A DNA stretch of 64,000 nt from Planctomycetota bacterium (GCA_038212275.1 JBBQUR010000021.1:24165-88164), one strand, 5' to 3'. Positions 1 through 64,000 are shown, numbered from the stretch's first letter. Program-made: numbers and translations. Notes: a model not told the origin generated them from the letters alone.

Positions 1-1497
1 GTGCGTCGCTGCGACGAGAATCCCGGCGAGCTCTGGCAGGCCTGCCATGAACTGGGCGCACTGCCCGGAAGTCGCGGCATCGACAGCGCGCTGGTCTCGC
101 CGATGCTCAACGCTCTGCGACCCGACGACTTCCTCATCGTGAACGCGGCCACGCGCGCCACGCTCAACCACTTCACGGGCACTTCGTTCGGCCCGGCGCT
201 GTCCGAGTACCCCGAGGCCCAGGCCGCCCTGCGCCGTTTCATCGAGAACTCGCGCGACGTGCTGCTGGCCCACGCCCCTCCCGGCATGCGCCTCGGCGAC
301 GGCTTCACCCTCTTCAGCCACTGGCTGATGAACGAACGCCTCGCCGGCAGCGACGACCGCAACGCAGCATCCGCATCAGCAGCAGCGCCCGCGCCCGCGC
401 CCGCGCCGGCACCGGCGTCAGCAGCAGCACCCGCGCCCGCGCCGGCACCGGCACCCCCGTCGGCACCCCCGTCGGCACCCCCGTCGGCAGACGCGTCGGC
501 AGACGCGCCGGCAGACGCGCCGGCAACTGCGCTGGCACCGGCTCCCGTCGCTCGACGGGACTGCCCGACGGACGACCTCTCGCCGACGGCCGAAGCTCCA
601 ACCGCCCCTCCTCCCGCAGCCGCCGCATTGGCAGACGCCACACCTGTGCCAGGCGCACTTGCCGACGTCGCACCGGCCGACGTCGCACCGGCCGACGCCG
701 CACCGGCCGACGCCGCACCGGCCGACGTCGCGGCAGCCGACGCCGCGGCAGCCGACGCCGCGCCTGCAGCCGGGCCGCCGGCGATGACTCCTCCGCCCGT
801 CATCGCGGCGGCGCCATCACCCGTGCGCGGAGAGGACACCTCGCCCGAAGCGGCGATTGCCCACGCCCGCGCGCCGCACGCCGCCATCGAGAACGAGCCC
901 CAGTCCAAGCACCGCGACGCCCCGGACGACGAGGCGGCCGTCCACTCCGTCCCATCCCTCGTCGCGAGGACGGACAATGATCCGGCCCGGTCGGCGCTCG
1001 CGCTGCTCGTGGAACTGGCGGCGACCCGGGGGCAACTCCTGCTCTGCGGACGTCCGGGCAGCGGCACCGCCGCGTGGACCGAGGCCGTCGCAGCCGCCCT
1101 GCGCCACGGCGACGGACTCTCCGAACGCCTCGTCTTCCATCCCGGCTGGACGCGCGCGGACTTCCTGCAGGGCGTCGACACGCACGGCAACCGACGCGCT
1201 GGCCGCTTCATGGAGTTCTGCAGGCGCACCGCCGAACGCAAGGGCCGCAGCGTGCTCGCCATCCATGCGATTCAGCGCGCCGATGCCGATGCGGTGTTCG
1301 GCGAGGCACTGGGCCTGCTCGACCTGCGGGATGTCGAGTGCTCGCTCTCGGGCAGCGGCAACCTGTCCGTGCCGGGTCAGCTGGTGATCCTGGCGGGTTG
1401 CGACACGGCCGACGGCCTGCTGCCCGATGCCCCGGCCTTCACGCAGCACTTCGCGTGCGCCTTCGTGCCGGAACTGCCCCCGCCGCGCGCTCAGTGA
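1..1497 (+). CDS. McrB-like AAA+ domain protein, 5'-truncated by the window, with a long Ala/Pro-rich linker and degenerate NTPase motifs
   Basis: C-terminal region follows the McrB pattern: LLLCGRPGSGT (Walker A-like), LVFHPGWTRADFLQG, GRFMEFCRR, VLAIHAIQRAD-VFGE (Walker B region), ILAGCDTAD (NTAD-like). Low-complexity linker at about 360-800. Confidence 0.7.
   Translation: MRRCDENPGELWQACHELGALPGSRGIDSALVSPMLNALRPDDFLIVNAATRATLNHFTGTSFGPALSEYPEAQAALRRFIENSRDVLLAHAPPGMRLGDGFTLFSHWLMNERLAGSDDRNAASASAAAPAPAPAPAPASAAAPAPAPAPAPPSAPPSAPPSADASADAPADAPATALAPAPVARRDCPTDDLSPTAEAPTAPPPAAAALADATPVPGALADVAPADVAPADAAPADAAPADVAAADAAAADAAPAAGPPAMTPPPVIAAAPSPVRGEDTSPEAAIAHARAPHAAIENEPQSKHRDAPDDEAAVHSVPSLVARTDNDPARSALALLVELAATRGQLLLCGRPGSGTAAWTEAVAAALRHGDGLSERLVFHPGWTRADFLQGVDTHGNRRAGRFMEFCRRTAERKGRSVLAIHAIQRADADAVFGEALGLLDLRDVECSLSGSGNLSVPGQLVILAGCDTADGLLPDAPAFTQHFACAFVPELPPPRAQ
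361..780 (+). repeat. In-frame tandem repeats (AP)n, (SAPP)n, (ADAP)n and 15-bp (ADVAP/ADAAP)n in the linker of the McrB-like protein
   Basis: e.g. gccgacgtcgcaccg / gccgacgccgcaccg repeated at 661-760. Confidence 0.85.
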
Positions 1498-1542
1498 ATG
1501 TCGCGCGCTCAGTGCCCGCCGCGCGCTCAGTGAATGTCGCGC
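1479..1542. repeat. 28-bp exact direct repeat (period 36) at the junction of two convergent genes
   Basis: cccgccgcgcgctcagtgaatgtcgcgc at 1479-1506 and 1515-1542. Confidence 0.9.
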
Positions 1543-1916
1543 CGCTCGCCGACGCCGGCCAGCAGGCCGGCGTGATCGAAGAGCAGCGCGAGCGTGTCGG
1601 TGTCGGAGTGCCCCGTCGTGCGCTCGTAGATCGGGATCAGCGGGATGAGCAGCAGCGTCTCGCTGTTCAACTCGTCACGCCTCCAGAACATCAGGTCGCC
1701 ATCGAACTGGCGGCGCACCGAGGCAGGCGGGCCGAGCGACGCGAGTGCCTGCGCCTTGGTCGTGCGGCCGATCTCGAGCTTCCCGACTCCATCCGGCAAC
1801 GGCGCTCCGGCGCTGCGGTGCACGATCGTGCAGCCGCCGACACCACACAGCGCGACCGCCAGGCAGGCAGCCGCCAGCAGGCGTGCGTGCGGACCAGATG
1901 CCCGTTGCCTCCTCAC
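1527..1916 (-). CDS. BamE/SmpA/OmlA-like small lipoprotein (paralog 5 of 5)
   Basis: GTG start overlaps the upstream stop (GTGA); lipobox-like VGGC; LEIGRTTKAQALASLGPP and TLALLFDHAGLL motifs. Confidence 0.75.
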   Translation of the reverse strand: MRRQRASGPHARLLAAACLAVALCGVGGCTIVHRSAGAPLPDGVGKLEIGRTTKAQALASLGPPASVRRQFDGDLMFWRRDELNSETLLLIPLIPIYERTTGHSDTDTLALLFDHAGLLAGVGERRDIH

Positions 1917-2380
1917 GGCGTGGCCTCCGACAGGGCCGTCACGCGGCCCGAGGCGTCGAACTGCACGGAGAGCACACGGTCGCGCTGGCGTCCGTCGATG
2001 CGTGCGTAGATCGGGACGATGATGCCCGTGAAGATGCTCGTGTTGAGATTGATCACGTCCACGTCCGTGAGGCGCAGGCGGTAGACGAAGACGTCGCCCG
2101 CCGCCAGCGGCAGGACCTCGCCCGGCGGCCCGAGCACGGAGAGGACGGTGGCCTTGCTCACCGGCTCGGCTCCGCGTGCGCCGGGCGAATCCGCGTCCGG
2201 CACGCGGGCCGACAAGCTCGCCGCCAGCGTGCCGTCCTGCGCGGGTTGCCCCGTGCGGAAATCGAACTTCGAGTAAATCGCACCGGAGCAGCACGGCAGC
2301 AGCGCGCAGGCCACGGTCAGGCCCAGCCGGTGCGCGAGCCGTGTCTGCGGCGTGCGTGCAGGGGCGTTCGCGTCGCTCAC
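1913..2380 (-). CDS. BamE/SmpA/OmlA-like small lipoprotein (paralog 4 of 5)
   Basis: Signal ending LLPCC; SKATVLSVLGPP and VLSVQFDASGRV motifs; 4-bp overlaps with both neighbours. Confidence 0.72.
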   Translation of the reverse strand: MSDANAPARTPQTRLAHRLGLTVACALLPCCSGAIYSKFDFRTGQPAQDGTLAASLSARVPDADSPGARGAEPVSKATVLSVLGPPGEVLPLAAGDVFVYRLRLTDVDVINLNTSIFTGIIVPIYARIDGRQRDRVLSVQFDASGRVTALSEATP

Positions 2381-2817
2381 GGAGTGTCCTCGCGGTAGGC
2401 GACGTAGCGCACGCGGCCGGCCTCGTCGAGCCAGACGCTCAGCGTGCGGCTCGTGAACTCCGTGTCCACCCAGGTGAACAGCAGCGGGAAGAAGGCCACG
2501 TGCGCACTGATGTGCAGCGCCTGCCAGGTGAGCACGTCGTCATCGATGCGGCCCGGCGTGCCGGGCGCCTCGATGGGCGCTTCGCTGCGCGTGATGGTCG
2601 CGAGCAGGTTCGTGCTGAAGCGGCCGGTCGGCGGGCCGAAGTCCGCGAGCAACTGCTCGCGCGTGGTGTGCCCGGCCTCGATGCGCGCCACGGCGGCCTC
2701 GGACACGTCCACGCCGGCATCGTCGTGCAACACGATGCAGCCCGGCAGCGCGGCCATCGGCAGCGCGAGCGCGAGTGCCAGCGCCCACACGAAGCCTCGG
2801 GACGGACGCCGCCTCAC
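2377..2817 (-). CDS. BamE/SmpA/OmlA-like small lipoprotein (paralog 3 of 5)
   Basis: Lipobox LPGC; IEAGHTTREQLLADFGPP and TLSVWLDEAGRV motifs. Confidence 0.78.
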   Translation of the reverse strand: MRRRPSRGFVWALALALALPMAALPGCIVLHDDAGVDVSEAAVARIEAGHTTREQLLADFGPPTGRFSTNLLATITRSEAPIEAPGTPGRIDDDVLTWQALHISAHVAFFPLLFTWVDTEFTSRTLSVWLDEAGRVRYVAYREDTP

Positions 2818-3239
2818 GACGCCTCCTCCGCAGGGCGGAAGGCGAACGACGTCACCACATCCTTCTCGTCGAAGAAGACCACGAGCAAGTCGGTGGCGGT
2901 GCTGCTGGACATGCGGTTGTAGAGCAGCAGCGCCGTGCCGGCCGAGGACACGCTGTCGTACTGCCAGGTCAGCGCGTTCTCGCTGCGGCGTGCGGTGGCG
3001 AGCACGCCCGAGAGGCGCAGCTCGTCGTCCACGAGCACCGAGCCCAGTTCGGGACGCTTGAACTCCGTGGGCGGCCCGAGCAGAGCCAGCAGTTGCGCCT
3101 TGGTGGTGCGGCCCGGCTCGATCGAGGCCGCCGCCTCGCGCGACACCGGCGCGCCGAAGCGCGCGCTCCCGCCGACGAAGAGGCAGCCCGGCAGCAGGAG
3201 CAGCAGCAGCGCGCAGGCAGGTGCGGCGAGCCGGTTCAT
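2814..3239 (-). CDS. BamE/SmpA/OmlA-like small lipoprotein (paralog 2 of 5)
   Basis: ATG at 3239 overlaps the upstream stop (ATGA); MNRLAAPACALLLLLLPGC lipoprotein signal; IEPGRTTKAQLLALLGPP and LLVVFFDEKDVV motifs. Confidence 0.78.
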   Translation of the reverse strand: MNRLAAPACALLLLLLPGCLFVGGSARFGAPVSREAAASIEPGRTTKAQLLALLGPPTEFKRPELGSVLVDDELRLSGVLATARRSENALTWQYDSVSSAGTALLLYNRMSSSTATDLLVVFFDEKDVVTSFAFRPAEEAS

Positions 3240-3709
3240 GGCGCGTCGATCCCGCGCTCGCAGCCGACCGCCGACACGATGTCGTCGGCGTCGAAGAGCA
3301 CCTTGAGCCGGTCGATGCGCGTCTCGGTGTCGATGTTCAGGTACACCGGCCAGAAGAACCAGAAGCGGTCGTCGCGCTGCTCGCGCACCCAGGTGAAGGC
3401 CGCGCGACCGAAGACGTCGTGCTCCTCGAAGACGCGGATCGCCCGGCTGTCCGCGGTGGAGAGCTCGGAAAACAGCGTGGGCTGGCCGTACTCGTCGGGT
3501 GGCCCGAGCAGCGCCAGCACTTCGGCGCGCGTCGTGCGCCCCGGCTGCACCGCTGCGACGGCGTGCTCCGGGGGAATCGCGTCGCCGAGGTTCGCGCGCA
3601 CCAGCGCATAGCAGCCCGGGAACAACCCGAGGCCGGCAAGCGCCACGACGAACATGCCCGCTCCGGGTCTGCGTGCGATCGTGCGGTGCGCGGCGGGCAG
3701 CGTGTGCAT
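3236..3709 (-). CDS. BamE/SmpA/OmlA-like small lipoprotein (paralog 1 of 5)
   Basis: Lipobox FPGC; VQPGRTTRAEVLALLGPPDEY and RLKVLFDADDIV motifs; TATCAT -10-like box 8 nt before the ATG at 3709. Confidence 0.75.
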   Translation of the reverse strand: MHTLPAAHRTIARRPGAGMFVVALAGLGLFPGCYALVRANLGDAIPPEHAVAAVQPGRTTRAEVLALLGPPDEYGQPTLFSELSTADSRAIRVFEEHDVFGRAAFTWVREQRDDRFWFFWPVYLNIDTETRIDRLKVLFDADDIVSAVGCERGIDAP

Positions 3710-3778
3710 GGCGGCGCATGATAGCGTCCGCAGCCACTGGAGTGGCGGGCAGCGGCATGCTAGACCGGCGAGCCGCTC

Positions 3779-4501
3779 ATGGAGAAGACGCTCACCCGCC
3801 GCGACGCCGTCTTCGCCGTGCTGGCGGCCTTCTTCCTCACCAACGCGATCCTCGCCGAGATGATCGGCGGCAAGCTGATCGTCGTCGGGCCCGCCTCGTG
3901 GACGCTGTTCGGACAGCCGCTGAAGGCGACCGCCGGCGTCTTCCTCTGGCCGGTCGTCTTCGTGACCACGGACCTCATCAACGAATACTTCGGCACGCGC
4001 GGCGTGCGCCGCATCACGGTGCTCACCGCGCTGATGATCGCGTGGGTCTTCGTGGCGCTGCGCTGGGCCATGTCCGTCCCGGCCATCCCGGACTCCCCCG
4101 TCCCCGACGCGGCATTCAACAGCGTGTTCGGCACCGGCCAGTCGATCATCATCGGGTCGCTGGCGGCGTTTCTCATCAGCCAGCTCGTGGACGTCGTCGT
4201 CTTCCACTGGCTGCGGCGGCGCACCGGCGCGCGCTGGATCTGGCTGCGCTCCACCGGCTCCACCGTGGTGAGCCAGGTGCTCGACAGCGTGGTCGTGCTC
4301 TACATCGGCCTCGCGATCCCGTTCGGCTGGACCTTCGACCAGTTCGTGCAGGTCGCTGTCCCCAACTACCTCATCAAGCTGGTGCTGGCGCTGCTCATGA
4401 CGCCGGTCATCTACCTGGTTCACGGCGCCGTCGAGCGCTATCTCGGGCACGAGCTTGCGCACGAGCTGAGCGAGTCCGCTGCCCGCGAATCAGAGCGCTG
4501 A
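3779..4501 (+). CDS. yhhQ: Queuosine precursor transporter (VUT/YhhQ family)
   Basis: Multi-TM protein with TDLINEYFG, GSLAAFLISQLVDV and WLRSTGSTVVSQVLDS family motifs. Confidence 0.9.
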   Translation: MEKTLTRRDAVFAVLAAFFLTNAILAEMIGGKLIVVGPASWTLFGQPLKATAGVFLWPVVFVTTDLINEYFGTRGVRRITVLTALMIAWVFVALRWAMSVPAIPDSPVPDAAFNSVFGTGQSIIIGSLAAFLISQLVDVVVFHWLRRRTGARWIWLRSTGSTVVSQVLDSVVVLYIGLAIPFGWTFDQFVQVAVPNYLIKLVLALLMTPVIYLVHGAVERYLGHELAHELSESAARESER

Positions 4502-4534
4502 GGCGTCCGGCGGCCGCTCGCGCGGCGCGCTGCT

Positions 4535-5467
4535 TCAGTGCACCCACGTCGGGAGCGGCCGCGGGTAGGTGCAGACGTTGCGCATGTCGCCCAGTTCCAC
4601 CGTCTGCCCCTCGTGCATGTGCTGCACGAACCGGCCGGTGCGGATGTCGATCACCTCGCGACGGATGATGCGGCCCACGTGCAGGTCGGACTGCATCGGG
4701 AAGTAGTACTGGCAGTTGCTGAAGTAGTAGTGCGAGGCCTGGCTGCAGCGCGTCCGCGACGGATCCTTGATGGCCGTGCCGCCGTGGTAGAGGTTCGCGA
4801 GCCACACCGCGACCTGACCGCGCTTGAGCACCAACGGCAGCGGAGAGTAGCCGAGCGCCGCGAGTGCCTCGCGCACGAAGTCCTCGTAGGCGCCGTAGTT
4901 CTGCGGCGTGGGCTGCACACCGAGGTCCTGCATGTGCCACTCGGGCAGGCGATGGCTGCCGGGGTAGACCACGAGCGGTCCGCTGTCCGGATGGATGTCC
5001 TCCATCGCCACCCACGCCCCGCACATGTAGTGCTTGGGCAGGGAGTGAAAATGGATCGTGTCGCTGTGCGCCGGCTGCTGCGTGCCGACCTCGAAGTTCA
5101 GCGTCTGGAAGGGGATGGGCTCGCGCTGGAAGACGAGCCGCAGAAAGTCGAGCACCCGCGGCGCGTTGGCGACGGTGCGCACGTCGTCATTGAAGTACCA
5201 GGCCTCGGACACGCGCCGGTCGGCGCCGTACTTGCCGCGCAGATCCGCGATGAGCCGGGCCGCCACGACGTCGAAGTCGGGGATGTCGATGTCGAAGACG
5301 GCATAGCCGTCGCGCGCCAGCTTGCGCACCGCATCCTGCTGTTCCTGGGGAAGCCCCGACTCGCGCAGCATCTGCGGCAGGAACGGGGACTCCAGCGGCG
5401 GGATGGTCAACGAACGGCGCCACGCGTCGGGCGCCACGCCTGCGGCTTCGGGCTGCGTCGTCTTCAT
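4535..5467 (-). CDS. Phytanoyl-CoA dioxygenase (PhyH) family Fe(II)/2-OG dioxygenase
   Basis: TLNFEVGTQQPAHSD (HxD), WVAMEDI-GPLVVYPGSH, distal His in LYHGG; start MKTT at 5467. Confidence 0.85.
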   Translation of the reverse strand: MKTTQPEAAGVAPDAWRRSLTIPPLESPFLPQMLRESGLPQEQQDAVRKLARDGYAVFDIDIPDFDVVAARLIADLRGKYGADRRVSEAWYFNDDVRTVANAPRVLDFLRLVFQREPIPFQTLNFEVGTQQPAHSDTIHFHSLPKHYMCGAWVAMEDIHPDSGPLVVYPGSHRLPEWHMQDLGVQPTPQNYGAYEDFVREALAALGYSPLPLVLKRGQVAVWLANLYHGGTAIKDPSRTRCSQASHYYFSNCQYYFPMQSDLHVGRIIRREVIDIRTGRFVQHMHEGQTVELGDMRNVCTYPRPLPTWVH

Positions 5468-5587
5468 CGTGCGCGTTCCATCATCCGTTCCGGGAATGGC
5501 GCGGAAGTGTATCACGCGCCCGTGAGCCAGGAAGGCTGACACGGCCGCGCTGCCGACGCCGGGCTTCGCCATGGCAGACTCTGCGCC

Positions 5588-7015
5588 ATGAGCGCGACGC
5601 GCGAGCAGGATCTCCTTGCCGAACTGGTGACTCTGCTCGGCGCGGACGCCGTCCTGCCGGACGCAGCCGCGAGGCTTGTCTACGCGCACGACGGCTCGAC
5701 GCTGCACCCCGCGACGCCACTCGCCGTCGTCTTCCCGACGAGCACGGCGCAGGTTGCGGCCGTCGTGAAGGCGGCCGCCGCGCGCGGTGTGCCCTTCGTC
5801 GCGCGCGGCGCGGGCACCGGCCTCTCCGGCGGCGCGATGGCCTCGCGCGGCGGTCTCGTCGTTTCGCTGCAGCGCATGACGGCCGTGCTCGCGGTGGACG
5901 CGCCCAACCGCCGCGCGATCGTGCAGCCGGGTGTCGCCAACCTGGCCATCTCGCGTGCCGTGGCCGCGCATGGCCTCTACTACGCACCCGATCCGAGCAG
6001 CCAGGCCGTGTGCACCATCGGCGGCAACGTCGCGCACAACAGCGGCGGCCCGCACACGCTGAAGGCCGGCGTCACGGTAAACCATGTGCTCGGCGTGGAA
6101 CTCGTGCTGCCCGACGGGCGCCTCGTGCGCCTGTCGTCGCAAGGAGCGGGGCCCGATCTGCTCGCGCTCCTCGTCGGCAGCGAAGGCACGCTGGGCATCG
6201 TGACCGAAGTCACGGTGCGCCTGATGCGGCGCCCCGCCGGGGTCGTCACGCTGCTGGCCGCGTTCCCGCGGGTCGAGCAGGCCAGCCGCACGGTGAGCGC
6301 GATCATCGCGAGCGGCATCGTGCCCTCCGCGCTGGAATTGCTCGACCGCACGGTGCTCGCGGCGCTGCAGGCCGCTTTCGGTTTCAGCTTTCCCGACGGC
6401 GCGGGCGCGCTGCTGCTCATCGAGGCCGACGGCCCGCTCGCCGGACTGGACGAGGAGTCCGCCGCGCTCGTCGCGTGCTGTCGCGAACACGGCGCGCTGT
6501 CGGTGGCCATCGCCCGCGACGCCGCGGAGCGCGACCAGCTCTGGAAGGCGCGCAAGCGAGCCTTCGGCGCGCTCGGGCGCATCGCACGCAACTACTGCAC
6601 GCAGGATGGCGTCATCCCGCGCACGGCGCTGCCCGCCGTGCTCGCGCGCATCGAGGCCATCGCCGCGCACCACGGCCTGCGCGTGGCCAACGTCTTCCAC
6701 GCCGGCGACGGCAACCTCCACCCGTGCCTGCTCTTCGACGATCGGGACAGCCGCGAGCGCGCTGCCGTCCGTGCCGCCGGCGAGGAGATCCTGCAGGTGT
6801 GCCTCGACGTCGGTGGCAGCCTCTCGGGCGAGCACGGCATCGGCATGGAGAAGCGACAGGCCATGGCACGGCAGTTCGCGCCCGCGGACCTCGCGTTCAT
6901 GGCGGCGCTCAAAGGCGCCTTCGACCCCGCAGGTCTTTGCAATCCGGACAAGATTCTGCCCACGGGCGGAAGCTGCCTGGAAGTTCCGCCGCGCCACCGC
7001 CAGATTCCCGCCTGA
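5588..7015 (+). CDS. glcD: Glycolate oxidase subunit GlcD-like FAD-linked oxidase
   Basis: RGAGTGLSGG, YAPDPSSQ-CTIGGNVA, GSEGTLGIVT, HAGDGNLHP, GEHGIG. Confidence 0.88.
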   Translation: MSATREQDLLAELVTLLGADAVLPDAAARLVYAHDGSTLHPATPLAVVFPTSTAQVAAVVKAAAARGVPFVARGAGTGLSGGAMASRGGLVVSLQRMTAVLAVDAPNRRAIVQPGVANLAISRAVAAHGLYYAPDPSSQAVCTIGGNVAHNSGGPHTLKAGVTVNHVLGVELVLPDGRLVRLSSQGAGPDLLALLVGSEGTLGIVTEVTVRLMRRPAGVVTLLAAFPRVEQASRTVSAIIASGIVPSALELLDRTVLAALQAAFGFSFPDGAGALLLIEADGPLAGLDEESAALVACCREHGALSVAIARDAAERDQLWKARKRAFGALGRIARNYCTQDGVIPRTALPAVLARIEAIAAHHGLRVANVFHAGDGNLHPCLLFDDRDSRERAAVRAAGEEILQVCLDVGGSLSGEHGIGMEKRQAMARQFAPADLAFMAALKGAFDPAGLCNPDKILPTGGSCLEVPPRHRQIPA

Positions 7016-7051
7016 CGGCTTGCGCGCTGCCGCGCGGCTAACATGGCGGCC

Positions 7052-7696
7052 ATGCCCGGCTGCTTCGCACTGCTCATCGCTCTCGGCCTGCCCGTCTTCG
7101 ACGTGTGGCTGCTCTTCCGCATCGGAGACGATCTCGGCGGCCTGCGCACGCTGGGCCTCGTGCTGCTGACGACCTTCCTCGGCTTGTCGCTCGCGCGGGG
7201 CCAGCGCGTCGTCGCCATGCAGGCCATGCAGGTGCAGATCGCCGCCGGTCGCATGCCCACCGCCGCGCTGGCCGACGGCCCCATGCTCATGCTGGCCTCG
7301 GTCCTCTTCGCGCTGCCGGGCTTCATCACGGATGGACTCGCCCTGGCTCTGCTCGTGCCCCCCGTGCGGCGTGCGCTCTTCGCGCTCGTCGCGCGGCGCA
7401 TGCTGGCGGCCGCGCGCGAGGGCCGCGTCAACGTGCGCACCTTCGGCGGCGCGTTCACCGCCTTCGGTGCCGGCAGGCCGGGCGCGGGTGGCGCAGGCGG
7501 CGCGGGTGGCGCAGGCGGCGCGGGCGGCGCAGGCGGCGCGGGCGGTGCGGGCGGGACCGACGACGGCACGATGCCTGCCTCGGGCGAATTCTTCGGCCCG
7601 CCTCCGGGTCCAGCCGGCAGCTATGAGGCCTCGCGGGAGATCAAGGAACTCCCCCCGGACAGCTACCGCGTCCGCGGCCAGGACGAAGAGCCCTGA
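7052..7696 (+). CDS. fxsA: FxsA family membrane protein with Gly/Ala-rich C-terminal tail
   Basis: TLGLVLLTTFLG-LAR-Q, LPGFITD-L-LLVPPVR; start 7052 preferred because TAACAT lies 7 nt upstream (alternative start 7043); (GGA)n repeat at 7480-7555. Confidence 0.8.
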   Translation: MPGCFALLIALGLPVFDVWLLFRIGDDLGGLRTLGLVLLTTFLGLSLARGQRVVAMQAMQVQIAAGRMPTAALADGPMLMLASVLFALPGFITDGLALALLVPPVRRALFALVARRMLAAAREGRVNVRTFGGAFTAFGAGRPGAGGAGGAGGAGGAGGAGGAGGAGGTDDGTMPASGEFFGPPPGPAGSYEASREIKELPPDSYRVRGQDEEP

Positions 7697-7737
7697 GCGG
7701 CCAGCCGGACACGCCCCGCGCAGCGCTCGCTGCGCTC

Positions 7738-9002
7738 ATGGCAGGGGCGCCCTGCGTGCGGCCCGCCACGCCGCAGGATGTTGCAGCCGTGCTCCGCGAG
7801 GCGCGCGATCAGGGCCGGCGCGTGCGCACGCTCGGTGCAGGAACCCGCGCGTCGATGCGCCCGCCGCTGCCGACCGACACGCTGCTGCTCGTCACCACGG
7901 CGCTGTCTGCCGTCGTCGCGCATGAGCCGGGCGACCAGACGATCACCGTGCAGGCGGGACTGCCGCTCGCGTCCCTCGATGCGTGGCTCGCGCGGCACGG
8001 GCAGTGGTTGCCGGTGTGCGGTCACGCGGGAGCAGGCACCGTGGGTGGACTGCTGGCGAGCGCGGCCGACGGCGCGTGCGACTTTGCCTTCGGCCGCACG
8101 CGCGAACGCGTGCTCGGCGGAGCCGTCGCGCGGACTGACGGCAGCGTGGCGAACGGCCGCGGGCGCGTCGTGAAGAACGTCGCCGGCTACGACAGCCCGC
8201 GCCTGCTGTGCGGCGCCCACGACAGTCTCGGCGTGCTCGTCGAAGCCACATTCAAGCTCGAGCCGCGCCCCGCCGTCCGCGCTGCGTGCCGCGCACGCTT
8301 CGTGACGCCGGAGCGCGCCTTCATCGCCGCCCGCGCGCTGCTCGACAGCGGCCTGCAGCCCGCCTTCGCGGACCTCCTCGCCTCCACGTCGACCGACGAC
8401 GCCGCACAACTCTTCGTCGGCTTCTGCGGGCGGGCCCCTTCAGTGCGAGGACAACTGCAAGCATGCCGCGCGCTGCTCGCGCCGCACGCGCCGACTGACG
8501 TGGACGAGTTGTCGGAGTCGGAGTTCGATGCACTGCTCGCGCGCCTCGACGAGCCAATGAGCTGCCTCCGCGCCCTCGCGGCGCCCGCAGGCCGTCACCC
8601 CGAGGTCCGCCCCGGACACGAAGCACGCGAGGCGCGCGCCGTGCTGCGCCTCGCCGTCCTGCCCGAGGCGCTGCCGGCACTCTGCCACGAGGCGCTCGCA
8701 CTGGCCGGCCGCTTCGGCGTCGAGGCGGCGCTTGATGCGCGGCCAGGCCTCGGCTTGCTCTTCGCTGCGCTGGATGGCGAGGCGCGCCGCGTCGCGGAGG
8801 CCGTGGCGCAGCTCCTGCAGCTCGGTCGGCGCGAAGGCGGCGAGGCGCGCGCGCTCGGCGTGACGTCCGCCGCCCGCGCCCTGCTTTCAGAGGCCGACCT
8901 CCGGGGCCCGCCGCCGCCGGAACTCTTCCTGCTCGAGCGCGTGAAGGCTGCGTGCGATCCGTCGGGCGTGCTCGGCGCGGTCTGGCCCGCGGGCAGCGAC
9001 TG

Positions 9003-9003
<1 letters not shown>
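7738..9003 (+). CDS. glcE: Glycolate oxidase FAD-binding subunit GlcE-like
   Basis: HEPGDQTITVQAG, TVGGLLA, GRVVKNVAGYD-RLLCG-LGVLVEATFKL. Confidence 0.82.
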
Positions 9004-10380
<1,377 letters not shown>

Positions 10381-10388
<8 letters not shown>

Positions 10389-11556
10389 ACTCCGCGCCCG
10401 CAGCACGACTGCCCTGCTGCTGACTCTCGTGCTGTGCGTCGGCGCCCGCGCGCAGGACGGCACGACGACGACCGCCACGCGCGCCGACAAGGACATCGAC
10501 GCGGCGGTCGCGACGGGCGTGAGCCAGCTGCTCGCGATGCAGGAAGGCGAGCCAGCTGCGCAATGGCCCTACGAAGGCGTGTACCGCGAAGACGGCGAGA
10601 TCCCCCCGGGCTACCGCGTGGGCGGCACGTCGCTGTGCGCGCTCGCGCTGCTGGAAGCGCCGGGCTGGGACGCCGACGAGCCGCGCCGCACGGCCGTCGA
10701 GCGCGCGGCGCGGTCCGTGATCGAGGCGCTGGCCGGCCCGGCATTCGGCACCGACATCGACGCCAGCTACGACGTGCGCGGCTGGGGCTGGGAGTGCGCG
10801 CTGCAATTCCTCGTGCGCCTGCAGACCCAGGGCCGCGTTCCCGCCCTCCTGCGCCCGAAGCTGGAAGCCACGGTGCGCACCTGCATCGCCGACATCCAGG
10901 CGACGGAGCTGCCGCGGGCCGGCGGCTGGAACTACGCGCGCAGCGGCGGCTGGCAGCAACCCGGTCCCGCCGCGCCGTTCATGACCGCGCCGACACTCCA
11001 GGCGCTGTTCGCCGCAGCGGCGGCCGGCTATGCCACCGACGCCGACGTGATCCGGCGCGGGCTGGACACGCTGGAAGCGGCACGCACTCCCCTCGGCAGC
11101 GTGGTGTATGGCGGCGTGGCGCGCGCCGAGCAGCCGTCGCTGCTGCCCGGCGCCGTGGGCCGCATGCTCGTGACCGAGACCACGCTCGCGGTCGCGGGGC
11201 GCGGCAGCATCGAGCGTGTGCGCGCCGCGCTCGACGCCTTCCTCGCACACCACGCCTGGCTCGAGCTGCGCCGCGGCCAGAAGGGCACGCACGTCGCGCC
11301 CTGGGGCATCGCGCCGTACTACGTGATGTATGCACACGAAGCAGCCTCGCGCGCCATCGAACTGCTGCCGGCGGCCGACCGCGGCGACTATCGCAACCGA
11401 CTGCGTGCGCTGCTGCTCGACACGCGTGGCGAGGACGGCCGCTGGAACGACCGCGTCTTCCCGCGCACCGCCAACTACGGCACCGCCATGGCCGTCCTGG
11501 CGCTCGTCGCACCCGAGCGCGGCGCGCCCGTCGCGTGGAGCGCGCCTCCGCCCTGA
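10381..11556 (+). CDS. Secreted prenyltransferase/squalene-oxidase-repeat (alpha/alpha barrel) protein
   Basis: Signal peptide; GGWNY and DGRWND QW-like repeats, YGTAMAVLAL; overlaps the glcF stop. Confidence 0.6.
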
Positions 11557-11562
11557 GGTCGC

Positions 11563-12525
11563 TCAGCCCGCGCTGACCGCGACCGCGGCGCCCGCCTCGA
11601 GGCGTGCAAAGGCCTCGGCCGGCACGTCCACGTCGGCGGCCTTCAGATTCTCCTGCAGCTGGGCGGTGGACGTCGCGCCGACGAGCGCGCTCGCGACCTC
11701 CGGGCGTCGCAGCACCCAGGCCAGCGCGAGCTGCGCCGACGTGAGGCCGCAATCCCGCGCCACGGAGGCGAGGTGCGCAGCTCGCATGAGATTGTCGGGG
11801 TTCAGCAGCGGCAGGAGGAATTTGTTGTTGCGGTCGTCGGCCGCGCGCGAGCCCCTGGGCACGACGCCCCCGGCGTATTTGCCCGTGAGCAGGCCCTGCG
11901 CCAGCGGACTCCACACGATCTGGCTCATGCCCAGCGACCAGCTCGTGGCCATGATGTCGGCCTCGATGCCGCGCTCGAGCAGGCTGTACTGCGGCTGGTT
12001 GGTCACGGGCCGGAAGCCGCCCCAGTGCTCGGCGCGTTCGCACGCCGCGCGGATCTGCGGCGAGGTCCACACGGAGACGCCCCAGTAGATCACCTTGCCC
12101 TGGCGGATGAGGTCTTCCATGGCGCGCGCCGTCTCGTCCACCGGCGTGTCGGGATCGAAGCGGTGGCACTGGTAGAGGTCGATGTAGTCGGTGCCGAGGC
12201 GCTTCAGCGACGCGTGGCAGGACTCCATGACGTGCTTGCGCGACAGGCCCTTGTCGTTGACGTTGTCCGACATCGGCCAGAAGAGTTTCGTGGCGAGCAC
12301 GAGGTCCTGGCGGCGCAGCGGAGCCAGCGCGCGGCCCAGCGCGAGTTCGGCCTCGCCGCGGTTGTAGATGTCTGCGGTGTCGAAAAAGTTGATGCCGGCA
12401 TCGAAGGCCTGCCGCACGAGGGCGTCCGTCGTGCGCTGCTCCACGGAGCCGCCCAGCGTGAGCCAGCTGCCGAGCGCGAGAGTGGAGACCTTGCAGCCCG
12501 AAGTGCCGAGATTGCGGTAGCGCAT
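11563..12525 (-). CDS. Aldo/keto reductase (Kv-beta/Tas-like)
   Basis: GINFFDTADIY, LATK, SLKRLGTDYIDLYQCHRFD, WSPLAQGLLTGKY. Confidence 0.92.
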   Translation of the reverse strand: MRYRNLGTSGCKVSTLALGSWLTLGGSVEQRTTDALVRQAFDAGINFFDTADIYNRGEAELALGRALAPLRRQDLVLATKLFWPMSDNVNDKGLSRKHVMESCHASLKRLGTDYIDLYQCHRFDPDTPVDETARAMEDLIRQGKVIYWGVSVWTSPQIRAACERAEHWGGFRPVTNQPQYSLLERGIEADIMATSWSLGMSQIVWSPLAQGLLTGKYAGGVVPRGSRAADDRNNKFLLPLLNPDNLMRAAHLASVARDCGLTSAQLALAWVLRRPEVASALVGATSTAQLQENLKAADVDVPAEAFARLEAGAAVAVSAG

Positions 12526-12615
12526 GAGGCGAGTCCTGATGGAATGGAAGTGCCAGCCTAGCGCAGCGGCACCGCGGGGCGCGAGCGTGCAGCGCTCAGG
12601 CGGCGGCGATCGAGT

Positions 12616-14058
12616 TCACGGGTCGTCGTTCGGGAGCCTTCCGAGCGCGGCCTCCAGCAGAGTGCGCGCGGAGGCTGCGGCGCCCTCGGCATCGAGCAGG
12701 GCGAGGCGCGCGTCCACCTCGTCGCGGCGGGCGACGGCCAGGTCGCCGTACTCGGCCTCGCCTGCCTGGAAGAGCCGCTCCGTGCGCTCTCGCAGCGCAC
12801 GCCGACGATCGGCCAGCGCGCGCGCGTGCTCGCTGAGGTAGTCCTGCGCCGACTGACTGCGATCCAGCGCGACGCACACCTGCCGCGCCACCTCCTGCGC
12901 CGTCGCGCGCAGCACCGCGGCCGCCGCGAGCAGCGATGCCTGCTCGGCCTGCTCCGCGGCCGCACCGGCATCGAACAGCGGCAGCTCCACGTCGAGGCCC
13001 GCCACTCCGAGCAACTGACCGTCCAGCGTGCGCGGACCGGCGCCGATCGTCGGCAGGAACTGCACTCGTTCGGCCGCGAGGGACAGCCTTTCGCGCTCGG
13101 CGTCGTAGCGCGCCCGCGCAGCGGCCAGCTCGGGGCGCGCGGCGGCCGCAGCGGCCAGGAGTTCCGCGAGCGGGGCTGCGTCGCTCACCGTCACGTCGGT
13201 CTCGAGCGGGTCGGCCAGCACGAGCGACAACGGCCGCTCGAAGCCCAGCGCAAAGGTGAATTCCAGCTCGAGCGCGCGTGCGTCCGCGCGGGCCGCCGCG
13301 ACATCGGCCAGGCTCTGGACGGCCTCGGCCTCCGCGCGTTCCAGGTCGAATCGCGGCGCGACACCGCTGTCCACGAATCGGTCGACGTCATGCCGCTGTC
13401 GCCCGGCGATCTCGGCCAGCTCCGCCTGCAACGCCACGCGCGCGCGCGCGACGAGCAACTCGTCGTAGGCGAGGCAGACCTCGGCGGCGAGGCGCTGGCG
13501 CTCGGCGAGGCAGTCCGCTTCCTCGGCGTCCAGATCCGACCGGGCGGCCGCGGCACGTCGCTTGCGTGCGGCGACATCGGCCAGTGACATCGCCAGGCTG
13601 AGCGTCGTCTGCACCTTGCTGCCGGAGGCCGCGTCATTGAGACCGAAGTCCTCCCAGCCCAGCGACAGTGTCGGATTGGGCAGCAGGGACGCCTGATCGA
13701 GGCGTGCGCGCGCACCAAGCCGCCGCGCCTCCCAGGCAGCCGCCGTCGGCGCGCTGGTGGTCGCCAGGGTGATGCACTGCGCGCGCGTGAGCGGCTCCCG
13801 CGCCAGCTCCTCCGTCCACGCCGCCGGAAGCGTCGGCTCGACGATGGTGGCCTCGCAGCCTGCCAGCACGGACATCACCGCCATGAGGCTCAGCAACGCC
13901 CATCGGTGGTGTCTGAGCCGCGCTGAGCTCCGGCCTACGCTTTGGCCTGCGCCCCGGTCTGCGCTCCGGTCTGCGCTCCGGCCTACGCCCCGGTCTGCGC
14001 TCCGGGATGCGCTCCGCCGAGCGAACCCGCGTCGCTGGTCATCCTGATCAGGAGGCAT
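12616..14058 (-). CDS. TolC-family outer-membrane efflux lipoprotein
   Basis: Lipobox VLAGC; LPNPTLSL, ARPELAAAR, LPLFDAG helical-barrel motifs; downstream of RND genes; exact start uncertain (12-bp repeats at about 13925-14020). Confidence 0.8.
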   Translation of the reverse strand: MPPDQDDQRRGFARRSASRSADRGVGRSADRSADRGAGQSVGRSSARLRHHRWALLSLMAVMSVLAGCEATIVEPTLPAAWTEELAREPLTRAQCITLATTSAPTAAAWEARRLGARARLDQASLLPNPTLSLGWEDFGLNDAASGSKVQTTLSLAMSLADVAARKRRAAAARSDLDAEEADCLAERQRLAAEVCLAYDELLVARARVALQAELAEIAGRQRHDVDRFVDSGVAPRFDLERAEAEAVQSLADVAAARADARALELEFTFALGFERPLSLVLADPLETDVTVSDAAPLAELLAAAAAARPELAAARARYDAERERLSLAAERVQFLPTIGAGPRTLDGQLLGVAGLDVELPLFDAGAAAEQAEQASLLAAAAVLRATAQEVARQVCVALDRSQSAQDYLSEHARALADRRRALRERTERLFQAGEAEYGDLAVARRDEVDARLALLDAEGAAASARTLLEAALGRLPNDDP

Positions 14059-17000
14059 CGGCTGGCTCCGGAAGCAGATGGCCGCGCGCGAGCGTGGCGC
14101 AGCCGAGCGGCACGACGAGAAGCGTGAAGGCCGTGGAGACGGCCAGGCCCCCGATGACCGCGATGGCGAGCGGCCGCTGCAGTTCCGCACCGGCGCCGAC
14201 ACCCAGCGCGAGCGGCAGCAGGCCTGCGATCGCGGCGCAGGTCGTCATGAGGATCGGCCGCAGGCGCACCCGTGCCCCGGCCAGGATCGCTTCGATCTCG
14301 GACAGGCCTTCACTGCGGAACTGCTGGCAGGACTCGATCATGATGATGCCGTTCTTCACGACGAGGCCGACGAGCATGATGAGTCCCATGCCCGAGCTGA
14401 TGTTCAGCGCCACGCCGCAGAGCTGCAGCGCCCAGAGGCCCCCGAGCTGGCCGAAGGGCAGGGCGAGGAACATCACCGCAGGCAGGCGCAGCGATCGGAA
14501 CTGCAGGACGAGCAGCAGAAAGACGAGTCCTCCGCCCAGCGCGAACACGAGCAGCAGATTGGCGAAGGCCGCCCGGCTGCTCTGCGCCTGCCCGCCGAAC
14601 TCCACGCGCACCGAGGCATCGCGCGGCAGCGCCGCCACCGCGCGTTCCACCGCGCGGCTTGCGGACCCGAGGTCGCGGCCGGAGACGCCCGCCGTGACGC
14701 GCACCAGCGGCGTCTGGTTCTCGCGCTCCAGCTCGTTCTCGCCGAGCGTGCGCGAGAAGCCCGCCAGTGCCGACAGCGGCACGAGCGACGCCTCGGCGCC
14801 GGGGAGCCCCGGCTGGAGCAGGACGCTCGGGCCGTCGCCCTCGACGCTGCCATCGACACGCCAGCGGTCCGGGTAGCGCACGCGGACGTCCACGAAGCGA
14901 TCGCCCTCGCGGATGCTCGTGGCGACCTCGCCGAGGAACTGCGCGCTGGTCTGCGCCGCGATGTCCTGCACGGTGAGGCCGGCGCGCGCGGCGGCCAGCG
15001 GGTCGGGGTGCCAGGTCAACTCGGGGCTGCCGAAGGAGACGTGATTTTTCACGTCCACGATGCCGGGAAGCGCGTCGAGCGTGCGCTCGACGTCGTCGGC
15101 GGCCCGCTGCAGCACGGCGTAGTCCGCACCGAGCAGCTTGACCTCGATCGGTGTCGGGTTGCCCGCGAGGTCCGCGATCGTGTCCTGCATGACCTGGATG
15201 AATTCGACCTCGGCCTGAGGCACTTCCCGCGCGAGGCGCAGCCGCAGGTCGTCCATCACGTCGAACACGCTGCGCTCGCGCTCGGTCAGCGGTCGAAGTC
15301 CCACGAGCATGTCGCCCGTGAACTGCTCGGTGGCGAAGAAGCCCAGCTCCGCGCCGGTGCGCCTCGAGAGCGAGGTCACTTCCGGCGTGTCGAGCAGGAC
15401 GGCCTCGATGCGCCGGCACGCGGCGTCGGTCTGCGCAAGACTCGATCCCACGGGCAGCGCGTAGTCGAGCACGAAGCCGCCCTCGTCCATCTCGGGCAGA
15501 AAGCCCGTGCGGATGCTGCCAAGGCCGGCGGCGCCGACCAGCACCGCGACGAGCAGCGCGAGTCCGGCCAGCCACGGGTGCAGCAGGCAGCGCCTGGCGA
15601 GTCCCGCATGGCGATCCTGCAACGCCGTCATCCAGCGCCTCACGGGCACGCCGCGCTTCGGCGCAAGGGCCGGCGCCAGCAGCATGAGCGGCGTGTAGAC
15701 GAGCGAGACGATCATGGAGGCCATGATCGAGATGCCGAGCGCGAGGCTGAGGCTCTGGAAGAACTGCCCGACGACTCCCTCCAGGAAGACCAGCGGAAGG
15801 AACACGACCACCGTGGTGAGCGACGAACCGACGATGGCGCCCAGCACCTCGCCCGTGCCCTCGCTCACGGCGCGGAAGCGCGCGTCGCGGGTCGCGTCGA
15901 CGCCCAGCGCCTGCGCCCGACGCGCCACGTTTTCCACCACGACGATGGCGTCGTCGATGATGAGTCCGATGGCCACCGCGAGCCCGCCGAGGCTCATGAG
16001 GTTGAGCGACTCGCCCACGACGGGAAAGAGCGCGATGGTGAGCAGCACGGACATCGGGATGGCGAGTCCCGCCACGAGCGTGATGCGCCAGCTGCCGAGG
16101 AAGAGCGCGATGACCACCACCGAGAGCAGCGCGCCGAGCGCGATGGCATCGCGCACGCCGTCAATGGAATCGTTCACGAGCTGCGCCTGATCGTAGACCG
16201 GCACGATGACCCCGCCGCCCGGCACGAGCGGCGTGATCTCGGCGAGGATCGAGTCCACGTCGCGCGACAGGTCCGTGACCTTGCCCCCGTCGCGCAGGAA
16301 CACCGAGACCACCACGCCGTCGTGTCCGCCGCCCGTGACGACGACCGTGCGCTCCGCCACCGTCTCCACGAGCCGACCGAGGTCCGCGAGGCGCACGGGA
16401 TCGCGGCCGTCGCGCGGCACCGCGAGGTCGAGCACCTGCTCCGGAGACGTGAGCTGTCCATCCACGAGGAGCTGGTATTGCAGCCCTTCCGTCTCCGAAC
16501 GCCCCACCGCCGCGACGACGTTTCCTGCGGCCAGCGCGTCACTCACGGCAAGCAGCCCCACCCCAGCCTGCGCGAGCGCGATCGGGTCGGCCTCGAAGAC
16601 GAACTCGCGCCGGTCGCCGCTCTGCACCGTGACCTGGAAGGTGTCGGGCAGGCGCGCGAGGCGCGGCTTGAGGTCCGCCTCCACCCACTCCGCGAGGCGC
16701 GCGCGTGCGACCGGATCACTTGCGGCGGCCGGCCCTGGCAGCACGTTGAAGGAGAGCACCGGGAAGACGGCGGGCGTCTGCCGTTCGATGGTCACCTGGG
16801 CATCGGGAGGCAGGCCGGCGGAGCCGACGCGCGCGCGCACCAGCGACAAGGTCTCGCGCATGTCGGCGGCGGGCCGGAAGTCCAGTGAGAACTCGCTCGC
16901 CCCGCGCAGCGTGCGGCTGCGCACGCGCAACAGGTCGGGCACGGCGGCGACGGCCTGTTCGACCGGCCGCGTGACGGCGACCAGCATGCCGCGCACCGGC

Positions 17001-17161
17001 TGCTCGCCGCGCTCGACGATGACCGCGATGCGTGGAAACGCGACGCGCGGGTAGATGCTGCGCGCGGAACTGCCGACCGCCGCCGCGCCTGCCGCGAGCA
17101 TCAGCCCCAGCAGCACGAAGAGCGCGCGCCTGTGCCGGTGAACGTGGCCGACGAAGTTCAC
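14048..17161 (-). CDS. RND efflux transporter permease subunit
   Basis: 1037 aa; LNLMSLGGLAVAIGLIIDDAIVVVEN, GLVVKNGII, RLRPILMT-LPLALG-GAELQRPLAIAVIGGL. Confidence 0.93.
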   Translation of the reverse strand: MNFVGHVHRHRRALFVLLGLMLAAGAAAVGSSARSIYPRVAFPRIAVIVERGEQPVRGMLVAVTRPVEQAVAAVPDLLRVRSRTLRGASEFSLDFRPAADMRETLSLVRARVGSAGLPPDAQVTIERQTPAVFPVLSFNVLPGPAAASDPVARARLAEWVEADLKPRLARLPDTFQVTVQSGDRREFVFEADPIALAQAGVGLLAVSDALAAGNVVAAVGRSETEGLQYQLLVDGQLTSPEQVLDLAVPRDGRDPVRLADLGRLVETVAERTVVVTGGGHDGVVVSVFLRDGGKVTDLSRDVDSILAEITPLVPGGGVIVPVYDQAQLVNDSIDGVRDAIALGALLSVVVIALFLGSWRITLVAGLAIPMSVLLTIALFPVVGESLNLMSLGGLAVAIGLIIDDAIVVVENVARRAQALGVDATRDARFRAVSEGTGEVLGAIVGSSLTTVVVFLPLVFLEGVVGQFFQSLSLALGISIMASMIVSLVYTPLMLLAPALAPKRGVPVRRWMTALQDRHAGLARRCLLHPWLAGLALLVAVLVGAAGLGSIRTGFLPEMDEGGFVLDYALPVGSSLAQTDAACRRIEAVLLDTPEVTSLSRRTGAELGFFATEQFTGDMLVGLRPLTERERSVFDVMDDLRLRLAREVPQAEVEFIQVMQDTIADLAGNPTPIEVKLLGADYAVLQRAADDVERTLDALPGIVDVKNHVSFGSPELTWHPDPLAAARAGLTVQDIAAQTSAQFLGEVATSIREGDRFVDVRVRYPDRWRVDGSVEGDGPSVLLQPGLPGAEASLVPLSALAGFSRTLGENELERENQTPLVRVTAGVSGRDLGSASRAVERAVAALPRDASVRVEFGGQAQSSRAAFANLLLVFALGGGLVFLLLVLQFRSLRLPAVMFLALPFGQLGGLWALQLCGVALNISSGMGLIMLVGLVVKNGIIMIESCQQFRSEGLSEIEAILAGARVRLRPILMTTCAAIAGLLPLALGVGAGAELQRPLAIAVIGGLAVSTAFTLLVVPLGCATLARGHLLPEPADAS

Positions 17162-18474
17162 GGGCCCGACACGGGATGCGCGACGATGTGCGCGCCATCG
17201 GGCAGGTTGTAGCCGCCCTCCACGATGACGCGATCGCCGACGTGCACGTCGCCCACCACTGCGGCAAGGCCGGCGTGGCGGCCTGTGACGGTCACCGGCA
17301 CCCTGCGCGCGCGGTCGCCGTCCGCGAGCACGACGACCTGCACGTCGCCGGCGCGGAGCACGGCGCGCTCGGGGACGAGGATCGACTCATTCAGCCGGCG
17401 CAGCTCCAGCTCGCCGCGCACGGCCATGCCGGGCGGGTCCGACGAGCTGCCGGCATCCGGTGCGACGAGCGCGACGAGCTGCCCCGTCGACGGATCGATG
17501 TCCCCGCCGACGCTCTGCAGCGTGCCGGAAGCGGCTGCGCCCTGTGCGTCGACCCAGGTGGCGCGAGCGCCGGGTTGCAACTCGCGCGCCGCCGCAGGCG
17601 TGACGGCGAAGGCGACGAGACGACCCTTCGCTGCAAGCAGTTCGGCGAAGGGCTGACCGGCCTCGAGGCGCTGGCCGGCGCGCGCGAGGAACGTGAGCAG
17701 CTGGCCGTCGACCGGCGTGCGCACGTCGGCCTCCGCGAGCTGGCGCTCGGTCTCGTCCACGGCGGCCTGCTCGCCGTCCCGCGCCGCCAGCAGCGTGGCG
17801 TGCTGGAGTTCACCGCTGAAGTCCCGGAAGTCCGAGGCCGCGCGCTCCGCCAGCTCCCGATCCGAGCGCGCCTGCGCGGCGGCCTGCTTCGCTTCAGCCA
17901 GCGCCTTGTCCGAGGACAGACCCTCGTCGTGCAGCGCCAGGATGCGCGCCGCCTGCGCTTCCAGCAGTTCCTGCTGCGACACCGCGCGTCGCACGGCGGC
18001 CTCCGCCTCGAGCTGCTGGCGCGAGCGGCCCCACGTTTCGAACTCCGCGAGTGCATCGGTGGCCTGCGCCAGCGAGGCACGAGCCTGCGCGACCGCACCA
18101 CGCAGCGGCACGGGATCGAGGCTCAGCAGCACGTCGCCCGCATGCACGAACTGGCCCTGCTCGGCGTGCGTGGCCAGCACCCGGCCGCCCGCCCGCGTGC
18201 CCAGCGTCTGCTCGGCTGACGGCGCCGCACGCACGACACCCGCTGCCGCCACGACGATGGCCAGCTCGCCGAAAGCCGCGTCCCCGGTGGTGACCGTCAC
18301 CAGAAGGTCGCCGGGCTCGAGTTCGGGCGCGGCGTCCTCGTCCTCGGCAGGCGCGTCGGCCGGGCTGCTCTCGTCGCCGCCGTGCCACAACGCAGTCACC
18401 GACCAGCCGAGCGCGACGCCTGCGACGAGCAGCAGCACGCCGCCGAACCGTCGTCTCGTGCCGATCGTCGTCAT
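17158..18474 (-). CDS. RND periplasmic adaptor (membrane fusion protein)
   Basis: N-terminal TM, lipoyl half-motifs (GGRVL-V-AGDVLL; VRTPVDGQL), coiled coil, VPERAV; overlaps the permease start. Confidence 0.88.
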   Translation of the reverse strand: MTTIGTRRRFGGVLLLVAGVALGWSVTALWHGGDESSPADAPAEDEDAAPELEPGDLLVTVTTGDAAFGELAIVVAAAGVVRAAPSAEQTLGTRAGGRVLATHAEQGQFVHAGDVLLSLDPVPLRGAVAQARASLAQATDALAEFETWGRSRQQLEAEAAVRRAVSQQELLEAQAARILALHDEGLSSDKALAEAKQAAAQARSDRELAERAASDFRDFSGELQHATLLAARDGEQAAVDETERQLAEADVRTPVDGQLLTFLARAGQRLEAGQPFAELLAAKGRLVAFAVTPAAARELQPGARATWVDAQGAAASGTLQSVGGDIDPSTGQLVALVAPDAGSSSDPPGMAVRGELELRRLNESILVPERAVLRAGDVQVVVLADGDRARRVPVTVTGRHAGLAAVVGDVHVGDRVIVEGGYNLPDGAHIVAHPVSGP

Positions 18475-18602
18475 GATGCGAGTGCTCCTCGGCCGGCAGC
18501 TTGAAGCCCCGCGGATCCTGTCGGGGCGGAGTCGGTTGTATCGAACACGTACGGATGGCGGTGCGCCGTCGGATCCAGGGGGCAGCTCACCGAGCCGTCA
18601 AA

Positions 18603-20648
18603 TCACTTGCTGAAGCGCGACAGCTCCCTGGCCACGCGTTGCAGGCGCTCGGCGTTCGCGGCGACCCATGCGTCGGGATCGTCGACCGGCGCGTCGTTCG
18701 CCGTGGTGACGGTGAAGCCGGTGAACCCGCCGCGATTCACCGGGAAGACGCCCTTCGTCTGCGCATCGACGCAGGCAAGGCTGTCCCAGTCGGCGATGAC
18801 CGTCTCGGTGCGCGGGCCGGCGCCGGAGCCGCCCGGATCGGCCCGCACCGCGGGAAGCAGGTCGCAGCCCAGACTGTAGTCGTCGGGCGGATTGGTGACA
18901 CCCAGCAGCGACATCAGCGTCGGCGCGATGTCGAGGTGACTGCTCATCCACGAGATGCGCGCAGGCTGCTGGCCAGGCACCCACAGCACGAAGGGCGTGC
19001 GCGTCTGCTCCTCGGCGAAGGAGGAGTGATGCCCCCAGTGTCCCTTCTCCATGAACTCCTCGCCGTGATCGCCGGTGATGACGACGATCGTGCTGTCCAG
19101 CAGGCCGCGCTCCGACAGGCCGTCGAGCACTCGCTGCAGCTGGCTGTCGAGGTGGTGGCACGCATTGATGTAGCGGTTCTTGATGAGGCCGATGTCGCCT
19201 TCAAGATCCATCGTCGCGTAGTTCATGTCCTCGAGGTACGGCGTGCGGATCACCGACTCGGGCGGGAAGTTGTACTGCGCGTGCGGAGATTCGAAGAACA
19301 TGAAGCGGAAGAAGGGCTTGTCCGCCGGACGCGTGTCGATGCTGTCGAGAAGCGCCGACACGTTGAGCCGGTCGTTCTGCCACCCCTCCAGCTTGTCGTC
19401 GCCTTCGTGCATGCGCTCGGCGGGCACCTCGGCAAACAGCGTCTCGCTGAATTCGGGGAAGGTGAATTTCGCGCTGGTGTAGAGCTGGAAATCGTAGTCG
19501 GCAGCGCGGAGCGCGCCGCAGATCACCGGCGCGCGGGTCTCGTTGAGGAAGGCGAACCAGTAGCTGCCGTACAGGCCGTAGAACATGCCGAACATGCCCA
19601 TGCGGGTGCCGTTGCCGGCGCTGTAGTGGTTGCGGAAGTCCAGCGAGCGCGCGGCGAAGGCCGACGTGGCGGGCATGATCTCCGGATCGAGCATGTCCGC
19701 CCGCAGCGATTCGGACACGAGCCACACGATGTTCCAGTTGCGACTGCCCGGCGCGCGCACGATCGGCTCCAGCGGATAGCGCAGGTTCAGCGGATCCGAC
19801 TTCATGCGGACGCTCTGCTCCCTGTCCGCCTTGAACCCGAGCAGGCCTGCCAGCTTGTGCATCCGCAGCGGCTGGTAGAAGGGAAAGGTCCCGGCCGCCG
19901 TGACGACGGTGGGAAAGTTGGCCGCGTCCGCGATGCCGTAGCAGAGCCGCTCGGAGGTCGAGAGCAGCATCAGCCCGGCGAGAAGGCCCCAACGCGCCTT
20001 TCGCGACGACAGCAGCATGCAGCCATGCGCAAAACGCCGGTGCCTCAGCGCGAGCAGCATCAGCAGGGCCTCGAGCACCAGCGAGCCCAGCGCGAGGAGG
20101 GCGAAGGACACGTAGGTGGAGCTTCCCGCACCCATGGACTCGATGCCGCCCGGAGTCTTCAGCAGGTTCCAGACGAAGCCGTTGAGGTGGTAGCCGTACA
20201 TGCGCACGATCACCGTGTCGGCGAAGATCACCAGCTGCAGGGCGGCCGCCAGCAGCACGGCGAGGCCGAAGAGCAGCGTCGTCGGCTCGACGTGCAGTCC
20301 CGCGGTGACTCGTCCGGCGAACCGCGCCACCGGCCCCCAGGCCAGCGCCCGGTTGAGCAGCACCAGCAGCAGCGCGATCGGAGCCAGATACATCGCCGGA
20401 TAGGTGAGGAACATCGCGGCCACGTAAAAGCCGGCCAGCGCCGAGCGCACCTCGACGTGGGCGAGATATGCCGAGGCGTTGAGCAGCAGCAGCAGCCAGC
20501 TCAACAGGAGGAAGCGGCCCAGGATCGCGGACCGGGTGCGGCGCGCGTCGGACCTTGCGAGCGCGCTGGCCGGTTCGTGCACGAAGCCGATGGGCACGTC
20601 GCCCCCCGCCGAGGTGACCAGGGAAGGGCGCGGGACGGGCGGCGTCAT
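18603..20648 (-). CDS. YejM/PbgA(LapC)-like inner-membrane sulfatase-fold protein (paralog 2)
   Basis: About 5 N-terminal TMs, DT-YGYHLNGFVWNL, NIVWLVSESLRAD, HYSAGNGTRMGMFGMFYG, TGDHGEEF-WGH; true start is the ATG at 20648 overlapping the paralog 1 stop. Confidence 0.82.
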   Translation of the reverse strand: MTPPVPRPSLVTSAGGDVPIGFVHEPASALARSDARRTRSAILGRFLLLSWLLLLLNASAYLAHVEVRSALAGFYVAAMFLTYPAMYLAPIALLLVLLNRALAWGPVARFAGRVTAGLHVEPTTLLFGLAVLLAAALQLVIFADTVIVRMYGYHLNGFVWNLLKTPGGIESMGAGSSTYVSFALLALGSLVLEALLMLLALRHRRFAHGCMLLSSRKARWGLLAGLMLLSTSERLCYGIADAANFPTVVTAAGTFPFYQPLRMHKLAGLLGFKADREQSVRMKSDPLNLRYPLEPIVRAPGSRNWNIVWLVSESLRADMLDPEIMPATSAFAARSLDFRNHYSAGNGTRMGMFGMFYGLYGSYWFAFLNETRAPVICGALRAADYDFQLYTSAKFTFPEFSETLFAEVPAERMHEGDDKLEGWQNDRLNVSALLDSIDTRPADKPFFRFMFFESPHAQYNFPPESVIRTPYLEDMNYATMDLEGDIGLIKNRYINACHHLDSQLQRVLDGLSERGLLDSTIVVITGDHGEEFMEKGHWGHHSSFAEEQTRTPFVLWVPGQQPARISWMSSHLDIAPTLMSLLGVTNPPDDYSLGCDLLPAVRADPGGSGAGPRTETVIADWDSLACVDAQTKGVFPVNRGGFTGFTVTTANDAPVDDPDAWVAANAERLQRVARELSRFSK

Positions 20649-22621
20649 TTCAGGAAGCGCCCCATGTCGGCGAGCGTGCTGAAGACGAAGGGCTGGCAGG
20701 CCAGCTTGGCGGCCGCTTCGTCGGGCACCGGGGCATCGTCCGCCGTGCTGATCGTGCTGCCGGTGAGTCGCCCCGAGCGGAACGGAAGCACGAGCTTGAG
20801 ATCGCCGCTCACGAGCGCCATCTGGTCCCAGTCGGAGATCACGAGGCTGTCGCGCACGGTATCGCCGAAGAGGTCGTGGCCGAGCGTGTACTGTTCGGGA
20901 GGCGTGGTCACGCCGAGCAACGTGAGCACCGTGGCGGGAAGATCCAGATGGCTGGTCAGGCGGTTGACCACTGCAGGCTCGCGCCCCGGCACCCAGAGCA
21001 CGAGCGGCGTGGCGGTCTGCTCCCTCGTGAAGGCCGAGTTGTGTCCCCAGTGGCCGTTCTCGAGGAACTCCTCGCCGTGATCCCCGGTGAGGACCACGAT
21101 CGTCGAATCGAGCAGGCCCCGCGCTTCGAGCCCTTCCAGCACGCGCCCGTACTGGCTGTCGAGGTGATGGCAGGCGTTGAGGTAGCGGTTGCGGATCAGC
21201 TCGATGTCGTGCTCGAGGTCGAGATTCGCGTAGTTCATTTCGGGCAGATAGGGCTCGCGGATCACGGACTCGGGCGGGAAGTTGTAGCGGGCGTGCGGCG
21301 ACTCGAAGAACATGAAACGGAAGAAGGGCTGCGAGGCGTCGCGTTCGTCGAGGCTGGCAAGCAGGCTGCCGACTCCGGCGCGGTCGTTCTCCCAGCCGGC
21401 AAGATCCGGGTCGCCCTCGTGCAGTCGCTCGGTGGGCACGCTGGCGAACACCGTCCGGTCGAACTCGGGATAGGTGAACTTCGCGCTGGTCCACGCGCGC
21501 ACGTCGTAGCCGTCGCGCAGCAGCACGTCCATGAGCACCGGACCGTGCATCGCGTCGTGCATCGGGAACCACGCATTCCCGTACAGGCCGTAGAACATCG
21601 CGAACATGCCCATGCGGGTGCCGTTCCCGCCGCTGAAGTGGTCCCGGAACGTCGTGGCGCGCTCCGCGAAGGCGGACGTCGCCGGCATCACCTCCGGGTT
21701 GAGCGCATCGGCGCGCAGCGACTCCGCCACGAGCCACACGATGTTCCACGTCCGGTGCGACGGCGCCTGCTCGATGTCGCCCAGCGGATAGCTCAGGTGG
21801 CTGCTTCCGTTGCCGTGGATGAGGTCCGGATCGTGGTGCTCCGTGATGCCCAGCATCCTGCCGAGACCGCGCCAGTGCAGTGGCACGTACATCGGAAAGG
21901 TGTCGGCCGCAGCGAGGACCGGCCGGTATTCGGTGAGGTGACTGAGGCAGTAGGTCCCGCGCTCGAAGAGACTGACGAGCAGCACGAGGCCGGCCAGCAC
22001 GAGCGCACGACGTCGCCCGGGCGGCGCGCGCAGCAGTCGCGCGAGAAGGCGGCTGCGCCAGGCGATCACCAGCAGCACGACCTGCAGAGCCAGGAAGCCG
22101 GCGGCGATGAGCGCGAAGGTCCATTGCGTGGACGCGCCGGCCTCCAGCGACTGCAGGCCGCCACGCGTGGTCAGCAGGTTCCACACGAAGCCGTTCAGGT
22201 GGAAGCCGTACATGCGGACGATGACGGTGTCGAGGTAGATCAGCAGTTGCACCGCCGTGGTGCACAGCACGGCGGCGCACGCCACCAGCACGTCCGGATT
22301 CAGTCCCACGCGCTCGCACCACGCAGCCGGGGTGCGCCACGCGAGCACGCGACGCATCACGAGCAACGCCCCGAAGACCGGAGCGAGATAGAAGAGCCCG
22401 TAGGTCACGAAGACGGCGACCACGTAGACGATCCCGAGCGGGCTGTCCGCGCTGGCGGCCGGCAGCCGACCGAGGAAGCCGCTCATCGTGACGAGCAGTG
22501 CGATCCAGCTCAGCAGCAGGTATCGCCACCACACCGGGCCATCGAGGATCGCTCGCGAAGGCCTGCCCTCCTCCTGGCGGGAGAGTCCGGCGGCCTCGGG
22601 GTGCCATGCGGCTTCGGTCAT
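20645..22621 (-). CDS. YejM/PbgA(LapC)-like inner-membrane sulfatase-fold protein (paralog 1)
   Basis: Same architecture: YGFHLNGFVWNL, NIVWLVAESLRAD, HFSGGNGTRMGMF, TGDHGEEFLENGHWGH. Confidence 0.82.
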   Translation of the reverse strand: MTEAAWHPEAAGLSRQEEGRPSRAILDGPVWWRYLLLSWIALLVTMSGFLGRLPAASADSPLGIVYVVAVFVTYGLFYLAPVFGALLVMRRVLAWRTPAAWCERVGLNPDVLVACAAVLCTTAVQLLIYLDTVIVRMYGFHLNGFVWNLLTTRGGLQSLEAGASTQWTFALIAAGFLALQVVLLVIAWRSRLLARLLRAPPGRRRALVLAGLVLLVSLFERGTYCLSHLTEYRPVLAAADTFPMYVPLHWRGLGRMLGITEHHDPDLIHGNGSSHLSYPLGDIEQAPSHRTWNIVWLVAESLRADALNPEVMPATSAFAERATTFRDHFSGGNGTRMGMFAMFYGLYGNAWFPMHDAMHGPVLMDVLLRDGYDVRAWTSAKFTYPEFDRTVFASVPTERLHEGDPDLAGWENDRAGVGSLLASLDERDASQPFFRFMFFESPHARYNFPPESVIREPYLPEMNYANLDLEHDIELIRNRYLNACHHLDSQYGRVLEGLEARGLLDSTIVVLTGDHGEEFLENGHWGHNSAFTREQTATPLVLWVPGREPAVVNRLTSHLDLPATVLTLLGVTTPPEQYTLGHDLFGDTVRDSLVISDWDQMALVSGDLKLVLPFRSGRLTGSTISTADDAPVPDEAAAKLACQPFVFSTLADMGRFLK

Positions 22622-22992
22622 CGCGCTGGCGCCCCGTGCTCAATCAACGAACGGACATCCACGATCCTCGCGGCACTCCGGCCCCGGTACGGCGCAGAAG
22701 CGCTGCCTCGAAATCGACGCGCCCAATCTAGATGCGCACCCCGATTCCAGCCGCATGAACATTCCGTTAGCTCGTTCGTCACCCCTCGCGGCTTCCATGG
22801 ACAGCATTGCCTGCCTCCGGGGGGCAAGCCACAATCGAGCGCACCAGCATGTCGGACCACCAGGGCGGCGACACCTCATGCCGACCCCGGGAGCCATGTG
22901 ACCACGATGATGCTCAAAGGCAGGCCACGACAGCAGTTCCCGCGGCGGGCGGTGGCGGCCCCAGGCCGGTCGGCCAGCGACCCGTCGCTGTC

Positions 22993-23694
22993 GTGAAGAT
23001 CCCCATCCTGACCTGGCACGCCGTGCTGCCGCTTCCCGAGGGCACGCAGGTGCGCGGCGCGGTCTCGCTGCGGGCCTTCGAGACCCAGGTGGCATGGCTT
23101 GCCCGCCGCGGCTTCACGTCGCTCTCGATGGATGCGGCGGCCGACCTGCTGGCGGGTCGCGGCACCCCACCGCGGCGCCCTGTCGTCCTGAGCTTCGATG
23201 ACGGCTACCGCTGCGTGCTGCAGCACGCCCTGCCCGTGCTGGAGGCCGCCGGGCTGCGGGCCACGCTTTTCGTGGTCACCGGTTCGGTGGGCGCGACGAC
23301 CGGCTGGTACCTCGCCAAGGGCGGGCAGTCCTTCGAACACGCCGGCTGGGACGAACTGGAGCGCGCCGCCGCCGCCGGCCATGGCATCGGCTCGCACACC
23401 GTGCAGCATCGCCGGCTCACCAACCTGTCGCCCGTAGAACGGGACGCCGAGCTGACCGACAGCCGGGAGGCGCTTCGCGCTCGCTTCGGTGCGTGTGACC
23501 ACCTCGCCTACCCCTTCGGCTCGGTGTCTGAAGCCGTGGCCGAGAGCGCGCTCCGCTGCGGCTATCGCACGGCCTGCACCACGCAGCCCGGCCGCAACGC
23601 TCCGGGCCAGCCGCTCGCATGGCTGCGCCGGCAGACCATCGGGCGCTCGCTGGGAGTGCTGGGCTTCGCGCACCGGGCAGGGCTGCCATGGTGA
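22993..23694 (+). CDS. Polysaccharide deacetylase (NodB/CE4, IcaB-like)
   Basis: IPILTWH, VLSFDDGY, IGSHTVQH, LAYPFG; start uncertain (GTG 22993 or upstream). Confidence 0.85.
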   Translation: MKIPILTWHAVLPLPEGTQVRGAVSLRAFETQVAWLARRGFTSLSMDAAADLLAGRGTPPRRPVVLSFDDGYRCVLQHALPVLEAAGLRATLFVVTGSVGATTGWYLAKGGQSFEHAGWDELERAAAAGHGIGSHTVQHRRLTNLSPVERDAELTDSREALRARFGACDHLAYPFGSVSEAVAESALRCGYRTACTTQPGRNAPGQPLAWLRRQTIGRSLGVLGFAHRAGLPW

Positions 23695-24548
23695 GCGGCT
23701 CGGACTACGGCCCGTCCGGGCCGGCGACGATCGTGCTGGTCGCGGCCTACAACCAGACCCGCGAGCTGCGCCTCACGCTGGCGGCGCTCGACGCGCAGAC
23801 GGACAAGTCCTTCGAGGTGATCGTCGGGGACGACGGCTCGTCGCCACCGATGGCCGGCCTGATCGCGGAACTTCAGCCCGGGCTCTCGATCAAGGTCTCC
23901 TCGGTCTGGCAGGAGGACACGGGCTTCAACCGGGCCGGCACGATGAACCTCGCGGCGCGCGAGGCACTGGAGCGTGGCGCAGAACTGCTCGTGATCCTCG
24001 ACGGTGACTGCATTCCCTTCCGCAACCTGGTCTCCGTCTACCGAGCCCGGGCCTGCCGCGGCGAGTTTCTCTGCGGCTCCGTCGGCATCCTGGACGAGGA
24101 CATCAGCCGGCGCCTCGACATGGAGGCCGTGCGGCGCGGCGCGCACGAACGCGCCCTGTCGCTGGCCGAGCGCCTGCGGCTGATCCAGATCCACTGGGGC
24201 AACCTGGTGAGTCCCGCGAGCAAGCTGAACCGGCCCCGCGTCCGTGGCGGCAACGTCGCGGCCTGCGCCGAGCTCTTCCGGCGCGTGGACGGCTACGACG
24301 AGGTCTACTGCGGCTTCGGCAAGGAAGATTCGGACCTGCGCAATCGCTTCCGCAATGCGGGCGCCCGCGGCATCAGCCTGTGGAGCACGGCCATCGCGAC
24401 GCACCTCTCACGCAAGACCACGGCGACAGGCGTTCGACAGCGCGCGCCCGACTCGCTCTACGACCCGGGCAAGTCGCTGATCCGTGCACGGCGCGGCATG
24501 AGCGCGTCGCACCCGGGCGCTCCCCTCCCGGACCCTTCCGACCCATGA
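23688..24548 (+). CDS. Glycosyltransferase family 2 (with GT7-like C-terminus)
   Basis: VAAYN, FEVIVGDDGS, LDGDCIP, GGN-DGYDE-GFGKEDSDL. Confidence 0.88.
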   Translation: MVSGSDYGPSGPATIVLVAAYNQTRELRLTLAALDAQTDKSFEVIVGDDGSSPPMAGLIAELQPGLSIKVSSVWQEDTGFNRAGTMNLAAREALERGAELLVILDGDCIPFRNLVSVYRARACRGEFLCGSVGILDEDISRRLDMEAVRRGAHERALSLAERLRLIQIHWGNLVSPASKLNRPRVRGGNVAACAELFRRVDGYDEVYCGFGKEDSDLRNRFRNAGARGISLWSTAIATHLSRKTTATGVRQRAPDSLYDPGKSLIRARRGMSASHPGAPLPDPSDP

Positions 24549-26890
24549 CACGACGCTTGCCTCGACGCCGGATCGCCCGCTTGCCGACTCCGCGCGGCGC
24601 CCTCTCGCTTGCCCTGTGCGTGGCGCTCGCCGCGCAGGCCGCGCGGGCCCTCACGCCTTCAACCTCGGAGCCGGCGCCCGCCGCCGGGCCGGCGCCGCAG
24701 GCTGCGGGAGCACAGGACGCGACGCCCGACCTGCTGTCCCCCGCGCTGCGCGACCTGTTCCACGAGGCGCTGTCGGGTGAGCTGGCCAAGGAACACGTCA
24801 TCGCGATCACGCGCCACCACCGCATCCAGGGCAGCCGCGGCTATCGCGACGCGGCCCGCTACGTGAGCGGGCAACTCGCGCAGTTCGGATTCGTCGCGCC
24901 GGGGCGCGGGCCGACAGGCACACCCACCGGCACCGGTGCAGGCGGCGGTGCAGGCGGCGGTGCAGGCGACGGTGCAGGTGCAGGCGACGGCGCGGGCGGC
25001 GCGGCTGTGGACGACGCCGAGGCCATCGCCGCGGGTCGCGCCGCCGGCGGCGTGCCGGGTTCGTGTCGCGCGGAGGATCCGCCGTCGGCGTGGGTCGAGT
25101 CCTTCGTCTCCGATGGTCGCGCGGTCTACCAGACCTGGCAGTCGCCGCCGGGCTGGGACATCGAGTCCGCGGAGCTGCGCCTGATGTCCCCCGCCGGAGC
25201 GCCGGAGGGCGAGCGCATCGTCGGCTACCCGGAGATCGCGATGAGCGTGGTCACGTACAGCAACGCGGGAGACGTGACCGCGCCGCTGGTCTGGGTGGGC
25301 AGCGGCGAGCGCGAAGAGGACTACGCGGGCAAGAACGTGGTCGGCAAGTTCGTGCTCGCGACGGGCTACGGCGGCGCGGTGCACCGGCTCGCGGTGCTCG
25401 GACACGGCGCCGCCGCGGTGGTCTGCTTCCTCGACGATTCCCGGGCCGCGGACCACCCCGACATGCTGGCCTACACCGGCATGTGGCCGCGCACCGAAGA
25501 GCTCGAGCGCACGACCTTCGGCTTCAATCTCACGCATCGCCAGGGCGCGCGGTTGCGCGACCTGCTGCTCGCAGGGCAGGACGTGACGCTGCACGGCTGG
25601 GTCAAGGGCCGCGGACTCGAGCCCTACTTCATGGATGTCGTGTGCGCCGTCATTCCGGGCAGCGAGCATCCCGAGCAGGAGCTGGTCTTCTCCGCGCACC
25701 TCGACCACCCCAAGGAATCGGCCAACGACAATGCCTCGGGCTCGGGCGCGGTGCTCGACATCGCGCGCACGCTCATGGAACTCATCGAGAGCGGCCGCCT
25801 GCCGCGCCCGAAGCGCACGCTGCGCTTCCTCTGGGTGCCGGAGTGGAACGGCACGATGGCCTACATCGACAGGCACCCCGAGCTGTGCGGGCCGGACGCG
25901 GGCGGCTCCGTCCTCGCCAACCTGAACATGGACATGGTCGGCGAGAACCTGGAGCTGCTGCATTCCCGCCTGATTCTCACGCGCACGCCGGACAGCCTGC
26001 CGTCCTGCCTCAACGACGTGGTCCTGAACATGGCGGAGATGGTGGACGGCCTGGACATCCGCACGCCACGCGGCGGCGCCTCCGCCTTCAACTGGCGCAT
26101 GACCCCGTACAGCGGCGGCAGCGACCACATGATGTTCCTGGACCGCAAGGTGCCCGCGATCATGTTCAGCCACGAGCCGGACTTCACGCACCACACCAGC
26201 GAGGACACGCCCGACAAGGTGGACCCGGTGGAGCTGGAGCGCTGCGAGCTCATCGCGACCGGCGCGGGCTGGTACCTCGCCAATCTGGCCGACGCGCAGG
26301 CGCTCGACCTCGTGGCGCTGGCGGGAGCCGGAGCGCTGGAGCGCCTCGGCGTCGCGGTGCGTCTGGCGCGCGCCGTCGAAGCCTCGGTCACCGACCGGAC
26401 GATCGAGCCATTGCCAGTGCTGGAGACGCTGCGCGCGCGCTTCGGCTTGGCCTCCCGTGCGGTGCAGAGCGTGCTGACCTTCCATGCGGGCGAGGACACC
26501 GCGCTGGCGGTGGAGCGCTGGGAGTCCGTACTCAACGGGCTGGCCGACCCGCTCTGGCTCGCCGGGGCGACGTGGTCCGGCGCGGAGGCCGTCACCCGCA
26601 GCTTCGGCGATGGAGGCCTCGACGCGGGCGTGCGGCGGCTCACGCGCGGGCCCCTGGATTTCGGGCTGCCGGAGAGCCGGCTCTCGCCCGAGGACATCGC
26701 GACGCTGCACGCGCAGGCGCCGGACTTCGATGGCGACGTGCGCTTCGAGCTGGTCAACTTCATCGGACCCGACGCGAGTGCGGTCGAGATCGCGCGGGCA
26801 CTCAGCACCGAGTTCCGGCGCGAGATCACGCCGGCGCAGGTGAGCGCCTACCTCGACGCGCTCGTGAAGGTCGGAGCGGTTTCCTACTAG
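24545..26890 (+). CDS. Secreted M28-family metallopeptidase with PA domain (DUF4910-like)
   Basis: Signal peptide; SAHLDH, ANDNASG, WVPEWNG, NMDMVG, GGSDH, HHTSEDTPD; ATGA coupling to GT2. Confidence 0.83.
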   Translation: MTRRLPRRRIARLPTPRGALSLALCVALAAQAARALTPSTSEPAPAAGPAPQAAGAQDATPDLLSPALRDLFHEALSGELAKEHVIAITRHHRIQGSRGYRDAARYVSGQLAQFGFVAPGRGPTGTPTGTGAGGGAGGGAGDGAGAGDGAGGAAVDDAEAIAAGRAAGGVPGSCRAEDPPSAWVESFVSDGRAVYQTWQSPPGWDIESAELRLMSPAGAPEGERIVGYPEIAMSVVTYSNAGDVTAPLVWVGSGEREEDYAGKNVVGKFVLATGYGGAVHRLAVLGHGAAAVVCFLDDSRAADHPDMLAYTGMWPRTEELERTTFGFNLTHRQGARLRDLLLAGQDVTLHGWVKGRGLEPYFMDVVCAVIPGSEHPEQELVFSAHLDHPKESANDNASGSGAVLDIARTLMELIESGRLPRPKRTLRFLWVPEWNGTMAYIDRHPELCGPDAGGSVLANLNMDMVGENLELLHSRLILTRTPDSLPSCLNDVVLNMAEMVDGLDIRTPRGGASAFNWRMTPYSGGSDHMMFLDRKVPAIMFSHEPDFTHHTSEDTPDKVDPVELERCELIATGAGWYLANLADAQALDLVALAGAGALERLGVAVRLARAVEASVTDRTIEPLPVLETLRARFGLASRAVQSVLTFHAGEDTALAVERWESVLNGLADPLWLAGATWSGAEAVTRSFGDGGLDAGVRRLTRGPLDFGLPESRLSPEDIATLHAQAPDFDGDVRFELVNFIGPDASAVEIARALSTEFRREITPAQVSAYLDALVKVGAVSY

Positions 26891-26947
26891 CGGTTTCCTG
26901 CTGAGGCCGCGCGCAGCGCCGCGCGGCGCGCGGGGCACCGGCGCGAA

Positions 26948-29122
26948 CTACAGCGCGCCGAAGGCCTTCAGTGCAAACGTGGACTGGCCGGCCGAGTCGA
27001 ACACGACCGGCACGACGATCCATTGCCCCGCGGGCAGCTTGGGCATGTCGGGGATGGAGAGAAGGTATTGGCCGTTGGCCTGTGCGGTCGCCGGGAGCGC
27101 ACCCAGGTAGACCGGTCCGGGCGCCGCGAAGTGGATCTGCACCGAGGTGATGTCCGCCGCGCCGTCGGGGTCCGACACGGTGACGGTGATGTGGAAGGTC
27201 TCGCCGCCGTGAAGCGGCGTCGGCAGCACCGTGACGCCGACGATCTTGGGCGGCGCGTTGGCCACCTCGATGCGCCGGACGACCGCTGCCCAGTCGCGGC
27301 CGGTGTCGTGAGGCGGATCGCCCAGCGTGACGACGCCCGGGCCCCGCACCGTGCCGATGCTGCCGAGCTGGAGCGCGCCGCCATGCAGCGGATCGAGCCA
27401 GCGCACCTCGAAGCTGGAGGGCGCGCTGCCCACGTCGAGGCTCGGACTGCCACCCAGCGGAAGGTAGATCGCGTAGTTCTCACCCGGCTGAGCAAGGCAC
27501 CACGCCGTCGTGGGGCCGCCGGTGACGGCCACGGCGGAAGCCAGCGCGTCGGCGGGCTGCAGGTCGGGCAGCGGGAGCTGCTGCTCGAAGAACTCGCGCG
27601 CGATGCGCGACTGGTCCCACATCGCGGCGCGCGCCCGGAAATCCTCGCAGTCGACGTCGTCGTTCGGAAAGGCGTAACCGAAGTACCACTCGCAACCCGC
27701 GCCGCCCGCCATGAGGTTGCCCCACAGCGCTTGGCGCCGCACGTTGTCGTGCGAGGGGTCGTTGACGTCGGGCATGACGCCCGCGTTCGGCGGTCCGATC
27801 TCGTCCACGGTCACGGCCCACCGCTTGCCGCCGGCCTGCGACGCGGACAGCCAGGTGGCCGTCTCGGCGTGCGAGGTCTGCACGTCCAGGATCTGCAGCG
27901 AGGCGCCCTCCAGCGCACCGGCCGCGATGAGCGGCATGTACACACCGGTCTTGGCTGTCGGGAAGGTGTGCACGACGATCGGATGGTCGTACGGGTCAAG
28001 TGCCTGGATGCGATCCTTGAAGGCCAGCAGCTGGGCGCTGGTGTTGGTGTTCTCCTCGCCGAGGTTCCACTGGAGCGCGGGATGGTGCGCGAAGCGCGCC
28101 ACGAGCTCGCGGTAATAGAGCTTGCGCTGCGTGTCCAGGGCGCCGCCGTCCAGCGCGAGCGGCCCCGTGTCGTTCTCGGTCTCCTGCGTGACGACGTGCA
28201 GCATGATCCCGCGATGGTCCATGTGCTCGAACACGCGGTTCCACTGCTCGAGCTTGCTCACGTCGAAGCGCAGCCGCTCGCTGGATGAGGTCCACGGCCA
28301 GACATCCTTGCCGTCGCCACCGACGTTGAAGGTCAGGAAGTAGGCGCTGTTGACGCCGCGGCTCGCGAGGTAGTTCAGCGCGCCGACGAGACCTTTGCCC
28401 TTGCCGCCGGCCCACGTCGGATCACCAGCCGTCCAGTCCGCGACGTGCGCGGCGTAGGCATGCGTGGGCGTCGTGCCGTCGAAATCCTTGAAGGCGAGCA
28501 GATTCTCGGGGCTGTTCGTGCCCGTCTTCACGAAGGGCCGGCCGCTGCCTGCAAAGCGGAGGTAGCGCCCGCCGTCCCAGACGAGCAGGCCATCCTTGTG
28601 AAAGCCCGCGGCGTTCGTGGGCATCGGGGCGATGGTGAAGGAGCCGCTGGCGCCGTTGAAGGCCGTGGGCGTACCCGCCGCAAGATCCAGGCTGGTGGCG
28701 ATGCCAGGCCCGGCGCGGAAGATCGCCTTGTAGGTCCACTTGCCGGCCACGTTGGGCAAAAGGTGCGCGCGCCACACGCCGCCCGAACTCGCTCCCGTGT
28801 CTGCCGACAGGCCGTCGGCCGCGTAGTAGCCGGGTACGACGAACTGCATGCCGCTGACCGGGTGGCGGAAGGTCACGTCGAGCCGCAGATCGAGGAAGGG
28901 ATTCGTCGCGGCCTGCTCGTCGGTCGACGCGGCGACGAAGTCGACGACGGCGTCGCCCCAGACGACGAGCGAACCGCGCACGGTGCCGAGTGCAGCGGAC
29001 TGCGGCGCGAGCGCCGCCGTCGACACGGACAATGCACAGAGCAAGGCGCCGACGAGCGACGCAACGAAGGCACGCTGCGGCCGCGGCCGCACGGCGGGGC
29101 TTCCGCCGGAGAGGCTGGACAT
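26948..29122 (-). CDS. Secreted DUF5060 / TIM-barrel putative glycoside hydrolase with C-terminal beta domains
   Basis: Signal peptide; NPFLDLRLDVTFRHP-VPGYYAADG-WRAH, ELVARFAHHPALQWNLGEEN, LWGNLMAGGAG. Confidence 0.7.
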   Translation of the reverse strand: MSSLSGGSPAVRPRPQRAFVASLVGALLCALSVSTAALAPQSAALGTVRGSLVVWGDAVVDFVAASTDEQAATNPFLDLRLDVTFRHPVSGMQFVVPGYYAADGLSADTGASSGGVWRAHLLPNVAGKWTYKAIFRAGPGIATSLDLAAGTPTAFNGASGSFTIAPMPTNAAGFHKDGLLVWDGGRYLRFAGSGRPFVKTGTNSPENLLAFKDFDGTTPTHAYAAHVADWTAGDPTWAGGKGKGLVGALNYLASRGVNSAYFLTFNVGGDGKDVWPWTSSSERLRFDVSKLEQWNRVFEHMDHRGIMLHVVTQETENDTGPLALDGGALDTQRKLYYRELVARFAHHPALQWNLGEENTNTSAQLLAFKDRIQALDPYDHPIVVHTFPTAKTGVYMPLIAAGALEGASLQILDVQTSHAETATWLSASQAGGKRWAVTVDEIGPPNAGVMPDVNDPSHDNVRRQALWGNLMAGGAGCEWYFGYAFPNDDVDCEDFRARAAMWDQSRIAREFFEQQLPLPDLQPADALASAVAVTGGPTTAWCLAQPGENYAIYLPLGGSPSLDVGSAPSSFEVRWLDPLHGGALQLGSIGTVRGPGVVTLGDPPHDTGRDWAAVVRRIEVANAPPKIVGVTVLPTPLHGGETFHITVTVSDPDGAADITSVQIHFAAPGPVYLGALPATAQANGQYLLSIPDMPKLPAGQWIVVPVVFDSAGQSTFALKAFGAL

Positions 29123-29380
29123 GGGATCGGGGCTCGGGAGGAGGATTCGGGGCGAGGCACTGCACGGGCAGATGCAATCCCCGAGCGTGGCCGCGTCTTC
29201 GGGAGGTGACGCGACGGCTCCGGAGCTCGCACCGCGCCGACCGGATCTTGATTCAGCGCGCGGGGAGGATACGGAAAGGTTGGCGAAGTGTCAGCAGTCT
29301 GCACCCCGGACACCGGCGGGATGCGGCGTGCGTCACCGGCACCTCAGACCGGGCGCTCACGCTCCCGCGACGCAGCGCGG

Positions 29381-31195
29381 TCAGGCCACGACGAATTGGC
29401 GCTGGACCAGGCGCCGATAGAGCCCTTCCTGCCCGGCCAGCGTCTCGTGTGTCCCGGTTTGCACGACGCGACCGGCCTCCAGCACGATCACGCGGTCCGC
29501 ATCGCGCACGGTGGAGAGCCGGTGCGCGATGACAAGGCTGGTGCGGTGCTCCATGAGCCGGTCCAGGGCCTCCTTCACCAGCGCCTCGCTCTCGGCGTCC
29601 AGCGCGGAGGTCGCCTCGTCCAGGATCAGGATCTTCGGGTCCTTGAGCAGGGCGCGGGCGATGGCGACGCGCTGCTTCTGCCCGCCGGAGAGTTGCACGC
29701 CGCGCTCGCCCACCGGCGTGGCATAGCCCTGCGGCAGCGCCGTGATGAAGTCGTGCGCGTTGGCGGCGCGCGCGGCGGCCTCCACGTCGGCGTCGCTCGC
29801 GCCGTCGCGCCCGTAGCGGATGTTCTCCGCGATGCTCGTGCTGAAGAGGATCGGCTCCTGCGCCACGCTGCCGATGTGCGCGCGCAACCACGACGGGTCC
29901 AGCGTGCGGATGTCCACGCCGTCGAGCAGCACCGCGCCGGACTCGCAGTCGTAGAAGCGCGGGATGAGCGCGGCGATGGTGGACTTGCCCGCACCCGACG
30001 AACCCACCAGGGCCACGACCTCGCCCGGCTCCACCACCAGGCTCACGTGGTCGAGCGCCGGCACGTCGGGCCGCGTGGGGTAGCGGAAGCTCACGTCGCG
30101 CAGCTCGATGCGGCCGCTCACGTGCGGCAGGCGCGCCCCGCCGGTGACCGGCATCGCGGGTTGCCGGTCGAGCAGTTCGAACACGCGGGCGGATGAGCCG
30201 CGCGCCTTCATGAGTTCGGCCCAGAGCTCACCCATGCCGCCCATCGCGAAGCCCACCGTCGCGCCGTACATGATGAACTGGAGCAGCTCGCCGCTCGTGA
30301 GCTGCCCCTCCATGGATTGCTTCAGGCCGAGCCACAGCACCGCGCCCAGCGCGGCGAAGCTCGCGAAGTACGAGACGCCCACGAAGACCGCGATGCCCTT
30401 CATGCGCAGGCGCGAGAGTTCGAAACTCCTCCAGACGGCGGCGCCGTAGCGCTCGCCTTCGGCCGCCTCGCGCGTGAACGAGCGCACCGTGCGCAGGCCG
30501 CCGATGGTCTCCTCCGCCACCGCGCCCGAGGCCGCCAGCGCATCCTGCGACTGCCGGCTGATGCGCTCGATGCGCTTGCCCACCCAGACGGCTCCGATCG
30601 CGATGGGAGGCACCAGCGCCAGCATGAGCAGCGCAAGCTGCGGCGAGGTGAGGTACATGAGCGCCAGCCCGCCGAGCATCAACACCAGGTTGCGCAGCGC
30701 CATGGAGGCGTTGACCGTGACGGTGGTCTGCAGCACCGTCGTGTCCGACGCGAGCCGGCTCATGAGTTCGCCCGTACGGCGCTCGTCGAAGAAGGCGACC
30801 TCCTGCTGCAGGACGCGCGCGTACAGCGTCTTGCGCAGCCGGGCGACGATGCGCTCGCCGGCCACGGTGAACAGATACATGCGCAGCCCGATGGACAGCG
30901 CCTGCACGCCCACGATCGCGACCATGGCCTGCACGTCGCGCGTGAGCACGCCCATGTCGCCCAGTTTCTGGTCGTCGATGATGATGCGGAAGGCCTGCGG
31001 ATAGGCCAGGCCCGCCGCGCTGCCGAGCACCAGGAACACGGTGCCCACGCCGATGAGCCGGCGCTCCTGGCGCGCCAGTTCCCACAGGCGGCGGACCGGC
31101 AGTGAACGCAGGGAGCGCACCCCTCCCGCCTCGCCACCCAGCGCCTCGTCGTCCATCGGAGCATCGTGCCGCATCGGGTCGACGGGGACCAGCAT
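29381..31195 (-). CDS. ABC exporter, fused permease + ATPase (ABCB/MsbA/TAP-like)
   Basis: FFDERRTGELMSRL, Walker A GSSGAGKST, signature LSGGQKQR, Walker B ILILDEATSALD, IAHRLST; start may be 31156. Confidence 0.93.
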   Translation of the reverse strand: MLVPVDPMRHDAPMDDEALGGEAGGVRSLRSLPVRRLWELARQERRLIGVGTVFLVLGSAAGLAYPQAFRIIIDDQKLGDMGVLTRDVQAMVAIVGVQALSIGLRMYLFTVAGERIVARLRKTLYARVLQQEVAFFDERRTGELMSRLASDTTVLQTTVTVNASMALRNLVLMLGGLALMYLTSPQLALLMLALVPPIAIGAVWVGKRIERISRQSQDALAASGAVAEETIGGLRTVRSFTREAAEGERYGAAVWRSFELSRLRMKGIAVFVGVSYFASFAALGAVLWLGLKQSMEGQLTSGELLQFIMYGATVGFAMGGMGELWAELMKARGSSARVFELLDRQPAMPVTGGARLPHVSGRIELRDVSFRYPTRPDVPALDHVSLVVEPGEVVALVGSSGAGKSTIAALIPRFYDCESGAVLLDGVDIRTLDPSWLRAHIGSVAQEPILFSTSIAENIRYGRDGASDADVEAAARAANAHDFITALPQGYATPVGERGVQLSGGQKQRVAIARALLKDPKILILDEATSALDAESEALVKEALDRLMEHRTSLVIAHRLSTVRDADRVIVLEAGRVVQTGTHETLAGQEGLYRRLVQRQFVVA

Positions 31196-31245
31196 TCGGC
31201 TTCGTGGGGGAAACCGCCGCGTCGCTGGCTTAGTCTCTGGCCCGC

Positions 31246-33207
31246 ATGCACCTCCACCCGCTCGACTGGATCGTCATCGCGTTGTCCATCGCGCTGACTT
31301 TCTGGATCGGCGCGAGGTTCACGCGCCGAGCCGGCGAGTCCGTGGACGAGTACTTCCTCTCCGGGCGCACGCTGCCGTGGTGGCTGGCGGGCACGTCCAT
31401 GGTGGCGACGTCCTTTGCGGCGGACACGCCGCTGCTCATCTCCGGCTGGGTGCGCGACGGCGGCCTGTGGCGCAACTGGGCATGGTGGTGCTTCGCGCTC
31501 TCGGGGCTGGCCTCCGTCTTCCTCTTCGCGCGCTGGTGGCGGCGCGGCGGCGTCATGACCAAGGCCGAACTGGTCGAACTGCGCTACGGCGGCGCGTCGG
31601 CACGCGTGCTGCGCGGCACGCTGGGCGTGCTGCACGCCGCGTGGACCAACACGATCATCCTGTGCTGGGTGCTGCTCGCCGCGGTGAAGATCATGGACGT
31701 GCTCTTCGGCGTGGAAAAGTTCTGGGCGCTGGTCATCTCGTGCAGCGTGGCGGTGATCTACTCCACCATGTCGGGCCTGTGGGGCGTCGTCGTCACCGAC
31801 ATCTTCCAGTTCCTGCTCGCGCTGGGTGGCGCCATCGCGCTGGCCGCCATCACCTGGGCAGCCGCAGGCGGAACCGCCGGCGTGCTCGCGGCCGACGCGC
31901 ACGGCGGCGTCTTCGGGCCGGACACGCTGCACTTCTTTCCCACCCCGGGCCCGGGCGGCTGGCTGGACCCTGCCTTCTGGACGCTGCCGCTCGTGACCCT
32001 CGCCGTCTACCTCGGCGTGTCGTGGTGGGCCGTGGAGAACGTGGACGGCGCCAGCGCCGCCGTGCAGCGCATCTGCGCCAGCAAGGACGAGCGCAACGGC
32101 CTGCTGGCCACGCTCTGGTTCAACGTGGCGCATTACGCGCTGCGCCCCTGGCCGTGGATCATGGTCGGCATCGCGTCGCTCATCCTGCTGCCGGCGATCG
32201 AGGTCCGCGCGCCGGTGGCCGGCACGGTGCGCTCGGTGAGCGCGGATGAGATCGTGCTGCAGCCCGCGGACGGTGGCGCCGAGGTCCGCGTGCCGCTGCA
32301 CGCGGGCGAGGACCTGCGCGACTGGCGCGCGCAGCCGGACAAGGCCCTGAAGGTCGGGACCAGCGTCGTGGCCGCCGAGCAGCTCATCGCCCGCACCGAC
32401 CCCGAAGGCGCCTACGTGGTGATGATGGCGCGCTACCTGCCGATCGGCCTGCTCGGTCTGGTCGTCGCGTCGCTGCTCGCTGCCTTCATGTCCACCGTGG
32501 ACACGCACATCAACCTCGCGGCCTCGTTCTTCGTGAACGACGTGTACCGGCGCTTCCTGAAGCCCGACGAGAACGCGCGGCACTACGTGCTGGTGGCGCG
32601 CATCGCGAGCGTCGCGGTGATGCTGCTCGCCGCGCTCTTCACGTGGGAAGCGGAGTCCATCCGCGACCTGTTCATGTTCTTCCTCGCCTTCCTGTCGGGC
32701 GTGGGGCCGGTGTATGTGCTGCGCTGGCTGTGGTGGCGCGTGCGCGCCTCGACGGAGATGACCGCCATGATTTCCAGCGCGGTGGCGACGATCACGCTCA
32801 GCGTCTGGACGCCGGTCTGGCACCTGGGGCAGCTCTCGCCCAGGGGCGAACTCTCCAGCGAGGGGAGACTGGTGCTCGTCGTGAGCTTCTCCATGCTGTG
32901 CTCGATGCTGTCGCTGCTGGTCACGGCGGCGCCCGACCCGGCGACGCTGCTGCCGTTCTTCCGGCGCGTGAGACCCATGGGCGCCTGGGGCCCCGTGGCG
33001 GCGCTCGCACCCGATGTGGTGCGTCCGGGCGAACTCGGGGCGGTCACGACGGGCGTGCTCGGCGGCCTCGCGACCACGCTGGGGCTCATGTTCGGCATCG
33101 GCTTCGCGCTGCTGGACCGCACGGGGCAGGCCGTGGTCGCCTTCGCGGTGGCCGCAGCCGGCATGACGGCGGTGGCCGTCGCACTGCGCCGCCTGCCCCG
33201 GGGCTGA
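31246..33207 (+). CDS. Sodium:solute symporter (SSS family) with an inserted soluble loop domain
   Basis: YFLSGRTLPWWLAGTSMVATSFAADTPL, GLLGLVVASLLAAFMSTVDTHIN; insertion at about 32197-32400. Confidence 0.9.
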   Translation: MHLHPLDWIVIALSIALTFWIGARFTRRAGESVDEYFLSGRTLPWWLAGTSMVATSFAADTPLLISGWVRDGGLWRNWAWWCFALSGLASVFLFARWWRRGGVMTKAELVELRYGGASARVLRGTLGVLHAAWTNTIILCWVLLAAVKIMDVLFGVEKFWALVISCSVAVIYSTMSGLWGVVVTDIFQFLLALGGAIALAAITWAAAGGTAGVLAADAHGGVFGPDTLHFFPTPGPGGWLDPAFWTLPLVTLAVYLGVSWWAVENVDGASAAVQRICASKDERNGLLATLWFNVAHYALRPWPWIMVGIASLILLPAIEVRAPVAGTVRSVSADEIVLQPADGGAEVRVPLHAGEDLRDWRAQPDKALKVGTSVVAAEQLIARTDPEGAYVVMMARYLPIGLLGLVVASLLAAFMSTVDTHINLAASFFVNDVYRRFLKPDENARHYVLVARIASVAVMLLAALFTWEAESIRDLFMFFLAFLSGVGPVYVLRWLWWRVRASTEMTAMISSAVATITLSVWTPVWHLGQLSPRGELSSEGRLVLVVSFSMLCSMLSLLVTAAPDPATLLPFFRRVRPMGAWGPVAALAPDVVRPGELGAVTTGVLGGLATTLGLMFGIGFALLDRTGQAVVAFAVAAAGMTAVAVALRRLPRG

Positions 33208-33363
33208 GGGCCGGCTCGCGGCGCGGACGCTCCGGACGGCACGCCCGTCGAGTCGCCTCAAGTCCGCCCCTGGCCCCCTGCCGAAAGACGCTGCGCAGGT
33301 GACGACGGCGCAGCCCGGCGGCGCCGCTCCTCCGACCCGCGGACACTCACCCCGGATTCCGCC

Positions 33364-34701
33364 ATGCAGCCTTGCCATTCCCGTCGACCGCGTCGCGCGG
33401 CGGCTCCCGTGCGCGACGTCGCGCGCCCGGCGCGCCCGTGCGGCGCGGTGCGCGGTTTCTCGCTCATCGAGCTGCTCATCGCCACCTCGATCGGCGCGGG
33501 ACTCATGGTCAGTCTCGCCGCGATGGCGCACCTCTGCACGGCGCAGGTGGCCGAGGCCGAGGGCGGCGACCTGCGCATGGAGCAGGCCGTTGCCACGCTG
33601 TCGCAGGGCGTGCGCACGGCGTGGGCAGTGTCCGGACCGTCCGCAGATCAGCTGCAGCTTCACGACCCCTTCGGCCGCGTGACCGAGTACTTCGTCGAGG
33701 ACCACGCGCTGAAAGTGCTGCGCCCGTCGGGTGCGGAAGGCACGCTGCTGCCGGACGTGGCGTCGGTGAGCTTCGATCTGCGCACGACGGCGCGCCTGCG
33801 CGAGTCCACGCCGCAGACTGCCGTGCAGACCTTCTGGACGTCGCCCGCGAACACGGGCACCGCCAGCATGCTCACGCTCACGAGCGGCCAATCCCTCGCC
33901 CTCGGCTTCATCATGCCCGTGGCGGCGCAGTCCTCCTTCAACCATGTCGGAGGCGTCACCGAACAGGTGAGATCCACGACGCCGACGCGGCTGCTGCTGC
34001 CCGTCGCCTGGCTGGATGCGTCCAACAAGTCCTTCTGTCACCTGCACGCGAAGCAGCCGCACAGCCCGAACCACTCCTCGGGCGCAGGCACGCTGAGCAT
34101 CGAGTTGTACGAGGCGCGGGTTCCGGGCGATGCGCGCCCGCTCGGCTCGCGACTCGGCACGGTGACGGTCACGACGGGCACGTTGCCGACGTGCGCCTAC
34201 CAGTGGTGGGACACGAAGACCAACCAGGCAGCCAGCCCGCCGGCGGGCGTGGCCTGGGGCTGGTGGGACGGGCATCCGGAGGTCGTGCTCAAGGTGAACA
34301 CCGCACCGTCGCAGGCGGCGATCAGCATCGCGGGCCTGTCGGCCACGCTGCTGCCGGGCCGCGCCTACACGCTGGTGCTCACGCTCAACGGCTGGGACGA
34401 GATCAGCGTGCAGACACGGCCGCTCTCGAGCAGCAGGCTCTCCGGCGTCGCACTCAAGACCAGTTCGGGGGCGAGCTGGTCCCCGCAGGCGACGACCGTC
34501 ACGTGCAGCCTCGAAGGCAACCAGACGATCACCCAGACCACGGCGACTGCGGTGGTCACCGGCGTGACCATGAACGTCCAGATGCAGGACGGCCGCAGCG
34601 CCACCGGCGCGGCCAATGTCGCGGGCCAGCTTGCCGTGGACGATCCGTGGCTCGGCGCGCTGCCCGGCGAACTGCCCATGCTGACACTGGCCGGGTCATG
34701 A
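33364..34701 (+). CDS. Large prepilin-type (PilW/GspJ-like) minor pilin
   Basis: Class III signal RG|FSLIELLIATSIG; long beta-rich C-terminal domain; start uncertain. Confidence 0.75.
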   Translation: MQPCHSRRPRRAAAPVRDVARPARPCGAVRGFSLIELLIATSIGAGLMVSLAAMAHLCTAQVAEAEGGDLRMEQAVATLSQGVRTAWAVSGPSADQLQLHDPFGRVTEYFVEDHALKVLRPSGAEGTLLPDVASVSFDLRTTARLRESTPQTAVQTFWTSPANTGTASMLTLTSGQSLALGFIMPVAAQSSFNHVGGVTEQVRSTTPTRLLLPVAWLDASNKSFCHLHAKQPHSPNHSSGAGTLSIELYEARVPGDARPLGSRLGTVTVTTGTLPTCAYQWWDTKTNQAASPPAGVAWGWWDGHPEVVLKVNTAPSQAAISIAGLSATLLPGRAYTLVLTLNGWDEISVQTRPLSSSRLSGVALKTSSGASWSPQATTVTCSLEGNQTITQTTATAVVTGVTMNVQMQDGRSATGAANVAGQLAVDDPWLGALPGELPMLTLAGS

Positions 34702-35186
34702 CCCGCAGCACGCGTGGCTTCACGCTGGCGGAGGTGCTCATCGCGGGCACCATCATGGCCGTGGCGCTCGTGGCCGTGACGACCTCGATGTCCGCCGCCA
34801 CGAGCAGCAAGGCCGAGCTGGCCGACCAGCCGATGCTCGCCGCGCGCCTCGCGCAGGACATCGCGGTGCTGGCCGAGACGCTGCCCCGGACGCCGAGCGG
34901 CAGTTCCGGCGTGACGAGCGGCAGCGCCGTCGTCGCTCTCAACTCGCTGGACGGCGCCGTCTTTTCGCCCCCCATCCGCGCCGACGGAAGCAGCGACAGC
35001 ACGCTGACCGGCTGGCAACAGTCCGTGAACGTGGAGATCTTCACCTTGGACAACCTCGACACCCCCACCAACGAGAGCGTCATGACGGCGCTCTCCACGC
35101 ACGCTGCGCGCCTCTACCGGCTCTCGGTCAGCATCCGCCACGACGGGCAGGTCATCGAGACCTTTCGCTCCTGGTGCCGGCCATGA
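34698..35186 (+). CDS. Prepilin-type (PilV/GspI-like) minor pilin
   Basis: MTRSTRG|FTLAEVLIAGTIMAVAL; ATGA overlap with the previous gene. Confidence 0.78.
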   Translation: MTRSTRGFTLAEVLIAGTIMAVALVAVTTSMSAATSSKAELADQPMLAARLAQDIAVLAETLPRTPSGSSGVTSGSAVVALNSLDGAVFSPPIRADGSSDSTLTGWQQSVNVEIFTLDNLDTPTNESVMTALSTHAARLYRLSVSIRHDGQVIETFRSWCRP

Positions 35187-36220
35187 ACAGCCGCATGCCC
35201 GCTGCGACGCGCGCGCACTCCGGCTACGCACTGCTCGTCGTGCTCTTCTTCGTGGGCCTCATCGGCATGCTGAGCGCGGGTTATCTGCGGCATGCGATGA
35301 CCGAGAACCGGCACTCCACGGCCAGTGTTTCCGCGCAGGATGCCGCTCACGCGGTGGACGCGGCGCTCGCCTGGGGTCAGCAGTCCGTGCTCACCGACGC
35401 CGACGCCACCACGGCCAACCTCGGCAACGGCCGCACCACAGCCTTCGTGCAGACCGAGGACCTCGGCAACAACCATCGCCGACTGCTCGCCACGGCCCTC
35501 GACAGCGATGGTCTGGGAACGACGGTGCTGGCCGAGGGCGAGTTGATGCCGCTGGCCCTCGCCGACACGCCGGACGACCTGCCGCAACTCGACCCGGAGG
35601 TCTCCGACGCGCTCGTCCCGGGCAACACGTCGAACTCGCACTGCGGGAGCCACGGCAACCACGGCAGCAGCTCCGCGGTCGCCACCACCTACTACTCGGG
35701 CACGCAGAGCGTGTCGGACCGGGACCTGACCGGCCTGGTCGTCATCCGCAACAGCGCGCGCATTACCTTCAGCAACGTGACGATCGCGGGCTGCATCGTC
35801 TCGGAGCGGGCTCTGGGCGACGTCACGCTGGGCGCCTTTCAAGTGAGCACCGCACCGACGGTCATCATCGACGGCGGACTGCGCGTCAGCGGCGGCAGCT
35901 TCCTGCCCGGCATCGCGGTGCTCATGCCGGACGGCGTGCTGAAGTGCTCCACCGGCGCATGCAGCGTGCAGCTCATGGGCGACGTGGTGACACACACGCT
36001 GACCCTCACCGGCGCGGGCGGCATCCTCGGCAACATCGCGTGCGTGCAGAGCCCCTCCATCGCGACGACCATCGGCCTGCCCGGGGCCGGACGCGCACCT
36101 CGGGCCTGGGCCGCGGGCCTGCAGCTCGGCGATGCCAACGCCTTCCGCTACCTGGCCTTCCTGCCGCGCACGAGCACGGTGGACGGCCTGTCCTCCATCA
36201 CGAGCTACCAGTTCCCGTGA
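35183..36220 (+). CDS. PilX/GspK-like minor pilin
   Basis: SG|YALLVVLFFVGLIGML lacking Glu5, followed by A-AVDAAL; C-terminal beta-solenoid-like repeats; ATGA overlap. Confidence 0.7.
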   Translation: MNSRMPAATRAHSGYALLVVLFFVGLIGMLSAGYLRHAMTENRHSTASVSAQDAAHAVDAALAWGQQSVLTDADATTANLGNGRTTAFVQTEDLGNNHRRLLATALDSDGLGTTVLAEGELMPLALADTPDDLPQLDPEVSDALVPGNTSNSHCGSHGNHGSSSAVATTYYSGTQSVSDRDLTGLVVIRNSARITFSNVTIAGCIVSERALGDVTLGAFQVSTAPTVIIDGGLRVSGGSFLPGIAVLMPDGVLKCSTGACSVQLMGDVVTHTLTLTGAGGILGNIACVQSPSIATTIGLPGAGRAPRAWAAGLQLGDANAFRYLAFLPRTSTVDGLSSITSYQFP

Positions 36221-36735
36221 ACACGCCGCACGCCTCGCCGACGATCGCCGCGCGGCCGGTCCGCCGCGCCGTCCGCGGCACCACCATGCTGGAGCTGCTC
36301 GTCATCGTCGGCATCATCGGCCTCATGGCGGGCATGCTGACCGTGACCAGCACGCAGAACGAGACGATCGCGCTCGATCAGGCCGCGGTGCTGCTCCAGG
36401 ACGCCTGCACGCGTGCGCAGGGTCTGGCGCGTTCGGGGCGCGCTCCGGTCGGCGTGGTGTTCGACGTGCAGGGCAATCGCTTCGCCATCGTCACCGAGGA
36501 CGGCACGCCGGCCCGCGACCCGCTGACGCGCACCGACGCCATCGTGAACCTCTCGGGTCCGAACAAGGCCGAACGCGTCACGCTCGAGGAAGCCGACTTC
36601 GGCGCCGCAGGGGCGGCCGCGCTCTTCGATGCCCAGGGCGTCCCGATCACCGGCGGCTCGCTGAGGATCAGCCGCGGCGGACGGACACGCACCCTGAGCC
36701 TGGACGCCGCCACGGGCGAACTGATCGAGAGCTGA
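36217..36735 (+). CDS. GspH/FimT(FimU)-like minor pilin
   Basis: RG|TTMLELLVIVGIIG, RAQGLAR-VGVVFD, FDAQGVP-TLSLDAATG; GTGA overlap. Confidence 0.78.
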   Translation: MNTPHASPTIAARPVRRAVRGTTMLELLVIVGIIGLMAGMLTVTSTQNETIALDQAAVLLQDACTRAQGLARSGRAPVGVVFDVQGNRFAIVTEDGTPARDPLTRTDAIVNLSGPNKAERVTLEEADFGAAGAAALFDAQGVPITGGSLRISRGGRTRTLSLDAATGELIES

Positions 36736-36780
36736 ACGCGTGTGGCCGGCGGGCATCGCTGCCCACGCGACCGCGGCGAC

Positions 36781-37443
36781 TCAGGCCTTCATCTCGGTCC
36801 GCGACTTCATGATGCCGCTCGCGATGCCGTATTCCACGGCCTCCGACGCCGAGAGCCAGAAGTCGCGCGTGACGTCCTTGAGGATCTGCTTGTCCGAGCG
36901 GCCGGTCTCTTCCGCGAGGATCTGGTTGTAGAGATCGCGCGTCTTGATGATCTCGTTGGCCGTGATCTCGATGTCGCTGGCCTGGCCCTGGCTCTGGCTG
37001 CTGGGCTGGTGGATCAGGAAGCGGCTGTGCGGCAGCGTGAAGCGCCGGCCCTTGGCCCCGCCGACGAAGATGGTCACGGCGGCCGAGGCGGCCAGGCCGA
37101 TGCACACCGTCGTGATGGGCGCGCTGATGAAGTGCATCGCGTCATAGATGCCGAAGCCGCTGTCGGCGTCGCCGCCGGGGCAGTTCACGTACATCGTGAT
37201 GGGCGCCTTGTTGTCCTTCTCGTCCAGCACGAGGAGCTGGCCGACGATGACTGCGGCCATGTCGCGGTCCACCGGCTTGCAGACCATGATCACGCGCTGA
37301 TCGAGCAGGCTCTTGCCCAGGAACTCCGGCACCTCCTTGGGCTTGTCCTTGCCGGGCTTCTTGTCGTGACCGTCGCCCTCGTCGTCGTCGTCATCGTCAT
37401 CGTCGTCGCCGAGCAGAGGGCGCGTGCTGTACGGAGAGTTCAT
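36781..37443 (-). CDS. clpP: ATP-dependent Clp protease proteolytic subunit
   Basis: YVNCPGG, GLAAS (Ser), LIHQP (His), RDFWLSA-EAVEYG (Asp); poly-Asp N-terminus. Confidence 0.93.
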   Translation of the reverse strand: MNSPYSTRPLLGDDDDDDDDDEGDGHDKKPGKDKPKEVPEFLGKSLLDQRVIMVCKPVDRDMAAVIVGQLLVLDEKDNKAPITMYVNCPGGDADSGFGIYDAMHFISAPITTVCIGLAASAAVTIFVGGAKGRRFTLPHSRFLIHQPSSQSQGQASDIEITANEIIKTRDLYNQILAEETGRSDKQILKDVTRDFWLSASEAVEYGIASGIMKSRTEMKA

Positions 37444-37461
37444 GTCCGGTCCTTTTCTGCG

Positions 37462-37533
37462 CCGCGGTGGCCCCGCGGGTGCTCCGCGGTGTCCCCGCGG
37501 TGGGCCCGCAGCGGTCCGGCGGGTGCTCCGCGG
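37462..37533. repeat. 11-bp-period tandem repeat built on CCGCGG palindromes upstream of clpP
   Basis: CCGCGG at 37462, 37473, 37484, 37495, 37528; variants at 37506 and about 37517. Confidence 0.8.
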
Positions 37534-37638
37534 TGACCTTGCGGGGGGTCGTCACTGGTCGTTCGGCATGCCTTCGCGACGGCGGGCGCCGACGAAGGGC
37601 GGTGAAACGCTAGCGCATCAGCGCGCCGGTTCAAAGGG

Positions 37639-39642
37639 TCAGGGCGGCGACGGCTTCCCGGAATCCGCGCTCGCCAGCGAACGGGTCGCGCTGCGCAGTT
37701 GACCGCCGAGGGCATTCATGATCGCGGCCTGGATGTCGGGCAGGTAGAGATTGCCGAGATGTCCGCCGTTCTCGAAGAACTGCAGGCGATCGGGCCCGAG
37801 GGTCGCCTCCAGCCAGGCGCTGTCCTGCGGAGCGAGCAGGAAGTCGTTGCGGTTCGTGAACGCGTGGATCGACGAGCAGGCCGCGAGCTGACGCTCCAGC
37901 GCGTGCAGGTCGCAGCGGGCCCACAGCACCTCCGGGTCGGCCAGCGCAGGGTCGCGCTCCGCCAGGTATGGCAGCGCGAAGGCGAGGAAGTACTCCATCC
38001 ACGAATAGCGCTCGATCTCCGCATACGCCGGCTGCCGCTGGCGGACATCGAGCTGCGTGAGCAGCACGCCGCGGTCGTGCCGGAGCTGGCTGTCGAAGAG
38101 CACGTCGCGCAGCGACAGACGGAAGGTCAGTCCGATGAGGTACTCCGCCTCGATGCGCTCGAAGGGCAGCTCCATGCCGGGCGCCAGCTCGCCGCGGGCC
38201 AGCTCGAGCACCTTCAGCAGGATGTTCTCGATGCGCTCCTGCCGGCCGGCTGCCGGCCAGCGCATCGGCGCGCGGTACAGGTCGTCGAGCTGCTGCACGC
38301 CGTAGGCGAGGCGCACCGGCGGGTTGATCGGGATGTAGGCGTCGAAGTCGAGCAGCGGCTCGTCGGGGGCGGGGCCGGCCAGGGCCTCCTGGTTGGCCGC
38401 CGCGATGTACAGCAGGTGAAAGGCGCCGAGCGACAGGCCGAGCAGCGCGCGCTGCGTGAGCCGTCCGGGATGCTCGCCGCGCAGCTGGCTGTCGATGGCG
38501 GTCAGCACGCGGTGCAGGTCGTGGCTGTCGACGGGCGCGTAGCCGGGCAGTTCCATGCTGGACCCCGTCGACATGAACTCGACGTTGAGCGCGCTGCTCA
38601 CGGTGACCGCCGAGTAGCCGTGCGCAAACGCCATCTCGGCCAGCGCCACGGTCGAGTCGGACTCGCGATGGCTGCCGAGGCCCGGCACGATGTAGACGAT
38701 CGGCGCAGGCAGCGGCTGCAGCCACAGGTCGTACGGGAACTCCCGGCCGGTCGTCGGTGCGGTGACCGTGCGCCGCTCCGCGCGCGCCGGAAAATCCTGG
38801 TCGCGATAACTGAGGAACACGGCCTCGAGCGTGTCGATCGACGGCCCCGACTCGGGCGCGAAGGCCATGTTCGCTTCGGCCTGGCTGCGGTAGAGCGTCC
38901 AGACCTGCCGCACGATCGTGTACGAGTCGTAGAGGATCTCGTTGAGGTGCAGATACTTGTCCACGTGGTCGCTGAGCATGTTGAACTTCAGCACGACCGA
39001 CAGCGGAAAGAAGTAGGTGGCCGGATCGAGCGCCGTGTCACCGACGAAGCCGACCGTGTCGCGGTCGCTGCTCGGCCCCACCACCGGCAGCATGACGTAG
39101 GCCTGCGGCTTCCAGCCCCACTCGCCCAGCATGCGGCCGACATCCTCCGGGCGCGGCGCGGGCAGCCCCCACTCGGAGGCCGGGTCGAAGAAGCCCAGCA
39201 GCCCGACCGTGGTGTTGATCACGAAGCGCCCCGTCTCCACGCCGGCGTCGCCGAAGCGGGCCTGGAAGACGTTGCTCACCAGGCGCACCGGCCAGGCGAG
39301 GTTCGTGCCGAACTGGTTGATGTGCGTGCGCACCGTCGGCGCCGTGATCGCGCGCCAGCCGGTGGCCAGCGGCGACACGACCAGTTTCAGCAGGTCGGTG
39401 TTGAAGGCCTGGAAGGCGCGGTTGGTCGGCTCGATCGGATCGGCCAGCGTCGTCAGCGGCGGCGGATCTTCCATGCGGAAGTACTCGGCGCCGGGGCCGT
39501 TGTAGCGGCTCCAGTCGCGATGCTTCGTCTCGATCGTGGTGCACGCGGACATCAGCGCCATGCAGGCGAGCAGCACGAGCCTTGCCGGCGCTCGCGCAGC
39601 CCGGGACGGCGTCCGACACCCTGTGACACGAGGTTGCAGCAT
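37639..39642 (-). CDS. MlaA/VacJ-family lipoprotein fused to an alpha/beta-hydrolase (lipase-like)
   Basis: Lipobox MSAC; DPIEPTNR-FN, GRFVINTTVGLLGFFDPA, LPVVGPSSDRD (MlaA); then IVPGLGSH, GLSLG, NDFL, GGHLG (hydrolase triad). Confidence 0.85.
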   Translation of the reverse strand: MLQPRVTGCRTPSRAARAPARLVLLACMALMSACTTIETKHRDWSRYNGPGAEYFRMEDPPPLTTLADPIEPTNRAFQAFNTDLLKLVVSPLATGWRAITAPTVRTHINQFGTNLAWPVRLVSNVFQARFGDAGVETGRFVINTTVGLLGFFDPASEWGLPAPRPEDVGRMLGEWGWKPQAYVMLPVVGPSSDRDTVGFVGDTALDPATYFFPLSVVLKFNMLSDHVDKYLHLNEILYDSYTIVRQVWTLYRSQAEANMAFAPESGPSIDTLEAVFLSYRDQDFPARAERRTVTAPTTGREFPYDLWLQPLPAPIVYIVPGLGSHRESDSTVALAEMAFAHGYSAVTVSSALNVEFMSTGSSMELPGYAPVDSHDLHRVLTAIDSQLRGEHPGRLTQRALLGLSLGAFHLLYIAAANQEALAGPAPDEPLLDFDAYIPINPPVRLAYGVQQLDDLYRAPMRWPAAGRQERIENILLKVLELARGELAPGMELPFERIEAEYLIGLTFRLSLRDVLFDSQLRHDRGVLLTQLDVRQRQPAYAEIERYSWMEYFLAFALPYLAERDPALADPEVLWARCDLHALERQLAACSSIHAFTNRNDFLLAPQDSAWLEATLGPDRLQFFENGGHLGNLYLPDIQAAIMNALGGQLRSATRSLASADSGKPSPP

Positions 39643-39763
39643 GAGCCGGCCAACGTTACTGCCGCGGCCGCGCCGGTTCCAGCCGCTGCATCCGCAGCAT
39701 TCGCTGCATCTGCGCCAGCCGCTGTATCCGCAGCATCCGCAGCGTTGTCCGCGGGAACGTCGA

Positions 39764-41233
39764 CTACTTGCCCGGCACAGCCGGGGGGGCGGCATCCGTC
39801 GGCACCACGATGACTGGATCCTGCGTCGGGTCCACGGGATCGTCCAGGTAGCCGAGGCCCGAGAATCGGGTCTTGTAGCTCTCCGCCATGGCCGGGGGCA
39901 TCAGGTCCATCGTCGCCGGACGGAAGCCGGTGTCGTGCGTGTCCACGAGCGGCAGCGCAGCGTTCTCGCGCGCGGCACCGACGAGCAGCGGGGCCAGCGC
40001 GCGTCCCGTCATGTCGCGCGCCGCCGGGATGCCCAGCAGCGCGAGCAACGTCGGCGTGATGTCGGCCACCGAACCCAGGACGGGCAGAGCGCCGGACTCC
40101 AGGAACGCCGCCAGGTCTCCCGGCGCGGCCCTGCCGAGGTCCCGGCCCGCGGCGACGAGCACGCCGGGTGGCGCGTCCATGTGGTGGCCGGTCATGCCCC
40201 GGGCATCAGGCCCCGGATCCTTCTTCGTGTAGATGGCGTGGAAGCCGTGGTCGGACATCACGAGGACGTTGGTCCCCGGACCTGCCGCCTCCACTAGCCC
40301 GCCGATGAGCGTGTCGATCCACTCGTAGTAGTTGGGGACGACGGAGGCCAGGGCCTTGTCGACGACCTCGTCGCCGTGCCAGGCATAGGCCTGCGGTTCA
40401 TACTGGCGCCAGTAGCGGTGACTGGTCACGTCCGTGCCGCCGAAATAGACCATGTTGAGCTGCGCCGGCTTCGCGGCGAACACGTGGCGCGCGAGCGCGG
40501 CGAAGGTCAAGTCGGACTGCAGCGACCACAGCGTGGTCTGCTCGAGCGCCTTCTGCTGCGCGTCGAGCAGGTCCGCGGGCACCGCTCCAAAGATGTGCCG
40601 CCGCGCCAGCTCCTTGACCGCGGCCTCGGATCCGGCCTCGGTCGCAAGGGTCATGAGTTCGTCCGTGAGAGCGACGGGCCAGATCTGGTCGGCGCCGCCC
40701 GGCAGCAGCGACGGCTTCCAGTTCACGGACACCAGCGCGCCGGATGACGTGCCCGAGACCATCACCCCCTTGATGTGCTCCACCGGCCACGTGATCCACC
40801 AGCCGATGACGTCGCTGGCGATGCCGTAGCGGTCGGCGATGTTCCACACGGCCGGCACGGCGCGCCGGCTGCTCGTGTACTCCTTCTTGTTCTCGTCGAG
40901 GAAGTCATGGATGCCGTGCGCCTTGGGCATGCGCCCCGTGGCGATGGTTGTCCAGATGATCGGCGAGAGCGTGGGGTTGATCGTCGCGAGCCGGCCGAAG
41001 GAGCCGCGCTCCATCAGCCCGCGCAGGTTGGGGCACCTGCCGGCGGCCAGCAGCGGCCGCAGCACGCTCCACTCCATGCCGTCCACGCCGATGACCAGCA
41101 CCTTGCCGACCGGCTTGCCCGGCGGGGTCTCCGACGACGACCAGCTGGAATCCGCATCGCCGCAGCCGGTCAGCAGGCCCGGGCCGAGCCCGGCCAGGAC
41201 GAGACAGGCCATCAGGCGGGCGAGGCGCCGCAT
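39764..41233 (-). CDS. Alkaline phosphatase / nucleotide pyrophosphatase superfamily lipoprotein
   Basis: Lipobox LTGC; VLVIGVDG, PTLSPIIWTTIATG-HGI, TDVTSH, MSDHGF, DITPTLL, C-terminal LGY. Confidence 0.83.
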   Translation of the reverse strand: MRRLARLMACLVLAGLGPGLLTGCGDADSSWSSSETPPGKPVGKVLVIGVDGMEWSVLRPLLAAGRCPNLRGLMERGSFGRLATINPTLSPIIWTTIATGRMPKAHGIHDFLDENKKEYTSSRRAVPAVWNIADRYGIASDVIGWWITWPVEHIKGVMVSGTSSGALVSVNWKPSLLPGGADQIWPVALTDELMTLATEAGSEAAVKELARRHIFGAVPADLLDAQQKALEQTTLWSLQSDLTFAALARHVFAAKPAQLNMVYFGGTDVTSHRYWRQYEPQAYAWHGDEVVDKALASVVPNYYEWIDTLIGGLVEAAGPGTNVLVMSDHGFHAIYTKKDPGPDARGMTGHHMDAPPGVLVAAGRDLGRAAPGDLAAFLESGALPVLGSVADITPTLLALLGIPAARDMTGRALAPLLVGAARENAALPLVDTHDTGFRPATMDLMPPAMAESYKTRFSGLGYLDDPVDPTQDPVIVVPTDAAPPAVPGK

Positions 41234-41598
41234 CCCCGGCCGCCGGACGGCATGCCGGTGCGACACGGGCCGATCGAGTGCTGCCATCAAGCGCTGCCTT
41301 CCATCTGCGGGTCGCCGGCCGCGAGCTTCGGGACGTGTGCGGGAGATGCGGGAGTGCTGGCCGGCGCCGGGTCCGCACGTACGCGGCGCGCATCGTAATG
41401 CGAGGCGACGGGAATGCGAGCCGACGACTTTCCCCCGGCGCTTCGAGTCGGCACCGCGCGGAGTCGATGCGGCACGAGCCCGGCATGATCCTCGCGATGG
41501 GCCCCATGCTCCCGGCTAGAATGCCCGCGGGTCGGCAGACCCGCTCCGGCCGGCGCCATCGCGCCAGCCCTCCCACTCCTGCGCACGGAACCAAGAGC

Positions 41599-42537
41599 AT
41601 GGCCACGATCTGGATGGACGGCACGCTGCTCCCGGCCAACGAGGCGCGGGTCTCGGTGCTCGCCCACACGCTGCACTACGGCGTCGGCGTCTTCGAGGGC
41701 ATCCGCTCCTACGACTGCGGCGACGGGACGGCCTCCGTGTTCCGGCTCGAAGACCACCTGCAGCGGCTCAACGACTCGGCGCGCATCTGCGGCCTGAAGC
41801 TGCCCTTCGGCCTGCCCGAGCTGCGCGACGCCTGCATCGCGGTGCTGCAGGCCAACGACCTGCTCGACGGCTACCTGCGCCCGATCGTCTACCAGGACGA
41901 CGCGAAGCTCGGGGGGCTGGGCTCCTCCCCGCCCGTGCACATCGCCATCGCGGCGCAGGCCTGGGGCGCCTACCTCGGCGAGGACGGCCTGAAGAACGGC
42001 ATCCGCACGCACATCTCGGCATACCGCCGCTCGGGTCTCGGTTCCTCGCTGCCCAAGGCCAAGATCACCGGGCAGTACGTGCTCTCCACGCTGGCCAAGC
42101 GCGAGGCGCTCGCGCTCGGCTTCCACGAGGCGCTGCTCATGGACGACGACGGCTGCCTCGCCGAGGGCAGCGGCGAAAACCTGTTCGTCGTGAGCAACGG
42201 CGTGCTCAAGACGCCGCCGACGAGCTCACCCATTCTTCCCGGGCTGACGCGCGCCACGACGCTGCACCTGGCGCGCTGCGGCGCCGAGCACTTCGGCATC
42301 TCCGAGATCCGCGAGGAGCCCATCACGCGCGGCGAGCTGATCACCGCCGACGAGGCCTTCTTCACCGGCACCGCCGCCGAAATCACGCCCATCCGCGAGG
42401 TAGACCTTCAACTCATCGGCAAGGGCGGCGCCGGCCCGATGACGCTGGCGCTCCAGCACGCCTACTTCGAGATGGTGCGCGGCCGCTCCTCGGCCCCGGT
42501 GCACTGGCGCACGCCGTTCGGGGCGCTCGTGCGTTGA
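41599..42537 (+). CDS. ilvE: Branched-chain amino acid aminotransferase
   Basis: HTLHYGVGVFEGIR, AKITGQY, EGSGENLF, ILPGLTR, FFTGTAAEITP. Confidence 0.93.
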   Translation: MATIWMDGTLLPANEARVSVLAHTLHYGVGVFEGIRSYDCGDGTASVFRLEDHLQRLNDSARICGLKLPFGLPELRDACIAVLQANDLLDGYLRPIVYQDDAKLGGLGSSPPVHIAIAAQAWGAYLGEDGLKNGIRTHISAYRRSGLGSSLPKAKITGQYVLSTLAKREALALGFHEALLMDDDGCLAEGSGENLFVVSNGVLKTPPTSSPILPGLTRATTLHLARCGAEHFGISEIREEPITRGELITADEAFFTGTAAEITPIREVDLQLIGKGGAGPMTLALQHAYFEMVRGRSSAPVHWRTPFGALVR

Positions 42538-44342
42538 CCGCCACGGCGATCTACGTCCTTGTCGTCGTCGTCGTCGCGCTCGTGCTCTGGGTACTCGAGA
42601 CGCTTCCCGTCGATCTCGTGTCGATGCTCGCCGTGCTGGCGCTCGTCGTGGGCGGCGTCATCAGCCCCGACGAGGCGCTGCGAGGCTTCGGCAACAGCGC
42701 CCTCATCACGGTCGCGTGCATGTTCGTGCTCTCGGCGGGGCTCATCCAGACCGGCGCGCTCGACTTCGTCACCGGTCTCATGCTCAACATCGGGCGTGGC
42801 AGCAAGGCGCGCTCCATCGGCGCGCTGTTGCTCACCGTGACCTTCCTCTCCGCGTTCATGAACAACACGCCGGTCGCGGTCATCTTCCTGCCCATCGTGC
42901 TGAGCGTGGCCAACAAGCTTGAAGTCGCGCCGTCGCGGCTGCTCATCCCGCTGTCCTACGCCACGATCATGGGCGGCACGTGCACACTCATCGGGACGAG
43001 CACCAACCTGCTGGTGAGCCAGGCGGTCGAGCGGGCCGGCCGGCCCGCGCTCGGCATGTTCGAGTTCGCCAGCGCCGGCATCATCTACGCGCTCACGGGC
43101 CTCGTCTTCCTCGCGGTCGCCGGTCCGCTGCTGCTTCCGCGCCGCGCCTCCGTGACATCCGCCGCGCCTGGCGGCCGCGTGCGCGAATTCGTCACCGAGG
43201 CGCTCTTTCCGCCGGGCAGCCCGCTCGTCGGCAAGACATTTCAGGAAGTGCTCGGGCGCGTGCCGGGCCTTGCGCCGCTGATGGTCATCCGTGGCGAGGA
43301 GACCCACCTCGCGCCACTCATCAGCAACCCGCGCACGCAGTTCGTCCGTGCGGGCGACGTGCTGCTGCTCAAGGGCGCTCCCAGTGGCATCAACGAGCTG
43401 CTCTCGCGCGACGGCGTCACGCTGCCGCCCGAGCTGGGAGCGGCGCTCGCAGGTCACGGCAAGGGCAAGGCCATGACCATGGTCGAGCTCGTAGTCAACC
43501 CGAACTCGCCGCTCATCGGGCGCACACTCGGCGGCTCGGAGTTTTCGCGGCATCACGGCAACGCCTCGGTCATCGCCATCCTGCGCCGAGACGAGCACCT
43601 GCGCGAGCGCGTGTCCGAGATCCGCATGCGCATGGGCGACACGCTGCTCGCGCTCTGCGACGAGGAGCGCCTCGGCGACCTGCGCAACACCGACGAGTTC
43701 ATCATGCTCGAGGGCGTCGAGCGACAGACGGTCCGCCGGAACAAGGCGCCGCTCGCCGCGCTGATCCTGCTGGCCGTCGTCGTGCTGGCGGCCTTCGAGG
43801 TCATGCCCATGTCCTTCCTCGCGCTGGCCGGCGCGGTTGCCATGGTGCTCACCGGCTGCCTCTCGCTGCGCCAGGGATACTCGGCCATCGACGCGAGCGT
43901 CATCGTGCTCATCGCCGGCACGCTGGCCATGGGCCTGGCCATGGAGAAATCCGGCGCGATCGAGAACATCAGCAGCGCGATGCTGGACTTCCTGCAGGAC
44001 TGGGGCCCACGCGCGGTGCTCGCCGGCATCTTCCTTCTGGCCACGCTGATCAACGCGCTCATCTCCAACAACGCGGTGGCCGTGCTGTTCACGCCCATCG
44101 CGATCTCCATCGCGCGCACGCTCGGCCTGCAGCCGGAGCCGTTCATCTTCGCGGTGCTGTTCGGCGCGAGCTGCGACTACTCCACGCCGATTGGCTACCA
44201 GACCAACCTCTTCGTCTACGGGCCGGGCGGCTACCGCTTCCTCGACTACGTCCGCATCGGCGTGCCGCTGACGCTCGTGCTCTTCGCCGTCTCGATGCTC
44301 GTCATCCCGTGGATCTGGCCCTTCACACCCGTGGTGCCGTGA
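42534..44342 (+). CDS. SLC13/CitT-like permease with TrkA-C domains
   Basis: SAFMNNT, GGTCTLIGTSTNL, two SPL-GK/RT RCK-C repeats, TPIGYQTNL-YGPGGYRFLD; TTG start overlapping the ilvE stop. Confidence 0.9.
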   Translation: MTATAIYVLVVVVVALVLWVLETLPVDLVSMLAVLALVVGGVISPDEALRGFGNSALITVACMFVLSAGLIQTGALDFVTGLMLNIGRGSKARSIGALLLTVTFLSAFMNNTPVAVIFLPIVLSVANKLEVAPSRLLIPLSYATIMGGTCTLIGTSTNLLVSQAVERAGRPALGMFEFASAGIIYALTGLVFLAVAGPLLLPRRASVTSAAPGGRVREFVTEALFPPGSPLVGKTFQEVLGRVPGLAPLMVIRGEETHLAPLISNPRTQFVRAGDVLLLKGAPSGINELLSRDGVTLPPELGAALAGHGKGKAMTMVELVVNPNSPLIGRTLGGSEFSRHHGNASVIAILRRDEHLRERVSEIRMRMGDTLLALCDEERLGDLRNTDEFIMLEGVERQTVRRNKAPLAALILLAVVVLAAFEVMPMSFLALAGAVAMVLTGCLSLRQGYSAIDASVIVLIAGTLAMGLAMEKSGAIENISSAMLDFLQDWGPRAVLAGIFLLATLINALISNNAVAVLFTPIAISIARTLGLQPEPFIFAVLFGASCDYSTPIGYQTNLFVYGPGGYRFLDYVRIGVPLTLVLFAVSMLVIPWIWPFTPVVP

Positions 44343-44794
44343 CGCCCGACGCACCACGGACCGCAGAGATCCTCGCACGCACGAGGCTTCTCGTTCACCG
44401 CCAGCCACACGTGCTGGCCGCATGGCCCCCGGCGCTGGCGCCGGTGCTGTCCGCGCAGCTCGTCACCGTGGCCGCGCGCGCGCCCGGCGCGATCGTCTGC
44501 TGGTGTGTGGATGAGCTCGAACTCAGCGCGTTGCTCCCGGAGTCGGCGCTGGCATCGCTGCCGGCGCCCGCCCGCTGCGAGCGCGACTGGGCCGCGATCA
44601 CGCTGGACACCGTCATGGCCTGGGACGTCGTCGGCGTGCTTGCAGCCGTTTCCGGCGCGCTGGCCGCCGCCGGCATCCCGATCGGCGCCGTCACCGCCTT
44701 TTCACGAGACCACATCCTCGTCCCGCGCGCGCGGCTTCCCGAGGCGCTGGCCGCGCTTTCCGGCCTGTGCGGCGAGGTGCGCCGCGATGGTTGA
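44339..44794 (+). CDS. ACT-domain protein (ACT_7/CASTOR-like)
   Basis: ELSALL-WAAITLD-VVGVLAAVSGALAAAGIPI-AFSRDHILVP; GTGA overlap. Confidence 0.8.
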   Translation: MTPDAPRTAEILARTRLLVHRQPHVLAAWPPALAPVLSAQLVTVAARAPGAIVCWCVDELELSALLPESALASLPAPARCERDWAAITLDTVMAWDVVGVLAAVSGALAAAGIPIGAVTAFSRDHILVPRARLPEALAALSGLCGEVRRDG

Positions 44795-46082
44795 CTACCG
44801 CAGCACGCCGCGCGATTCGCCTCGCACGCAGCGCGATTCGCCTCGCAGACAGCGCGATTCGCTTCGCGTGCCGGCCGGCGCCGTGACCGACGCGGCCCCG
44901 CGCGGCGCACCGCCCGCGCCGCACCTCTTCTTCAGCGCCGGGGACATGTCCGGCGACCAGCACGCCGCGCGCCTGCTGAAGCGACTTCAGGAGCTCTGCC
45001 CCGGCCTCACCTCCGAGGGCCTCGGTGGCCCGGACCTCGCGGCCGCCGGCTGCCGGCTGCACGAGGACCTCGTGCAGCACGCCATCGTGGGCATCGCCGC
45101 CGCGGCCGCCGCCATCCCGCACATGCTCGGCGTGCTGCAACGCACCGCCGTCGCGCTGGACGAGCGCCGCCCCGACGCGGTCATCGTCGTGGACTATCCG
45201 GGCCTCAACCTCCACGTCGCCAGGCTGGCTCACGAGCGCGGCATCCCGGTGATCTACTTCGTCGCGCCGCAGCTCTGGGCGTGGGCGCCGTGGCGCGTGG
45301 CGCGCTTCGCCCGCGTCGTGGACGAAGCGCTGGTCATCTTTCCCTTCGAGGTGCCGTTCTTCGAGCGGGCCGGCCTGAAGGCCACCTACATCGGCCACCC
45401 GCTGCTGGACGGCCTGCCGGCGGAGAACGCGCCGCTGTCGGCCGAGGGGCTCGCCATCCGCGCGCTGCCTCGCCCCGTCGCGCTGCTGCCCGGCAGCCGG
45501 CCGCGCGAGGTGCGCGAGCACATGCCGCTGCTGCTCGCTGCCGCGCGCGAACTGCTCGGCCGCTTCCCGGATGCGAGCTTCCACGCGGCGCACATCTCGC
45601 CCACCGAGCTGGGCAACATGGAGCGCGCCGCGCGCGTCGCCGGCGTGCCGCTGCAGCTGCACGGCGCGGACATTCACGCGGTCATGGCCGGCTGCCGCGC
45701 CGCCGCCGTCGCATCGGGCACCGCCACGCTGGAGACCGCGCTCTTCGGGACGCCGCTCATCGTGGTCTACCGGATCACGCGCATCGAGCGCGCACTGGGC
45801 CGCCTGCTGCTCGTGACGGACATGGTCGGCCAGGTGAACCTCGTCGCCGGGCGCAAGCTCTGCCCCGAGCTCCTGCTCGTGGAAGACGACGCGCACGCCG
45901 TGGCCGAAGCCCTCGCGCCGCTGCTCGGCGACACGCGCGAGTGGCGCGAGCAACGCGCCGCCCTCTCGCGCCTGCGCCGCCACGTCACCGGCCGCGGCGC
46001 CATCGAGAAGGCCGCGCAGCACCTCGCACTGCGCCTGAAATCCGCCGCGATGAAGCGCGCCCCGGCAGACTCGCGGCGCTGA
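44787..46082 (+). CDS. lpxB: Lipid-A-disaccharide synthase
   Basis: SAGDMSGD, VDYPGLN, YFVAPQLWAW, IFPFE, GHPL, LLPGSR-E, SGTATLE; N-terminal 21-bp repeats make the start uncertain. Confidence 0.92.
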   Translation: MVDYRSTPRDSPRTQRDSPRRQRDSLRVPAGAVTDAAPRGAPPAPHLFFSAGDMSGDQHAARLLKRLQELCPGLTSEGLGGPDLAAAGCRLHEDLVQHAIVGIAAAAAAIPHMLGVLQRTAVALDERRPDAVIVVDYPGLNLHVARLAHERGIPVIYFVAPQLWAWAPWRVARFARVVDEALVIFPFEVPFFERAGLKATYIGHPLLDGLPAENAPLSAEGLAIRALPRPVALLPGSRPREVREHMPLLLAAARELLGRFPDASFHAAHISPTELGNMERAARVAGVPLQLHGADIHAVMAGCRAAAVASGTATLETALFGTPLIVVYRITRIERALGRLLLVTDMVGQVNLVAGRKLCPELLLVEDDAHAVAEALAPLLGDTREWREQRAALSRLRRHVTGRGAIEKAAQHLALRLKSAAMKRAPADSRR

Positions 46083-46095
46083 GCTGCCATTCGGC

Positions 46096-46210
46096 ACGCG
46101 CGCAGACGCAGCGCGCACGCCGCGCGCACGCCGCGCGCACGCCGCGCGCACGTCGCGCGCCGCCGCGCAGCGCCACCGCGCAGCGCCACCGCGCAGCGCC
46201 GCCGCGCAGT
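46096..46210. repeat. Intergenic GC-rich tandem repeats (11-bp gcgcacgccgc and 13-bp ccgcgcagcgcca units) between convergent genes
   Basis: Read directly from the sequence. Confidence 0.75.
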
Positions 46211-46218
46211 GCCGAAGT

Positions 46219-49200
46219 TCAGCGCCGCGCAGCCCACTCCAGGATGTTCATCAGAAGCGTCCGGGCGACGTCGGCCGGACCGGGCGGCCCGTTGACGACG
46301 TGCACCAGATCCAGCGTGTTCAGCAGGATCGCGCCCTCGCCGCAGGGCAGCAGGACCAGCGCCGCGGCAGGGTCGAAGTCGTGGCCGGACACGCAACCGA
46401 TGAGCGTCTCGATGCCTGGCGCGCCGGTGCTGCCATCGGCCGCGCGGAGCCGCACGCCGTAGCGGCGCAGGTCGTAGTTCACGAGCGACTGCCAGGCACG
46501 GCCCAGCGCGGCGTTGACGGGCAGGCCGGCCAGCAGCGGATGCTCGCGCGCGAAGAAGCCGCCGCCGAGCCAGTAGCGGCCGTGCTCGAGCAGACCGTCG
46601 TAGCTCAGGAGGCCGCGTTCGGCGAGCAGCGGCGCCCAGCGATCCGCGTGATGCAGGAAGAGCAGCCGGGTGCCGTCGTCGCGTGCGCGGCGCACCAGGT
46701 CGTCGAGCAGTTGCGCGGTGCGCGCCTGCCTGCCCGGCGTCGTCCAGAACAGCTTGAGCACGGCCTCGCCCTTGCCCTGCCAGTACTCGAGCTTCACGTC
46801 GTGCGAGCTGCCCTTCACCAGCGCCAGCGGACGGCTGCTGTCCACCTGCGGCGCGTGACTTTCCCAATGGTCGATGAGCAGCGAGCCATCGACCCGGAGG
46901 CGCACGCCGTCGTCGCTGAGCGCGTGCAGGATGTACTCGCCGGTCTCCGGCGCGAGCAGGCGGCCCGTGAACGTGGCGGTGTAGTCGGTGAGGCCGAGGC
47001 CCGGTTGCGGCTCGGCGCGCGACCATTCGAAGTCGATCGTCGGAAGCGCGGCGACCTCCGCCCGGGCACCCGTGCCGCCCTGCGACACGAAGCTCGCATG
47101 CCATCCGCCGGCGGCATCGACCGTGTCGTTGGAGGTGCTGCCGTCATCGAGAACGCTCAACCCATTGAAGGCGTTCTCCGGCACGAGTTCGCGCGGCTGC
47201 GGATCGAAGTCGCCCAGAGCCACCCACGCCAGCGGCGGCAGGCCCGAGTGGAAGACCGGCGGCAGCGGCCAGCCGGCGCCCTCGAAGAAGCGGCGCAGGG
47301 CGCGGCCGCTCTCCAGAAACGCGCCGCCCGCAGGCAGGCCGCGGCTCTTCCAGTCCACGACGAGCAGCGTGTCGCTGCCGGTCACCAGCGGCGCGGTGTC
47401 GGCGCCGACATCGGCGCGCCCGCCGGCCTCGGCGCCGTTGCCGACTTCGGCGCGGGCACCGGCGCCGTCGCTGCGCGGGCGGAGTTCGGCGGTGAGCGTG
47501 TATGTGCCTGGCTGCAGCACGCCGGCGAGCCGGACGCCGCTGGCGAGCATCTGGCCGAAGCTCTCGCCGCCGACGAGGTCCGCGTCGAGCTGCTGCTGCC
47601 ACGCGCTGCGACCCGTCGCGTCGCGCAGCGCGAGGCGCAGCGTGTGCGGGCCGCGCAGGCCTGGCTCGTTGACGAGGCCGATGTCGGCGACCACCGCAAC
47701 CGCGCCGCGCGCCGAGCTGCCGATGCGATCCCCCGCCGCGAGCACGCTCTGGCGCAGGTTCACGACCAGCACGAGCGGCGCATTCGCGGCCGCGAGTCGC
47801 GCGGGGTCGCCCTTGGCGTGGCGGAAGACGTCGACGATGCCCGAGTGATTCTCCAGCTTGGTGTCTTCCCAGCCGTTGATCACGTAGCCGTCGGTCACGT
47901 CGCCGAGCCGCAGGTTGGCGATCATCCGCGCCTGGTATTCGTGGGCGATGCCGCCGAGGCCGAGCGTGAGCGCATCGAGACTCGGGAACGCGCCGTCGAA
48001 TCCGCGCGAGGTCAGCCAGTCCTGCGTGCTGTCGGCCCACGCGCGATAGTCGCCTCCATCCCAGCCGTCGAGCGCGCCGGCGTCGTACGCTGCGCGCATC
48101 GCGCCGAGGCGCGGCGGCGCGGCGATGGCGCCTTCTTCGCCCCAGAACACGATCTCGCCGCGATGGTCCGTGCGGCGACGGTAGTCGTCGGGCCCCTTCC
48201 AGAACTCGTCGCGCCACACGCCGGGGCCCGGAGCGTTGTGGTAGTCCCACCAGCCGGACTCGTGCAGCGCGGCATCGGGAGTGACGGCGTCGGGAGTCAC
48301 GGCGTCGGCCGACACGGCATCGGGAGCCGCGGCATCGGCCGTCACGGCATCGGCCGACACGCGGGCGCCCGCCAGCGGATCCGTCGGGCGGGCGTGCAGC
48401 TTCAGCGGGTTGCTGCCGTCCGCGGCCCAGCCCGAGGTGAAGGTGATGAGGCGCGTCGGGTCCAGTGCGTGCGCCGCGGCGAGATCCTGGAGCTGCTCGA
48501 CGCCTGGCGGCGTCGTCTCCTCGTTGATGAGGTCCACGATGATGAGCGACGGATGGCTGCGATCGCGCTCAAGCATGCGCAGAAGCTTTTCGCGCGCGAG
48601 CTGGCGGCAGAAGGCATCGCCGCCGTGCGCCGCGTAGCCGCCCGGCTCCTCGTAGGCGAGCAGGCCCAGCTCGTCGTGCACGTCGAGCAGCCCCGGCGCC
48701 GCGAGGCCGCGGTGGTGATTGAGCATGTTGAGCCCGAGCGACTTCGCCACGGCGACCTGCGACCGCGCGAGCTCCGGCGTCGGCACCATGCCGCTGCCCG
48801 GCCAGAAGCCCCACGAAATCGCGGAGCGCAGCACGATGCGCTCCCCGTTGAGTCGCAGCACCGCGTCGGCGGTTCGTGCGATGTCGGTTGGTGCGTCGCC
48901 GGTAGACGCGTCGCCGGTTGGTGCGTCGCCGGCAGGTGCGTCGGCGGCAGGTGCGTCGGCGGCAGGTGCGTCGCCGGCGGCGAGGCCGGTCATGTCGAAC
49001 CAGCGGAAACCGAAGCGGCGTTCGGCGACGTCCTGCGGCGGGCCGACGTCGTCGCTCACGCGCAGGCCGCTGCCTTCGCTCACGACGCGGAGCTGCGTGT
49101 CCTGTGCGGTGCTGAGCGCGGCGCGGCAGAGGAAGAGGCGCGGCGAGGCCGGCGACCACAGCGGCGCGCCGGGCACCGTCAGGTCCAGCGTCACGTCGGT

Positions 49201-50253
49201 GCTGCCCGGCGGACAGGCCGTGCCGAGCACGCGGGCCTTCACGGCCAGCGGCTCGCGCGTGACGGCATCGAGGAGCTGCACGTTCAGCGCGGCCGACAGC
49301 GTGTCCGCCGTCGGATTCTCCACGCGGGCGACGATCCTGATCGCACGCGGGTCCGGGCGATTCTGCACGGCAAGGTCGGCGATGCGCACCGCCGACGTGG
49401 AGAGCAGTCGCACCGGGCCGGTGATCCCGCCGAAGCCGTGGCTCGCAGGCAGCGTGTGCTCGCCCCAGCGCAGCGCGTCGAAATCCTCCCAGCTGAAGTT
49501 GCCGCCGGGATCGGTGATGCGCACGGCGAGGACATTGCGCCCCGCGTGCAGCGCGTCGCCGCACGCCACGGAGAACGGCGTGTTGCCGACGACGTCGTAG
49601 CCGACGAGGCGTTCGTTGAGGAAGATCTCGGCGCGCTGGCGCACCGCCTCGAACTGAAGCTGGAGCACGCGCGGCTGCCCGTCGATCGGCGCGAGCATCG
49701 ACGCCGGCACGTCGAAGGCGCGCCACCACCAGCTCACGCCGACGTAGTCCCCCGCGGCGTCGGCGCCCGGCGGATCGCCGCCGCGCTCGGCGAGCAGCGC
49801 ATCCCACGTGAATTGCTCGACGGTGCCGGGCACCGAAACGGCCCGAACGCCTGCGGCAGCTGCCTCCTCGGGCGCGGCGAGGCCGGTCGCAGCCGTCGGG
49901 CCGGTCGCAGCCGTCGCCAGCGCGGCCCAGCCGCCGGTGGGCGGATTCACCGGCAGCGAGGCAAGCTCCACTGGCGGGGCGAAGAGCTCGTCCTGCTCCC
50001 ACGTCGCCGCGCGGTCCAGCCAGAGCGACCACTCGGCGCCCGACAGGTCCAGCGAGAGACGTGGAGCGAGTGCGTCATCGAAGGGCGCGCGTTGCGACGC
50101 GGACTCCGCGGGACTCGCTCCGGAACGCACCGCGCCCGCGGTCGGCTCGTCGCCGCAGCTCGGCAGCGCGAGCGCTGGCAACGCCAGCAGCAGCGCCGCG
50201 CAGACATCGGCGCGGAGCCGACGAAGCGGGACGTGGCGCTGACCATCGCTCAT
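46219..50253 (-). CDS. Glycoside hydrolase family 2-like lipoprotein with PA14 domain
   Basis: Lipobox LPSC; sugar-binding domain (LQFEAVRQRAEIFLN, GGITGPVRL), TIM barrel (GLNML, DELGLLAYEE, HPSLII-LINE, WGEEG), PA14 (SDDGVRLRVDG-LIDHW). Confidence 0.8.
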   Translation of the reverse strand: MSDGQRHVPLRRLRADVCAALLLALPALALPSCGDEPTAGAVRSGASPAESASQRAPFDDALAPRLSLDLSGAEWSLWLDRAATWEQDELFAPPVELASLPVNPPTGGWAALATAATGPTAATGLAAPEEAAAAGVRAVSVPGTVEQFTWDALLAERGGDPPGADAAGDYVGVSWWWRAFDVPASMLAPIDGQPRVLQLQFEAVRQRAEIFLNERLVGYDVVGNTPFSVACGDALHAGRNVLAVRITDPGGNFSWEDFDALRWGEHTLPASHGFGGITGPVRLLSTSAVRIADLAVQNRPDPRAIRIVARVENPTADTLSAALNVQLLDAVTREPLAVKARVLGTACPPGSTDVTLDLTVPGAPLWSPASPRLFLCRAALSTAQDTQLRVVSEGSGLRVSDDVGPPQDVAERRFGFRWFDMTGLAAGDAPAADAPAADAPAGDAPTGDASTGDAPTDIARTADAVLRLNGERIVLRSAISWGFWPGSGMVPTPELARSQVAVAKSLGLNMLNHHRGLAAPGLLDVHDELGLLAYEEPGGYAAHGGDAFCRQLAREKLLRMLERDRSHPSLIIVDLINEETTPPGVEQLQDLAAAHALDPTRLITFTSGWAADGSNPLKLHARPTDPLAGARVSADAVTADAAAPDAVSADAVTPDAVTPDAALHESGWWDYHNAPGPGVWRDEFWKGPDDYRRRTDHRGEIVFWGEEGAIAAPPRLGAMRAAYDAGALDGWDGGDYRAWADSTQDWLTSRGFDGAFPSLDALTLGLGGIAHEYQARMIANLRLGDVTDGYVINGWEDTKLENHSGIVDVFRHAKGDPARLAAANAPLVLVVNLRQSVLAAGDRIGSSARGAVAVVADIGLVNEPGLRGPHTLRLALRDATGRSAWQQQLDADLVGGESFGQMLASGVRLAGVLQPGTYTLTAELRPRSDGAGARAEVGNGAEAGGRADVGADTAPLVTGSDTLLVVDWKSRGLPAGGAFLESGRALRRFFEGAGWPLPPVFHSGLPPLAWVALGDFDPQPRELVPENAFNGLSVLDDGSTSNDTVDAAGGWHASFVSQGGTGARAEVAALPTIDFEWSRAEPQPGLGLTDYTATFTGRLLAPETGEYILHALSDDGVRLRVDGSLLIDHWESHAPQVDSSRPLALVKGSSHDVKLEYWQGKGEAVLKLFWTTPGRQARTAQLLDDLVRRARDDGTRLLFLHHADRWAPLLAERGLLSYDGLLEHGRYWLGGGFFAREHPLLAGLPVNAALGRAWQSLVNYDLRRYGVRLRAADGSTGAPGIETLIGCVSGHDFDPAAALVLLPCGEGAILLNTLDLVHVVNGPPGPADVARTLLMNILEWAARR

Positions 50254-50430
50254 GAGTGCATCCGGAAGCCTGCGAAGAGCCCCAGCTTAGCCGCGAGAGC
50301 GCCGGACCCGACTCCATGGAGTTGCATCGGGCTGGATGTGTGATGTTGAGGCACTGCCTCTACATCACACGGGGCGGCGAGCGGTGCATGCGGAGAGGTC
50401 TCTCGCGGAGTCTTCCGGCGAGGGATCGCG

Positions 50431-50537
50431 GAGATCCCGGGACCGCGGAGATTCCGCGGGCGCCGGAGATTCCGGGGGCGCCGGCGATTCCGGGGGCGCT
50501 TGAGATTCCAAGGGCGCCGGCGATTCCGCGGGCACTC
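50431..50537. repeat. Intergenic 18-bp tandem repeat, 5 copies plus 1 degenerate
   Basis: G(A/C)GATTCC-GGGCGCCG units at 50448, 50466, 50484, 50502, 50520; no spacers. Confidence 0.88.
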
Positions 50538-51900
50538 AGTTGCGCATCGACTGGATGGGCGCGGGGACCTGGCCGCCGCGGCGGGCGAGGATCGCCGAGG
50601 ACCACTTGTGCACGGGCATGATCGGCGCGGTGCCGAGCAGGCCGCCGTACTCGATCTGGTCGCCGGCCTTCGCGCCCGGCACCGGGATGATGCGCACGGC
50701 GGTGGTCTTGGTGTTCACCATGCCGATGGCCAGCTCGTCGCCGATGAGGCAGGCCAGCGTCTCGGCCGACGTGTCGCCGGGCACGGCCACCATGTCCATG
50801 CCCACGGAGCAGACCGAGGTCATGGCCTCCAGCTTGTCGAGCGAGAGCGCGCCGACGTTCACGGCCTCCACCATGCCGGCATCCTCGCTCACCGGGATGA
50901 AGGCCCCCGACAGGCCGCCGACGTGCATCGCGGCCATCGCGCCGCCCTTCTTCACGGCATCGGTGAGCAGCGCGAGCGCCAGCGTCGTGCCGTGCGTCCC
51001 GGTGCGCTCCAGGCCGATGAGCTCCAGCACGTCCGCAACCGAGTCGCCCAGCGCCGGCGTCGGTGCGAGCGAAAGGTCCACGATGCCGAAGGGCACGCCG
51101 AGGCGCGCGGCCACCTCTCGCCCCACCAGCTCGCCCATGCGCGTGATCTTGAAGGCGGTGCGCTTGATGACGTCCGCCAGCGTGCCGAGGTCCGCAGTCG
51201 GGCCCAGCATCGAGATGGCGTGGCGCACGACGCCGGGCCCCGAGACACCGCAGTGCAGCACGAGGTCGCGCTCGCCGGTGCCGAGGTTCGCGCCGGCGAC
51301 GAAGGGGTTGTCCTCGACCATGTTGCAGAAGACCACCAGCTTGGCGCAGCCGATGCCGCCCGCGTCCGCGGTGAGCGCGGCGGTCTCCTTGATGATGCGC
51401 GCCATGAACAGCGTCGCGTCCATGTTGATGCCGGCGCGCGTGCTGGCCAGGTTGACGCTGGCGCAGACGTGCTTCGTCGCGGCCAGCGCCTTCGGGATCG
51501 AGCGCATGAGGCGCATGTCGCTGCGTGTCGCGCCCTTCTGCACCAGCGCCGTGAAACCGCCGATGAAGTCGACGCCGCAGTCGTCCGCCGCGCGGTCCAT
51601 CGCCACCGCGATCGGCGTGTAATCCTCCTCCGGGCACGCCGCCGCGACGAGCGCGATGGGCGTCACCGCGAGCCGCTTGTTGACGATCGGAATGCCGAAC
51701 TCGTCCTCCACGGACTTCGCCGTGGCGACGAGATTGCCGGCCACCGACACCAGCTTCTCGTGAATGCGTTTCGCGACGTCGTGCACGGAGCCGCCGGCGC
51801 AATCCAGCAGGTTCACGCCGAGCGTGGTCGTGCGGATGTCCAGGTTCTCCACCTGGAGCATGCGCAGCGTCTCGAGGATTTCGGTGTGGGCGAGGCTCAT
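50536..51900 (-). CDS. DUF711 / UPF0210 ('PFL family') protein of unknown function
   Basis: [88 protein letters not shown]-terminal PAPIQSMRN. Confidence 0.93.
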
Positions 51901-52045
51901 GGGTTTGGATTGCCCGTCAAGAGTTCCGCGGAGCGGCGTCTCGCGGGATGACGCCCCGCGAGAGTCGGCGATGCTCGCCCGCGCTCAACGCCACCGCAAG
52001 GGGGCGCCTCACGAGGACATCACGCGCCGGGCCTGAGCCAGACCC

Positions 52046-52264
52046 TCAACGACGCTTCTCGAGTCGCCGCGTCACCTGACTTCATGGCTTTGCCCCACCG
52101 GGGTTCTTGCGGTGTGCCGCGAGGCCACGATCGAGCTCGCGCTTCTGCGCGGCCGTCACAGGGACCGATTCGGGCGACTTCGCGATGCTGTCCCAGAGTT
52201 CCTCGACGAGGCGCAGCCGCTCGTTGACAGGAAGCGTGAACAGCGGCTTCAGCCGGGGGTGCAT
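52046..52264 (-). pseudogene. Addiction-module antitoxin component (TIGR02574-like) with in-frame TGA at a Trp position
   Basis: LPVNERLRLVEELWDSI-QKRELDR-NP-KP*SQVTRRLEKRR*; the family usually ends PW-x-V-x-RL. Confidence 0.72.
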
Positions 52265-52434
52265 GCGCGCATCATCCTCCGACGCGCACGGAGGCGCAAG
52301 TTGCGGGTTGCGTCATGCTTGCCGCTCGGTCGGTGCCGCCGTGCTCAACGGCGGCGTGCACCATCGCACCGCGACTCATGGTTCCGCGACACGACGCCGT
52401 GCTCGATGGTGCCGCGCCTGATCGTGCCGCCGCG

Positions 52435-55400
52435 CTACGGCGCCGTGAGCGAGAGGGTCCAGGAGTTCAGGGTGCCGGTGTCCTGCGCGGCGACGTCGAC
52501 GACTTTCAGCTTCCAGGCGCCGGCGATGGACTTGCCGGTGAAGGCTGACAGCGAGGCGGCCGGGACCGTGAGGTCTGGGTACTCAGTGTTGATGTTGTCG
52601 GTGCCCGCGCCGGTCTGGTTGTGCAGCAGCACCGTCGTGCCGTCGGGCGCGATGAGCATCACCTGCAGGTCACCCTGGTAGGTGTGCGTGATGCCCACCT
52701 TGACCTTCACGCCCGCCACCGTGCCGGTCTGCGCGAAGGTCAGCGTCGAGGTGACGCCCGTCGCGTTGTTGTCGGGAATCGCGACGTTCGGGCTGGCCGA
52801 TTGCTCACCGTTGAAAGTGATGGTCCACGAGTTCAGCGTGCCGACGTCCGCCGACGCGAGGTCCTGGACCTTGAGGCTCCAGTTGCCCGACGTCGACTTG
52901 CCGTTGAACGCGGTCAGCGCCTGCGCCGCCGCTGTCGCCACCGAGAACGTGGTGATCACGTTGTCGGCCGAGCCGCCGGTGCGGTTGTGCAGGATCGCCG
53001 ACGTGCCGTCAGGCCCGGTGAGCGTCAGCACGAGGTCGCCCTTGTAGGTGTGCGTGACGTTCACGCCGACCGACACCGAGCTGACCGACTGCGCCGACGA
53101 CACGGCCTGCGTGCTGGTCACGCCCGTCGTGTTGTTGTCGGGGATCGCGACCGCCGGCGAGACCGAGTAGGTCTGCACCGAGGCGCCGCCGCCCGCCGGA
53201 TTGATCGTCAGCGAGACGACCGCGGTGTGCGACAGCGCGCCCGACGTCCCGGTGACCGTGATCGCCTTGACACCCGTGCTCGCGCCGGCCGTCGTGCTGC
53301 ACGTCAGCACCGACGAGCCGTTGGCGGCCATCGGATTGGGCGCGAAGCTGTAACTCACACCCGAGATCGCCGGCGACGCCGACAGCGAAATGCTGCCCGC
53401 GAAGCCGTTGAGCGCCGTGTCGGACAGCGTGAAGTTCGCGCTGCCGCCGGCCGTCACCGTCGCCGAGCCGGGGCTGGCCGCCAGCGTGAAGTCGGGACTG
53501 GCCGCCGCGTTGATCGTCAGCGAGACGACGGCGGTGTGCGACAGCGCGCCCGACGTGCCCGTGATCGTGATCGTCTTGAGGCCCGTGCTCGCGCCCGCGG
53601 TCGTCGTGCAGGTCAGCACCGACGAGCCGTTGGCCGCGAGCGGATTCGGCGCGAAGCCGAAGCTCACGCCGGAGATCGCAGGCGAGGCCGAGAGCGTGAT
53701 GCCGCTCGCGAAGCCGTTCAGCGCCGTGTCCGACACGGTGAAGTTCGCGCTGCCGCCGGCCGTCACCGTCGCGGAGGACGGGCTGGCCGAGAACGTGAAG
53801 TCCGGCGCCGGCGCCGACGTGCTCGCGTTGCAGATGACCAGCGCGAAGTCCTGGTCCGTGGTGTCCGCGTTGCCTGGCACGCCGTCGCCCGCGATGTTCG
53901 TCGCGCGCACCGTCACCGAGTAGCTGCCCGACGTGCCCGCCGGCAGCGTGACGGCCTCGGTGTTGTTGCGCGTGTCGGCCGAGCCGCCCGTGATGGAATT
54001 CGCGCCGGAGAACACGTTGCCGCGGTACAGCGTGCCGTTCACCGTGACCTCGAGGTCGAGGTTGTTCACGTAGGCGTTGCCCGTCGTCGGGCCGGGCGCA
54101 TCGGTCCACGCGAGCACCACGCGGAAGGGCTGGGCCGAGGTGGCGATGCTGCCGCTGCTCACGTAGGTCGCGCCCGTCGCAGCGAGCACCTGGCTCTGGT
54201 CGACGTAGACGCGCGGCGTGCTGTCGAAGGCGCGCCCGAGGTTCACGAGGCCGAAGCCCTGATTGTTCGAGAACAGCGTGTCGTTGGCGTACACGCCGGT
54301 CATGTACGTGGTCGAGTCGATGAGCCACGCCTTGAGCAGTGCGGGGCTCGGCGTGCCCAGACCGTTGTTCGCGAACCACTGCCGCAGCAGCGCGCACGCG
54401 CCGGAGATGGCCGGCGTCGCGTGACTGGTGCCCGAGGACCACGCGTAGAGCGTCTGCCCCGTCGGCCAGTACTTGTTGCACACGCCCGTGCCGTCGTATC
54501 CGGTGGCGCGGCTCGCGGCGCCCTGGATGTGCGTGCCGGGCGCGCAGATCTCGGGCTTCTTGCGCGCGTCGGAGGTCGGCCCGCGCGACGAGAAGTTGAT
54601 GATGTCCAGCGCGCTGCTCGCGCCCGAGTTGGCGACGCCGCAACCGTCCGAGCCGGTCTGGCGCCAGTTCTCGCCGGCGCCCACCGTGATGATGTTCTTG
54701 GCCGTGCCCGGCGGGTGCACCGTCGACGCGCCGGGGCCGCTGTTGCCCGCCGCGAACACGATGGCGAGTTCCTGGTTGCCGCCGGTCGCGCTCACGGCGT
54801 CGCGCACGAGCTTGTCGTGCAACTGGCTGTCCGTGTTGTACGTGGTGCCCGACGTGAAGCCCCACGAGTTGGACGAGATGCGCGCGCCGGCGTTGTAGGC
54901 ATTGGCCAGGCGCACGTTCGCCGGCTGGTTGAACACGCCCGCGCCGGAGTTCGCGAAGACCTTGCTGTTGCCGACCTTCACCCAGGGCGCGACGCCGAGG
55001 CCGTAGTTGTAGAGCAGGCTGTCCTCGAAGGCCGTGCCCGTGCCCGCGTTGTAGCCGCCGATGATCGAGGCGTTGATGTTGCCGTGTCCGGCCTTGCTGT
55101 CGCCGAGCGCGTCGCCCGTGTAGTTGTTCGAGTACACGTAACGGCTCGCGCCGCCCGACAACCCGTCGACCTTGAACTCCACGTTCACGTCGCTCGTGCT
55201 GCCCTTGTCCACGCCATCATCGGTGACGTCCACGCTGAACGGGAACGGATTGACGCCTGGGAAACCCTTGCTCGCCAGCCAGGCGAGGTAGCCGGGGCCG
55301 CTGGGCTGCGTGCCCGCCGCGATGACGTTGCCGGCCATGATCTGGCCCTGGCGCTCATCGAGCATCTGCGGCACGAGCTTCGGCTCGATCGCGAAGACGC

Positions 55401-56271
55401 GGCTGTCGCGGCTCAGCTCCAGCACGCCGCGGCCGTCGAGCGACAGGCCGATGTTGATGTAGTCGAGCACCGGATTGGGCGCGTCGAGCAGACGCGTCGC
55501 GTCACGCGCCAACTCGGCGGCGAAGGCGACGCCGTCGGCGTCCGCGATGAGCTGCACGATGACCCGGTACGTCGTCGCGCCGGCCAGGAACGGCGGGCGC
55601 AACTCGGGGCGCAGCTTGAACGCCGGGGCGTAGGTCGACGTGGCGAGCAGCCAAGGCTTGTCCGCCAGCGCGGCGAGCGCGGCATCGGCCGCTTCATCGA
55701 CGCGCACGACGTAGGCGTTGTTCGGCACGTAGCTCACGACGAGCGCGCCGGTCTGGCGCAGCGAGGCGAGCCACTCGTCCTTCACCGGGCCTGCGAACTG
55801 CACGAGGCGCAGGCGATGCGTGTCGCCGGGGAGCGGCTGCTCGCCGCGCAGCTCCGCGGGAATCGTCGCGAGGACGTCCGCGGTGGCGTCGGCGTCCGCG
55901 CCATTCAGCAGGAAGCCGTTGAGGTTCACGAGCGTGCCGTCGTCGGCGAGATTCACGCCCATGAAGCGGAGGCCGTCGAGGTCGCCGACGCTCGGGCCAT
56001 CGACGACGACGAGCACGAACGAGTCGTAGTCTTCAGTCGAGACGATCGCATCGAGGCCGACGAGCAGCGCGAGCGCCGGATCGTCCTTGCGCAGCAGCAC
56101 GCGGTGCAGCGGCCCGGACGCGACGAACCCTTCCGGAATCGCGAGCGCGCCCGCGTCCTCTTCCGGCGCCGGTGGGCCGGCCTCCGCTTTCACTTGCGCG
56201 CCGACATGCACGGCAAGAACGAGGAAGGCAACGAACGAAAGGGCGAACGCGGAGAGACGCAACGCACGCAT
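52435..56271 (-). CDS. Secreted S8 subtilase with Ig-like repeats and two proprotein-convertase P domains
   Basis: Signal peptide; triad VTDDGVD / GHGN / SGTSHATP, AAGNSG; two about 101-aa PDFT-ASP-SATVTAGG repeats; two IPDNN-HTY-GDL-GTLNSW P domains. Confidence 0.92.
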   Translation of the reverse strand: MRALRLSAFALSFVAFLVLAVHVGAQVKAEAGPPAPEEDAGALAIPEGFVASGPLHRVLLRKDDPALALLVGLDAIVSTEDYDSFVLVVVDGPSVGDLDGLRFMGVNLADDGTLVNLNGFLLNGADADATADVLATIPAELRGEQPLPGDTHRLRLVQFAGPVKDEWLASLRQTGALVVSYVPNNAYVVRVDEAADAALAALADKPWLLATSTYAPAFKLRPELRPPFLAGATTYRVIVQLIADADGVAFAAELARDATRLLDAPNPVLDYINIGLSLDGRGVLELSRDSRVFAIEPKLVPQMLDERQGQIMAGNVIAAGTQPSGPGYLAWLASKGFPGVNPFPFSVDVTDDGVDKGSTSDVNVEFKVDGLSGGASRYVYSNNYTGDALGDSKAGHGNINASIIGGYNAGTGTAFEDSLLYNYGLGVAPWVKVGNSKVFANSGAGVFNQPANVRLANAYNAGARISSNSWGFTSGTTYNTDSQLHDKLVRDAVSATGGNQELAIVFAAGNSGPGASTVHPPGTAKNIITVGAGENWRQTGSDGCGVANSGASSALDIINFSSRGPTSDARKKPEICAPGTHIQGAASRATGYDGTGVCNKYWPTGQTLYAWSSGTSHATPAISGACALLRQWFANNGLGTPSPALLKAWLIDSTTYMTGVYANDTLFSNNQGFGLVNLGRAFDSTPRVYVDQSQVLAATGATYVSSGSIATSAQPFRVVLAWTDAPGPTTGNAYVNNLDLEVTVNGTLYRGNVFSGANSITGGSADTRNNTEAVTLPAGTSGSYSVTVRATNIAGDGVPGNADTTDQDFALVICNASTSAPAPDFTFSASPSSATVTAGGSANFTVSDTALNGFASGITLSASPAISGVSFGFAPNPLAANGSSVLTCTTTAGASTGLKTITITGTSGALSHTAVVSLTINAAASPDFTLAASPGSATVTAGGSANFTLSDTALNGFAGSISLSASPAISGVSYSFAPNPMAANGSSVLTCSTTAGASTGVKAITVTGTSGALSHTAVVSLTINPAGGGASVQTYSVSPAVAIPDNNTTGVTSTQAVSSAQSVSSVSVGVNVTHTYKGDLVLTLTGPDGTSAILHNRTGGSADNVITTFSVATAAAQALTAFNGKSTSGNWSLKVQDLASADVGTLNSWTITFNGEQSASPNVAIPDNNATGVTSTLTFAQTGTVAGVKVKVGITHTYQGDLQVMLIAPDGTTVLLHNQTGAGTDNINTEYPDLTVPAASLSAFTGKSIAGAWKLKVVDVAAQDTGTLNSWTLSLTAP
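53200..53805 (-). repeat. Two about 303-bp internal repeats in the S8 protease
   Basis: PDFTFSASPSSATVTAGGSANFT...HTAVVSLTIN occurs twice. Confidence 0.85.
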
Positions 56272-56513
56272 GCCACACTCCCGAAGTGAGGGCAACTCCC
56301 GAAGTGAGAGCCCGTGGCCGGGAGCCTATGCCACCTCTTTCCGATCGGGTACTGGAATCAGCAACCAAATCGAAAGGATCCGCAGCCCCGCATGAACAGC
56401 GCACGGCCCCGAGCAACTCGCATGCATGCGACCGGTTGGCGGGCGCCGCGCCCATCAAGCAAGCTGCGTGCCTCGCGATGACGCCGGATATGAGTCGGGG
56501 CGACTCGAACCCG

Positions 56514-56975
56514 TTACGTGCGCGCCCGGTGGGCGGCCATCCAGCGGGTCCAGCCGACGAGCGTGAGCCCGAGGGCGAGCAGGACCGCGCCGTAGGCATA
56601 CCAGCGCAGCTCGACAAGGGCCGTCAGGTCATGCTTGCGATCAGCCTGTCGCATGATCTCCCGGTATTTCAATCGCTCGGCCTCCGCGACACGGGCCCGC
56701 ACGTCGGCAAGCTGCTCCTGGTCTTGCACCACGGAGTGCTCCAGTGCCTCCTGCTCGACACGCATCGATATCGACGCCTTCATCGACTCCTGCATCCTGA
56801 GCAGACTCGCCGTCCAGGCCTTGGCTGCGTCGTTCACGACGCGCTCGTAGCCGAACACGACGGTGGCCAGCAGCACGGCGCCCGCGAGGACCAGGCACAC
56901 ATGGAAGGCATCCATCCTCGGCCGCGGCGGCGGAGTCGACGTCGGAGTTGACGTCGGCGCGAGGGAGGCGTTCAC
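56514..56975 (-). CDS. Hypothetical membrane protein (2 TM flanking a coiled coil)
   Basis: Hydrophobic segments CLVLAGAVLLATVVFGY and YAYGAVLLALGLTLVGW; no family recognised. Confidence 0.55.
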   Translation of the reverse strand: MNASLAPTSTPTSTPPPRPRMDAFHVCLVLAGAVLLATVVFGYERVVNDAAKAWTASLLRMQESMKASISMRVEQEALEHSVVQDQEQLADVRARVAEAERLKYREIMRQADRKHDLTALVELRWYAYGAVLLALGLTLVGWTRWMAAHRART

Positions 56976-57015
56976 CGGCAGCCATCCCTCCCGGTGGCCG
57001 GCCGACGGAGTCGTC

Positions 57016-57552
57016 TCATCCCAGCCGGTGCATCGCGGTGAAGACGCGCTCGTCGATGACCGTGACGACGTAGTCGTTCGGTTCGGAGAGCGCCTTCAGC
57101 GCGTCGCGATAAGCGGCGAAGCTCTGGCCGCTGCGCGAAATGTCCACCACGAGGATGGCGTTGAAGTAGCCGCCGGTGATGCGCTGGCTGACGTCCTGGA
57201 TGTCGCCGCCAAGTTCGCCCACGGCGCCGGTCAGTTCGGCCATGACGCCGGCGCGGTTCACGCCGATCGCCGTGACGATGATCGTGCCCGGCGTGCTCGA
57301 GGCCGTGAATGGCGCTTCGCGCTGGCCGGCGATCACCGCGTCGGTGGCGGCCTGCGCGGCGCCCGCCGTACCGCGCCCCGCGCTGCCGCCCGCACCACCG
57401 GCCCCGCCGCCCGTCGCCTCGACGAACTCGATGCCGCGCCGCCGCGCCAGTTCGCGCGCCGAGGCGGTGATGGTCGTGTTGTCGTCGATGACGAGCCGGC
57501 CGCCCTCGGCCATCGCCGCCACGTCCTCGGCCATGATGATCGTGCGCGGCAT
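57016..57552 (-). CDS. UPF0237-type ACT-domain protein fused to an N-terminal BMC-associated module
   Basis: C-terminus IIVTAIGVNRAGVMA-IQDVSQRITGGYF-VFTAMHRL; N-terminus IIMAEDV-TTITASARELARRRGIEFV. Confidence 0.82.
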   Translation of the reverse strand: MPRTIIMAEDVAAMAEGGRLVIDDNTTITASARELARRRGIEFVEATGGGAGGAGGSAGRGTAGAAQAATDAVIAGQREAPFTASSTPGTIIVTAIGVNRAGVMAELTGAVGELGGDIQDVSQRITGGYFNAILVVDISRSGQSFAAYRDALKALSEPNDYVVTVIDERVFTAMHRLG

Positions 57553-57557
57553 GCGGC

Positions 57558-58091
57558 TCAGCTCCGGAGTGCGGGGGACGAGTTCGCGCGCGGCATGAGC
57601 CCTGGCCCCGCCGCGGGCAGCGTCGAGACGGCGCGCCCGCGCTCGATGCGCACGAGATACAGCCCGTCGGGCAACGACTCGAGGGACGAGGCGGCGCCAG
57701 CACCCGCTCCCGCACCAGCAGCAGTCGCCGCGCAGCTCGCACCGGCGAGCGCCGGCGAGCTCGCGCCACACGTCGCGCAGCCTCCGGAACAACCGGCGGA
57801 GCCGCAGCGCGCGCAGGCCGCTGAGGACGCGCGGCCTGCGGTCGCGGCGCACGCGGGTTGCTCCACGAAGGCGGGCACGCCGCCGCGCGCGGCGGCGGCC
57901 GGCAACGCGTTGCGAGCGGCGCCGGACGACATCGGTGCGCCTGCGGCCTCGCCGTCCTCCACGATCGCGATGCCGAGGCGCATGGCGCGGTCGCGCGCGG
58001 AGGGCGTGATGAGCGTCGCGCCGTCGAGCACGATGCGCGCGCCGCAGCGGCCTTCGAGCACATCGCGGTCCGTGATGAGGCGCTTGCTCAC
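57558..58091 (-). CDS. Hypothetical BMC-associated Cys-rich protein
   Basis: GTG start overlaps the BMC-T stop; N-terminus RLITDRDV-TLITPSARDRAMRLGIAIV; CARCGSAGCSGGCATC cluster; C-terminus LPDGLYLVRIERG. Confidence 0.72.
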   Translation of the reverse strand: MSKRLITDRDVLEGRCGARIVLDGATLITPSARDRAMRLGIAIVEDGEAAGAPMSSGAARNALPAAAARGGVPAFVEQPACAATAGRASSAACARCGSAGCSGGCATCGASSPALAGASCAATAAGAGAGAGAASSLESLPDGLYLVRIERGRAVSTLPAAGPGLMPRANSSPALRS

Positions 58092-58732
58092 TGGCCCAGG
58101 ACCGCGGCCAGGTCGTCGTGCGGACGGGCGATGACGACGCGGCGCACGAGCATGCCGGCGCGCTCCGCGTCGGCGGCGCCCGCGGCCACGGCGGCCTCCA
58201 CGTCGGAGACCTCGCCGGTGAAGGTCACGTAGCTCTTGCCGCCGATGCCCACCGCGAGCTGCAGGCCAAGCAGGCGCAGCGACGCGGTCTTGGCCGCGAC
58301 GTCCGCCGCGCGGATCGTGCTCGCCACGGAGAAGGTCTCGATGACGCCGACGGCGTCGAGGCGCACGGGCGGCGTGCGCACCGCGCCGCGCGCGCCGGGC
58401 TCTGTCGCGCCGGCGTCCGACGTGCCGCCGGGGCCGGTCGCGTGCCTCACGAGCGCAAGCAGCGTCGGCTCGAGGTTGGGGATGAGCAGGCTGTCGATGA
58501 GGCTGTCCGCGCCGGTCTCCGCGCCGCGGCGCAGCGCGGAGGTCGTGTCCTCGACCGTGCCGGTGAAGAGGATCACGAACTTGCCCGGCGACACGGTGCG
58601 CGCGAGCAGCAGCTCGACGGCCGCTTCCTTGCGCAGCGCGTCGACGGTCTCGAAGCCCGCCGCGATGGAGGCCAGCTCGAGCAGCGCGACGCAGGGACCC
58701 GTGCCGCCGACGACTCCGTGACCCGTGCTCAT
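58088..58732 (-). CDS. BMC shell tandem-domain protein (BMC-T, PduT-like)
   Basis: [22 protein letters not shown] and [48 protein letters not shown]. Confidence 0.9.
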   Translation of the reverse strand: [214 protein letters not shown]

Positions 58733-59058
58733 GGAGCGCCTCCGCCCACCGGGATGCGCTCGCCGTGTTCACCCAGTTCGAAAACGCCGCCGTCGGCCAG
58801 CGAGATGCTGTCCACGATGGCGACGACCGCCACCTGCCAGCCGAGGTCCTGGCTGCCGAGCACCGTGCGCGCCGCGCGACCGAAGGCCACGAGCACCGTC
58901 TCGCCGATGCCGGCGCCGAGCGTGTCGCCCGCGACGACGATGTCCTGCGACTCCGTGTCGGCCGTGGTGAACGGCCGCACCATGAGAAAGCGCATGCCTT
59001 CCAGGCTTGCGTCCTTGCGCGTGGCCCACACGTTGCCGACGACGCGTCCGACCAGCAT
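58729..59058 (-). CDS. BMC vertex pentamer (BMC-P, EutN/CcmL family)
   Basis: MLVGRVVGNVWATRK-L-G, D-LGAGIGETVLV-G-AAR, VVAIVD. Confidence 0.93.
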   Translation of the reverse strand: MLVGRVVGNVWATRKDASLEGMRFLMVRPFTTADTESQDIVVAGDTLGAGIGETVLVAFGRAARTVLGSQDLGWQVAVVAIVDSISLADGGVFELGEHGERIPVGGGAP

Positions 59059-59059
59059 G

Positions 59060-59350
59060 TCAGCCGAGCTCCGGGCCGGTGTGGCTGTCCACCACGGCGA
59101 CGACGGCGGCCTCGACGGCGATGTCGTGTCCCTGCCCGATGGCGGTGCGGCCCGCGCGGCCGTAGGCGACGATGACGTCGTCACCGACGCCCGCGTCCAC
59201 CGTGTCGGCGGCGACGACGAGGCCCTGCTTCTTGCCGCCGGGAAGACGCGCGGCGACTTCGTGCGGATCCACGAGCAGCAGCTTGAAGCCCGTGAGGGTC
59301 TCGTGCCGCCGCGTGGCCCAGATCTCGCCGATGACGCGTCCCGTGAACAT
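59060..59350 (-). CDS. BMC vertex pentamer (BMC-P, EutN/CcmL family)
   Basis: MFTGRVIGEIWATRRH-L-GFKLLLV, AADTVDAGVGDDVIV, AAVVAVVD. Confidence 0.93.
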   Translation of the reverse strand: MFTGRVIGEIWATRRHETLTGFKLLLVDPHEVAARLPGGKKQGLVVAADTVDAGVGDDVIVAYGRAGRTAIGQGHDIAVEAAVVAVVDSHTGPELG

Positions 59351-59375
59351 GTGTGTCTCGCTGGCGCGGCGCCGC

Positions 59376-60005
59376 TCAGCCGCGTCCTTCGTTGGGCTTG
59401 CCGTCCACGTCGGCCAGCGCGCTCTCGATCGCGGCCACCGCCTCGCGGATGTGGCTCTCCGTGCCGCCGAGCTGCAGTCGCCCGAAGGCGCCGTAGGGCT
59501 GCAGGTGGATGAGCTTGATGGGCGAGGCCTTCTCGGCCTCGTTGGCGGCGATGGTCACGTAGGCCGCCGGATGCACCTCGAGGATGTAGAGCGTCTCGCC
59601 GCCCAGCAGCATCATGCCCTGGCGATTCCGGTTGATGAGCATGGTCTGGTAGTCGTCCACGCCCGTGATGATCTCGCTGGTGAGCATCTTGGGCTTGAGC
59701 CGGTCCAACTCCTTGGCGCCGAGATATTCCAGGATGGCGCGCCCTGCCTCGAGCACCTCGGCCTGGCTCTCGTCGTGCACCTCGAGCAGGCCGAAGGCGC
59801 GCTCGACCACCTGCACCGCGGGCTTCACCGACGTCGCCTTCAGCGCGATGTCCGTGACGCGGTTGATGGCGATGCCGGGCGAGATCTCCACGTAGAGCGC
59901 GGCCTGGCCGCGCACCGGCAGGTAGCCGCGCGCCGTGCTCGCCACGAAGCTGGCGAACTGCGGCTGCATGCTGTCGAGAAATGTGTAGGCGCGAAGCTGG
60001 ACCAT
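59376..60005 (-). CDS. BMC shell double-stacking trimer (BMC-T dp; CcmP/CsoS1D-like)
   Basis: [57 protein letters not shown]. Confidence 0.92.
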
Positions 60006-60020
60006 GGAATCTCGCGGTGG

Positions 60021-60042
60021 GCCGCGCGACGCATCGCGCGGC
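60021..60042 (-). promoter_or_regulatory. Perfect 9-bp stem, 4-nt loop hairpin 15 nt upstream of the BMC-T(dp) start
   Basis: gccgcgcga-cgca-tcgcgcggc. Confidence 0.5.
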
Positions 60043-60138
60043 GGACTTCAGGACGACGGGAGCCGATGCTCGCTGCAACGACATCCCTCCGCGTCAACGC
60101 GCGGGCTGCCGACGCGGCTGGACTCCGGCGCGGCGCGA

Positions 60139-60174
60139 CGGCGTGCGTGCGGCATGACGCCGCGACGCACGCCG
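60139..60174 (-). promoter_or_regulatory. 15-bp stem-loop about 30 nt downstream of the BMC-H stop (no U-tract)
   Basis: cggcgtgcgt-gcggc-atgac-gccgc-g-acgcacgccg. Confidence 0.5.
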
Positions 60175-60203
60175 GCCTCAGGCCGCGCGCGGAGCGGGCA
60201 GCA

Positions 60204-60494
60204 TCACTCCGGCAGCGCCTGCGGCTGCGGGAGGATGGACTCCACTTCGCTGTGCGGACGCGGGATCACGTGAACGGAGACCAGTTCGCCCACGCGACGC
60301 GCCGCGGCGGCGCCGGCGTCGGTCGCGGCCTTCACCGCACCGACTTCGCCACGCACCATCACGGTGACGTAGCCGCCGCCGATGCGCTCCTTGCCGATGA
60401 GGGTCACCTTGGCGGCCTTCACCATCGCGTCCGCAGCTTCGATGCTGCCGACGAGGCCCTTGGTCTCGATCATTCCCAGTGCGATCTGGCTCAT
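60204..60494 (-). CDS. BMC shell hexamer (BMC-H, PduA/EutM-like)
   Basis: [56 protein letters not shown]. Confidence 0.96.
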
Positions 60495-60540
60495 GCGTGG
60501 TCAGTTTCCGCCGGCGCGAAGCCGGCTCTCGAGAAAGGAA

Positions 60541-62307
60541 TCAGGTCCGGTATTTCATGGGGCGCGGCGTCGGAATCGCGCCGCCCTCGTAAGGCGGCTT
60601 GGTGCGCGACGCCGGAAAAGCAGGCGCGGAGTCTGCCGCACCGGCGCCCGCACCGGCGCCGGTGCCGGATGGGCCCGCGCCGCTCGCGCCGGAGCCCGTC
60701 GCGTGGCGCGGGTCTTCACTCGGGCGCTCCGCGAAGGGCGAGCTGGGATGCACGGGATTGCCCTGCCACGCCGGGTGATCCGCGTTGAGCGCGTTCGCGG
60801 CGGCGGGCAACGGCGCCTTCGGTGCCGTCATGCCCGGCGTACCGACCGAGCCGGAGCTGCTCGCGGCGCGCACGCCCGGCGCCGGCGAGGCCGGCAGCGC
60901 GGTGAAGCTCAGCGCCTTGGGCGGGCCCTTCGCAAAGTCCGGGAAGCTCTCCACGAAACCCTCATACACGTAGCCGACGTGCTTCACGAGCACGAGGTTG
61001 TGCGCGGAGATGTTGTCGGACGTGATGTTGCCGCCGAAGGCACCGCAGCCCAGCGTCATGCTCGGCACGAGACCGGTGCCGAAGCCCACCGCGCCCTGCG
61101 CCGACGGCGCGTTGATGAGGATGCGGTGCGTGGGCTTGTCCATCACGAAGCGCCAGATGATCTCTTCATCGCGGCTGTGGATGGACAGCGTGTGGCCGCG
61201 CCCGCCGAAGTTCAGGATCTCGATGCAGCGCTCGCAGCCGGCCTCCCAGCCGTCCTCGCAGTAGACGCTGAGAATCGGCGAGAGCTTCTCGACAGAGAGC
61301 GGGTGGTCCCAGCCCACGCCGGTTTCCTCGGTGAGCAGCACCGTGGTCGTCTCGGGCACCGAGAAGCCGGCCATCTTCGCGATCTGATGCGGGTAGAGGC
61401 CGACGATGTCGGCGTTCACGCGCCGGCCGCGCACGACGATGGCAGACAGCTTGGCGCGCTCTTCCGGCGTGCACCAGTGGGCGCTGTTGCGCGTGAATTC
61501 CTCGCGCACCGCGGCGTAGATCGGCTTGTCGATGACGACGCTCTGCTCGCTCGCGCAGATCGTGCTGTTGTCGAAGGTCTGGCTGCCGACGATGGCGCGC
61601 ACCGCGTGGTGGATGTCCGCCGTGCGCTCGATGTAGGCCGGCGCGTTGCCCGGGCCCACGCCGTACGCGGGCTTGCCCATGCTGTACGCCGCGCGCACCA
61701 GGTCCGGGCCGCCGGTCGCGAGGATGAGCGCCGTCTCGCGCGCCCGCATCGCCTCGTGCGTGCCCTCGAGCGTCGGGGCACTCATGCAGAGGATGAGGTC
61801 ATCGGGCGCGCCCTCCTGGCGGGCGGCCTCGGCCAGGATGCGCGTGGCCTCGCCGATGCACCTCACGCCGCGCGGGTGCGGCGAGATGACGATGGAGTTC
61901 CGCGCCTTGACCGAGATGAGGATCTTGAACATCGCGGTGCTGGTCGGGTTGGTGATGGGCACGATGCCCAGCACCACGCCGTAGGGCTCTGCGACCTGGT
62001 AGTAGCGGCGTGCATCGTCACGCGATATCACCCCCACCGTCTTGAGATCCTTCAGGCTCTGCCAGAGCATGTCCGTGCAGAATTTGTTCTTCTGGTACTT
62101 GCCCGCCACGGAACCGAAGCCGGACTCCTCCACCGCGAGGCGGGCGAGCTTCTCGCTGGCCTGACTGCCGGCGCGGGCCATCGCCTCGCAGATGCGGTCC
62201 ACGCGGGCCTGGTCGAAGGACTTGAACGTCTGCCACGCCTTGCGGCTGCGACGGACAAGGTCCCGGGCCTCCTGAATGCTGCGCAGATCGGCGTCGGCAA
62301 GAATCAT
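60541..62307 (-). CDS. Acylating (CoA-dependent) aldehyde dehydrogenase, EutE/PduP/AdhE-N-like, with a long C-terminal extension
   Basis: PITNPTST, ISPHP, LATGG, GVGPGN, FDNSTICASEQ (catalytic Cys), EKLSPIL, GHT, PSMTLGCG-GGN-SDN. Confidence 0.92.
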   Translation of the reverse strand: MILADADLRSIQEARDLVRRSRKAWQTFKSFDQARVDRICEAMARAGSQASEKLARLAVEESGFGSVAGKYQKNKFCTDMLWQSLKDLKTVGVISRDDARRYYQVAEPYGVVLGIVPITNPTSTAMFKILISVKARNSIVISPHPRGVRCIGEATRILAEAARQEGAPDDLILCMSAPTLEGTHEAMRARETALILATGGPDLVRAAYSMGKPAYGVGPGNAPAYIERTADIHHAVRAIVGSQTFDNSTICASEQSVVIDKPIYAAVREEFTRNSAHWCTPEERAKLSAIVVRGRRVNADIVGLYPHQIAKMAGFSVPETTTVLLTEETGVGWDHPLSVEKLSPILSVYCEDGWEAGCERCIEILNFGGRGHTLSIHSRDEEIIWRFVMDKPTHRILINAPSAQGAVGFGTGLVPSMTLGCGAFGGNITSDNISAHNLVLVKHVGYVYEGFVESFPDFAKGPPKALSFTALPASPAPGVRAASSSGSVGTPGMTAPKAPLPAAANALNADHPAWQGNPVHPSSPFAERPSEDPRHATGSGASGAGPSGTGAGAGAGAADSAPAFPASRTKPPYEGGAIPTPRPMKYRT

Positions 62308-62315
62308 GCGCCGCG

Positions 62316-62321
62316 ATGTTA
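62316..62321 (-). promoter_or_regulatory. Putative -10 box (TAACAT) 8 nt before the first BMC-operon gene; probable leaderless start
   Basis: Minus strand reads ccc-TAACAT-cgcggcgc-ATG with no SD; the same geometry is seen at several other genes. Confidence 0.5.
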
Positions 62322-62458
62322 GGGATCCGCAGCGGGGCGGTCCAGCGGAGGAAGTTGCCGACCGCGCTCCGCAGAAGTTCCGCGCGCCATCCGCTCGGGA
62401 TCAGAGGGCGATCGGCGCGCGATCCCGCCCGGCACACGCGGAGTGCGCGAGCTGCCGG

Positions 62459-62866
62459 TCACGGCAGCGGGCGGATGGTGACGCGCCCGGACAGCCCCTC
62501 GCCCGTCGCCCGGTCCGGGTCGCCGACGGCCACGGCAACCCGCTGGCCGCCGCGCCACACGAAGGCGACATTCTCCGCGAAGGCCAGCGTGCCACCGAAT
62601 CTCTCGTACTCGGGCGCACGGACCTCGCCCAGCCGCGCGCCCGTCGCGCCGGAGAAGAGCTGCGCCAGCGGCCGCGAACTGCGTGCGCTCACGGCGACGT
62701 CCGTCGTGCCGTCGCCATCGATGTCCGGGAGGACGATGATCCGCGTGCCGAAGCCGCTCACGCCGTCCGGCGCGGGCAGCGTGCGCACCGGCGCCACGCA
62801 ACCACAGTCGAGCGCTGCGCAGAACACGAACGTGGCTGACCAAACCACGGAGCGATCCAGATTCAT
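62459..62866 (-). CDS. Small exported FG-GAP/integrin-alpha-repeat-like protein
   Basis: SD GAGGAGG; signal with GC; FG-LPDIDGDGTTDVAVSA, LFSGATG, RFG-VAVGDP-GRV. Confidence 0.65.
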   Translation of the reverse strand: MNLDRSVVWSATFVFCAALDCGCVAPVRTLPAPDGVSGFGTRIIVLPDIDGDGTTDVAVSARSSRPLAQLFSGATGARLGEVRAPEYERFGGTLAFAENVAFVWRGGQRVAVAVGDPDRATGEGLSGRVTIRPLP

Positions 62867-63063
62867 GCACCTCCTCATGCCGCCAGCGCCGCATCGACCT
62901 CGGCCAGCACGTGGTCACGCCAGCCATCGCGGCATGGCGGTTCGACGGCGAAGGCGGAGCAGAACGTCCCGGGCGGCCCGGCGAACTCCGGACGCGGATG
63001 AAGCGCCGCCCAGCGCGCGGCGGGCAGGACGAGCACGGACCAGAGTCCGGGCCGATCGCCAGG

Positions 63064-63119
63064 CCGCCGACTCGCCGACCCGCCGACCCGCCGACCCGCC
63101 GACCCGCCGACCCGCCGCA
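63064..63119. repeat. 8-bp tandem repeat (CCGCCGAC) x7 in a divergent intergenic region
   Basis: Read directly from the sequence. Confidence 0.88.
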
Positions 63120-63248
63120 CGCGGCCGAATGCTCAGTCCGATGCTGCGATGGCCGATGAGCCACGCTAGAAACCTCCGCATCGCGCCCGGCATCCGAAGC
63201 GACACTCCGGCGGCCGCTCTCGGGCCCGCCCCGATTAGGATCATCACC

Positions 63249-63845
63249 ATGCGCATCCTCATCCCGCTGCTCATGCTCGTCCTGCTTCTCTCCGTCTGGG
63301 GGTTCACCCGCACCATGGCTGCTCAATCCGCTCCGAAGACTTCCGCCGACAGCTCCGCGCTCGGCGACCTGCCCGACCCGAACGCCCCCGAGGTCACGGT
63401 GAGCCTGCTCGACGACAAGGGCGAGCTGACGGGCCCGCTGACGCTGAAGAAGATCGTGCGCAGCGAGGAGGCGTGGAAGGCGCGGCTGAGCGCCGAGGAG
63501 TTTCACGTGGCGCGCGAGCAGGGCACGGAGCGCGCCTTCTGCGGGCTGCTCGTGGACCAGCACGAGGACGGCCTCTACACCTGCCGCAGCTGCGGCCTGC
63601 CGCTGTTCTCCAGCGAGCACAAATTCGAGTCCGGCAGCGGCTGGCCGAGCTACTTCGCGCCTGTCGCGAAGGAGAACGTCGTCGAGCACCGCGACGTCAC
63701 GCTGGGCATGGTGCGCACGGAGATCGTCTGCGCCCGCTGCGACGCGCACCTCGGCCACGTCTTCGACGACGGCCCGAAGCCGACGGGCCTCCGCTACTGC
63801 ATGAATTCCGTTTCGCTGAAGTTCTATCCGCGGGCGACCGCCTGA
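63249..63845 (+). CDS. msrB: Peptide-methionine (R)-S-oxide reductase with N-terminal signal/anchor
   Basis: [58 protein letters not shown]. Confidence 0.93.
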   Translation: [198 protein letters not shown]

Positions 63846-63890
63846 GCCCTGCGCGTTCCAACCGAACCACTTCCTGAGGGGAGAAACACC

Positions 63891-64000
63891 ATGTCCGCAT
63901 TCCTGAAGAGCATCGGCCTGGGCCCAGCACTGCTTGCCGGCGCTGCGCTGGCCGTTATCGCCGGCGCCGGTTTCCTGACTTCCGGCGCGGGCGCGGCGCC
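63891..64000 (+). CDS. 5' end of an exported protein, truncated by the window
   Basis: SD-like GAGGGGAG; MSAFLKSIGLGPALLAGAALAVIAGAG signal-like sequence, open to the window end. Confidence 0.55.
   Translation, partial: MSAFLKSIGLGPALLAGAALAVIAGAGFLTSGAGAA

Follow-up and report, generated by a model that had tools for sequence, protein, structure and literature searches.

A glyXS-glyXL (DUF711) gene pair conserved at the end of a planctomycete microcompartment operon of MIC3 type

The window analysed here is a stretch of 64,000 nt from a Planctomycetota bacterium, and its positions 50,431 to 62,307 hold a set of shell genes together with glyXS (UPF0237 ACT) and glyXL (DUF711/UPF0210). Taken jointly with the mechanism proposed below, it is rather probable that a Phycisphaerae-like planctomycete here encodes the main operon of a MIC3-type metabolosome, with glyXS and glyXL as its conserved last two genes. 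The two genes belong to the operon, and this membership is conserved across genomes. MIC3 is catalogued as a type of unknown function that has an AldDh and no obvious aldehyde-forming enzyme (Sutter et al. 2021, PMC8217296), and in GlyXS/GlyXL such a metabolosome gains a candidate. Few enzymes that still lack a known reaction are as conserved as GlyXL/DUF711, and its place beside shell genes and an acylating aldehyde dehydrogenase in a conserved operon supports its handling of an aldehyde. Our literature search found no paper connecting DUF711 to microcompartments.

Operon ORFs were searched with Pfam and NCBIfam profiles. All operon genes, glyXS and glyXL included, lie on the minus strand, and the positions given by the first-pass annotation for AldDH, BMC-H, BMC-Tdp, two BMC-P, BMC-Ts, the small protein, the ACT fusion and DUF711 were in accordance with our map. 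The acylating aldehyde dehydrogenase (AldDH, 588 aa, 60541-62307, core residues 5-446) matches PF00171 with 71.7 bits and the EutE-like model TIGR02518 with 553.6 bits, below the cut-off of 620; comparison of the tails showed that its Pro/Ala/Gly-rich C-terminal stretch of about 140 aa ends in the family-conserved motif KPPYEGG.IP...KYR. The shell hexamer protein BMC-H (96 aa, 60204-60494, PF00936 102.4 bits) is 87-99% identical among family relatives, and the CcmP-like tandem-domain shell protein BMC-Tdp (209 aa, 59376-60005) spans positions 3-206 of the 213 in the CcmP model NF053796 with 269.7 bits, below the cut-off of 340. These are followed by two BMC-P pentamer proteins (59060-59350 and 58729-59058, PF03319 76.4 and 84.4 bits), the PduT-like tandem-domain shell protein BMC-Ts (214 aa, 58088-58732) with two PF00936 stretches (120.5 bits), a small protein of 177 aa without family match (57558-58091, GTG start at 58091), the GlyXS fusion (178 aa, 57016-57552) and, further on, GlyXL (454 aa, 50536-51900). 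The whole genome has a single DUF711 gene and a single BMC-H locus.

The MIC3 main locus, known from Planctomycetes, consists of AldDh, two BMC-P, two BMC-H, BMC-Ts and a CcmP-clade BMC-Tdp, and a satellite locus joins a PF00596 aldolase to a triplet of BMC-P, which gives five BMC-P in total; the AldDh of MIC3 is extended at its C-terminus by a long flexible stretch, and a classical encapsulation peptide is absent (PMC8217296). The window has the AldDH, two BMC-P, BMC-H, BMC-Ts and a CcmP-like BMC-Tdp, and the satellite is found on contig C13 of the same genome as three PF03319 genes (locus L011, 9961-10958) adjoined by a PF00596 class II aldolase (L011, 11368-12330, 152.6 bits) that was confirmed in this genome only. 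Further, the closest DUF711 loci (73-84% identity) are from Planctomycetota/Phycisphaerales, and an ACT HMM named 'act_1_acimic3' is listed in the HMM table of Sutter et al. (PMC8217296). A new BMC class had been suggested for the locus; this is not borne out, because the shell gene set, the five BMC-P, the triplet satellite with PF00596 and the long AldDH tail all fit the catalogued MIC3. The likeness is not complete, as the window has one BMC-H where MIC3 has two, the second being present in f2 and clade-B loci, and its AldDH has the linker but a tail without cysteine, hence without the 4-Cys end domain seen in nine loci of clade B, a second planctomycete clade. The PF04909 amidohydrolase, a MIC3 main-locus member, had no match among the operon proteins and matched the genome only on contigs C4 and C16, and PF05167/DUF711 was not found in the searchable supplementary files of Sutter et al. 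(PMC8217296).

The GlyXS fusion is built of an N-terminal module (aa 1-45, 57418-57552), a disordered linker (aa 49-85) and the ACT domain (aa 90-177), and module and linker together make about 85 aa that canonical GlyXS does not have. The ACT domain scores 34.9 bits with PF13740, above the cut-off of 23, and 63.2 bits with the UPF0237 model NF001220, below the cut-off of 74, fusion residues 91-177 covering positions 4-90 of 90; the fusion also matches PDB 1ZPV (E 1.9e-8). Along its whole length the domain aligns with 28 small ACT proteins of canonical type, G97, Q123, F171, M174, H175 and R176 being invariant, and this alignment supports the earlier assignment to the UPF0237 type, with the protein as a GlyXS orthologue. 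A BMC-type N-terminal module had likewise been proposed and is present in 18/18 fusions aligned, as against 0/28 canonical ACT proteins.

Searching the six-frame translated genome with an HMM of the module returned only two operon proteins (E ~1e-19; next match E 0.076). One is the small protein at 57558-58091, where the EutQ-like module is N-terminal (E 3.7e-19) and is followed by a Cys-rich linker that varies and, at the C-terminus, by the conserved motif LPDG.YLV.I..GR. Its first description as a Cys-rich protein needs correcting in that the cysteines are not conserved among orthologues; the protein also occurs in short operons without DUF711. The AF2 model of the GlyXS fusion has pLDDT 93-96 over residues 1-45, ahead of the disordered linker, and folds residues 4-45 into a strand-helix-strand-strand-helix-strand mini-domain. 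A classical encapsulation peptide, that is a single short terminal amphipathic helix, does not agree with this modelled fold.

With hhalign, 20 modules aligned to E. coli EutQ at a probability of 92% (E 6.5e-7), module 3-48 corresponding to EutQ 2-50; single-sequence NCBIfam matches were weak (E 0.004-0.009). We conclude that GlyXS has gained at its N-terminus a folded module, about 45 aa long and homologous to the beginning of EutQ, which binds the shell. EutQ residues 1-99 direct GFP to the Eut compartment, and helices H1-H2 bind the EutM/EutL interface in the authors' model (Sci Adv 2025, PMC12487888); the part matched by our module, EutQ 2-50, is the H1-H2 shell-interface part of that model. 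Unlike EutQ, the window's module comes without a cupin (PF06249; no Pfam match) and without a detected counterpart of the H3/H4 peptide-binding part, and it occurs in two fusions, one with an ACT domain and one with the small protein. The EutQ-like module, here carried by a regulatory-type subunit, is a candidate portable shell anchor, unlike the classical encapsulation helices.

GlyXL is matched over its full length by PF05167 (590.2 bits, cut-off 25) and NF003700 (692.4 bits, cut-off 440), and it matches PDB 2HA9 with E 5e-161. Its 454 aa include no extension and equal the length of canonical forms, and planctomycete and Bacillota/archaeal proteins are 62-68% identical. In an alignment of 85 sequences, each of R23, R76, E339 and R403 is kept in at least 84, the window's protein among them; the four correspond to B. 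breve R22, R75, E339 and R403 by position only, since the B. breve sequence is not among the 85. Judged from sequence, both proteins are orthologous to canonical GlyXS/GlyXL and the proposed substrate pocket appears intact.

In other organisms GlyXL-GlyXS is genetically required for glycine synthesis, and glyoxylate has been proposed as the GlyXL product from genetics only; in B. breve a transaminase is required as well, and a co-folding model puts glyoxylate in a conserved Arg pocket (Price et al., PLoS Genet 2026, PMC13759103). GlyXL works aerobically and without radical residues (Price et al., PMC13759103), and DUF711 is in one ten-stranded barrel superfamily with the glycyl radical enzymes (PMC4390871), as a relative of the PFL/RNR barrel. 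DUF711 can no longer be called an enzyme with no assigned reaction, and the aldehyde-related role that the first-pass annotation imagined for it is now plausible, because GlyXL-GlyXS is proposed to form glyoxylate (PMC13759103). Neither 'microcompartment' nor 'Planctomyc' occurs in the available text of PMC13759103. The window's genes differ from canonical GlyXL-GlyXS in sharing an operon with shell genes and an acylating AldDH, and in that the host also has SHMT, so that a biosynthetic need is not evident.

In all 15 DUF711-bearing same-order relatives DUF711 follows the ACT gene on the same strand, with a gap of 39-146 bp in 14 of them and of 1.7 kb in the fifteenth (G006), and two BMC-P genes are found about 1.3-3.3 kb upstream of DUF711 in the 14 that have both on one contig. 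The order AldDH-H-Tdp-P-P-Ts-small protein-ACT-DUF711 was present in six of six loci fetched. The operon was first described as ending in the ACT gene; in the relatives DUF711 is the last gene. Among the best 80 DUF711 loci (genome_contigs), shell genes and fusion were found in 15/15 loci from Planctomycetota and in 0/65 others, 28 of which have a plain upstream ACT gene.

A sample of 401 Planctomycetota genomes contained DUF711 in 53. The gene adjoins the fusion or a shell gene in 28 of these, spanning 8 family groups, and in two (G000, the window's genome, and G284) it is separated by an insertion with the fusion retained in the operon; a further 21 are unlinked and two were left unresolved. 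In the control phylum BMC-P was present in 7 of 71 DUF711-bearing genomes and near DUF711 in 0/71. In the DUF711 tree a branch with an SH-aLRT of 92 (not starred) has the 20 linked rows on one side. The proposed tie of DUF711 to the BMC operon is supported, as same-operon membership kept across Planctomycetota. BMC-Ts was the shell gene closest to glyXS-glyXL in every linked architecture with the upstream flank read, and three genomes of other families carry stand-alone Ts-glyXS-glyXL cassettes with no aldolase nearby.

Across 41 related genomes the BMC-P pair was present exactly where the ACT fusion was (17/41), and the satellite BMC-P triplet in 39/41. All four fetched sister genomes without DUF711 retain AldDH-H-Tdp-Ts-small protein, a short operon with the same genes minus the BMC-P pair, ACT and DUF711; therefore the base compartment exists without glyXS-glyXL, and the pair is an add-on module. 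BMC-P pair, glyXS and glyXL co-vary as one set. The glyXS-glyXL pair acts like a functional plug-in to a base compartment associated with an aldolase, and is not the sole possible signature enzyme. Ts-glyXS-glyXL resembles the satellite 'EUT modules' (EutL with EutABC, extending HO/SPU compartments; PMC8217296) in that a shell gene and a set of enzymes move together as a portable add-on; the enzymes differ, and Ts-glyXS-glyXL is usually integrated in the main operon.

As for mechanism, the EutQ-like module would tie GlyXS to the inner shell face, perhaps at the neighbouring BMC-Ts, and GlyXS would hold the extension-free GlyXL, which may form or use glyoxylate, or another aldehyde, in the lumen. 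With NAD+ and CoA, the EutE-like AldDH would then turn this aldehyde into an acyl-CoA; a glyoxylate substrate would yield oxalyl-CoA. We only tentatively suggest that MIC3-type planctomycete compartments are glyoxylate organelles, in which a shell-held, non-radical GlyXL makes lumenal glyoxylate that AldDH turns into oxalyl-CoA. If so, they would represent a new signature-enzyme class for metabolosomes and give independent gene-context evidence for GlyXL handling an aldehyde. Several points speak against such a mechanism. GlyXL has no targeting extension, and the GlyXS-GlyXL complex is a proposal. To our knowledge no AldDH of the EutE-like family acts on glyoxylate. Searches of the genome (91% complete) gave neither an oxalyl-CoA decarboxylase nor a family III CoA-transferase. 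PduL was missing from the matches as well, which leaves cofactor recycling without explanation. The genome encodes SHMT, malate synthase and isocitrate lyase, so GlyXL is needed neither for glycine nor as the sole glyoxylate source.

A different assignment of the signature enzyme deserves weight, although we find it rather doubtful: the satellite class II aldolase may form the aldehyde, with GlyXS/GlyXL outside the shell and co-regulated, feeding or draining the pathway or balancing C2 and glycine metabolism, and with the N-terminal module serving regulation or assembly only. The triplet is present in 39/41 related genomes where BMC-P pair and fusion are in 17, short operons without glyXS-glyXL exist, DUF711 has no extension, and a PF00596 aldolase, an aldehyde maker in other compartment types, is part of the description of MIC3 and its related types (Sutter 2021, PMC8217296). 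This explanation does not fit as easily with a shell-binding-type module on 18/18 linked fusions and 0/28 canonical ACT proteins, nor with the fusion remaining in the shell operon where DUF711 has moved away (G000, G284); further, the Ts-glyXS-glyXL cassettes join the pair to a shell gene with no aldolase nearby, and the BMC-P pair co-varies with the GlyXS/GlyXL pair.

It seems unlikely that GlyXL-GlyXS release another aldehyde, for instance acetaldehyde from a glycine-forming cleavage, which AldDH would convert to acetyl-CoA in what would not be a glyoxylate organelle. AldDH does score best with TIGR02518, an acetylating acetaldehyde dehydrogenase model (553.6 bits, below cut-off), and the genetics show the need for glycine synthesis and not the product (PMC13759103). 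Against this conjectural variant stand the B. breve transaminase requirement and the glyoxylate in the co-folded Arg pocket (PMC13759103), a pocket conserved in the window. That DUF711 is merely near a shell operon in this lineage, its neighbourhood having no functional meaning, we consider very improbable. The 5.1 kb with unrelated genes between ACT and DUF711 in the window and the 21/53 unlinked planctomycete DUF711 genes would suit mere proximity, but adjacency is retained in three architectures over 8 family groups, only linked genomes have the fusion, and the control phylum has 0/71 linked; the comparative counts already contradict it.

The separation of the pair in the window is itself derived from an insertion. 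From ACT stop to DUF711 start there are 5115 bp, on the same strand, so the two genes are not adjacent here, and the gap is occupied by a membrane-like ORF of 153 aa (56514-56975), which has hydrophobic stretches and matched no family, and a secreted-type S8 subtilase of 1286 aa (52435-56295, PF00082 127.6 bits) with two proprotein-convertase P-domains (PF01483 147 bits). The 153-aa ORF is missing from six of six fetched related loci and from the four closest further loci (L013-L016), and the subtilase is missing between ACT and DUF711 in relatives; protease and membrane-protein genes have been inserted between ACT and DUF711 in the window's genome. The Logan contigs of run X1 match 50342-53458, 53434-53767 and 53743-60333 with zero differences; the run is not independent, being probably the source sample itself. 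As the contigs are identical across the gap, the insertion junctions are reproduced by a second assembler.

The gene inventory of the first-pass annotation, including a DUF711 gene 5.1 kb beyond a microcompartment operon, was confirmed by family scans, which along with third-position G+C guided the choice of genes (the G+C of the window is 71%). From 62307 on the minus strand we find an acylating aldehyde dehydrogenase (AldDH) of 588 aa, which matches PF00171, scores 553.6 bits against the EutE-like TIGR02518 (below the cut-off of 620) and carries a Pro/Ala/Gly-rich tail at residues 447-588 (60541-60966). It is followed on the same strand, within 62307-57016, by the shell genes BMC-H, a CcmP-like BMC-Tdp, two BMC-P and a tandem-domain BMC-Ts, and then by a small protein of 177 aa without family match. 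The run ends at 57016 with an ACT protein of 178 aa, here called the fusion, residues 91-177 of which stretch across the UPF0237 model NF001220 (63 bits, cut-off 74). The DUF711 gene (50536-51900, minus strand; PF05167, 590 bits) lies 5115 bp downstream of the ACT gene, and a secreted-type S8 subtilase with two P-domains (1286 aa) and a membrane-like ORF (153 aa) are found between the two, at 52435-56975. The window ends with the contig, 1.7 kb upstream of the AldDH, and an MsrB-type gene stands alone in that stretch. A scan of 50300-64000 for promoters and terminators was uninformative, with no promoter-like and four terminator-like sequences against 4.4 expected.

The same-order set comprised 41 genomes including the host genome, and a strong match to the ACT fusion was detected in 17 of them, the same 17 that hold five BMC-P genes. 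DUF711 is present in 16 of these; the completeness of the 17th is just 58%. Every one of the 15 relatives that possess DUF711 has it downstream of the ACT gene and in the same orientation, with a gap of 39-146 bp in 14 and 1.7 kb in one, and the six loci fetched all follow the order AldDH-H-Tdp-P-P-Ts-small protein-ACT-DUF711. Hence we regard the arrangement in the window as the common operon form, split by some 5 kb of extra sequence ahead of its final gene. Logan contigs of the sequencing run X1 span both insertion junctions with zero differences; as X1 probably represents the source sample, the agreement does not count as independent evidence, and the contigs of two other runs, X2 and X4, are short pieces only. 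In another sampled planctomycete genome, G284, the two genes have been separated independently, by about 18 kb, and the fusion again stays in the shell operon. A GH2/PA14 gene is located 3' of DUF711 in one of the six fetched loci, and likewise in the window.

Beyond the order, 53 of 401 evenly sampled Planctomycetota genomes contain DUF711. Their linkage state was taken from BMC-P positions along with fetched flanks, and it should be noted that BMC-P adjacency alone undercounts linked genomes. DUF711 directly follows an ACT gene with the module, a shell gene or both in 28 of the 53, from eight family groups, while it is displaced by an insertion with the fusion kept at the operon end in two (the window and G284), two were assigned to neither class, and 21 are without the link. 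In this last group the upstream ACT gene is plain or doubled in some and absent in others; tandem two-ACT proteins were found upstream of unlinked DUF711 at loci L100 (2577-3179), L105 (2082-2735) and L125 (4799-5389). Three genomes of other planctomycete families hold a stand-alone cassette of BMC-Ts, glyXS fusion and DUF711 (L130, 12388-14829; L131, 6083-8590; L132, 6267-8649), near which no further shell matches were detected within 12.8-20 kb.

Among the closest 80 DUF711 loci of a species-representative collection, all 15 planctomycete loci have shell genes and the fusion upstream. No shell gene matched at the other 65, some on short contigs, which belong to Bacillota, Methanosarcinales, Geobacter and relatives, Synergistota and a spirochaete; in 28 of them the gene immediately upstream of DUF711 encodes a plain ACT protein of some 90 aa. 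The control phylum, centred on the genome holding locus L091, has DUF711 in 75 of 301 genomes, of which 71 were scanned, without the centre genome itself and three genomes whose matches were weak or partial. A BMC-P gene is present in seven of the 71 and near DUF711 in none, the genes being on separate contigs or at distances of 117 and 252 kb. The DUF711-microcompartment link proposed in the first-pass annotation is real and conserved. In a DUF711 tree of 85 sequences one branch, with an SH-aLRT of 92 (below the starred level), splits off exactly the 20 linked sequences, and three positions alone separate them from the 65 others (M201V, C300T and I371V, the linked sequences having V, T and V). 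At L026 (11447-16084) and the loci syntenic with it, all of a second planctomycete clade, the genes after DUF711 are conserved and encode a response regulator containing an HD domain, an MFS transporter, and AAA_28 and DUF481 proteins; PBP2 and RodA genes lie 5' of the operon in both planctomycete clades.

The ACT protein had also been credited with a BMC-type N-terminal module, and this is borne out by a conserved stretch of about 45 residues on all 18 aligned linked fusions and on none of 28 canonical ACT proteins. The small protein carries it as well, and a profile of the module searched against the six-frame translated genome matched only these two proteins. The module aligned to residues 2-50 of E. 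coli EutQ with 92% probability. According to a study on Salmonella EutQ (PMC12487888), residues 1-99 link shell and cargo and suffice to target GFP, and the authors' model places H1-H2 on the EutM/EutL interface and H3/H4 on cargo peptides. An AF2 model of the fusion predicts a small alpha/beta domain at residues 4-45 (pLDDT 93-96), a disordered linker at 49-85 and a confident ACT domain; with such a domain the module differs from a classical single-helix encapsulation peptide. A PDB sequence search with the module gave no meaningful match besides the ACT domain. Clusters of planctomycete ACT proteins come closest in the ESM Atlas (0.93-0.94), and a Myxococcota cluster at 0.85 is a lead only.

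The proteins encoded by the last two genes match families that were recently named GlyXL (DUF711) and GlyXS (UPF0237) (PLoS Genet 2026, PMC13759103), and judged by their sequences they appear to belong to them. As described in that paper, both genes are required without glycine in B. breve and M. maripaludis, the pair complements an E. coli glyA mutant aerobically, and the proposed product is glyoxylate, which a transaminase aminates next. The GlyXL pocket described there (R22, R75, R403 and E339) corresponds by position to R23, R76, R403 and E339 of the window protein, each invariant in at least 84 of 85 aligned sequences. Residues 7-454 of the window DUF711 align to 6-446 of PDB 2HA9 with no extension. 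The ACT domain of the fusion matches PDB 1ZPV and can be aligned along its full length to 28 canonical GlyXS, with G97, Q123, F171, M174, H175 and R176 invariant. The text of PMC13759103 contains neither "microcompartment" nor "Planctomyc", and our literature searches found no paper uniting DUF711 with a microcompartment, no functional paper under the names UPF0210, UPF0237 or DUF711, and under GlyXL/GlyXS only the GapMind paper as relevant.

The suggestion of a new BMC class did not hold: what we see is a known compartment type in variant form, to which a portable enzyme module, newly recognised here, has been added. The known type is MIC3 as presented in the catalogue of Sutter et al. 2021, whose shell gene set, five BMC-P, satellite of a BMC-P triplet plus aldolase, taxon and long AldDH tail are all matched. 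The host genome (4.65 Mb, 91% complete) contains a single DUF711 gene and a single BMC-H locus; the triplet lies on another contig, where a class II aldolase gene (PF00596, 152.6 bits) comes after it. Among the HMMs tabulated in the catalogue is an ACT model assigned to loci of the ACI and MIC3 types; PF05167 is absent from the searchable supplements, while one file and two archives outside that search may show DUF711 in diagrams of loci. In the planctomycete microcompartment literature we found nothing on MIC3 beyond the catalogue and its preprint. Unlike MIC3, the window has a single BMC-H, its locus lacks a PF04909 amidohydrolase, and its AldDH tail lacks the 4-Cys end domain, a stretch of some 40 aa with which the AldDH of the second planctomycete clade ends. 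The motifs GNP.HP.SPF and terminal KPPYEGG.IP...KYR are kept within the family, and the tail is short in the f2 family.

We consider it most likely that GlyXS is held at the shell through its EutQ-like module and keeps GlyXL there, that GlyXL would form or use glyoxylate in the lumen, and that the AldDH would make an acyl-CoA from this aldehyde. To our knowledge, no AldDH of this family acts on glyoxylate. Further weak points are that neither an oxalyl-CoA route (TIGR03254, PF02515) nor PduL was found in the 91% complete host genome, and that SHMT and the glyoxylate shunt are present. A serious rival is that the satellite class II aldolase is the signature enzyme in place of the GlyXS/GlyXL pair. 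It is favoured by all four same-order genomes without DUF711 that were fetched (L093-L096), where the operon reads (H)-AldDH-H-Tdp-Ts-small module protein and continues into unrelated genes, both the BMC-P pair and the ACT gene being absent. A base operon therefore exists without the BMC-P pair, glyXS and glyXL, which are gained or lost as one set, and this counts against DUF711 as the only signature enzyme. Of the mechanism with the anchored GlyXS/GlyXL pair, the genome comparisons establish the gene pattern, and the other steps are inferred.

Six family loci have a glutamate dehydrogenase gene (Glu/Leu/Phe/Val type) as the immediate upstream neighbour of the AldDH (L013, 3217-4953, with equivalents in L005, L008, L014, L015 and L016). 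It was ruled out as cargo because its N-terminus is not truly extended and it lacks the module, and because the host copy is on another contig (C8, 8518-9954, near the contig end). Malate synthase occurs in 33 of the 41 same-order genomes with no tie to DUF711. Within the window, 43.5 kb from DUF711, we also detect an FAD-linked oxidase of the GlcD/D-lactate dehydrogenase type (5540-7012; PF01565 and PF02913), which may be of interest if glyoxylate or glycolate is involved.
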